A stretch of DNA of 32,000 bases from Corallococcus macrosporus. GTDB lineage: Bacteria > Myxococcota > Myxococcia > Myxococcales > Myxococcaceae. The DNA lies in the NCBI RefSeq assembly GCF_017302985.1, contig NZ_JAFIMU010000004.1:816869-848868 (forward strand), written 5' to 3'. Position 1 is the stretch's first letter; the number at the start of each line of letters is the position of its first letter. A model generated the notes under the pieces. The model saw only the letters and a program-made list of their open reading frames with translations. It was not told where the DNA came from and did not search any database. This document shows, in pieces, positions 1 through 32,000 of this stretch. The translations under genes were made by a program, and so were the position numbers.

Positions 1-316
1 CCAGCTCGCCCTGGAGGAACGCCTCGAAGATGGCCCCCACCCCTCGCATGCCGAAGGGGGCGAGTTCCGCAGCGCGCAGGGCCCCCATGCTGGCGCTGCC
101 GTAGACGTGGATGCCCTCTGACATGGCCCAGAGGAGCTCCTTGTGCCACACGGCGGGGACTCGCTCGAAGTAGCCGTCGATGAGGCCCAGAGCCTGGGGG
201 TGCTCGCGCGCGGCCCGGTACACGTCCCCCTGGGCCGCGGGAGGGAGGAACACGGCGTCGAGTTCCCGCTGTCCTTCCTCGGCGCGGAGGGTGGGGCCGG
301 CGAAGATGTAGATCAT
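1..316 (-). CDS. TfuA-like protein, N-terminal part only (gene runs off the left edge)
   Basis: Hand translation of the reverse strand from ATG 316-314 gives MIYIFAGPTLRAEEGQRELDAVFLPPAAQGDVYRAAREHPQALGLIDGYFERVPAVWHKELLWAMSEGIHVYGSASMGALRAAELAPFGMRGVGAIFEAFLQGEL. This is co-linear with the N-terminus of the 7775..9124 paralogue and matches the TfuA signature (PPAxxGD, IDGYF, HKE, SMGALRAAEL). There is an ATGA start/stop overlap with the upstream YcaO gene. Confidence 0.85.
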   Translation of the reverse strand, partial: MIYIFAGPTLRAEEGQRELDAVFLPPAAQGDVYRAAREHPQALGLIDGYFERVPAVWHKELLWAMSEGIHVYGSASMGALRAAELAPFGMRGVGAIFEAFLQGEL

Positions 317-1560
317 GAGAGGCGCGCCTCCATGAGCCGGCGGGCGCGGCGCCCCGGAACGTACCCGGGCGCGTCGTGGAGGGACTCCAGGCCGGGAATC
401 ACCACCCGCGCCACCGGAATCTGGAACGCGGGCTTGGTGAGGTCCACGAGCACCACCTGGTCGAGCCCCACTGAGCCCAGGCGTTCCAGCTCCCAGGCCA
501 CGTCCTCATCGAAGCTGGCCCCCTCGAAGGTCGGGACGTCCTGGAAGCGCCGCTCGGCCTCCGGCTCACGCATCAGCGCCTGGACGCGCTGCGCGAGCAC
601 CGGATCCTGCAAGACATTGTAGGACCGGGCCACCGAGAGATCATCGCGTGACCCGGAGATGAGCGTGGCCCGGACCTGGGCCGCCTCGGTGAGCGCTCGG
701 AGGAGGGCCACCTGGCGGGTGGGATGGCAGCCCATTCCCGACGTCGGGTAGAGCGGGCGGAAGGGCTCCGGCTCTCGCTCGGCGCACATGCAGAGGAAGG
801 CGGGCAGGCCCACATCCGAGGTTGTCTCCCAGACAGCCACGTCCACTCCGGCCCGGTCGAACTTCTCCAGCACTGCGTTACAGTCCGGATCCTCCACCGT
901 CCCCAGGTCGAGCCGGGTCCGCCGCCTTGCCTCCGGAGTTTGCAGGTGCCAGAGGGTGGTGGCGTCACGCTCCACCACCTCGCAGATGCCGTGACTAAGG
1001 GCCTCCAGGAGGTGGTTGCCCGAGGACAGCCCGTTGGAGCTCATGAAGAAGGCGCCGCTACCCGAGGGAAGCGGCAGGGTGTAGTCGGTGTGGACCAGCT
1101 CGAAGGGCAGCCACACCGGCGTGTTTCCCCGCAGCTCGTGCCCCTGGATCCACAGGAGCCGCTGGGAGGGCTGGAAGTCGTTGACCGACAGCCGGGGGAG
1201 CCCGCCGACGTCCACTAGCGGGTGGGAGAAGCGCAGCTCCTGGTAGCTCGCGAGAAGGAGGGGGAGGGTGATGTGCTCGGCATGGTACGTCTCCACGGCC
1301 TCCATCAGCCCGGAGGCCTTGGCTGCGTCCAGGTCCAGGCCCTTACCCTGGGAGACCGCGAGGGACCGCGAGTTGGGCCGGCAGACCGTGACCACCGGAA
1401 TGCCCAGCCGGTCCAGCCCCGTGATGTTGGCGATGCGGGTGATGCCCATGACCGCCATCAGGGGGCGCACCCGCCGCAGCGTCTCCTCGGGAGGAATCAG
1501 CCGGTGCGTTCCCGCCCGGTGGTGCTTGGGGGCCTGGGGCCCGGGAGGGAAGACACGCAT
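313..1560 (-). CDS. YcaO-domain protein (stand-alone, TfuA-associated type), cassette A
   Basis: 415-aa ORF. It has the YcaO ATP/Mg-binding region ...SSGNHLLEALSHGICEVVERDATTLW... and N-terminal GITRIANITGLDRLGIPVV and SQGKGLD motifs. By eye it is roughly two-thirds identical to the 9121..10365 paralogue. Its ATG (1560-1558) overlaps the stop of the upstream gene (TGATG). Confidence 0.9.
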   Translation of the reverse strand: MRVFPPGPQAPKHHRAGTHRLIPPEETLRRVRPLMAVMGITRIANITGLDRLGIPVVTVCRPNSRSLAVSQGKGLDLDAAKASGLMEAVETYHAEHITLPLLLASYQELRFSHPLVDVGGLPRLSVNDFQPSQRLLWIQGHELRGNTPVWLPFELVHTDYTLPLPSGSGAFFMSSNGLSSGNHLLEALSHGICEVVERDATTLWHLQTPEARRRTRLDLGTVEDPDCNAVLEKFDRAGVDVAVWETTSDVGLPAFLCMCAEREPEPFRPLYPTSGMGCHPTRQVALLRALTEAAQVRATLISGSRDDLSVARSYNVLQDPVLAQRVQALMREPEAERRFQDVPTFEGASFDEDVAWELERLGSVGLDQVVLVDLTKPAFQIPVARVVIPGLESLHDAPGYVPGRRARRLMEARLS

Positions 1561-2393
1561 CAGACCCTCTCAGGTGGGCTCGCGGTCTGGCCTTGGCCTT
1601 CCCCGACCTGGGGCGCGGCCTTGGGGTTGGAGCTCAGCTCCGCGGCCTTCTTGCTCCCGAGTTTGAGGGAGGCCAGGTTCAGCAGGAAGCATGAGCAGCC
1701 AACGGTTGGCAGGAAGGGAATGTCCGCGAGGACCGCGCCCAGCCCCACCATGAGCTTGGGGGCACTGGCCAAATCATCGGGAAGCGTCCGGTACCGGTAG
1801 TCGTCGTACTTCAGCCAGTAGAAATCCCCCTTCTCGCTGAAGATGATCAGGTCCTTATCGCCAATCAGGGTCTTCTGCCCAGTCCCGGGGAGCAGGGGCT
1901 CCTGCTCGACGTATTCGAGCAAGGCCTTGTCTTTCTTGACGCGCTTGTTGATCTGCCTTCGCTTTCCCGCCTTTTCCCGGTCGTTGACGAGGGAAGCCAG
2001 ATTCAACACGATGCACGCGATTCCCTTTGTCAGACAATGGAATTCATCCATTTCGAAGGACTGGAGGTCCGCTGCCACGGCACCCAGCCCTACGACGAAC
2101 TCCGGTGCGGCCCAGAGCGACGGCGGGAGCGGGGTGGCTGCATAGGCTTGCTGGGGGGCCACGTAATACTTTCCGTCCTCGCCGAAGATGATCAAGTCAT
2201 TCTGCAGGAGTTGCATTGGCGCCGATTGCGCCCGCGCGTCGCTGACTGGCGGGGAGGGGGCCTCGGCGGGAGGGCCATCCGGAGGGGCGGCTGTGTATCC
2301 GCCGGTCCTGCTACGTGAGCGCTGGCGTCTGGACGCTCCCCCGTGGCTTCGGGCGCTCTGGAAGCCGAACTTGATATCTTTTATAAAACCCAT
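1560..2393 (-). CDS. Candidate YcaO/TfuA substrate protein with two internal ~65-70 aa modules and a basic, Pro-rich N-terminal region
   Basis: 277-aa ORF with ATG at 2393, preceded by GGAGGAG 7 nt upstream. It contains two copies of the pattern DLIIF-x-E-x-G-x-[YF]Y...LP...AP...VGLGAV-x-AD...G-x-x-C-x-x-LNLASL. It sits directly upstream of YcaO and overlaps it by 1 nt. I recognise no known family. Confidence 0.75.
   Translation of the reverse strand: MGFIKDIKFGFQSARSHGGASRRQRSRSRTGGYTAAPPDGPPAEAPSPPVSDARAQSAPMQLLQNDLIIFGEDGKYYVAPQQAYAATPLPPSLWAAPEFVVGLGAVAADLQSFEMDEFHCLTKGIACIVLNLASLVNDREKAGKRRQINKRVKKDKALLEYVEQEPLLPGTGQKTLIGDKDLIIFSEKGDFYWLKYDDYRYRTLPDDLASAPKLMVGLGAVLADIPFLPTVGCSCFLLNLASLKLGSKKAAELSSNPKAAPQVGEGQGQTASPPERV
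1665..1853 (-). repeat. Module copy 2 inside the 277-aa protein (residues 181-243)
   Basis: DLIIFSEKGDFYWLKYDDYRYRTLPDDLASAPKLMVGLGAVLADIPFLPTVGCSCFLLNLASL. Confidence 0.8.
1989..2198 (-). repeat. Module copy 1 inside the 277-aa protein (residues 66-135)
   Basis: DLIIFGEDGKYYVAPQQAYAATPLPPSLWAAPEFVVGLGAVAADLQSFEMDEFHCLTKGIACIVLNLASL. It aligns with copy 2 and with the 10386..10583 module. Similarity is also visible at DNA level (gaagatgatcaagtc vs gaagatgatcaggtc). Confidence 0.8.
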
Positions 2394-2435
2394 TGCTTGA
2401 CTCCTCCTGACTCCTCACCCGCCGCCGAACGTGGG

Positions 2436-3176
2436 TCACGCATTGCTCTCGGGACGGACGTTGGGACGGCTCAGAAGCGGGGAGAACTGGTAGTGGCGTG
2501 AGACGTTGCGGAAGATGTGCTGATCCTGTGTGCCAAGGTTGTTGAGCTCGAAGTAGTCCTGGTTGTCTGAAAGCTGCATCATCAGGTACTCCAGGTCCTC
2601 GGTCTCTCTGAAATCCCAGATGTTCAAGATTTCGAATTCGTTGCTGGTTTCGCTTATTTTCTGTCCCGCGACGATCAGCCTGAGGCCATTCTGAAGAAAG
2701 ACCGGCAGCAGACGTCTCTTCAGCTCTGAGAACCTATCGACCTTCTTCTCTGAGTCCACCGTGATGGTTGTGTAGAGGAGATAGGGTTCCAGCATCGCTT
2801 CATGGGACATGCGGGAGTTGATGTAGCTCATCTGGGTGAAGTAGTGAGTTTCCAGGTCTGTCTTGTTGTCTGGAACGAGTCCCAGGATCTGCTTCTGGAA
2901 GGGCAGTGGCTGTCGATGGTCTCCGTTGCCAAACATTGTCGTGAGGGTCTCCGAGCAGGCCCCCCGTCTGTCGATGTAGTAGATCTCGATCAGCCGCTCG
3001 GGGTTGCCAGTCAGCGCGGCGCCCTTGATCTGGCGGATCCAATCAATGGAAGGCTGTTCGAGGTACCGCTTCCGTACCTGGGTCGCCAGCAGGTAGCGCA
3101 GCATCTGCCCTTTCTTGGGTTTGCCGGTGAATTGCACGTAGTCGACAAGGTCTACATTGCTGTCGTTGATTTCCAT
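2436..3176 (-). CDS. Hypothetical protein, probably a tandem ferredoxin-like alpha+beta barrel (NIPSNAP/Dabb-like pattern), cassette A
   Basis: 246-aa ORF with ATG at 3176 and GGAGAAGGAAG just upstream. Its C-terminal half (LLYTTITVDSEKKVDRFSELKRRLLPVFLQNGLRLIVAGQKISETSNEFEILNIWDF...) aligns with the C-terminal half of the 10818..11555 product. The fold assignment comes from sequence pattern only. GC content is clearly lower (about 50% in sampled 60-nt stretches) than in neighbouring genes. Confidence 0.6.
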   Translation of the reverse strand: MEINDSNVDLVDYVQFTGKPKKGQMLRYLLATQVRKRYLEQPSIDWIRQIKGAALTGNPERLIEIYYIDRRGACSETLTTMFGNGDHRQPLPFQKQILGLVPDNKTDLETHYFTQMSYINSRMSHEAMLEPYLLYTTITVDSEKKVDRFSELKRRLLPVFLQNGLRLIVAGQKISETSNEFEILNIWDFRETEDLEYLMMQLSDNQDYFELNNLGTQDQHIFRNVSRHYQFSPLLSRPNVRPESNA

Positions 3177-3216
3177 TGCTTCCTTCTCCCGAATCCAAGG
3201 GCTGATGGATGGAGCG

Positions 3217-4137
3217 TCATCCCCGCGCTTCCTCTTGCGCCAGGGGCTGTCCGGCCAGCACCCGTTCCACGAAGTCCGCGACCGGGCGGGGGCGTACCGG
3301 AATGGCGTCCATCGCCGGGCGCGGGTCGAGTTCGCAGCCGAGCGCGAGGTTGAGCATCAGCGCGGCGAAGGAGCGCTGGAGGGGGTCCGTGGTGGCTTCG
3401 TACTGCTCGCGGAGCGCGGACTCGGGGACGTACTCACGCTCCCAGGCCCGGCCGCTCCGCTCCTCGAACAGGCGCACCACCTGGAGCTGACCTACCGCCT
3501 CCTCGGCTCCGAGCTCGAGCACGGCGCCCCAGGCACGAGGGGTGTCCAGCGCTCCGGCGGCGAACCGGGCCACGTCCTCGAGGGTGATCCAGTTCACCCG
3601 TCCCTCTCCCGTTCCCAGGACGCGGGCCCGGGCCTTCACGGCGTCGAAGCCCATGGCCGCGCTCAGCCAGACGTCGCTGAAGAAGGTGGGACGCAGGAGG
3701 GTGGTGCGGGGGAATCCGCCGCGCAGCACCTCCTGCTCCACCGCGCGCTTGGCGTCCTGGAGCGGGAAGTTCCCCTGGAGCGGCGGGAAGGAGACGAACA
3801 CGAAGTGCTCCACCCCCGCGCGCCGTGCCGCCTCCACGAGGGCAAGCTGGCCTTCCAGGTCGACGGACTGGATGGAATCTCCCGGCTGCCTCGACAGCAT
3901 GCACGACGCTGTCGTGATGACTGCTTGCGCGCCCGCGCAGAGCGCGTCGAGCGACGCGGGCTGCTTCAGGTCTCCCGGGTGCGTCTCCACGCCCAGGCGC
4001 TTCAGCCGCTCGACACGGCGGGAGTCCGAGGTTGGCCGGACGAGGGCCCGGACCCGAGCGCCGCCAGCCCGCAGTTGCTGACAGACCGTTCCCCCCAACA
4101 TCCCCGTGCCGCCGGCCACGGCGGTGATTCCTCTCAT
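3217..4137 (-). CDS. NmrA-like / atypical SDR NAD(P)-binding protein
   Basis: The N-terminal Rossmann motif is ITAVAGGTGMLGGTVCQQL. ATG at 4137 is preferred because GAGGAGAGGA lies upstream. The ORF track extends to 4152. Confidence 0.75.
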   Translation of the reverse strand: MRGITAVAGGTGMLGGTVCQQLRAGGARVRALVRPTSDSRRVERLKRLGVETHPGDLKQPASLDALCAGAQAVITTASCMLSRQPGDSIQSVDLEGQLALVEAARRAGVEHFVFVSFPPLQGNFPLQDAKRAVEQEVLRGGFPRTTLLRPTFFSDVWLSAAMGFDAVKARARVLGTGEGRVNWITLEDVARFAAGALDTPRAWGAVLELGAEEAVGQLQVVRLFEERSGRAWEREYVPESALREQYEATTDPLQRSFAALMLNLALGCELDPRPAMDAIPVRPRPVADFVERVLAGQPLAQEEARG

Positions 4138-4148
4138 GGTTCCTCTCC

Positions 4149-7100
4149 TCACAGATACCGCCAGCTCCGCGCGGACGCGGTGGCGCGCTCCAGGGACTCC
4201 CGCGTCGCCTTCCGCTGGCCTTCAGTCCAAACATGGATCGCCTTCTCCAATTGGGAAGACAGCGCTTCCGGGAGCCGCTGTTGGGTCGGGTCCAGCAGGG
4301 CACGCGCATGCTCCACTGCCTCCGTGAGGAATTGGCGCTGGAGCGCGATCGCCAGGAGCACCCACAATCCCTGCCATTGAAAGGGATAGGGGTAGATGGC
4401 GGAGAGCTTGCGCCAGCACTCCAGGGCCGCCCGGGCCTCCTGTTCGGCGTCGTCCAGCCGTTGCTCCCGCCAGGCCACCCACGCCTGGCTGGCCCGGGCC
4501 GCTCCCACGTAGTCCGTCATCCGGGCCATGGCCGCCACGTCCAGGCTTCGTGCGCTGGACTCCCGGGTGCGGTCGACGAGCCCTCGCCGGCGGTACACCA
4601 GGGTCAGGTAGGTGAGCAGGCGCGACTGGAGCGTCAGGTCTCCTGTCTCTTCCGCCAGCCGCAGCCCGGCGAGGCCCTGTTCCTCCGCCAGGTCCAGCGC
4701 TCCGGACAGGACCAGGGTGAACGCATGACAGAAGAGGGCCAGCGCCTGGGTGGAGAGGTCCTCCGCGGTCCTGGCGGCCTCCACCGCCAGGCGGCCGTAC
4801 TCCACCATCTGGGGGGAGATGGCGTAGCGCTCCTGCCGGAAGCACGTGTTCGCGAACACGACGAAGAAGCGGGCGCGCTGCGCGCCCGTTCCGTAGGTCT
4901 CCAGCACCGGGCGCACCCGCTCCACGAGCGCGCCCATCGCCTCCCGGTCATCCTGCCAGTACAGGGTCCAGTGCAGGTCCTCCTGGAGTTGCAACCACTC
5001 CTGCCACCAGGTCCGCGCCGCTGGCGCTGTCGTGTCCTCCGCCTTGGGCGGGGTGCCCAGGGCCGCCTCGGCATCCGCGTACGCGCGCAGCGCCTCTTCG
5101 TGCCGGTGGTGTGTCTCCCAGGTCTTGCCCACCCTGCGAAGGATGCTGGCCCGGTGCACCTGCCCCTCCACCGGAAGGCAGGCCAGCGCCTCGCCATAGG
5201 CCGTGCGCGCTTCTTCCTGCCGCCCGGTCAGCGCAAGCACGTCCGCGAGGCTTTCGTGGATGGGTAGAAAGGACGGCCTCCCGCCCGGGGGCGCGTCCTT
5301 CGCCCGGGCGCGGTGCGCGCGCGCTTCAGCCAGCGCGGCACGATACGAGGTGATGGCTTCGCCATTGGCATGGGTGGCCCGGGCGCGGTCCGCGGCCCGG
5401 CGGAAGTAGTCGCTGGCCCGGTCGGGGACCCCCGCCCTGGACCAGTGGTTGGCCAGGCTGGAGAAGAGCAGGTCGAAGTCGCGCGCATGCTGGTGCCGCT
5501 GCTCGATGACCTCGGCGGCGCGGCGGTGGAGCTGGCGCGCGCGCTCCGGAGGAATGCGGGCGTAGGAAATCTCGCGCAGCTTGTCGTGGAGGAAGCGCAG
5601 CCGCCCTCCCGCGCCCCTTTCGAGGATCTGCCGCACTCGCAGCGTCTGCAGCGCCTCCAGGGCCAGCGCCTGCTTCAGCGGCGCCGCGGACAGCAACACC
5701 TCCACGTCACACTCACGGCCGAGCACGGCCGCGAACTCCATGAGCGCCTGCGCCGGGGGTGGGAGGTCCCGCAGGCGCCGCTGGATGATCTCCGCGATGA
5801 AGAGGGGCAGGCCCATGCCGTCGAGCGAGGCGCGGGGCTGGCCCTGCTCTTCCAGGCGCCACTGGCCCCATTCGTCGCGGTGGAGCAGCCCCTCCGTGAT
5901 GGCGGCCCTCAGGTACTCCGCGATGAAGAAGGGATTGCCCTCGGCCTGGTGCACCAGCCCGTCGAAGTCCTTCGGCAGCGTGTGCAGCGCGAGCATTCCA
6001 CCGACCATGGACCGGATGCCCTGCTCGTCGAGCAGCTCCAGCTCCAGGTGGAGGGCTCCGGACATGGACACCACTTCGTCCAGCACTCCGCCGCGCTCCT
6101 CCATGCGGTAGGTCCCCAGCAGGAGCACACCCCGTTCGACCAGCTCCTCGTGCCGCAGCTGCTGGAGGAAGCCCAGGGACATCTCGTCCGCCCACTGGAG
6201 GTCATCGATGATGATCAGCAGCGGGTCCTCCTCTGCGAAGGCGAAGAGGACCTCCCTCAGGGCCGCGAAGATGCGGGCGCGCGCGGCCGCGGCGTTCGCG
6301 GGGGGCGGAGGCACGGGCAGCTCCCGCTGGCCGGGCAGGTCCTCCAGGGCGGGCTCATAGGCGACCAGGACCTTCCCCTGGGACCCGAGCAACCGTGCCG
6401 TCTCCTCCGGGCCTCCCTGACGGCAGTGGTCCGCGACCGCGGCGAGCAGGGGGCGGAAGGGATGAAGGGGAGGGGCCTTCATGTCCGTGTCGGCCTGCGG
6501 ACCGGAGAGGCCGAGCGGGATGCACTCGCATGTCACCACGGGGAGCTCCCGGGCGCGGGCTTCGCGGGCCAGCTCCAGCGCCAGCCGGGTCTTGCCGACT
6601 CCGCTGCCGCCGCCAATGAAGATTCCTCCTCCATTGCGAGCAAGCCGCTCGCGGAGGCGGCGCATGGTGTCCTCCCTCCCCGTGAAGAGCGGGCGGTAGA
6701 GGTAGGGCCGGCTCTCAGGCAGTCCCGCTGGCTCAGGGGCCTCGACCCCCAGCTCCGACAGCGCCCGGGCCACGTCGTCGGCGTAGCCGAGCCGGTCCTC
6801 GGGCTGCTTCGCGAGGAGCGTGAGGATGAGCCACTCCAGCTGTACCGGAAGCCGCTCCTCGGTGAGCTGTGAAGGCGGGGTCGGGGGCTCGCGCAGGTGC
6901 CGCTTGCGGATGACACGGCTTGAGCTTCCGAAGAAGGGAACGAAGCCGGTCACGCATTCATACAGGATGCACCCCAGGGAGTAGAGGTCGGCGCGGGCGT
7001 CCACGAGGTCGGCACGAATCTGCTCGGGCGCCATGTACAGGAGCGTGCCCAACCCGGCGTTGCCAGCCTGGAGGCTCTCCCGCCCGAAGGGCCCGCCAAA

Positions 7101-7676
7101 CAGCGCCGCCACCCCGAAGTCCCCGAGGACCACGCTCCCATCGGGCTGGATGAAGATGTTGCCGGGCTTGAGGTCGCAGTGAACGAGACCGCAGCCGTGC
7201 AGGTAGGCCAGGGGCGCGCACAGCTGTCGCACGACCTTCAGCAACGGGCGGGAGGGCAGGGACGTGGCGTGCGAGTCCTCCACGGACCGCCCGGCGGTGA
7301 CCCTCGGAGCGCGGGAGGACTGGCCGAAGGACAGGCTGTGGTGCTCTTCGAGGACCTGCCTGAACGTGCGGCCCTCCAGCAATCCCATCGCATACCAGGG
7401 GAGCCCGCCGGACATGCCGTGGTCGAGGATCCGCACGATGCCCGGGTGATGGATCCGGATGAGCGCCTGGATCTCCCTCCGGAGGCTGGCCAGGGTCTCG
7501 GTGCCCGTGACGCGGACCGTCTTCAAGGCCGCGCGCTGACCTGTCACGCGATGCTGGCCCAGGTAGACGATGCCCATGCCCCCATGGCCGAGGATTCCCT
7601 GGACCTGATAGGGCCCCATCCACCGGGGCATTCCAGGGCGTGCCTCCTCCAGCACCCAGGACTCGTGCTCGCTCAT
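4149..7676 (-). CDS. Ser/Thr protein kinase fused to an AAA/P-loop NTPase and a TPR-like helical C-terminus (STAND-like signalling protein)
   Basis: The kinase subdomains are GHGGMGIVYLGQH, HCDLKPGNIF, DFG and YMAPE. A P-loop GGGSGVGKTRLALE follows, then a long helical repeat region. ATG at 7676 is preferred because GGGGAGGAG lies upstream. Confidence 0.88.
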   Translation of the reverse strand: MSEHESWVLEEARPGMPRWMGPYQVQGILGHGGMGIVYLGQHRVTGQRAALKTVRVTGTETLASLRREIQALIRIHHPGIVRILDHGMSGGLPWYAMGLLEGRTFRQVLEEHHSLSFGQSSRAPRVTAGRSVEDSHATSLPSRPLLKVVRQLCAPLAYLHGCGLVHCDLKPGNIFIQPDGSVVLGDFGVAALFGGPFGRESLQAGNAGLGTLLYMAPEQIRADLVDARADLYSLGCILYECVTGFVPFFGSSSRVIRKRHLREPPTPPSQLTEERLPVQLEWLILTLLAKQPEDRLGYADDVARALSELGVEAPEPAGLPESRPYLYRPLFTGREDTMRRLRERLARNGGGIFIGGGSGVGKTRLALELAREARARELPVVTCECIPLGLSGPQADTDMKAPPLHPFRPLLAAVADHCRQGGPEETARLLGSQGKVLVAYEPALEDLPGQRELPVPPPPANAAAARARIFAALREVLFAFAEEDPLLIIIDDLQWADEMSLGFLQQLRHEELVERGVLLLGTYRMEERGGVLDEVVSMSGALHLELELLDEQGIRSMVGGMLALHTLPKDFDGLVHQAEGNPFFIAEYLRAAITEGLLHRDEWGQWRLEEQGQPRASLDGMGLPLFIAEIIQRRLRDLPPPAQALMEFAAVLGRECDVEVLLSAAPLKQALALEALQTLRVRQILERGAGGRLRFLHDKLREISYARIPPERARQLHRRAAEVIEQRHQHARDFDLLFSSLANHWSRAGVPDRASDYFRRAADRARATHANGEAITSYRAALAEARAHRARAKDAPPGGRPSFLPIHESLADVLALTGRQEEARTAYGEALACLPVEGQVHRASILRRVGKTWETHHRHEEALRAYADAEAALGTPPKAEDTTAPAARTWWQEWLQLQEDLHWTLYWQDDREAMGALVERVRPVLETYGTGAQRARFFVVFANTCFRQERYAISPQMVEYGRLAVEAARTAEDLSTQALALFCHAFTLVLSGALDLAEEQGLAGLRLAEETGDLTLQSRLLTYLTLVYRRRGLVDRTRESSARSLDVAAMARMTDYVGAARASQAWVAWREQRLDDAEQEARAALECWRKLSAIYPYPFQWQGLWVLLAIALQRQFLTEAVEHARALLDPTQQRLPEALSSQLEKAIHVWTEGQRKATRESLERATASARSWRYL

Positions 7677-7774
7677 GACTCCTCCCCTGTCGTGTGCAAG
7701 CGCTCGCGCACGCGCGGCGCCTCTCACGGATCAGGGTGGTGATGGCGGGACGGCCTTGCCTCGCTCTGCCTCTT

Positions 7775-9124
7775 TCAATCGGACGCCAGCGATCCCGCCT
7801 CCCGCAGATAGCAGTACTCCCGCAGCGCGGCCCGTCTGAGCGCATCCACGTGGGCGAAGCCGGCCTCGTTGCTGAAACGCTCGAGGTCGGTAGGGATGGA
7901 CCGGCCGAGCCGCTCGGTGAAGTACCACTCCCAGAGCGCGTTGTCGGTGAGCCCGGCCTCGTCCAGCCCGGGCCGCTCCAGGCCGGCCCGGGCCAGGACC
8001 CGCTCCTTGTCCTCCAGGCGCTCCATCAGCGCCCCGTAGAGCCCGCGGGCGCGCAGATGATCCGGCAGGCAGCGGAGCACCTCGGGCTCGAGCAGCGCCT
8101 CGATCCTGCGCACCCGGGCCTCGTCCTCGAAGAAGCGCACGGGGGCCTCCAGCCGTTGCTCCGCCACCCAGTGTTCGAACTGCCTCAGGGTGAGCAGGTC
8201 CTTCTCGCGGCGGAATGCCTCGCAGGTCCGTCGCAGCCCCTCCGCATCCACCGTATCCGCCTGCCTTCGCGCCTCCTCCAGGGCCAGGGCTCGCGCCAGG
8301 GCGCCGGCACGGACCCGGGGCAGGAGGCCGGACACCCGCAGCTCCTCGAGCAGCGCCTCGCTCGCGAGGGTTTCGCGCGCCGGGGCTCCGGTGGGAAGCC
8401 GGCCCGCGCTCTGGCATGCGTCCGCCCAGGCGTCGGTATGCGCGAAGGCGTACGTCACCTGCTTGGGGCCGGGGCGGGCCGTCTGGTGGTCCCGCAGCGC
8501 GTGCAGCAGGGCCAGCGCATCGGCGCGCTTCTGGTCGACCCGTCCTCGCGGAAGCCATTCGCGCAGCCCTCGTAGCTCGTCCGGGGGCACCCCCTCACGG
8601 GGGGCCTGCGCGAAGAGTGCCGGCCAGCTCCGCTCCGGGTAGTGGAGCGCCTTGGCGAGCCGCACCAGCGTCGTGTGGGCTGGCGCGCTGATGACGCCCG
8701 CGCGCTCGGCGCCCTTCAGGGTGGCGCGGATGTTGACCAGGGCCTCCGACAGCGAGCGGAAGCCGTCCTCCGCGGATGCGTGAGCGATGGCCACCTCGTC
8801 GTCGTCCTCCAGCTCGCCACCCTGGAAGGCCTCGAAGATGGCGCCCACGCCCTGCATCCCGAAGGGCGCCAGCTCCGCCGCGCGCAGCGCGCCCATGCTC
8901 GAGGCGCCGAAGACGTGGATGCCCTCGGACATGGCCCAGAGGAGCTCCTTGTGCCAGACAGCGGGCACGTCATCAAAGTAGCCATCGATGAGTCCAATGG
9001 CCTCCGGGCGATCGAGCGCCGTCCGGTAGAGGTCCCCCTGGGCCGCGGGGGGAAGGAACACGGCGTCCAACTCGCGCGCCGCCTCCTGGGCGCCGAGCGT
9101 GGGCCCGGTGAAGACGTAGATCAT
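7775..9124 (-). CDS. TfuA-like protein with a long C-terminal helical extension, cassette B
   Basis: Starts MIYVFTGPTLGAQEAARELDAVFLPPAAQGDLYRTALDRPEAIGLIDGYFDDVPAVWHKELLWAMSEGIHVFGASSMGALRAAELAPFGMQGVGAIFEAF. ATG 9124-9122 overlaps the YcaO stop 9123-9121 (ATGA). The upstream part of the listed 543-aa ORF lies inside the YcaO gene and is rejected. Confidence 0.88.
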   Translation of the reverse strand: MIYVFTGPTLGAQEAARELDAVFLPPAAQGDLYRTALDRPEAIGLIDGYFDDVPAVWHKELLWAMSEGIHVFGASSMGALRAAELAPFGMQGVGAIFEAFQGGELEDDDEVAIAHASAEDGFRSLSEALVNIRATLKGAERAGVISAPAHTTLVRLAKALHYPERSWPALFAQAPREGVPPDELRGLREWLPRGRVDQKRADALALLHALRDHQTARPGPKQVTYAFAHTDAWADACQSAGRLPTGAPARETLASEALLEELRVSGLLPRVRAGALARALALEEARRQADTVDAEGLRRTCEAFRREKDLLTLRQFEHWVAEQRLEAPVRFFEDEARVRRIEALLEPEVLRCLPDHLRARGLYGALMERLEDKERVLARAGLERPGLDEAGLTDNALWEWYFTERLGRSIPTDLERFSNEAGFAHVDALRRAALREYCYLREAGSLASD

Positions 9125-10365
9125 GAAGCGTGCTCCCCCAGCACCTTCCGGGCGCGGGTGCCCGGGGTGTAGCCCGGCGTGCCGTGTTCGGGCTCCAGGC
9201 CGGGAACGACCACCCGCGCCACGGGGATGCGGAACTCGGGCCGGGTGAGGTCCACCACGGCGGCCTGCCGCAGCCCCGCCGCCGCCAGGCGCTCCAGCTC
9301 CCACGCCACGTCCTCGTCGAACGAGCGGCCCACGAAGGTGGAGACCTCCTGGAAGCACCGCGTGGGCGACTCGCCACGCATCCGCTCCACCTCCCGGCGC
9401 CAGCATTCTGGATCCTGGTAGGCCCGGTAGCAGCGGGCCACCCCCATGTCGTCGCGGGCGCCGGAGATGAGCGTGGCGCGCACCTGAAGCGCCTCGGTGA
9501 GTGCACGCAGCAGGGCGATCTCCCGGCTGGGATGACAGCCCGAGCCCGAGGTCGGCGCGCGCGGACGCAAGGGATCCAGCGAGCGCTCGGCGAGGGTGCA
9601 GAGGAAGGCGGGCAGCCCCACGTCGCTGGTCGTCTCCCAGACGGCCACCTCCAGATCGGCGCGCCCGACCTGCTCCAGCACCTGGAGGCAGGAGGCGTCC
9701 TCGACCGTGTCCAGCCGCAGCCGCGTGCGGCGCCGGGCGTGGTCACCCTGGAGGTGCCACAGGGTATTGGCGTCTCGCTCCACGACCTCGCACAGGCCGT
9801 GGCTGATGGCCTCCAGCAGGTGGTTGCCGGAGGCCAGCCCGTTGGAGCCCATGAGGAACGCGCCGCTGCCCTCGGGCAGCGGCAGGGTGAAGTCGGTGTG
9901 GACCAGCTCGTAGGGCAGCCACAGCGGCTCGCCGGTGGCGAGGTCGCGCCCTTCGACCCACAGCAGGCGCCGCGCCGGGTGGAAGTCGCTCACGGACAGT
10001 CGCGGCAGCGCGGCCACGTCCACCACGGGCTGGTGGGCCCGCAGCTCGTCGTAGCTGGCGCGCCGCAACGGCAGACAGATGTGCTCGGCATGGTAGGACT
10101 CCACCGCCTCCATCACTCCGGAGACCTTGGCGGCGGTGAGGTCCAATCCCTTGCCCTGGGAGATCGCCAGCGAGCGTGCATTGGGCCGGCAGACCGAAAC
10201 CACGGGAACACCGAGGCGGTCCAGGCCCGTGATGTTGGCGACGCGGGTGATGCCCATCGCCGGCAGGAAGGGGCGCACGCGCCGGAGCGTCTCCTCGGGA
10301 GAGACCATCCGGTGCGTGCCCAGGCAGTGCCTCTTGGGGGCCTGCGCCGCGAGGGAGCGGTTCAT
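9121..10365 (-). CDS. YcaO-domain protein (stand-alone, TfuA-associated type), cassette B
   Basis: Contains ...SGNHLLEAISHGLCEVVERDANTLW.... The start at ATG 10365 is chosen because it gives MNRSLAAQAPKRHCLGTHRMVSPEETL, which is co-linear with MRVFPPGPQAPKHHRAGTHRLIPPEETL of paralogue A. It also overlaps the upstream stop as ATGA. The ORF track's GTG at 10413 is the alternative. Confidence 0.9.
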   Translation of the reverse strand: MNRSLAAQAPKRHCLGTHRMVSPEETLRRVRPFLPAMGITRVANITGLDRLGVPVVSVCRPNARSLAISQGKGLDLTAAKVSGVMEAVESYHAEHICLPLRRASYDELRAHQPVVDVAALPRLSVSDFHPARRLLWVEGRDLATGEPLWLPYELVHTDFTLPLPEGSGAFLMGSNGLASGNHLLEAISHGLCEVVERDANTLWHLQGDHARRRTRLRLDTVEDASCLQVLEQVGRADLEVAVWETTSDVGLPAFLCTLAERSLDPLRPRAPTSGSGCHPSREIALLRALTEALQVRATLISGARDDMGVARCYRAYQDPECWRREVERMRGESPTRCFQEVSTFVGRSFDEDVAWELERLAAAGLRQAAVVDLTRPEFRIPVARVVVPGLEPEHGTPGYTPGTRARKVLGEHAS

Positions 10366-10718
10366 TTCTTCGTGCTGCTCTTCCGGAGGCTGGCGAGATT
10401 CATGAGGAGGCACGCGCAGCCCACGCCCGGAAGGCTGTTGGCGGGCACATCCGCCAACACCACGCCCTGACCCACCAGGACGCTCATCTGGGGGGTCACG
10501 TCTTGAGGAAGCTCGGTGGATTCGTAGTCTTCCTTCTTGACCCAGAAGAACTTCTTTCCGGTCGGGCCGAGGATCACCAGGTCATCCGGGCCGACGATCT
10601 CGATATCAACGGCCTTCGGCTGGCGCTGCGCCCGTGCCTTCGCGACCCGGGCCGCCGGGCGCTGCCGAGGGCTTGTCTTCTTCTTCGGGGCCTCCGGTGG
10701 ATTTCGACGAGTTGCCAT
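10362..10718 (-). CDS. Candidate YcaO/TfuA substrate protein with a single module and a Lys/Arg-rich N-terminus
   Basis: 118 aa from ATG 10718, with GAGGGA 6 nt upstream: MATRRNPPEAPKKKTSPRQRPAARVAKARAQRQPKAVDIEIVGPDDLVILGPTGKKFFWVKKEDYESTELPQDVTPQMSVLVGQGVVLADVPANSLPGVGCACLLMNLASLRKSSTKK. It has the same module as the two copies in 1560..2393. Confidence 0.75.
   Translation of the reverse strand: MATRRNPPEAPKKKTSPRQRPAARVAKARAQRQPKAVDIEIVGPDDLVILGPTGKKFFWVKKEDYESTELPQDVTPQMSVLVGQGVVLADVPANSLPGVGCACLLMNLASLRKSSTKK
10386..10583 (-). repeat. Third copy of the DL[IV]I...VG-x-G-x-V-x-AD...G-x-x-C...NLASL module (residues 46-111 of the 118-aa protein)
   Basis: By-eye alignment with 1989..2198 and 1665..1853. 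Confidence 0.75.
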
Positions 10719-10817
10719 GACGATCCCTCGCTTTGTCTGGGTGTTTGTTTCAGAGACAGATCCCGCTGCTCTTGAACGGACTTCGCTCCAGCCGGACAAC
10801 ACGGCCTGACATGGAGG

Positions 10818-11555
10818 TCAGCCGGCTCCGGGCCCGGACGGGTTGGTTGTGTACCCGGAGGCATTGACCCTCCCCGGTCCGGGGATCGGTATGCGGCCCC
10901 CGAAGGCTTGGATTCCATGCATCAGGTCCTGATGTTGGACCGTGTTGCTGTTGAGCTCGGCGTAGGGAATGACGTCCTTCAGCTTGTGCATCATCTGGTC
11001 GAGCGCGTTCGCGTCTTTGAGCCGCCACAGGTGCATGACGCGGTGGGGAGGATGGAGGCCATGGCCGGCGGCCAGCAGCGTCCAGCCGTTGTCCTGGAAT
11101 GCGGGCAGTATCTCCGTCATGATTTCACTGAAACGGCTCAGATTGCCGTCCTTCACATCCAATTGGACGTGGAGGAGATGGCTGTTGGCGGTGAGCTCGG
11201 CGTCTGGCCTCCCGCTCGGCGCATAGCTCATCGCACGCAGCAACTCGACGTCACGCTGCTCGCAGTGGCTCATGAGCTGCGTGTATTGCTGGTTGTCCAT
11301 CATGCCCGCCGCATCCATCACGCACTTGGTGTCGCTGCCAGCGTAGAGCTCGAGGATCCTGATGGGGAGGCCTGTCAGGGAATAGCAGGTGGCAAACCGT
11401 GACCAGCCGAGCTTGCTTGCGTCACTGCTCAGTCTGATGAGGTCCTGCGTGATGAACTCCGCGGCCTTGCTTGGCTTCACGGTGCTCGTGACGTGAAGGT
11501 AGACTCGCGGCTGGGCAGGCTCCTGCGGAGTCGTTTCGTCCTCTGGATTTCCCAT
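10818..11555 (-). CDS. Hypothetical protein, probably a tandem ferredoxin-like alpha+beta barrel (NIPSNAP/Dabb-like pattern), cassette B
   Basis: 245 aa from ATG 11555, with GGAAGG 6 nt upstream. Both halves show the strand-helix-strand pattern (VYLHVTSTVKPSKAAEF...ILELYAG and LLHVQLDVKDGNLSRFSEIMTEILPAFQDNGWTLLAAGHGL...VMHLWRLKD). It is homologous to 2436..3176. Confidence 0.6.
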   Translation of the reverse strand: MGNPEDETTPQEPAQPRVYLHVTSTVKPSKAAEFITQDLIRLSSDASKLGWSRFATCYSLTGLPIRILELYAGSDTKCVMDAAGMMDNQQYTQLMSHCEQRDVELLRAMSYAPSGRPDAELTANSHLLHVQLDVKDGNLSRFSEIMTEILPAFQDNGWTLLAAGHGLHPPHRVMHLWRLKDANALDQMMHKLKDVIPYAELNSNTVQHQDLMHGIQAFGGRIPIPGPGRVNASGYTTNPSGPGAG

Positions 11556-11699
11556 CGTCAACCTTCCGTGGCGCGTGCGTCTGGCCAGGGCTCGGTTCGC
11601 CGCCCCGTTCGACACGGAAATTAAGCATTGGAATCCCTGGACCCGCTGTCCCGCGGGAGCATCCGGATGCACAAGATGGAGCAGTCGGCATGTCCGGCC

Positions 11700-12074
11700 T
11701 CACTCCGCGCGTGCTGCCCGCCGGCGGGCCTCCTCGAGTGTCCGGGTCACCACTTCCACGAACCGGGTCAGGTCCCCAGATTTGAGGAGGAAGGTCAGGA
11801 CACCTGGGGCATGGGGATTCTGCGAAGCGCTGTGCATGATGATGGGGAGCCCCTGGAATTCCTTCACCTGCGCGAGCGCGGTGCACAGCTCAACGCCAGT
11901 CATGCGAGGCATCATGCAGTCCGTCACGACCAGGTCTGGCCGCTCACGCAGGGCCAGCGCCAATGCCTGCTCTCCATCCTGTGCGAGCAGGGTGCGGTGT
12001 CCCAGCAGCCCAAGGACCTCGGAAAGGATCTCGAGGATCTCGGTGTCGTCATCGACGAGAAGAATGGTGCTCAT
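11700..12074 (-). CDS. Single-domain response regulator (CheY-like receiver)
   Basis: MSTILLVDDDTEILEIL...RPDLVVTDCMMPRMTGVEL shows the acidic pocket DD and phospho-acceptor D typical of receiver domains. Confidence 0.88.
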   Translation of the reverse strand: MSTILLVDDDTEILEILSEVLGLLGHRTLLAQDGEQALALALRERPDLVVTDCMMPRMTGVELCTALAQVKEFQGLPIIMHSASQNPHAPGVLTFLLKSGDLTRFVEVVTRTLEEARRRAARAE

Positions 12075-12199
12075 GGTGATCGTCCCCCCCTTGGAAGCCG
12101 ACGCTCTGACATGAGCGCCGCTCCTCCTTCCTCAAGACCCGGGAATCCCGCGGTGTGATGGGCGGGACAGGTTCCCGCGACGCACCCGGAGGATCAGCC

Positions 12200-12823
12200 G
12201 TGCAAGCAGACAACCAGACGAGATGGGACGACGAGATTCACGACCTCTGCCGGCGAAAGCAGATGAACCAGGCCGTGGAATTGGCGGTGCGCGGCTACGG
12301 GCCAGAGGTTCGCCGGCTGATGTTCGCCATCCTCCAGGATGATGCGCGCGTCCAGGATGCCTTCGGCCTCTTTTGCGAGGGCCTGGTCAAAGGACTGCCG
12401 CGCTTCCGGTGGGAGAGCTCCCTCTGGACCTGGATCCAACGCATGGCACGCAACGCCTGCTACAAGCAGGTGAATGCAGCCGCCGTGCGGTATCCGCACC
12501 TGCGCCTGTCCGAGGCGCCCGAGCAGCCCGCGGGCCGACGCTCCTTGACGGATCCATGGCAGCGCACGCTCGTGAAGGAGCGCTTCCGGGCCTTGCGGCG
12601 CAAGCTGGAGCCACAGCAGCAAAGGCTTCTGGAGCTTCGCCTGGACCAGCGGCTTCCCTGGACGGAGGTGGTCCGGTTGATGGCGACCGCCGAGGAGCCG
12701 CTGACGCAAGAAGCGCAAGCCCGCCGGGCGGCGGCACTGCGCCAGCAGTTCCAACGCGCGAAGTCCCACCTGCGCTCCCTGGCCGTGCAGGAAGGGCTGC
12801 TCGCTTATCAAGACACGATGTAG
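12200..12823 (+). CDS. ECF-type RNA polymerase sigma-70 family factor
   Basis: The region 2-like segment is VRRLMFAILQDDARVQDAFGLFCEGLVKGLPRFRWESSLWTWIQRMARNACYK. The region 4-like segment is QQRLLELRLDQRLPWTEVVRLM. GTG at 12200 is preferred because GGAGGA lies 6 nt upstream. The ORF track start is 12155. Confidence 0.8.
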   Translation: MQADNQTRWDDEIHDLCRRKQMNQAVELAVRGYGPEVRRLMFAILQDDARVQDAFGLFCEGLVKGLPRFRWESSLWTWIQRMARNACYKQVNAAAVRYPHLRLSEAPEQPAGRRSLTDPWQRTLVKERFRALRRKLEPQQQRLLELRLDQRLPWTEVVRLMATAEEPLTQEAQARRAAALRQQFQRAKSHLRSLAVQEGLLAYQDTM

Positions 12824-12842
12824 CAGGGCGCCACCGCGCTCG

Positions 12843-12871
12843 CGTGCCCCATGTGAGTGAATCGGGGCACG
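12843..12871 (+). terminator. Possible hairpin downstream of the sigma-factor gene
   Basis: An 8-bp stem cgtgcccc/ggggcacg with a 13-nt loop, 20 nt after the stop codon. No U-tract follows. Confidence 0.25.
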
Positions 12872-13272
12872 TCGAGCCCACAGGGCAGTTCCCTCCAGTC
12901 TTGGAGACATTTGGGAGACGGGGGGACCCTCCTGCAACGTCGCAGCGCCTCGGCTTGACATCCCGCCGGGAGATCAAGTTCCCTAGACTGAACGCGGTCT
13001 GCTCGCGCGCAGTCCCATCACCAGCCCATGCCTGGTGAAGGTCTGGGACGAAGGGGATTCGATTCCTCGGGCTCTGTGCAGCAGGTCGCATCGCTTCCTC
13101 TGCGGAACGCGAGCGCATGGGGCTTCGCACCGCGTCGAGGCAGGCGATGACCGTCCGTCGGAATGAAAAGAAGAGGGCTCGTGCGCTCCAGAAGCAGAGC
13201 GGCGAGCCGTATACGGCCGTTCTCGAACGCCTCCGGCGCTCTCACGCAATTGTTTCGCGAGTGAGGACCCAA

Positions 13273-14076
13273 ATGGCTGAGATCGACTTGAGCAAGCCCA
13301 TCGTCTACCGCGTCGAGGGGATGAACCACACGGCAACGCGGCGCAACGAAGTCTACCTCGTGGACGGAGACGAGAAGCTGCTGATGGACCTGCAGCTGCC
13401 GCCCAACCTCCCATCCGGAGCCCGGGTACCGGCCATCTTCTTCGTCCACGGCGGCCCCATCCCGCGAGAGGGCGTGCCACCCAAGGAGTGGGGCATCTTC
13501 CAGTCCTACTCGGCGCTCGCGGCAGCGTCCGGGTTCGTGGGGGTGGCTTTCAATCATCGCCTGCACACGCCGGAGGACTACCCCCGCTCCCAGAGCGACA
13601 TCGCCGCGGCGGTGGAGTACGTCCGGATCCACGCGGACAGGCTGAACGTGGACCCGTCCCGGATCGCGCTCTGGTATTTCTCAGGCGCAGGACCGCAGCT
13701 CTCGTGGGTCCTCCGCGAACGCCCGACCTCCGTGCGCTGCGCGCTCGCGTTCTATGCGCTCCTCGACGTCCGGGCCCTCGTGCCTCCGGGGGCGCCGCCC
13801 GTCCTCCTGGAGCAGGCTGCCGCCTACTCGCCCGCCGCGCTCGTAGGGACACGGGCCAAGGGGCTGCCCCTCTTCGTCGCCCGGGCCGGCCAGGATTCGC
13901 CGATGGTGAACCAGTCGATTGACGCCTTCATGCGCGAAGCAGCCGCTGCCGACGTTCAGATTGACTTCGCCGACCACCCGGAAGGCCGTCACACCTTCGA
14001 CGTCCTGGACGACGTCGAGCGCTCCCGCGAAATCATTGCTCAAGCGATGGCCTTCGTAAGGGCGCATCTCCTGTAG
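13273..14076 (+). CDS. Alpha/beta hydrolase fold protein (esterase/peptidase-like)
   Basis: Has an HGG oxyanion motif (PAIFFVHGGPIP), the nucleophile-elbow-like stretch ALWYFSGAGP, and a late His (HPEGRHTF). ATG at 13273 is preferred because GAGGA lies upstream and third-position GC rises sharply from there. In-frame starts at 13117 and 13147 remain possible. Confidence 0.65.
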   Translation: MAEIDLSKPIVYRVEGMNHTATRRNEVYLVDGDEKLLMDLQLPPNLPSGARVPAIFFVHGGPIPREGVPPKEWGIFQSYSALAAASGFVGVAFNHRLHTPEDYPRSQSDIAAAVEYVRIHADRLNVDPSRIALWYFSGAGPQLSWVLRERPTSVRCALAFYALLDVRALVPPGAPPVLLEQAAAYSPAALVGTRAKGLPLFVARAGQDSPMVNQSIDAFMREAAAADVQIDFADHPEGRHTFDVLDDVERSREIIAQAMAFVRAHLL

Positions 14077-14182
14077 CGACAGCAGGGTCTTTCTTCGTAT
14101 CCGTCCGGAGACGCGAAGGGGCCTGAAAACACCGAGGCCGGAAACCGCTGGGTCTCAGCGGCTTCCGGCCTCGGTCCTTCAG

Positions 14183-14255
14183 TGTCCCCGACGGGATTCG
14201 AACCCGTGTTACCGGCTTGAAAGGCCAGCGTCCTGGGCCTCTAGACGACGGGGAC
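14183..14255 (-). tRNA. tRNA-Glu (anticodon UUC)
   Basis: The reverse strand reads GTCCCCGTCGTCTAGAGGCCCAGGACGCTGGCCTTTCAAGCCGGTAACACGGGTTCGAATCCCGTCGGGGACA. It has a 7-bp acceptor stem, anticodon loop CUUUCAA and a GGTTCGAATCC T-arm. CCA is not encoded. Confidence 0.92.
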
Positions 14256-14267
14256 GTCGTCACTGCT

Positions 14268-14340
<73 letters not shown>

Positions 14341-14523
14341 GCTATTCTTTTTTGCACGGCTCGGAGCCGCCAGCGGTTCCGCGAGGCGCTTCCTACCAGC
14401 AGCGCCCGGGGAGTTCCACTGGCGATCGCAGGCGCCGCTTCCTGACACGCTCCGTCCTGGCCCCGGTGAACATCCCGCCCCCGGCGCCCTCCGCCCGTCA
14501 GCGTCCGGCGCTATACACAGGGC

Positions 14524-15057
14524 ATGTCCCAGGAAGTTCCCGAACCGCCCGACGCCGAGGACGAAGAGGCAGGGGAGCAGGCCCCGTTCCGCCGCTACCT
14601 CACCCGGGTGGGCGCCGAGCGCATGCACCGCGAGCTCCTCCAGCTCCTCAACGAGGCGCGCCCCAAGGTCACCGCCGAGGTGTCCGCCGCCGCCGCCCAG
14701 GGCGACCGTTCAGAAAACGCCGAATACATCTACGGCAAGAAGCGCCTGAGGGAGATCGACCGGCGCATCCGCTTCCTCCAGAAGCGCCTGGATACCGCCA
14801 CCATCGTCAACCCGGCGGAACAGGAGGACCGCTCGAAAGTCTACTTCGGCGCCACCGTCACCCTGGAGGACGAGGCCGGAAGCCGCAGCACGTACCAGAT
14901 TGTCGGTTCGGACGAGATCGACGCCTCCGGAGGCCGCATCAGCGTCGAGTCACCCATGGGCCGCGCGCTGCTGCGCAAGGCCCCGGGCGACACCGTGGAG
15001 GTGCGGCGCCCCCGGGGTGAGATTGAGCTCACCCTGGTGGACATCCGCTACGACTAG
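14524..15057 (+). CDS. GreA/GreB family transcription elongation factor
   Basis: Has the N-terminal coiled-coil signature ...AAAQGDRSENAEYIYGKKRLREIDRRIRFLQKRL... and the C-terminal domain VYFGATVTLEDE...ISVESPMGRALLRKAPGDTVEV. Confidence 0.88.
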   Translation: MSQEVPEPPDAEDEEAGEQAPFRRYLTRVGAERMHRELLQLLNEARPKVTAEVSAAAAQGDRSENAEYIYGKKRLREIDRRIRFLQKRLDTATIVNPAEQEDRSKVYFGATVTLEDEAGSRSTYQIVGSDEIDASGGRISVESPMGRALLRKAPGDTVEVRRPRGEIELTLVDIRYD

Positions 15058-15066
15058 GACACCCCC

Positions 15067-16062
15067 ATGCCCCGGACGCCAGAGCTCAGCCCCCACGCTC
15101 GCCGCACCTATTCGCGCCTGAGCAGCCTGGACCTCTCCGCGTCCGGGGGCGAGTCCCTGTCCCTGGACGACCTGGGTTTGGAGTCCGGCGGCGACCGCGT
15201 GAGCCTGGCGTTCGGCACCTACAGCCGCGAGGGCCTGGAGCGCGCCCTCCAGGCCTATGGCTTCGCGAAGCGCCTGGAGGAGCGGGTGGGCCCCTTCGAG
15301 CTGCGCCTGTCCTGCCAGGACCCGTTCCAGCCGCGCCTCACCGTCCTGAGCCGCCGCTACCACTCGCCCGTCGTGGACCTGTCCCTGCGGCAGGTCCCGG
15401 GCTCGGAGGTGGGCTTCACCCGCGCGGTGGCGGAGGCCCCGCTGCTCTACGTGGACAGCCTCCTGCTGCAGCACCCCGGCCGCCCCTTCGACTGGAGCCG
15501 GCCGCCGCTGCCCGGACAGCTCCACCCCGGCCTGTCGCTGTCGCGCGACATCCTGGAGCTCCTGCACCTCATGGCCCGCCGCATCGGCGCGGAAGGGGTG
15601 GCGCTGGTGCCCGCGACGTTCTCCGCCGCGTGCTTCTACGAGTCACGCTTCAGCTTCGTGGACGGCGCCGCGCAGGGCCGGTTCAGCGCGCTTCGCCGCG
15701 CGGGCCGCGGCTGGCCCCGGTGGCTGCTGGCGTGGGCGGTGGAGCTGGGCTGCATGCGGGACGCGCAGGGACAGCCGGCCCTCTTCACGCCCTCGCCGAT
15801 GATCAGCCCCCTGTCGCGGCGGGTGGCCCGGCGGCTGGACACCGGCGGCTGGCACCGGGCCTTTCGCTTCCACTCGAAGCAGGTGCTGTCGCTGGACGAA
15901 GAGGCGCTGCAGGCGCGCTTCCCCTGGGCCCGCATGCCCCCCGGCCCCCCGCCCGAAAGGGTGGTGGAGCTGCTCGGGTATGATCCGCTGGCGCCCGCGT
16001 CGCCGTACCAGGACGCCTGGGAGCCGGCGGGCGCTGCGCCGCGCACCGCCGCGACGTCCTGA
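15067..16062 (+). CDS. Hypothetical protein
   Basis: 331-aa ORF with a strong GC3 coding pattern, 9 nt after the GreA/B-type stop. I recognise no motif. Confidence 0.55.
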   Translation: MPRTPELSPHARRTYSRLSSLDLSASGGESLSLDDLGLESGGDRVSLAFGTYSREGLERALQAYGFAKRLEERVGPFELRLSCQDPFQPRLTVLSRRYHSPVVDLSLRQVPGSEVGFTRAVAEAPLLYVDSLLLQHPGRPFDWSRPPLPGQLHPGLSLSRDILELLHLMARRIGAEGVALVPATFSAACFYESRFSFVDGAAQGRFSALRRAGRGWPRWLLAWAVELGCMRDAQGQPALFTPSPMISPLSRRVARRLDTGGWHRAFRFHSKQVLSLDEEALQARFPWARMPPGPPPERVVELLGYDPLAPASPYQDAWEPAGAAPRTAATS

Positions 16063-16247
16063 GCGGCCGCTGTAGCGCCCTGTTCCGTCGGAAAGGGGCC
16101 GTGCTGTTTCGGACGGACCTTCGCGCTTTCAGACGGGAATGCGGCTGGTGGCCTCTCGTTCGGTGCCTATATTGAGAGCCGTTGGTCCTCCACCGTCGCT
16201 CGCCGTCAGCAATCGCACCCGAACCAGGTCAGGTCGCGAAGCCCACG

Positions 16248-17567
16248 ATGCGAAAGAACTTCATCCTCGACACGAACGTCCTCCTCCATGACCCCCGCAG
16301 CATCTACGGGTTCAAGGACAACAACGTCATCATCCCCATCTACGTCATCGAGGAGATTGATCAGTTCAAGCGCGATCTCTCCGAGCTGGGGCGCAACGCG
16401 CGACTGGTGGCGCGCTACCTGGACTCCTTCCGCGCCGAAGGCTCCATGAAGGAGGGCGTCCCGCTGCCGCACGGCGGGATGCTCCGCGTGGCCTTCACCG
16501 ACCGTTCGCTGCCGTCCTCCATGGCGGACAGCAACCTGGTGGACAACCGCATCCTCGCGGTGGCCCTGGACCTGATGGAGACGGAGCCGGACACCCAGGC
16601 CGTCTTCATCACCAAGGACACCAACCTGCGCATCCGCGCCGACGCCCTGGGCCTGTCCGCCCAGGACTTCGACACCGAGCGCGTCGAGATCACCGACCTC
16701 TACACGGGCTTCACGGAGCTGCTCGTCCCCACGGACATGGTGGATCAGCTCTACAAGCCCGGCGGCGAGGTGGAGGTGCCGGCGCAGGACCGGCTCTTCC
16801 CCAACCAACTGGTGCTGCTCAAGGACGAGCTCAACCCGTCCCACACCGCCATGGCCCGCTTCAACGGCGCCAAGGCACGGCTCGTGCCGCTCGCGCGCCA
16901 GAGCAAGGAAGGCACCTGGGGCATCCGCCCGCGCAACATGGAGCAGGCCTTCTGCCTGGACCTCCTGCTCAACGACGAGATCAAGCTCGTGACCATCGTG
17001 GGCAAGGCCGGCACGGGCAAGACGCTGCTCGCCATCGCCGCGGGCCTGCAGAAGGTGACGGAGGAGGGGCTGTACCACAAGCTGCTGGTCAGCCGTCCCA
17101 TCTTCCCCCTGGGCCGGGACATCGGCTACCTGCCGGGCAGCGTCGAGGAGAAGCTCAACCCCTGGATGCAGCCCATCTTCGACAACGTCGAGTTCCTCAT
17201 GAACCTGAGCCGCGCGGACAAGAAGGCCGGGCGCGGCCACCATGAGCTCATCGACCTGGGGCTGATGGAGATCGAGCCGCTCACGTACATCCGCGGGCGC
17301 AGCATCCCCAACCAGTTCATCATCGTCGACGAGGCGCAGAACCTCACCCCGCACGAGGTGAAGACCATCCTCACCCGCGTGGGCGACAACACGAAGATCA
17401 TCCTCACCGGCGACCCGTTCCAGATCGACAACCCGTACGTGGACTCGACGAACAACGGCCTGGTGCACGTGGTCAACCGCTTCAAGAACGAGAAGATCGC
17501 CGGCCACATCACCATGGCCAAGGGCGAGCGCAGCATGCTGGCCGAGTTGGCGGCCAACCTGCTGTAG
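16248..17567 (+). CDS. PIN-domain / PhoH-like ATPase fusion (PhoH2/YlaK type)
   Basis: The N-terminal PIN domain is MRKNFILDTNVLLHDP...IPIYVIEEID...ITKDTNLRIRA. The C-terminal PhoH P-loop is GKAGTGKTLLA with Walker B IIVDEAQNL. ATG at 16248 is preferred over the ORF-track start 16182. Confidence 0.88.
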   Translation: MRKNFILDTNVLLHDPRSIYGFKDNNVIIPIYVIEEIDQFKRDLSELGRNARLVARYLDSFRAEGSMKEGVPLPHGGMLRVAFTDRSLPSSMADSNLVDNRILAVALDLMETEPDTQAVFITKDTNLRIRADALGLSAQDFDTERVEITDLYTGFTELLVPTDMVDQLYKPGGEVEVPAQDRLFPNQLVLLKDELNPSHTAMARFNGAKARLVPLARQSKEGTWGIRPRNMEQAFCLDLLLNDEIKLVTIVGKAGTGKTLLAIAAGLQKVTEEGLYHKLLVSRPIFPLGRDIGYLPGSVEEKLNPWMQPIFDNVEFLMNLSRADKKAGRGHHELIDLGLMEIEPLTYIRGRSIPNQFIIVDEAQNLTPHEVKTILTRVGDNTKIILTGDPFQIDNPYVDSTNNGLVHVVNRFKNEKIAGHITMAKGERSMLAELAANLL

Positions 17568-17601
17568 AGCGCCCGGGCCCCGTGCCTGCTAGAGACGAGT
17601 C

Positions 17602-17919
17602 ATGACCCAGGACGGCACCGACAAGCCCGACACCCCCGGCGAGGAGAAGAAGCCCCTCGTCGAGTACCCCTCCGTCTACGAGTACAAGGTGATGGGCAAG
17701 GCGACGGTCGAGGAGACGGCCGAGTTCGAGGAACACGTGCGCTCGCTCTTCCGGCGGAAGATGGGGATGGAGGTATCCCCGGACTCCATCCACGTGCAGC
17801 ACAGCCGCAAGGGGAAGTTCGTGTCCCTGAGCGTGTCCGTGCTGCTGCTCTCCGAAGAGCAGCGCCGGGGCATCTACGAGGCGCTGCACCAGGATCCGCG
17901 CATCGTCTACTACCTGTGA
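17602..17919 (+). CDS. DUF493 (YbeD-like) family protein
   Basis: 105 aa with YPSVYEYKVMGKA...VSLSVSV, the pattern typical of the YbeD/HP0495 family. Confidence 0.7.
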   Translation: MTQDGTDKPDTPGEEKKPLVEYPSVYEYKVMGKATVEETAEFEEHVRSLFRRKMGMEVSPDSIHVQHSRKGKFVSLSVSVLLLSEEQRRGIYEALHQDPRIVYYL

Positions 17920-18007
17920 GGCAGGCGGTGCGCGGGCGGATGCCCCAGGGGGGCCTGGGCCCCTCCGGCGGCTGGAAGTCCGGCCAGGGTGCGTATATGA
18001 GGGTGGA

Positions 18008-18769
18008 ATGAGTCCCGCCGAGCACTTCCCGCTGTACCACCCGCCGGGGGCGCAGCGCGCGTTCGGATCCGACGACGCCGTGCGCCGCTTCGCCAAGGTG
18101 GCCCAGCTCGAGCAGGGCTCGCGCGTGCTGGTGCTCGGCTGTGGGCCGGAGGGCGGCGCCGCCGTGCTGCTCGCCCAGGAGCTGAAGTGCTCCGTGGTGG
18201 CCGTGGACACGGAGGAGACCCTGGTGTCCCCCGTGCGGGAGCGCGTGCGTTCCCAGGGCTTGTCGGATCGCATCGAGGTGCGCCGCGTGGCGCCGGACGC
18301 GCTGGGCATGCTGGACGGCCCGTTCCACGGCATCCTCGTGCCGGGGCGCGTGCAGTACCCGCTGGACGTGTCGCTGCGCGTGTTCCGCCCGCTGCTGGGC
18401 AAGCGCGGCCGCGTGGGCTTCACCTTCCCGGCGCGCGTGGGCCGCTTCACGCCCAAGCCCGTGCTGGACTGGTGGGAGAAGCGCCTGGGCGCGCCGCTGC
18501 TGCTGCCGCGCGAACTGCTCCAGGCGCTGGAGACCTCCGGCTTCGAGCCGGAGTCCGTGGAGTCGCTGCACGACACGGAGCTGGACGCGCTCTACAAGGA
18601 CATGGAAGCGCACCTGCCGGAAGCGGCCTCGCCGGAGAGCGCCGCCTTCCGCGAGGAGCTGGCCCTGCACCGCGAGCACAACCAGCGGCCGGGCGTCAGC
18701 TACGCGTTCGCCGTGGGGCGGCGCAAGGAGCCGGGTGAGAAGCCCCCGGCGTCGCGCGATCGCGGCTGA
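18008..18769 (+). CDS. Class I SAM-dependent methyltransferase
   Basis: Has the motif I-like stretch SRVLVLGCGPEGGAAVLLAQE followed by an acidic residue after the second strand (VVAVDTEE). Confidence 0.7.
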   Translation: MSPAEHFPLYHPPGAQRAFGSDDAVRRFAKVAQLEQGSRVLVLGCGPEGGAAVLLAQELKCSVVAVDTEETLVSPVRERVRSQGLSDRIEVRRVAPDALGMLDGPFHGILVPGRVQYPLDVSLRVFRPLLGKRGRVGFTFPARVGRFTPKPVLDWWEKRLGAPLLLPRELLQALETSGFEPESVESLHDTELDALYKDMEAHLPEAASPESAAFREELALHREHNQRPGVSYAFAVGRRKEPGEKPPASRDRG

Positions 18770-18835
18770 CAGCGGCAGGGGCTTGAAGCGTGGGGGAGGG
18801 GCCCGGAGGTTCTTCGGGCCCTTCAACCGCCGGGA

Positions 18836-19924
18836 CTACTGCACGCCGTTGAAGTCGAGCAGCTCGATGGACTCGGGCGCCACGGACAGCGTGACCTGCT
18901 CGCGGTAGCCGGCCGCGTCGCCGCCGACCTGGAAGGGCATGGGGCGCGCGAAGCGGATGGTGACCTCGCGGGCGTGGAAGTCGTGCAGGCCCTCGGGCGC
19001 CCAGCGGCCGTTCCACAGGCGGGGCAGGTTCGCCAGCACCTGCGTGGGCGACACCTGGCCCAGGCGCAGCTGCAGGAAGCCCCGGCGGTCATTCGCGTGG
19101 GGGAACATGCGGAAGCCGTAGCCGTAGAAGGGCATGGTGCCCGCGGCGGCCATCATCAGCTTGCCCCGGAAGAGCACGGCGCCCGGCGCCAGCGGCCCGC
19201 CCACGGCCTGGCCTTCGGCGCCCAGGCGGTAGGCCTCCGACGGCCCGTTGACGACTTCGCACTCCACCAGCACGGAGCTGGTGAGGTAGTGCGGCACCGT
19301 CTTGAAGGCCACCGCGGAGAAGTAGCCGCCACCGCCGGACATGACCCGCTTGAACATGCCCTTGCCCAGCGACTCCTTCACGGAGATGTAGTCGTTGAGC
19401 ACCTTGCCATCCACGCCCAGGCCCGCGAAGGGCGCGCGCTGGCCGTCCACCTGCACCAGGTCCATGGTGCGAACGCCGGGCACTTCCGCCGCGCGGGCGC
19501 GCACCACGTCGTTGAGGATGCCGTCGCCGCGCGTGCTGGACGCGTTGACGAACGCCGCGATGCCGTTGCCCGTGCCCAGCTTGAGGATGCCGAAGCGCGG
19601 CGCGCTCTGGCCGGCGAACTTCCCGCGCGGGCCCACCTGCTGCAGCACCTCGTTCACGAAGCCCATGAAGGTGCCGTCGCCGCCGCCCGTGAAGACCGTG
19701 GGGTAGCCCCGCTCCAGCACCGTCTGCGCGATGCGGCGCGCGTCCAGCGGCGAGCGCGACAGGAACAGGTCCTCTTCCGGCACCACGTGCGACAGCAGCT
19801 TGACGACCCGGGCATCCACCTTGCGGGCGTTCGCGTTCAGCAGCACCGCGACCTTCGGTTCGGCGGACGGCTGCGCCGCCGGCGAGCGGCGGAAGTCCGT
19901 GGAACGGAGGGGCTGAACCAGCAT
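18836..19924 (-). CDS. Diacylglycerol/lipid kinase family protein (DAGK catalytic domain, YegS-like)
   Basis: KVAVLLNANARK...TVFTGGGDGTFMGFVNEV (GGDGT motif). ATG at 19924 is preferred because GGAG lies 8 nt upstream. The ORF-track start 19996 is a TTG. Confidence 0.8.
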   Translation of the reverse strand: MLVQPLRSTDFRRSPAAQPSAEPKVAVLLNANARKVDARVVKLLSHVVPEEDLFLSRSPLDARRIAQTVLERGYPTVFTGGGDGTFMGFVNEVLQQVGPRGKFAGQSAPRFGILKLGTGNGIAAFVNASSTRGDGILNDVVRARAAEVPGVRTMDLVQVDGQRAPFAGLGVDGKVLNDYISVKESLGKGMFKRVMSGGGGYFSAVAFKTVPHYLTSSVLVECEVVNGPSEAYRLGAEGQAVGGPLAPGAVLFRGKLMMAAAGTMPFYGYGFRMFPHANDRRGFLQLRLGQVSPTQVLANLPRLWNGRWAPEGLHDFHAREVTIRFARPMPFQVGGDAAGYREQVTLSVAPESIELLDFNGVQ

Positions 19925-20331
19925 GGACGACTCCAGGGGGGCGGGGAGCGGTATGACAGCGCTGACGCGGTTTGGACTGTGCACTTTTCTCGCCAACCCC
20001 TGACGCGCGGCGTTAGCCGGGCCGCCTGATGTGATTTCGAGGGGTTGAACGGTCCGCTGGTGTCCAATATGCCCGCCCGGTTGCTACCGCGGGGTGACGG
20101 CGGTGTAGAGCGCGTTACGCACCCGTGGCGTCCGGATGGCGTTCAGGTGACGCAGCGCCTCCTGGAGGCCTGGGGGCCCTGCGCACTGCGCTACGCAGCA
20201 GCCGTCATCACCTTTGCGCTGGGTGCCCGGGCCTACGGGGAAACCCGTCCTCGCGTTTGACACGCCGGGGGGGGTGGTTACGTTGGGCATACATCGGGAT
20301 TTCGCAGGAAAAACGCAGTCATTTCCAGAGG

Positions 20332-22254
<1,923 letters not shown>

Positions 22255-22296
22255 GGCCGTGAGCCGCCCGCCGCCTGGCGGGGGCTGAAGTCCGAG

Positions 22297-22335
22297 GGCC
22301 GGTGCTCCGACGAGGGGCGCCGGCCTTCGTCTTTT
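22297..22335 (+). terminator. Probable Rho-independent terminator of dnaK
   Basis: A 9-bp stem ggccggtgc/gcgccggcc (one G-U pair) with an 11-nt loop, followed by ttcgtctttt. It begins 43 nt after the dnaK stop. Confidence 0.5.
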
Positions 22336-22463
22336 CGGACGGGTGTGCCGGACGCGGGATGAGGGCCGGGAGCAACCCCGCGATTTCACGCAGGCCCTGG
22401 CTGGCGAAGGCACTGCAAGGGGCGGACGGGGTCCTCGCTGTCCTCCACGAAGGTGTCCGCTCC

Positions 22464-23321
22464 ATGTCCCGCATCGACTCGCTGCTGTCCGCCGTCCTCC
22501 CGGACGTCACCGCTCCTGAAGCCACGTCCGCTTCCTCGGCCCCGCGCTCGAAGGAGCCTTCACGGACGACGGCCGCTCCGGCCAACTCCGTGGAGGTGTT
22601 TCGGGGTTCAGCCTCGCCGGCCACGGGTCCCGCGCGGACAGCGCCGGCAGCGCCCCGGACGCGGGAGGGCAATGGCTTCGACTTCGGCGTGGGCGGCGCG
22701 TTCCCGCCGAGGCCCACGGGCTCCGTGCAGGAGCAGGTGAAGCAGGGGGCGCGGCTCATGGAGCAGACCCAGGCCGCGGCCTTCAGCGTGACGTTCGAGC
22801 CGGGGCCCGCGATGGATGCCTATGCGCGCAAGCAGCTGGGGCACCTGGATCCGAGCCCTCCCATCGCGGGCGCGCCCACGGCGCTCACGGACTACACGAG
22901 CACCCTCCCCGGCGTGTCCGCGAAGGCGGCCTTCGAGGCCTTCGTCAGCAACCCGGAGCTGCTCTTCGGCGCGGCGGGCATCTCGCTGCGGCCGGCGGCG
23001 AGCGTGCTGACGGACGGCGCCCGGCTGTTCCTGGAGGAGAAAGGGCCGCCGCCGGTGTGGGCGCCCATCGTGGTGAAGCTCAACGAGACGGAGCGCGTCG
23101 TCCACATCACCACCCTGGATGGACACCCGCTGCGGGGCACCAACCAGTTCGTCTTCGACGACGACGGCAGCGGAGGCACGCGCATCCGACAGTACTCTGC
23201 CTTCCAGGGCAGCTCTCCGGCGACGTCGGTGGGCCTCGCGCTGATGGATCCTATTGAACGGCAGCACGACATCTGGCGCAGCGTGCACGGACAACTGCAT
23301 GAGATGCTCAAGCCGCGTTGA
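22464..23321 (+). CDS. Hypothetical protein with a Pro/Ala/Ser-rich low-complexity N-terminus and a structured C-terminal domain
   Basis: ATG at 22464 (MSRIDSLLSAV...) is chosen because the ORF-track start 22302 lies inside the dnaK terminator. No family is recognised with certainty. Confidence 0.55.
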   Translation: MSRIDSLLSAVLPDVTAPEATSASSAPRSKEPSRTTAAPANSVEVFRGSASPATGPARTAPAAPRTREGNGFDFGVGGAFPPRPTGSVQEQVKQGARLMEQTQAAAFSVTFEPGPAMDAYARKQLGHLDPSPPIAGAPTALTDYTSTLPGVSAKAAFEAFVSNPELLFGAAGISLRPAASVLTDGARLFLEEKGPPPVWAPIVVKLNETERVVHITTLDGHPLRGTNQFVFDDDGSGGTRIRQYSAFQGSSPATSVGLALMDPIERQHDIWRSVHGQLHEMLKPR

Positions 23322-23348
23322 CATACTGGGCCCTGGGGGAGGTGACGC

Positions 23349-23756
23349 ATGACGACGCTCCAGACGACACCGCCGGGACACGACGTGGTCCTCTACGACA
23401 GCCACTGCCGCGTGTGCAGCGGCGCCGCGCGGGAGATGCGCAAGCTGGTGGGCGGGCAGGGCACGCAGCTGCTCTCGTTCCGCGACGAGGGCGTGCTGGA
23501 CGCCTTCCCGGGCGTGAGCTTCGAGCGCTGTGAGAAGGCCATGCAGCTCATCCAGGCGGATGGCCGGGTCCTGGAGGGCGCGGAGGCCATCGTCCGCGCG
23601 CTGGGCAGGCGGCCCCTGGGGCGGCTGCTCTACGTGTACTACGTGCCGGGCTTCAAGCAGCTGGCGGACGCGGTGTATGGGGTGGTGGCCCGCTACCGCT
23701 TCCGCATCGCGGGTCGCGACTGCCCCGACGGGGCCTGCGCGGTGCACTTCAAATAG
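23349..23756 (+). CDS. DCC-family thiol-disulfide oxidoreductase (DUF393)
   Basis: The N-terminal VVLYDSHCRVCSG is the D-x-x-C-x-x-C motif of the DCC family. Size is 135 aa, and GGAGG lies 6 nt upstream of the ATG. Confidence 0.75.
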   Translation: MTTLQTTPPGHDVVLYDSHCRVCSGAAREMRKLVGGQGTQLLSFRDEGVLDAFPGVSFERCEKAMQLIQADGRVLEGAEAIVRALGRRPLGRLLYVYYVPGFKQLADAVYGVVARYRFRIAGRDCPDGACAVHFK

Positions 23757-23807
23757 GGGGAGGGGCGCGGGTAGCATGCGGCCTTCCCCGCAGCCCCTGG
23801 CCCCTTC

Positions 23808-26339
23808 GTGACTTCGCCTCCTCCGAACCTGCAGGCCGCCCAGTCCTTTCGCCGCTTCTTCGGGGAGCTGCGGGAGACGTACCTGGAGCGCGAAACGCTG
23901 TTCACGCAGATTGAGCTGGCGCTGCTCTGCCGCGAGCACGTGCTGGTGGTGGGGCCGCCCGGGACGGCGAAGAGCGCGGTCGCCAGCGCCGTCCTGGGAC
24001 GCATCACCGACGAGGTGTCCGGGCTGCCGTCGCTGTTCTCCAAGCAGATCGCGGAGACGACGCTGCAGACGGACCTCATCGGTCCGGTGGACTTCAAGGT
24101 GCTCACGGAGACGGGCCGCACCGAGTACCTCACCGACGAGGGCATGCTGGGGGCGGTGCACGCGTTCCTGGACGAGGTCTTCGACGGCCGGGACATGCTG
24201 CTGCGCTCCATCCTCAACGTGATGTACGAGCGCGAGCTGAAGCATGGCCGCAAGGTGACGGCGGGCCGCACCGAGTGCGTGGTGATGACGAGCAACCGGT
24301 ACCTCACGGAGGTGCTGGCGCGCTCGCCGGAGCTGCTGCTGGCGTTCGCGGACCGGTTGAGCTTCATCAGCTTCGTGCCCAAGGCCTTCGCCCGGCGGGA
24401 GAGCCGGGCCGCCATGCTGCACCGCTTCGTGCACGGGACGCGGCCGGACCTGCGCGCCACGCTGACGCTCCAGCAGTTGGACCTGCTCCAGGACGCGGTG
24501 GCCCAGGTGAAGGTGCCCGGCCACGTGCTGGAGGGCGTGGAGATGCTGACGGACGCGCTGGAGCGCGCGCTCGTGGCGCAGGTGTCGAAGCTGCCGGACT
24601 ACGTGCCCACGAAGTACTTCTCCCAGCGCTCGGTGGTGAAGGCGCTCTGGACGCTGAAGGCCGCGGTGGTGCGCGATCAGATCTACCGCCGTCCGGACCG
24701 GCCGCTCGAGGCGACGGTGGAGGACCTGGACGCGCTGCGCTGGTTCTTCCTCCTGGGCGGCCCGCCCGCGGCGGAGGCGGACGCGCTGCTCAAGGCGGCG
24801 GTGGACCCGCGTGAGCGGGCGCAGCTGGAGATCGTCCGGCTGGAGCAGCGCACCTTCGACGAGGTCCTGGGCAAGGTGCGCCAGGAGCTGGGCGGCGGCG
24901 TGGAGCGCGAGGCGACGACGCTCGCGGCCGCGGATGACGTGAATGCCGCGGAGGGCCTGAGCCGCAACTGGCAGGCGGGCGTGGTGTCCAGCACCGCGCG
25001 CGGGGTGCTGGGGAAGCTGGTGCCCGGTCCTCGCCACGGACAGAACCGGGCCCCGCTGCTGGTGGCGGCGCGCGCGCTGGTGGCGGCCCTGGAGCAGCGG
25101 CTGTCGCGGGGCATGACGGCGGGGCAGGGCGAGGGGCGCGGCGGGGTGTCGCTGCTCATCGCCATCCGCGACGTCCTGGAGCTGTGCCGGGCGGTGCCGG
25201 AGCTGAAGCCGGGCTACCCCGCGCTGTGCGAGGCGTCCGCGCGGTTCCTGGAGCAGGCGCTGGAGATGAGCGCGTCCGCGGCGGAGGGGCTCGCGTTCGA
25301 GGACAGCGTCAAGATGGAGTGGCTGGTCGGGCTCGCGGAGAACCTGGAGGAGGAGCTGGGCGTGATGGGCTCGCTGGCGGCGATGCTCAGCGAAGCGGTG
25401 CCCTCCCTCCACGAACGGCTGCGCGACGCGGACCGGGACACGCGCCGCCGGGTGGTGGCCGCGCTCCGGCGCAGGGTTTCGGCGGCGTTCCCCGCGCAGA
25501 CGCCCCGGGGCCGCAAGGATCCGCTGGACGCGCTGTCCGCGGACTCGCGGCGCCTCACCCAGTTGGAGAACGCCCTGACGGCGCTGGACCCCTCGCAGGC
25601 CGGGTTGAAGCAGGAGCTGCTCCGGCCGCTGAGCGTGGCGTACGCGCGCGAGGTGCTGGGCGCCACGCCGTTCGAGCGCATCGAGCAGTACGGCCGCGCG
25701 GTGCAGGCGGTGGCGGAGAACCTGCGGCGCGAGGGCGTGACGGCGGAGCCGGTGCTCGCCGAGTGCCGCGACCTGATGGAGAACCGCCTCCGGGAGCACG
25801 CTCGCGTGCTGTCGCGCGAGGTGGCGAGTCCTCCTCCAGCCCCGAACGCCGTGCTCAACGGCGACGCGTACACCTACTACCGGGGCGAGCTGTCCGCGCA
25901 GGCTCCCGACGGCGAGCTGTCCGCGCTGGTGGGCCTGGACGGACAGTTGATGGCGGCGCGTCCCCCGTCGGCCGCGGCGTTCCTCTCCGACACGGTGCGC
26001 GCGGCGGTGGCCGAGGCGGAGCTGTCCTTCCTCCAGTCGCGCATCAAGTACCTGCGCAGCTGGCTGACGCAGTTGCTGACCGCGCTGCCCGCGCCGGAAG
26101 CGCTCAACGGCCGTGCGGACGCGGAGCGTACCTTCGAACGGCTGGTGCGCAGCCGCTTCCCCCAGCTCGCGCTCAAGGAGGGCGAGCTGGTGCGGCTCAA
26201 GGCCACCCTGGGCATGCTGGAGACGCTCCCGGGCGAGCTGGGCGAGAGCGCGCGCAAGCTGTCCGCGCAGCTTCGCGGCATCGATGAGGACTTCGGACGC
26301 TTCAGCCGGCAGGTGCTGGAGCGGCGGACCGCGCAGTGA
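23808..26339 (+). CDS. MoxR/RavA-like AAA+ ATPase with a ~500-aa helical C-terminal extension
   Basis: Has Walker A VVGPPGTAKSAVA and Walker B HAFLDEVFDG. It has the sensor region VVMTSNR and a lid-like segment. The rest is Leu/Ala/Arg/Glu-rich helix. GTG start. Confidence 0.8.
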   Translation: MTSPPPNLQAAQSFRRFFGELRETYLERETLFTQIELALLCREHVLVVGPPGTAKSAVASAVLGRITDEVSGLPSLFSKQIAETTLQTDLIGPVDFKVLTETGRTEYLTDEGMLGAVHAFLDEVFDGRDMLLRSILNVMYERELKHGRKVTAGRTECVVMTSNRYLTEVLARSPELLLAFADRLSFISFVPKAFARRESRAAMLHRFVHGTRPDLRATLTLQQLDLLQDAVAQVKVPGHVLEGVEMLTDALERALVAQVSKLPDYVPTKYFSQRSVVKALWTLKAAVVRDQIYRRPDRPLEATVEDLDALRWFFLLGGPPAAEADALLKAAVDPRERAQLEIVRLEQRTFDEVLGKVRQELGGGVEREATTLAAADDVNAAEGLSRNWQAGVVSSTARGVLGKLVPGPRHGQNRAPLLVAARALVAALEQRLSRGMTAGQGEGRGGVSLLIAIRDVLELCRAVPELKPGYPALCEASARFLEQALEMSASAAEGLAFEDSVKMEWLVGLAENLEEELGVMGSLAAMLSEAVPSLHERLRDADRDTRRRVVAALRRRVSAAFPAQTPRGRKDPLDALSADSRRLTQLENALTALDPSQAGLKQELLRPLSVAYAREVLGATPFERIEQYGRAVQAVAENLRREGVTAEPVLAECRDLMENRLREHARVLSREVASPPPAPNAVLNGDAYTYYRGELSAQAPDGELSALVGLDGQLMAARPPSAAAFLSDTVRAAVAEAELSFLQSRIKYLRSWLTQLLTALPAPEALNGRADAERTFERLVRSRFPQLALKEGELVRLKATLGMLETLPGELGESARKLSAQLRGIDEDFGRFSRQVLERRTAQ

Positions 26340-26374
26340 GCGCCGGGGCCATGCACGGAAGGCGGCGCTGAGGC

Positions 26375-28657
26375 GTGCTGGCGCGTCGGCTCACCCCCCT
26401 GCGGCAGCGCCTGGATGCGCTCCGCCAGCCCGTGGCGGCGCGTGGCGGCGCGTGGTCCTGGCCCTTCGGCCGCAAGCTGAAGGGGCCGGAGGACCTGGGC
26501 CTGCCGGTGCTCGTGGCGCTCGACCGTGAGCTGGACCGCGTGGGCATCCACACCGCCGCGGACGCGCGGCTGCTGCTCGCGCTGGGCACCCAGCGGGGGA
26601 GGGCGGGGGCGCTCGCGCAGGGGCTCGCGGCGCGCGCGAACCAGGCGCTGGAGGAGTACGAGGAGTGCCTGCGTCTGGTCGAGCGGGCGCACCGCTCCGG
26701 GGACATGCCGCCCGGTGCCTTGACGGCGTTGGACCGCGGCTTCGTGCGGCTGGCGCGCGCGGTCAAGGTCGCGGACCTCTTCGGACGTCCGCTGGAAGCG
26801 CAGGGCGGAGACGACGGGCCGTTCGAAATCTTCGAGCGCCCGAGCGAGACGACCCGGGAGCGCCCGCCGGCCAACGCGCGCCTGGCCGTCGCGGAGCTGC
26901 TGGCCGCCCGCGCGCGGGACAACGTCATCGACCTGGTGCAGAAGCGGCGCGACCTGGACCTGGCCCACGAGATGCTGCTGCGCCTGGGCACGACGGACGC
27001 GGACCGCGCGCGGAGCATGGCGCTGCGCAACGACGTGGCGGAGGCCCGTGAGCGGGTGCGTGAAGTGCCGCCCACGCGCTCCCTGGAGGCGCTGGTGCGC
27101 GGCGTGAGGGAGACGGCCCAGAAGGATCCCAGGGGTGCCTACCGTTCGCTGCAGGGCCTCTACGAGCGCGCCATCGAGGCGGGGGACGCGGAGCTGGCCT
27201 CGGCTGCTCGGCGCGCGCTGACGCCGCTGCTTCCCCCGGAGCCCAGGCTGACGCGGATGGTGGAGGAGGCGGAGGCGGGCGCTCGGCTGCAGTGGCTGGG
27301 GGAGGCGGACGCGGAGGCGGACTCCGGACGCGAGACGGAGGACGCGCCGGACGAGCAGCTCGCGGACCTGGCGTTCTCCCTGAAGCCGGAGCAACTGGCC
27401 ACGTTCGACCTGGCGGCGGGGTGCGCCCGTTTCTTCGACGTGGAGGACGCGCTGTCGGAGGAGATCGTCGAGAAGGACGCCGCCGCGGCCCGGGCCGTCC
27501 CGCGCCAGGTGCCCTATCCGACGCAGACGATGTCGTTCGCCACGACGGGGAGCCTGGACGAGGTCCATCAGTTCGTCATCACGGATCCGCGGCGCATCCT
27601 CCAGGACCTCGCGGCGCACCGTCAGCTCGTGCGCACCTACCTTGACGACGCGCCGCCCCCCAAGCCGCGCAAGGTGAAGCGCACCGCCGTGCGCGTCTAC
27701 GTCTGTGACGCCTCCGGCTCCATGCACGGCGCACGGGCTCGCTTCCGTGACGCGCTGATCATCGCGGAGCTGAACAACCTGCGCGTGAAGGCCCGGCGCG
27801 GAGAAAACTTCGACCCGCTCTACTTCAGCTTCTTCAACGACGTGCCCACGGAGCTGGCCCGCGTGGACACCGCCGCGGAGGCGACACGGCAGATCGAAAA
27901 GCTCTTCCGGGACTCGCCCGCGGAGGGGCAGACGGACATCTCGCTGGCCCTGCTGTCCGCGTTCGACTCCATCCGCGCCGCGCAGGGGCGGGACCCGTAC
28001 CTCGCTCGCGCCACGGTGGTGCTCATCACCGACGGCGAGGACCGCGTGGACCTGGACCTCATCCGCCGCACGCGTGCGCCCATGGGCGCCCTGGACATCG
28101 CGCTGAGCTTCATCTCGCTGGGCGAGGAGAACCCGGACCTCAAGTCCCTGGTGCTGGAGCAACGCGCCGCTGGAGGCCGCGCCTTCTACCACCCGCTCTC
28201 CGACGAGGAGATCCGCTGGGCGCGCACGGAGTTCGACACGCCCTGGCGCACGCTGCTGCCGCGCGACGTGCCCGCCTCGCTGGAGGCCCTGGAGGCGCTG
28301 GCCCCGCACCTGGACGCGCTGGAGGCGGTGGCGGCCGGCCGCGCGCCCGGGACGGGGGTGGCCGTGGAGGCGTCCTTCGACGCGCTCTTCCCTGCCACGC
28401 CCCCGGCATCCACCGTGCCGGAGAAGCCCGGCATGGAGCTGGTGGCGCGGGTGACGGACATCCTGGAAGCGGTGGGCGAGGCCGCGTCGCTCGCTCCCGC
28501 GGACCGGCGCGCGACAGAGAGCGTGGTGCTCCTGCAGCACCTGCTGTCCGTCTATGGACTCACGCCCGCGCGCTACCTGGCCGTGCTGTCCGGCGGCGCG
28601 CGTCCGGTGGGCGAGGCACTGGAACGGGTGCGGCTGCTCTGCCGCCCGTTCGGGTAG
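26375..28657 (+). CDS. von Willebrand factor A (VWA) domain protein with a long helical N-terminal region (ViaA-like partner)
   Basis: The MIDAS elements are VYVCDASGSMHG (DxSxS), GQTDIS and VVLITDGED, in the C-terminal third. GTG start 36 nt after the AAA+ stop. Confidence 0.8.
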   Translation: MLARRLTPLRQRLDALRQPVAARGGAWSWPFGRKLKGPEDLGLPVLVALDRELDRVGIHTAADARLLLALGTQRGRAGALAQGLAARANQALEEYEECLRLVERAHRSGDMPPGALTALDRGFVRLARAVKVADLFGRPLEAQGGDDGPFEIFERPSETTRERPPANARLAVAELLAARARDNVIDLVQKRRDLDLAHEMLLRLGTTDADRARSMALRNDVAEARERVREVPPTRSLEALVRGVRETAQKDPRGAYRSLQGLYERAIEAGDAELASAARRALTPLLPPEPRLTRMVEEAEAGARLQWLGEADAEADSGRETEDAPDEQLADLAFSLKPEQLATFDLAAGCARFFDVEDALSEEIVEKDAAAARAVPRQVPYPTQTMSFATTGSLDEVHQFVITDPRRILQDLAAHRQLVRTYLDDAPPPKPRKVKRTAVRVYVCDASGSMHGARARFRDALIIAELNNLRVKARRGENFDPLYFSFFNDVPTELARVDTAAEATRQIEKLFRDSPAEGQTDISLALLSAFDSIRAAQGRDPYLARATVVLITDGEDRVDLDLIRRTRAPMGALDIALSFISLGEENPDLKSLVLEQRAAGGRAFYHPLSDEEIRWARTEFDTPWRTLLPRDVPASLEALEALAPHLDALEAVAAGRAPGTGVAVEASFDALFPATPPASTVPEKPGMELVARVTDILEAVGEAASLAPADRRATESVVLLQHLLSVYGLTPARYLAVLSGGARPVGEALERVRLLCRPFG

Positions 28658-28674
28658 GCTCCAGGGCACGCGCC

Positions 28675-29244
28675 ATGTTCGGCTTCCTCAAACGCAAGAA
28701 GACGCCTCCGGCGCCCGTGGACCCGCTGGCCACGTTCGACCGGCTCATCGAGGACCTGGAGCGCCAGGCGGCCGAGGTGCGCAAGTCCGCCGCCACGCTG
28801 CTGGCCCTCAAGGGCGAGCTCTCCCGAGGCGTGACGCGCTACACGGCCCGCCTGGGCGACATCGCCGGGCGGCGCCAGACGGCGCATGACCGGGGCGACG
28901 CGAAGGGCGTGGGCGTGCTGGAGCGCGACCGCGTGCAGACCGAACGCCTGCTGGAGTCCACGCGCGAGTCGCTGCGGCGCGCGGAGCGGGACTCGGAGCT
29001 GTTGCTCGGCGCGGCCAGCGAGCTGGGCGAGCGCGTGGCGGACCTGCGCATCGAGCGCGAGAGCGCGTCCGCGCGGATGGCCGCGGGCGGCGTCGTCACC
29101 GAGGCGCTGCGCGAGCAGGTGGAGCGCTTCGACCGGGTGATGGCGCTGGAGGCCGCGCGCGACGAGGTGGAGAAGGCGCACGCGCTGGCGGACATCTACC
29201 GCGAGGAGCACCAGCCCCCCGCGACGCCCGAGCGCGTGAAGTAG
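28675..29244 (+). CDS. PspA/IM30-like coiled-coil protein (tentative)
   Basis: 189 aa. The N-terminus MFGFLKRKK...DPLATFDRLIEDLERQAAEVRKSAATLLA and the C-terminal ...ERFDRVMALEAARDEVEKAH resemble PspA in layout. The call rests on pattern similarity only. Confidence 0.5.
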   Translation: MFGFLKRKKTPPAPVDPLATFDRLIEDLERQAAEVRKSAATLLALKGELSRGVTRYTARLGDIAGRRQTAHDRGDAKGVGVLERDRVQTERLLESTRESLRRAERDSELLLGAASELGERVADLRIERESASARMAAGGVVTEALREQVERFDRVMALEAARDEVEKAHALADIYREEHQPPATPERVK

Positions 29245-29254
29245 GGGAGGGTGC

Positions 29255-30136
29255 CTAGTTCCGCCGCGCCGTCTGGTGCAGCTCCAGCACGATGTTGCCG
29301 CCCTTGAGCAGCCGCACCGCGCCCGACGTCTGGCTCACCACGAGCGCGATGCAGTGGGTGGTGGAGGTGATGCCCGCGGCGGCCGCGTGGCGCGCGCCCA
29401 GGCCCAGCGGAATCTTCACCGTGTCGTCGTTGGCGGACAGGTAGCGGCCCGCGGCCAGCACCACGCCGTCCTCGCGGATGACGAACGCACCGTCCAGCAC
29501 GGAGAAGTTCTTGATGGCGTCGCGGATCTTCGGGTCGAGCACGTTGCGCTCGGACTCCGACAGGCCCTGGAACGGGTTGATGGTCAGCTGCCTGCTCTTC
29601 TCCAGCACGGCCGTGTGGTCGCCAATCGTGATGATGGTCCCGATGGGGTGGCCCTCGAAGCCCTCCTGGCCAATCTGCAGCGCCAGTTGGATCAGCGCGT
29701 CCACCACCTGCGAGTTGAACTCCTCGCCCAGCTTCACGCCCTCGATGGCCAGCCGGTCGTCCAGCGACCCGCCGATGCGCATCTGCATCAGCGTGTCCGG
29801 CGCGCGGCCCACCTTGCCCGTCATGCAGAGCACGAGGTCGCCTTCCTTGAACGCGCCCTGGGACAGCGCGGACACGAGCGCCACCTTCACCCGCTCCGTG
29901 CGCGAGTAGTCGTACGCGGGGATGACGAGCGCGCGGACCTTCTTGTGCTGGTGCTCCTGCGCCAGCTTGTCCAGCGTCACCGCGTACACCAGTTTCTTGC
30001 GCGCGGGCTTACCCCGGAGGTCCTCCGGAGGAATCGGCGTGTCGGAGATGTAGAGGAAGTGGTCGACCTCGCTCTTGGCGGCCAGGGAGAGCGCCGAGCG
30101 CAAGAATTCCCGATCGAACTTCGTGTTGTCGCTCAA
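29255..30136 (-). CDS. Diadenylate cyclase (DAC/DisA_N) domain protein with an unrelated soluble N-terminal domain
   Basis: The C-terminal half carries the DAC motifs GHPIGTIITIGD, DGAFVIREDGVVLAAGRYL and LGARHAAAAGITSTTHCIALVVSQTSGAVRLL. No TM segments and no DisA HhH domain are present. Confidence 0.8.
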   Translation of the reverse strand: MSDNTKFDREFLRSALSLAAKSEVDHFLYISDTPIPPEDLRGKPARKKLVYAVTLDKLAQEHQHKKVRALVIPAYDYSRTERVKVALVSALSQGAFKEGDLVLCMTGKVGRAPDTLMQMRIGGSLDDRLAIEGVKLGEEFNSQVVDALIQLALQIGQEGFEGHPIGTIITIGDHTAVLEKSRQLTINPFQGLSESERNVLDPKIRDAIKNFSVLDGAFVIREDGVVLAAGRYLSANDDTVKIPLGLGARHAAAAGITSTTHCIALVVSQTSGAVRLLKGGNIVLELHQTARRN

Positions 30137-30175
30137 GGCGCCCCTCGTGCACCCACGTTTTTAAAGCAGGTCAGC

Positions 30176-30203
30176 TTGACACTGGCAGCTGCCTGAATAA
30201 AGC
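30176..30203 (+). promoter_or_regulatory. Possible sigma-70-type promoter for the DksA/TraR-family gene
   Basis: TTGACA (30176-30181), a 16-nt spacer, then TAAAGC (30198-30203), within the divergent intergenic region. Confidence 0.3.
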
Positions 30204-30262
30204 TTTCGGGCCCTTTTTTTCGGGGTCAGGCCCCCTCTACCCGTCCAACGGAGCCGCAGGCT

Positions 30263-30625
30263 GTGAACCAGAAAGATCTCAAGCGTTACAAGAAGATGCT
30301 CGAGGACAGCAAAGCGAGCCTGCTCGAAAGCGCGAAGAAGACCCTGGTGGAGGAATCGTCCTTCGACACGGACGACCTGCCTGACGAAATCGACCAGGCC
30401 GCCTCTGAGTACACCCAGTCCATGGTCTTCCGTCTGCGCGACCGGGAGAAGTTCCTCCTGCAGAAGATCGACGCCGCGCTCAAGCGCGTGGAGGACGGCA
30501 CCTTCGGCATCTGCGAGCGCTGCGAGGAGGACATCTCCCCCAAGCGTCTGGATGCGCGTCCGGTGACGACGCTCTGCATCCGCTGCAAGGAAGAGCAGGA
30601 GAAGAAGGAGAAGTCCTACGGCTGA
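30263..30625 (+). CDS. DksA/TraR family C4-type zinc-finger protein
   Basis: 120 aa with a coiled-coil N-terminus and CERCEEDISPKRLDARPVTTLCIRCKEEQE (CxxC-N17-CxxC). GTG start with GGAG upstream. Confidence 0.88.
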   Translation: MNQKDLKRYKKMLEDSKASLLESAKKTLVEESSFDTDDLPDEIDQAASEYTQSMVFRLRDREKFLLQKIDAALKRVEDGTFGICERCEEDISPKRLDARPVTTLCIRCKEEQEKKEKSYG

Positions 30626-30691
30626 TGGCCGTTGGCTTCACCGGGCCGCACGGTGCTCCCGTGCGGTCCGCGCTTGCCGCATGCAGTCGCT

Positions 30692-31459
30692 TCAGGCCGC
30701 CGCGGGCTGGATCTCCACCCGCAGCAGCTGACGGCCGATGAGGAAGTGGTCGCCGTTGTCGACGAAGGTCGGCCCCGCCAGCCGGATGAACGTGCCGTTG
30801 GACGAGCCCACGTCGCGCACCATCAGCCGGTCCCCCCTGACCTGTAGCAGCGCATGCCGCCCGGACACGAAGCCGTCCGTGGGGAAGGCGATGTCGCCCT
30901 GCTCACGACCCAGCAGGTTGTCGCCGTCCTTGAGCGGGTAGGCCGCGCCGCGCAGGCCGCCCTCCAGCAGCTGGATGAGCCGCAGCCGGTAGCCCGGATC
31001 CGGCGAGCCCCACACCTGCGTGCCGCCCGGGCCCAGCGCCGCGGCGGGGATGGGCTCCAGCACCAAGCGCTGACGGCCCAGGCGCAGCTCTCCGCCGGCG
31101 GGCAGCTCGCGCTCGTTGCGCAGGCGCACGAAGACGCCGTTGGCGCCTCCCACGTCCTCGATGGCGAGCCGGGCGCCGGAGAAGAAGAAGCGCGCCTGCA
31201 CGGGCATGATGAAGGGGTCGTCGTTGAGCGCGATGTCCGCCTGCTGGCCGCAGGTGAGGGTGTCGCGCTGCATGCGCACGAGCGACTCGGGGCCGCCGTC
31301 CGCCCGCACCACGCGGATGGACACCTGCGGGCGCGACGAGACGTGCGCCACGGCCATCACCATGGTCCCGGAGCGGAGCGCCGAGCCACAAGCTCGGCAC
31401 ACAGTGGCATCCCGGGAATTCTCGGTGTCACAGCGGGGGCAATATTCCACGGCGTCCAT
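30692..31459 (-). CDS. Zinc-ribbon plus double FHA domain protein
   Basis: The N-terminus is MDAVEYCPRCDTENSRDATVCRACGSAL. The first FHA domain is degenerate (...IEDVGGANGVFVRL). The second is canonical (LLGREQGDIAFPTDGFVSGRHALLQVRGDRLMVRDVGSSNGTFIRL). ATG at 31459 is preferred. Confidence 0.85.
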   Translation of the reverse strand: MDAVEYCPRCDTENSRDATVCRACGSALRSGTMVMAVAHVSSRPQVSIRVVRADGGPESLVRMQRDTLTCGQQADIALNDDPFIMPVQARFFFSGARLAIEDVGGANGVFVRLRNERELPAGGELRLGRQRLVLEPIPAAALGPGGTQVWGSPDPGYRLRLIQLLEGGLRGAAYPLKDGDNLLGREQGDIAFPTDGFVSGRHALLQVRGDRLMVRDVGSSNGTFIRLAGPTFVDNGDHFLIGRQLLRVEIQPAAA

Positions 31460-31571
31460 GCGAGCTTCCCTTCTAGCAGGCCCGCGCCGCGTTGGGGGGC
31501 CCGACAGCGCACGGCTTGCTCCCCACCCGAGGGGCATGGTGAAGTCCCGGCCCCACTGACTGGACGCTGAC

Positions 31572-32000
31572 GTGTACTGCCCTTCCTGCGGCGCTGACGC
31601 CGAAGACTCTTCCCGCTACTGCCCTGCCTGCGGCGCGACGCTCCTGCGCTCGGCCGAGGGCGGCGACGAATACGTGGGCAAGACGATTGCCTCCAAGTAC
31701 CGGGTGGAGGCCCTCATCGGCGAAGGCGGCATGGGCAAGGTGTACCGCGCCCGTCAGCTCGCGCTGGACAAGGTGGTGGTGCTGAAGGTGCTGCGCCACA
31801 CGCTGCTGTCCGACGAGCGCACTGTCGCGCGCTTCCAGCGCGAGGCCAAGGCGGCCAGCCGCCTCAACCACCCCAACTCCATCAGCGTGCTGGACTTCGG
31901 CCAGGCCGACGACGGCGCGCTCTTCATCGCGATGGAGTACGTGGCCGGGCAGGACCTGCATCAGATCCTCAGCCGCGAGTGGCCGCTGGGCGAGGCGCGC
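31572..32000 (+). CDS. Ser/Thr protein kinase with an N-terminal zinc ribbon, 5' part (runs off the right edge)
   Basis: Hand translation from GTG 31572 gives VYCPSCGADAEDSSRYCPACGATLL...YRVEALIGEGGMGKVYRARQLALDKVVVLKVL...FIAMEYVAGQDL. An in-frame TGA at 31557 limits the start. Not in the ORF track because the frame is open-ended. Confidence 0.85.
   Translation, partial: MYCPSCGADAEDSSRYCPACGATLLRSAEGGDEYVGKTIASKYRVEALIGEGGMGKVYRARQLALDKVVVLKVLRHTLLSDERTVARFQREAKAASRLNHPNSISVLDFGQADDGALFIAMEYVAGQDLHQILSREWPLGEAR

Follow-up and report, generated by a model that had tools for sequence, protein, structure and literature searches.

YcaO-TfuA pairs have been described for thioamidated peptides and for McrA. 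How such pairs recognize protein-sized substrates, and which other factors act on these substrates, is a largely open field. The RiPP recognition element (RRE), which characterizes partner proteins of YcaO enzymes, has a PqqD-like winged-helix fold. Tailoring genes typically vary in presence between related clusters. The idea that a fast-diverging partner, either separate or fused, takes over substrate specificity for a conserved YcaO has been put forward (PMC13063428). In two other pairs, SnoaW/SnoaL2 and KstA16/KstA15, an NAD(P)H-dependent atypical SDR works with a small cofactor-free partner, and both proteins are required (PMC12281474). A 2021 mining study counted the TfuA clusters of Corallococcus with the dominant cluster families of proteobacteria and did not dissect them (PMC8120280). 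The present analysis of a Corallococcus macrosporus locus defines a rare, unannotated family of barrel proteins that is essentially confined to one YcaO-TfuA system.

Results

Two paralogous cassettes

The window (the whole stretch of 32,000 nucleotides that was analysed) is approximately 70% G+C and comes from a 9.8 Mb genome. It contains two gene strings of the same order, cassettes A and B, both on the minus strand and both arranged as barrel protein, module protein, YcaO, and TfuA, with genes for a kinase-AAA_16-TPR protein and an NmrA-like protein located between them. The features are as follows.

2..316, minus strand: TfuA 1 (PF07812, E 1.2e-26), cut by the window edge
313..1560, minus strand: YcaO 1 (PF02624, E 1.3e-83)
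1560..2393, minus strand: module protein 1, 277 aa, two modules of ~80 aa and a C-x-[LV]-[LV]-N-L tail; presumed YcaO-TfuA substrate
2436..3176, minus strand: barrel protein 1, 246 aa, predicted tandem ferredoxin-like alpha+beta barrel, divergent NIPSNAP superfamily
3217..4152, minus strand: NmrA-like NAD(P)-binding atypical SDR (PF05368, E 3e-30), directly upstream of barrel 1
4149..7727, minus strand: Ser/Thr kinase-AAA_16-TPR (STAND-type) protein, from Pfam domains
7775..9406, minus strand: TfuA 2 with a C-terminal extension (PF07812, E 9e-47; NF033432, E 2e-61)
9121..10413, minus strand: YcaO 2 (PF02624, E 3.6e-80)
10362..10802, minus strand: module protein 2, one module (module HMM, E 2e-30), probable start an ATG at 10718
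10818..11555, minus strand: barrel protein 2, 245 aa, paralogue of barrel 1

The TfuA 2 open reading frame as listed overlaps YcaO 2, and its true start is probably an ATG near 9124. Both barrel genes begin with ATG, preceded by Shine-Dalgarno-like GGGAGAAGGAAG (4 nt upstream) in the case of barrel 1 and by Shine-Dalgarno-like GGAAGG in the case of barrel 2. Intergenic gaps are short, and a terminator scan revealed no terminator-like sites between genes on the minus strand; overall, the promoter/terminator scan yielded nothing over shuffled expectation. The two module domains of module protein 1 are recognized by the module HMM with E-values of 1e-26 and 1e-29. The NCBIfam model nearest to YcaO 1 is TIGR03266, the YcaO of McrA-glycine thioamidation, with a score under the cut-off.

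Cassettes A and B are old paralogues. The two YcaO proteins are 69% identical and the modules are 45% identical over 77 aa. The barrel proteins, proposed as homologues in the initial annotation, align by BLASTP with 27% identity over 185 residues (E 7e-15), and the RFSE...AG and ..W.. stretches quoted there lie within this alignment. In YcaO trees, YcaO 1 clusters with the NmrA-barrel-two-module type of other genera, while YcaO 2 clusters with the type of the congeneric species.

Fold and family of the barrel proteins

AlphaFold2 models of both barrels, built on alignments of 25 and 32 relatives, are confident (pLDDT 83.8 and pTM 0.79 for barrel 2; pLDDT 89.2 and pTM 0.85 for barrel 1). According to DSSP, each model runs strand-helix-strand-strand-helix-helix-strand, twice. 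Comparison of N-terminal and C-terminal halves with hhalign (99.0%, E 3.5e-18, 82 columns) points to an internal duplication, and models and half-to-half comparison thus agree on two ferredoxin-like repeats per protein, as had been guessed. A Foldseek search against PDB returned 121-138 matches at E<=0.001, all of tandem or dimeric alpha+beta barrel architecture. The best match for both proteins was 2pgc, a tandem barrel from a marine metagenome (E 1e-10 to 1e-9, TM 0.64-0.77; TM 0.65/0.77 for barrel 1 and E 1.4e-10 for barrel 2). It was followed by the tandem ABM-type putative monooxygenases 3f44 and 3mcs, anthrone-oxidase-like 5f9p, and PenE (9kdp); HemQ/chlorite-dismutase-like proteins (Cld) and sulfur oxygenase reductase (TM about 0.63) were further matches. 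The predicted structures therefore have the fold originally supposed, a tandem alpha+beta barrel nearest to the NIPSNAP/ABM type, and not a different one.

At the level of sequence, the barrels are elusive. Neither matches any Pfam family at E<=0.1, no significant match to either was found in NCBIfam or by sequence search of PDB, and PDB profile searches with the barrels yielded nothing significant. A single-sequence search with barrel 1 retrieved one homologue from 5.8 billion proteins and none from 60 related genomes; a single sequence is insufficient, and profiles are needed to find barrel relatives. Searching 1.84 billion cluster representatives exhaustively with phmmer gave 52 proteins at E<=0.001, 14 of them at E<=1e-10. 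Barrel alignments contain no conserved stretch of 7-10 columns.

The most distant phmmer matches, found with barrel 2, are the tandem NIPSNAP proteins P0027, P0029, and P0048, which score above the Pfam threshold. Both window barrels fall short of the gathering threshold of NIPSNAP (PF07978), which is matched by 3 of 25 relatives and then by 14 of 24 other weak phmmer matches. When a profile of 32 YcaO-linked barrels was compared with a profile of P0027, P0029, and P0048, hhalign aligned them over 202 columns (99.5%, E 2.8e-22). By these profiles, the barrels are a strongly diverged and so far unannotated branch of the NIPSNAP superfamily. The NIPSNAP half of the "NIPSNAP/Dabb-like" label given initially is thus borne out by profile-profile comparison, while the Dabb half is not: Dabb (PF07876) has no sequence match among the barrels or their relatives. 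For ABM (PF03992), the window barrels are also without a match, and one of 25 relatives reaches E 0.012, below the cut-off. We know of no function for the bacterial NIPSNAP proteins or for 2pgc; since bacterial NIPSNAP function is unestablished, the name gives no mechanism. In the barrel, a fold and a superfamily that are already known appear in a new and specific genomic context.

Across the family, W187 and L134 (barrel 1 numbering) are invariant, T56, Y118, L167, M199, Y208, and Q219 are nearly so, and H185 is mostly kept. There is no conserved cysteine column, and no cysteine is common to the two window paralogues. A CC pair precedes the Q-x-Q strand in many members and is missing in both window barrels and in 9 of 32 aligned members.

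The barrel belongs to a conserved gene set

Approximately 29 barrel cassettes have readable surroundings. Each has a YcaO gene nearby, and TfuA too where the contig extends. The gene set is made up of a Ser/Thr kinase of kinase-AAA-TPR type, the barrel, a module protein with the cysteine motif, YcaO, and TfuA, often together with an NmrA-like NAD(P) protein; it is found in myxobacteria of two orders, in one Azospirillum with a different gene order, and in some MAGs. Among genes with readable surroundings, the sole barrel relative outside this set is a stray single-domain NIPSNAP-like gene without YcaO (G353 C1:1508761). All nine loci from related myxobacterial genomes carry the barrel, one or more modules, YcaO, TfuA, and a kinase homologue 57-65% identical to that of the window; in one species of the window's own genus (G016), barrel genes and single-module genes number two each. 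The seven readable metagenome contigs, with relatives of 20-60% identity, all have the order kinase TPR end, [NmrA], barrel, module, YcaO, TfuA, as far as each contig extends, with the exception that NmrA lies between barrel and module on contig L036; this holds down to identities of 24-28%.

A scan seeded with a YcaO alignment, with one genome per species and with barrel and module called by HMM, covered 80 loci from named genomes; its hosts include Vitiosangium, Archangium, Myxococcus, Pyxidicoccus, Sorangium, Polyangium, Chondromyces, Azospirillum, and many MAGs. The barrel was present in 12 and the module in 19 of these loci. Every one of the 12 barrel loci also had the module, and the barrel occurred in none of the 61 module-less YcaO loci. 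In Azospirillum agricola (L148), a member of another class, all six genes are present in another order, module-YcaO-TfuA-barrel-kinase-NmrA, and in a Polyangiaceae MAG (L161) module-YcaO-TfuA is convergent with barrel-kinase-NmrA, forming two operons. Because the linkage outlasts deep divergence, rearrangement, and probable horizontal transfer into another class, the possibility that it is confined to the C. macrosporus locus, posed at the outset as a refutation, can be dismissed. We conclude that the barrel family is a dedicated but optional member of a conserved gene set. This unit is larger than the initial annotation had seen, since it includes the kinase-AAA-TPR and NmrA-like proteins. 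The remark made there that such barrels are not standard YcaO/TfuA partners agrees with a literature search, in which TfuA was not found together with NIPSNAP, ABM, or NmrA.

NmrA-like and kinase neighbours

Among Myxococcaceae loci whose flanks were long enough, all 12 with a barrel carried the NmrA-like gene; of 15 loci lacking a full-length barrel, none did. Over 49 loci, both genes were present in 21, the barrel only in five, NmrA only in two, and neither in 21, so that the two were present or absent together in 42. A phylogenetically independent pairs test found two well-supported pairs; with only these two, the test is powerless, and the association is descriptive and given as raw counts. 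The best PDB matches of the NmrA-like protein are 5f5l/5f5n (E 2e-18). It resembles triphenylmethane reductase and PCBER-type NAD(P)H reductases and keeps the GxxGxxG motif.

The kinase-AAA-TPR gene is present in nearly all barrel-bearing loci. Kinase homologues adjoining Myxococcaceae cassettes are 46-65% identical, those at distant loci more weakly so (about 30-50%), and on metagenome contigs the C-terminal TPR end of the kinase lies just upstream of the barrel. An anti-phage defence system was considered and rejected: PADLOC matches kinase models only via the generic kinase domain, and none of its models matches the barrel, module, YcaO, TfuA, or NmrA proteins.

The barrel is optional and architecturally variable

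Profiles run against 401 genomes of the phylum detected the module in 22 and the barrel in 10, the latter all from one family and three genera. The extra module loci are kinase-module-YcaO-TfuA cassettes with no space for a barrel and no barrel-HMM match; one locus otherwise of the barrel-less type has a 121-residue single-domain version. In Sorangium, Polyangium, and Chondromyces loci without a barrel, a protein ending in C-x-V-L-N-L lies between kinase and YcaO. The claim that the barrel heads the cassettes therefore stands for both cassettes of the window and does not generalize: the barrel is absent from about half of module-YcaO-TfuA cassettes, and at some loci it follows TfuA or lies in a separate operon. 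Since about half of the module cassettes are without it, the barrel is not core to thioamidation.

In barrel-less cassettes, the module mostly has an unrelated N-terminal domain of ~100 residues; the modules of loci L072 and L083 have a basic, disordered-looking N-terminal stretch. A cryptic barrel in this domain was considered and rejected (hhalign 0.2%, no Pfam match). On YcaO trees, barrel cassettes occupy several deep, separate branches with barrel-less clades nested among them, and presence and absence require a minimum of six changes. Because the position of the barrel is the same throughout, repeated loss would be more economical than repeated gain on these unrooted trees.

The barrel itself occurs in half-size, long-insert, and half-swapped variants; in 8 of the 12 barrels of the scan the halves are swapped, with the W-motif half first. 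Tolerance of such variants is easier to reconcile with a scaffold than with a precise active site. The accessory proteins, barrel and NmrA, are each joined to the module in one natural fusion. In a Polyangiaceae MAG (L163, 5592-6998), a single open frame encodes a half-barrel followed by two modules, this one MAG being the evidence for barrel-module fusion, and in the complete genome of Sorangium sp. So ce1000 (L098), NmrA is fused to two modules that follow it.

The barrel and module evolve fastest

In five orthologous locus pairs, barrel dN was 0.12-0.59 and module dN 0.08-0.54, while YcaO changed far more slowly (dN 0.014-0.07). No other gene of the set evolves as fast as the barrel and the module. 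Barrel dN/dS was 0.31-0.56, and the barrel is therefore a real gene under purifying selection, though only loosely constrained. A comparison of loci L110 and L119 revealed high identity at either end (kinase 92%, AAA 89%; YcaO 92%, TfuA 83%) and low identity in the middle (TPR 58%, barrel 41%, NmrA 65%, module 44%). dS was also raised in the middle block (0.94 in the TPR part). By the sequences of this one pair, TPR-barrel-NmrA-module looks like an exchangeable block between conserved enzyme parts.

Both barrel genes and module genes have a lowered G+C content. A recent foreign origin was rejected: GC and GC3 fall in the same way at orthologous loci of other genomes, and low G+C is therefore a property of these gene families.

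Discussion

Proposed role of the barrel and alternatives

As many cassettes have no barrel, YcaO-TfuA would install the thioamide in the module protein independently of it. We infer that the barrel engages the module protein, which it may bind directly. The reading that we favour, and to which we give an even chance, is that the barrel is a module-binding escort or adaptor: it would be specific to its substrate, holding the module protein or presenting it to YcaO-TfuA, to the NmrA-like protein, and perhaps to the TPR arm of the kinase, and would diversify in step with the module. Where the barrel is lacking, the module would usually rely on its own extra N-terminal domain of ~100 residues or on a fused partner. 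This reading is favoured because the barrel is dispensable for the core reaction, tolerant in architecture, and poor in invariant residues, because it co-diversifies with the module, and because it is once fused to it. Several observations run counter to an escort. The structural neighbours of the barrel are mostly enzymes (ABM-type monooxygenases, PenE, HemQ/Cld, sulfur oxygenase reductase); its tracking with an NmrA-like reductase is at least as compatible with tailoring by two enzymes; the near-invariant polar residues T56, Y118, Y208, and Q219, together with the mostly kept H185, could line an active site; and at loci L148 and L161 the barrel adjoins the kinase and not the module.

The main alternative, which we consider less probable, is that the barrel is a cofactor-free oxygenase or isomerase forming a two-component pair with the NmrA-like NAD(P)H reductase and carrying out a second redox step on the module before or after thioamidation. 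That 3f44, 3mcs, 5f9p, and PenE 9kdp are among the top structural matches speaks for an enzyme, although the likeness is at the level of fold only (TM 0.5-0.65, 7-16% identity) and no ABM Pfam match exists. The NmrA-like protein keeps GxxGxxG and resembles real reductases, and its fusion to two modules in Sorangium So ce1000 suggests that it acts on or with the module. Barrel and NmrA are concordant in 42 of 49 loci; against a strict pairing, five barrel loci have no NmrA and two NmrA loci have no barrel. SnoaW/SnoaL2 and KstA16/KstA15 offer a precedent of an atypical SDR with a small, cofactor-free, barrel-like partner (PMC12281474), but by analogy only, the fold of the SnoaL2 partner being a different one (SnoaL/NTF2-like). 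The pattern of barrel gain and loss is like that of tailoring genes, while the very fast change of its sequence and the tolerated half-size and permuted forms argue against this reading. It is doubtful that the barrel and NmrA, the latter as a redox sensor, instead form a ligand-binding regulator of the kinase-AAA-TPR protein and are not partners of the module at all. In keeping with such a role, the kinase accompanies nearly all barrel loci, with the barrel often right after its TPR end, L148 and L161 have the barrel beside kinase and NmrA and apart from the module, and in L110/L119 a single deeply diverged block, lying between conserved kinase/AAA and YcaO/TfuA parts, takes in the TPR part, barrel, NmrA, and module; the role is at odds with cassette B of the window, which has a barrel and no kinase of its own, with the retention of the kinase in barrel-less cassettes, and with the fusion of the half-barrel to modules rather than to the kinase.

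Sulfur handling, one of the roles suggested initially, is very unlikely. The barrel would carry sulfur, for example as a persulfide, and deliver it to YcaO-TfuA; the shared fold of sulfur oxygenase reductase (TM about 0.63) and the CC pair seen before the Q-x-Q strand in many family members are in keeping with this. The pair is missing from the window barrels and from 9 of 32 aligned members, however, barrel-less cassettes exist, and sulfide delivery has been ascribed to a ThiS-type thiocarboxylate and TfuA (PMC13063428). With no cysteine conserved between the window proteins, and with TfuA and the ThiS-type carrier covering sulfide delivery, a relay through the barrel is disfavoured. We give almost no credence to a chance neighbourhood, in which the barrel would be a NIPSNAP or general stress protein unconnected with the cassettes. 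Single-domain NIPSNAP-like relatives do occur elsewhere in these genomes with no YcaO beside them (e.g., G353 C1:1508761), but the linkage is kept at 24-40% identity in two Myxococcota orders and one alphaproteobacterium, across at least three gene orders and a gene fusion, and 0 of 61 module-less YcaO loci have a barrel.

Extending the escort/adaptor reading, we suggest, tentatively, that the barrel might be a new non-RRE substrate-recognition or maturation factor for YcaO-type enzymes acting on small folded proteins, and that the barrel, the NmrA-like protein, and the TPR arm of the STAND kinase might together form an exchangeable specificity block co-diversifying with the thioamidated protein. 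The real unit is shown here to include a STAND-type kinase and an NmrA-like protein, and nature has provided the experiments that make the role of the barrel directly testable: cassettes that have it and others that lack it, barrels that are half-size, permuted, or fused, and a genome with two diverged cassettes. A substrate adaptor would be a new recognition principle for the YcaO enzyme class; if the barrel is an enzyme, it points to new chemistry on thioamidated proteins; and a specificity block would amount to a hitherto unknown myxobacterial system of protein modification and signalling.

Comparison with known systems

The tandem NIPSNAP proteins (PF07978; P0027, P0029, P0048) and 2pgc resemble the barrels in having two ferredoxin-like halves per chain and a common W-centred strand motif. 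In contrast to tandem NIPSNAP proteins, the window barrels stay under Pfam and NCBIfam thresholds and are tied to module-YcaO-TfuA-kinase sets. The ABM monooxygenases (PF03992; 3f44/3mcs, PenE 9kdp) have the same alpha+beta barrel (Foldseek E 1e-9 to 1e-5, TM 0.52-0.65) and, like the barrels, occur in natural-product gene clusters; they differ in that the barrels have no sequence-level match to them (7-16% identity), and any ABM-type catalysis by the barrels is putative. The ABM enzymes known to us act on small aromatic molecules, not on proteins.

To our knowledge, the archaeal McrA system contains no barrel, kinase, NmrA, or module protein. Its McrA-glycine thioamidation models (TIGR03266/NF033432; PMC5589413) are the closest named models for the adjoining YcaO and TfuA, and its target is a protein, not a peptide; the window YcaO and TfuA score under the equivalog cut-offs. 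In SnoaW/SnoaL2, the partner folds as SnoaL does (NTF2-like) and an anthracycline serves as substrate, whereas the pairing of barrel and NmrA described here comes from co-occurrence only. The RRE partner proteins of YcaO may be a functional analogue of the barrel. The barrel is predicted to be ferredoxin-like rather than a winged helix, and the presumed substrate here is a folded protein built of ~80-aa modules instead of a leader-core peptide.

Natural fusions and the breadth of the presumed substrate family

In two related loci, accessory proteins of the cassettes are joined to the module, the ~80-aa Cys-motif-tailed domain of the presumed YcaO-TfuA substrate:

L098:5254-6909, plus strand (Sorangium sp. 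So ce1000): NmrA-like domain (residues 24-311), then two module domains, in a single open frame
L163:5592-6998, plus strand (Polyangiaceae MAG): one barrel half, then two module domains, in a single open frame

In the L098 frame, the accessory reductase-like protein is naturally fused to the presumed substrate of YcaO. The L163 frame, with YcaO immediately downstream, could serve as a natural model for a barrel-module complex.

A 215-250-aa protein lies between the kinase and YcaO genes in L096, L100, L102, L104, L105, L108, L112, and L129 (Sorangium, Polyangium, and Chondromyces), and the module HMM did not match this protein. Its C-terminal end was read in five loci and is the C-x-V-L-N-L-A-x-F module tail in L100, L101, L102, and L112, with a variant motif in L129. 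Since proteins missed by the HMM end in the module tail, the substrate family is broader than the HMM detects, and the tail is what its members share.

Barrel-less cassettes, a split barrel gene and single-domain relatives

In cassettes without a barrel (L073-L081 and L086, from Myxococcus/Pyxidicoccus-type genomes, as well as L082 and L084), the module protein carries an additional ~100-residue N-terminal domain, which has no Pfam match and looks beta-rich by eye. Kinship of this domain with the barrel was considered and rejected; the two are unrelated. A split barrel gene and single-domain relatives of the barrel occur in genomes G359 and G353:

L025:9768-10617, minus strand (genome G359): barrel gene divided over a 243-aa and a 59-aa frame that overlap
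L085:9159-9524, plus strand (genome G359): single-domain barrel relative, ~120 aa
G353 C1:1508761-1509099 (genome G353): single-domain barrel relative, ~120 aa

The split in L025 marks either a pseudogene created by a frameshift or an error in the sequencing. The L085 gene sits inside a cassette, flanked by the kinase and a protein with two modules; that of G353 is distant from all YcaO genes.

Other features of the window and probable horizontal transfer

Further features of the window are:

4149-7727, minus strand: Ser/Thr kinase-AAA_16-TPR (STAND-type) protein; homologues in L022-L030, L072-L086, and L087-L163
7775-8520, minus strand: C-terminal extension (~230 residues) of TfuA 2, the cassette B TfuA; conserved in related TfuA genes
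12155-12823, plus strand: ECF-type sigma factor gene, divergent, upstream of cassette B
16182-17567, plus strand: PIN-PhoH fusion protein, beyond the sigma factor gene

The kinase protein, whose kinase motif reads HCD in place of HRD, accompanies almost all module-YcaO-TfuA cassettes, barrel present or absent. In one orthologue pair, its kinase and AAA parts are 89-92% identical, and its TPR part has diverged along with barrel, NmrA, and module. Many TfuA genes of the same YcaO clade, from different phyla, share the TfuA 2 extension at 28-58% identity, among them genes at loci without module or kinase.

All six genes of the set are present in the alphaproteobacterium Azospirillum agricola CC-HIH038 (L148); the remaining Azospirillum YcaO-TfuA loci lack module, barrel, and kinase. 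Together with the position of the L148 YcaO as sister of the YcaO of a Polyangiaceae MAG, the full set in an alphaproteobacterium suggests that the entire six-gene set was transferred horizontally.
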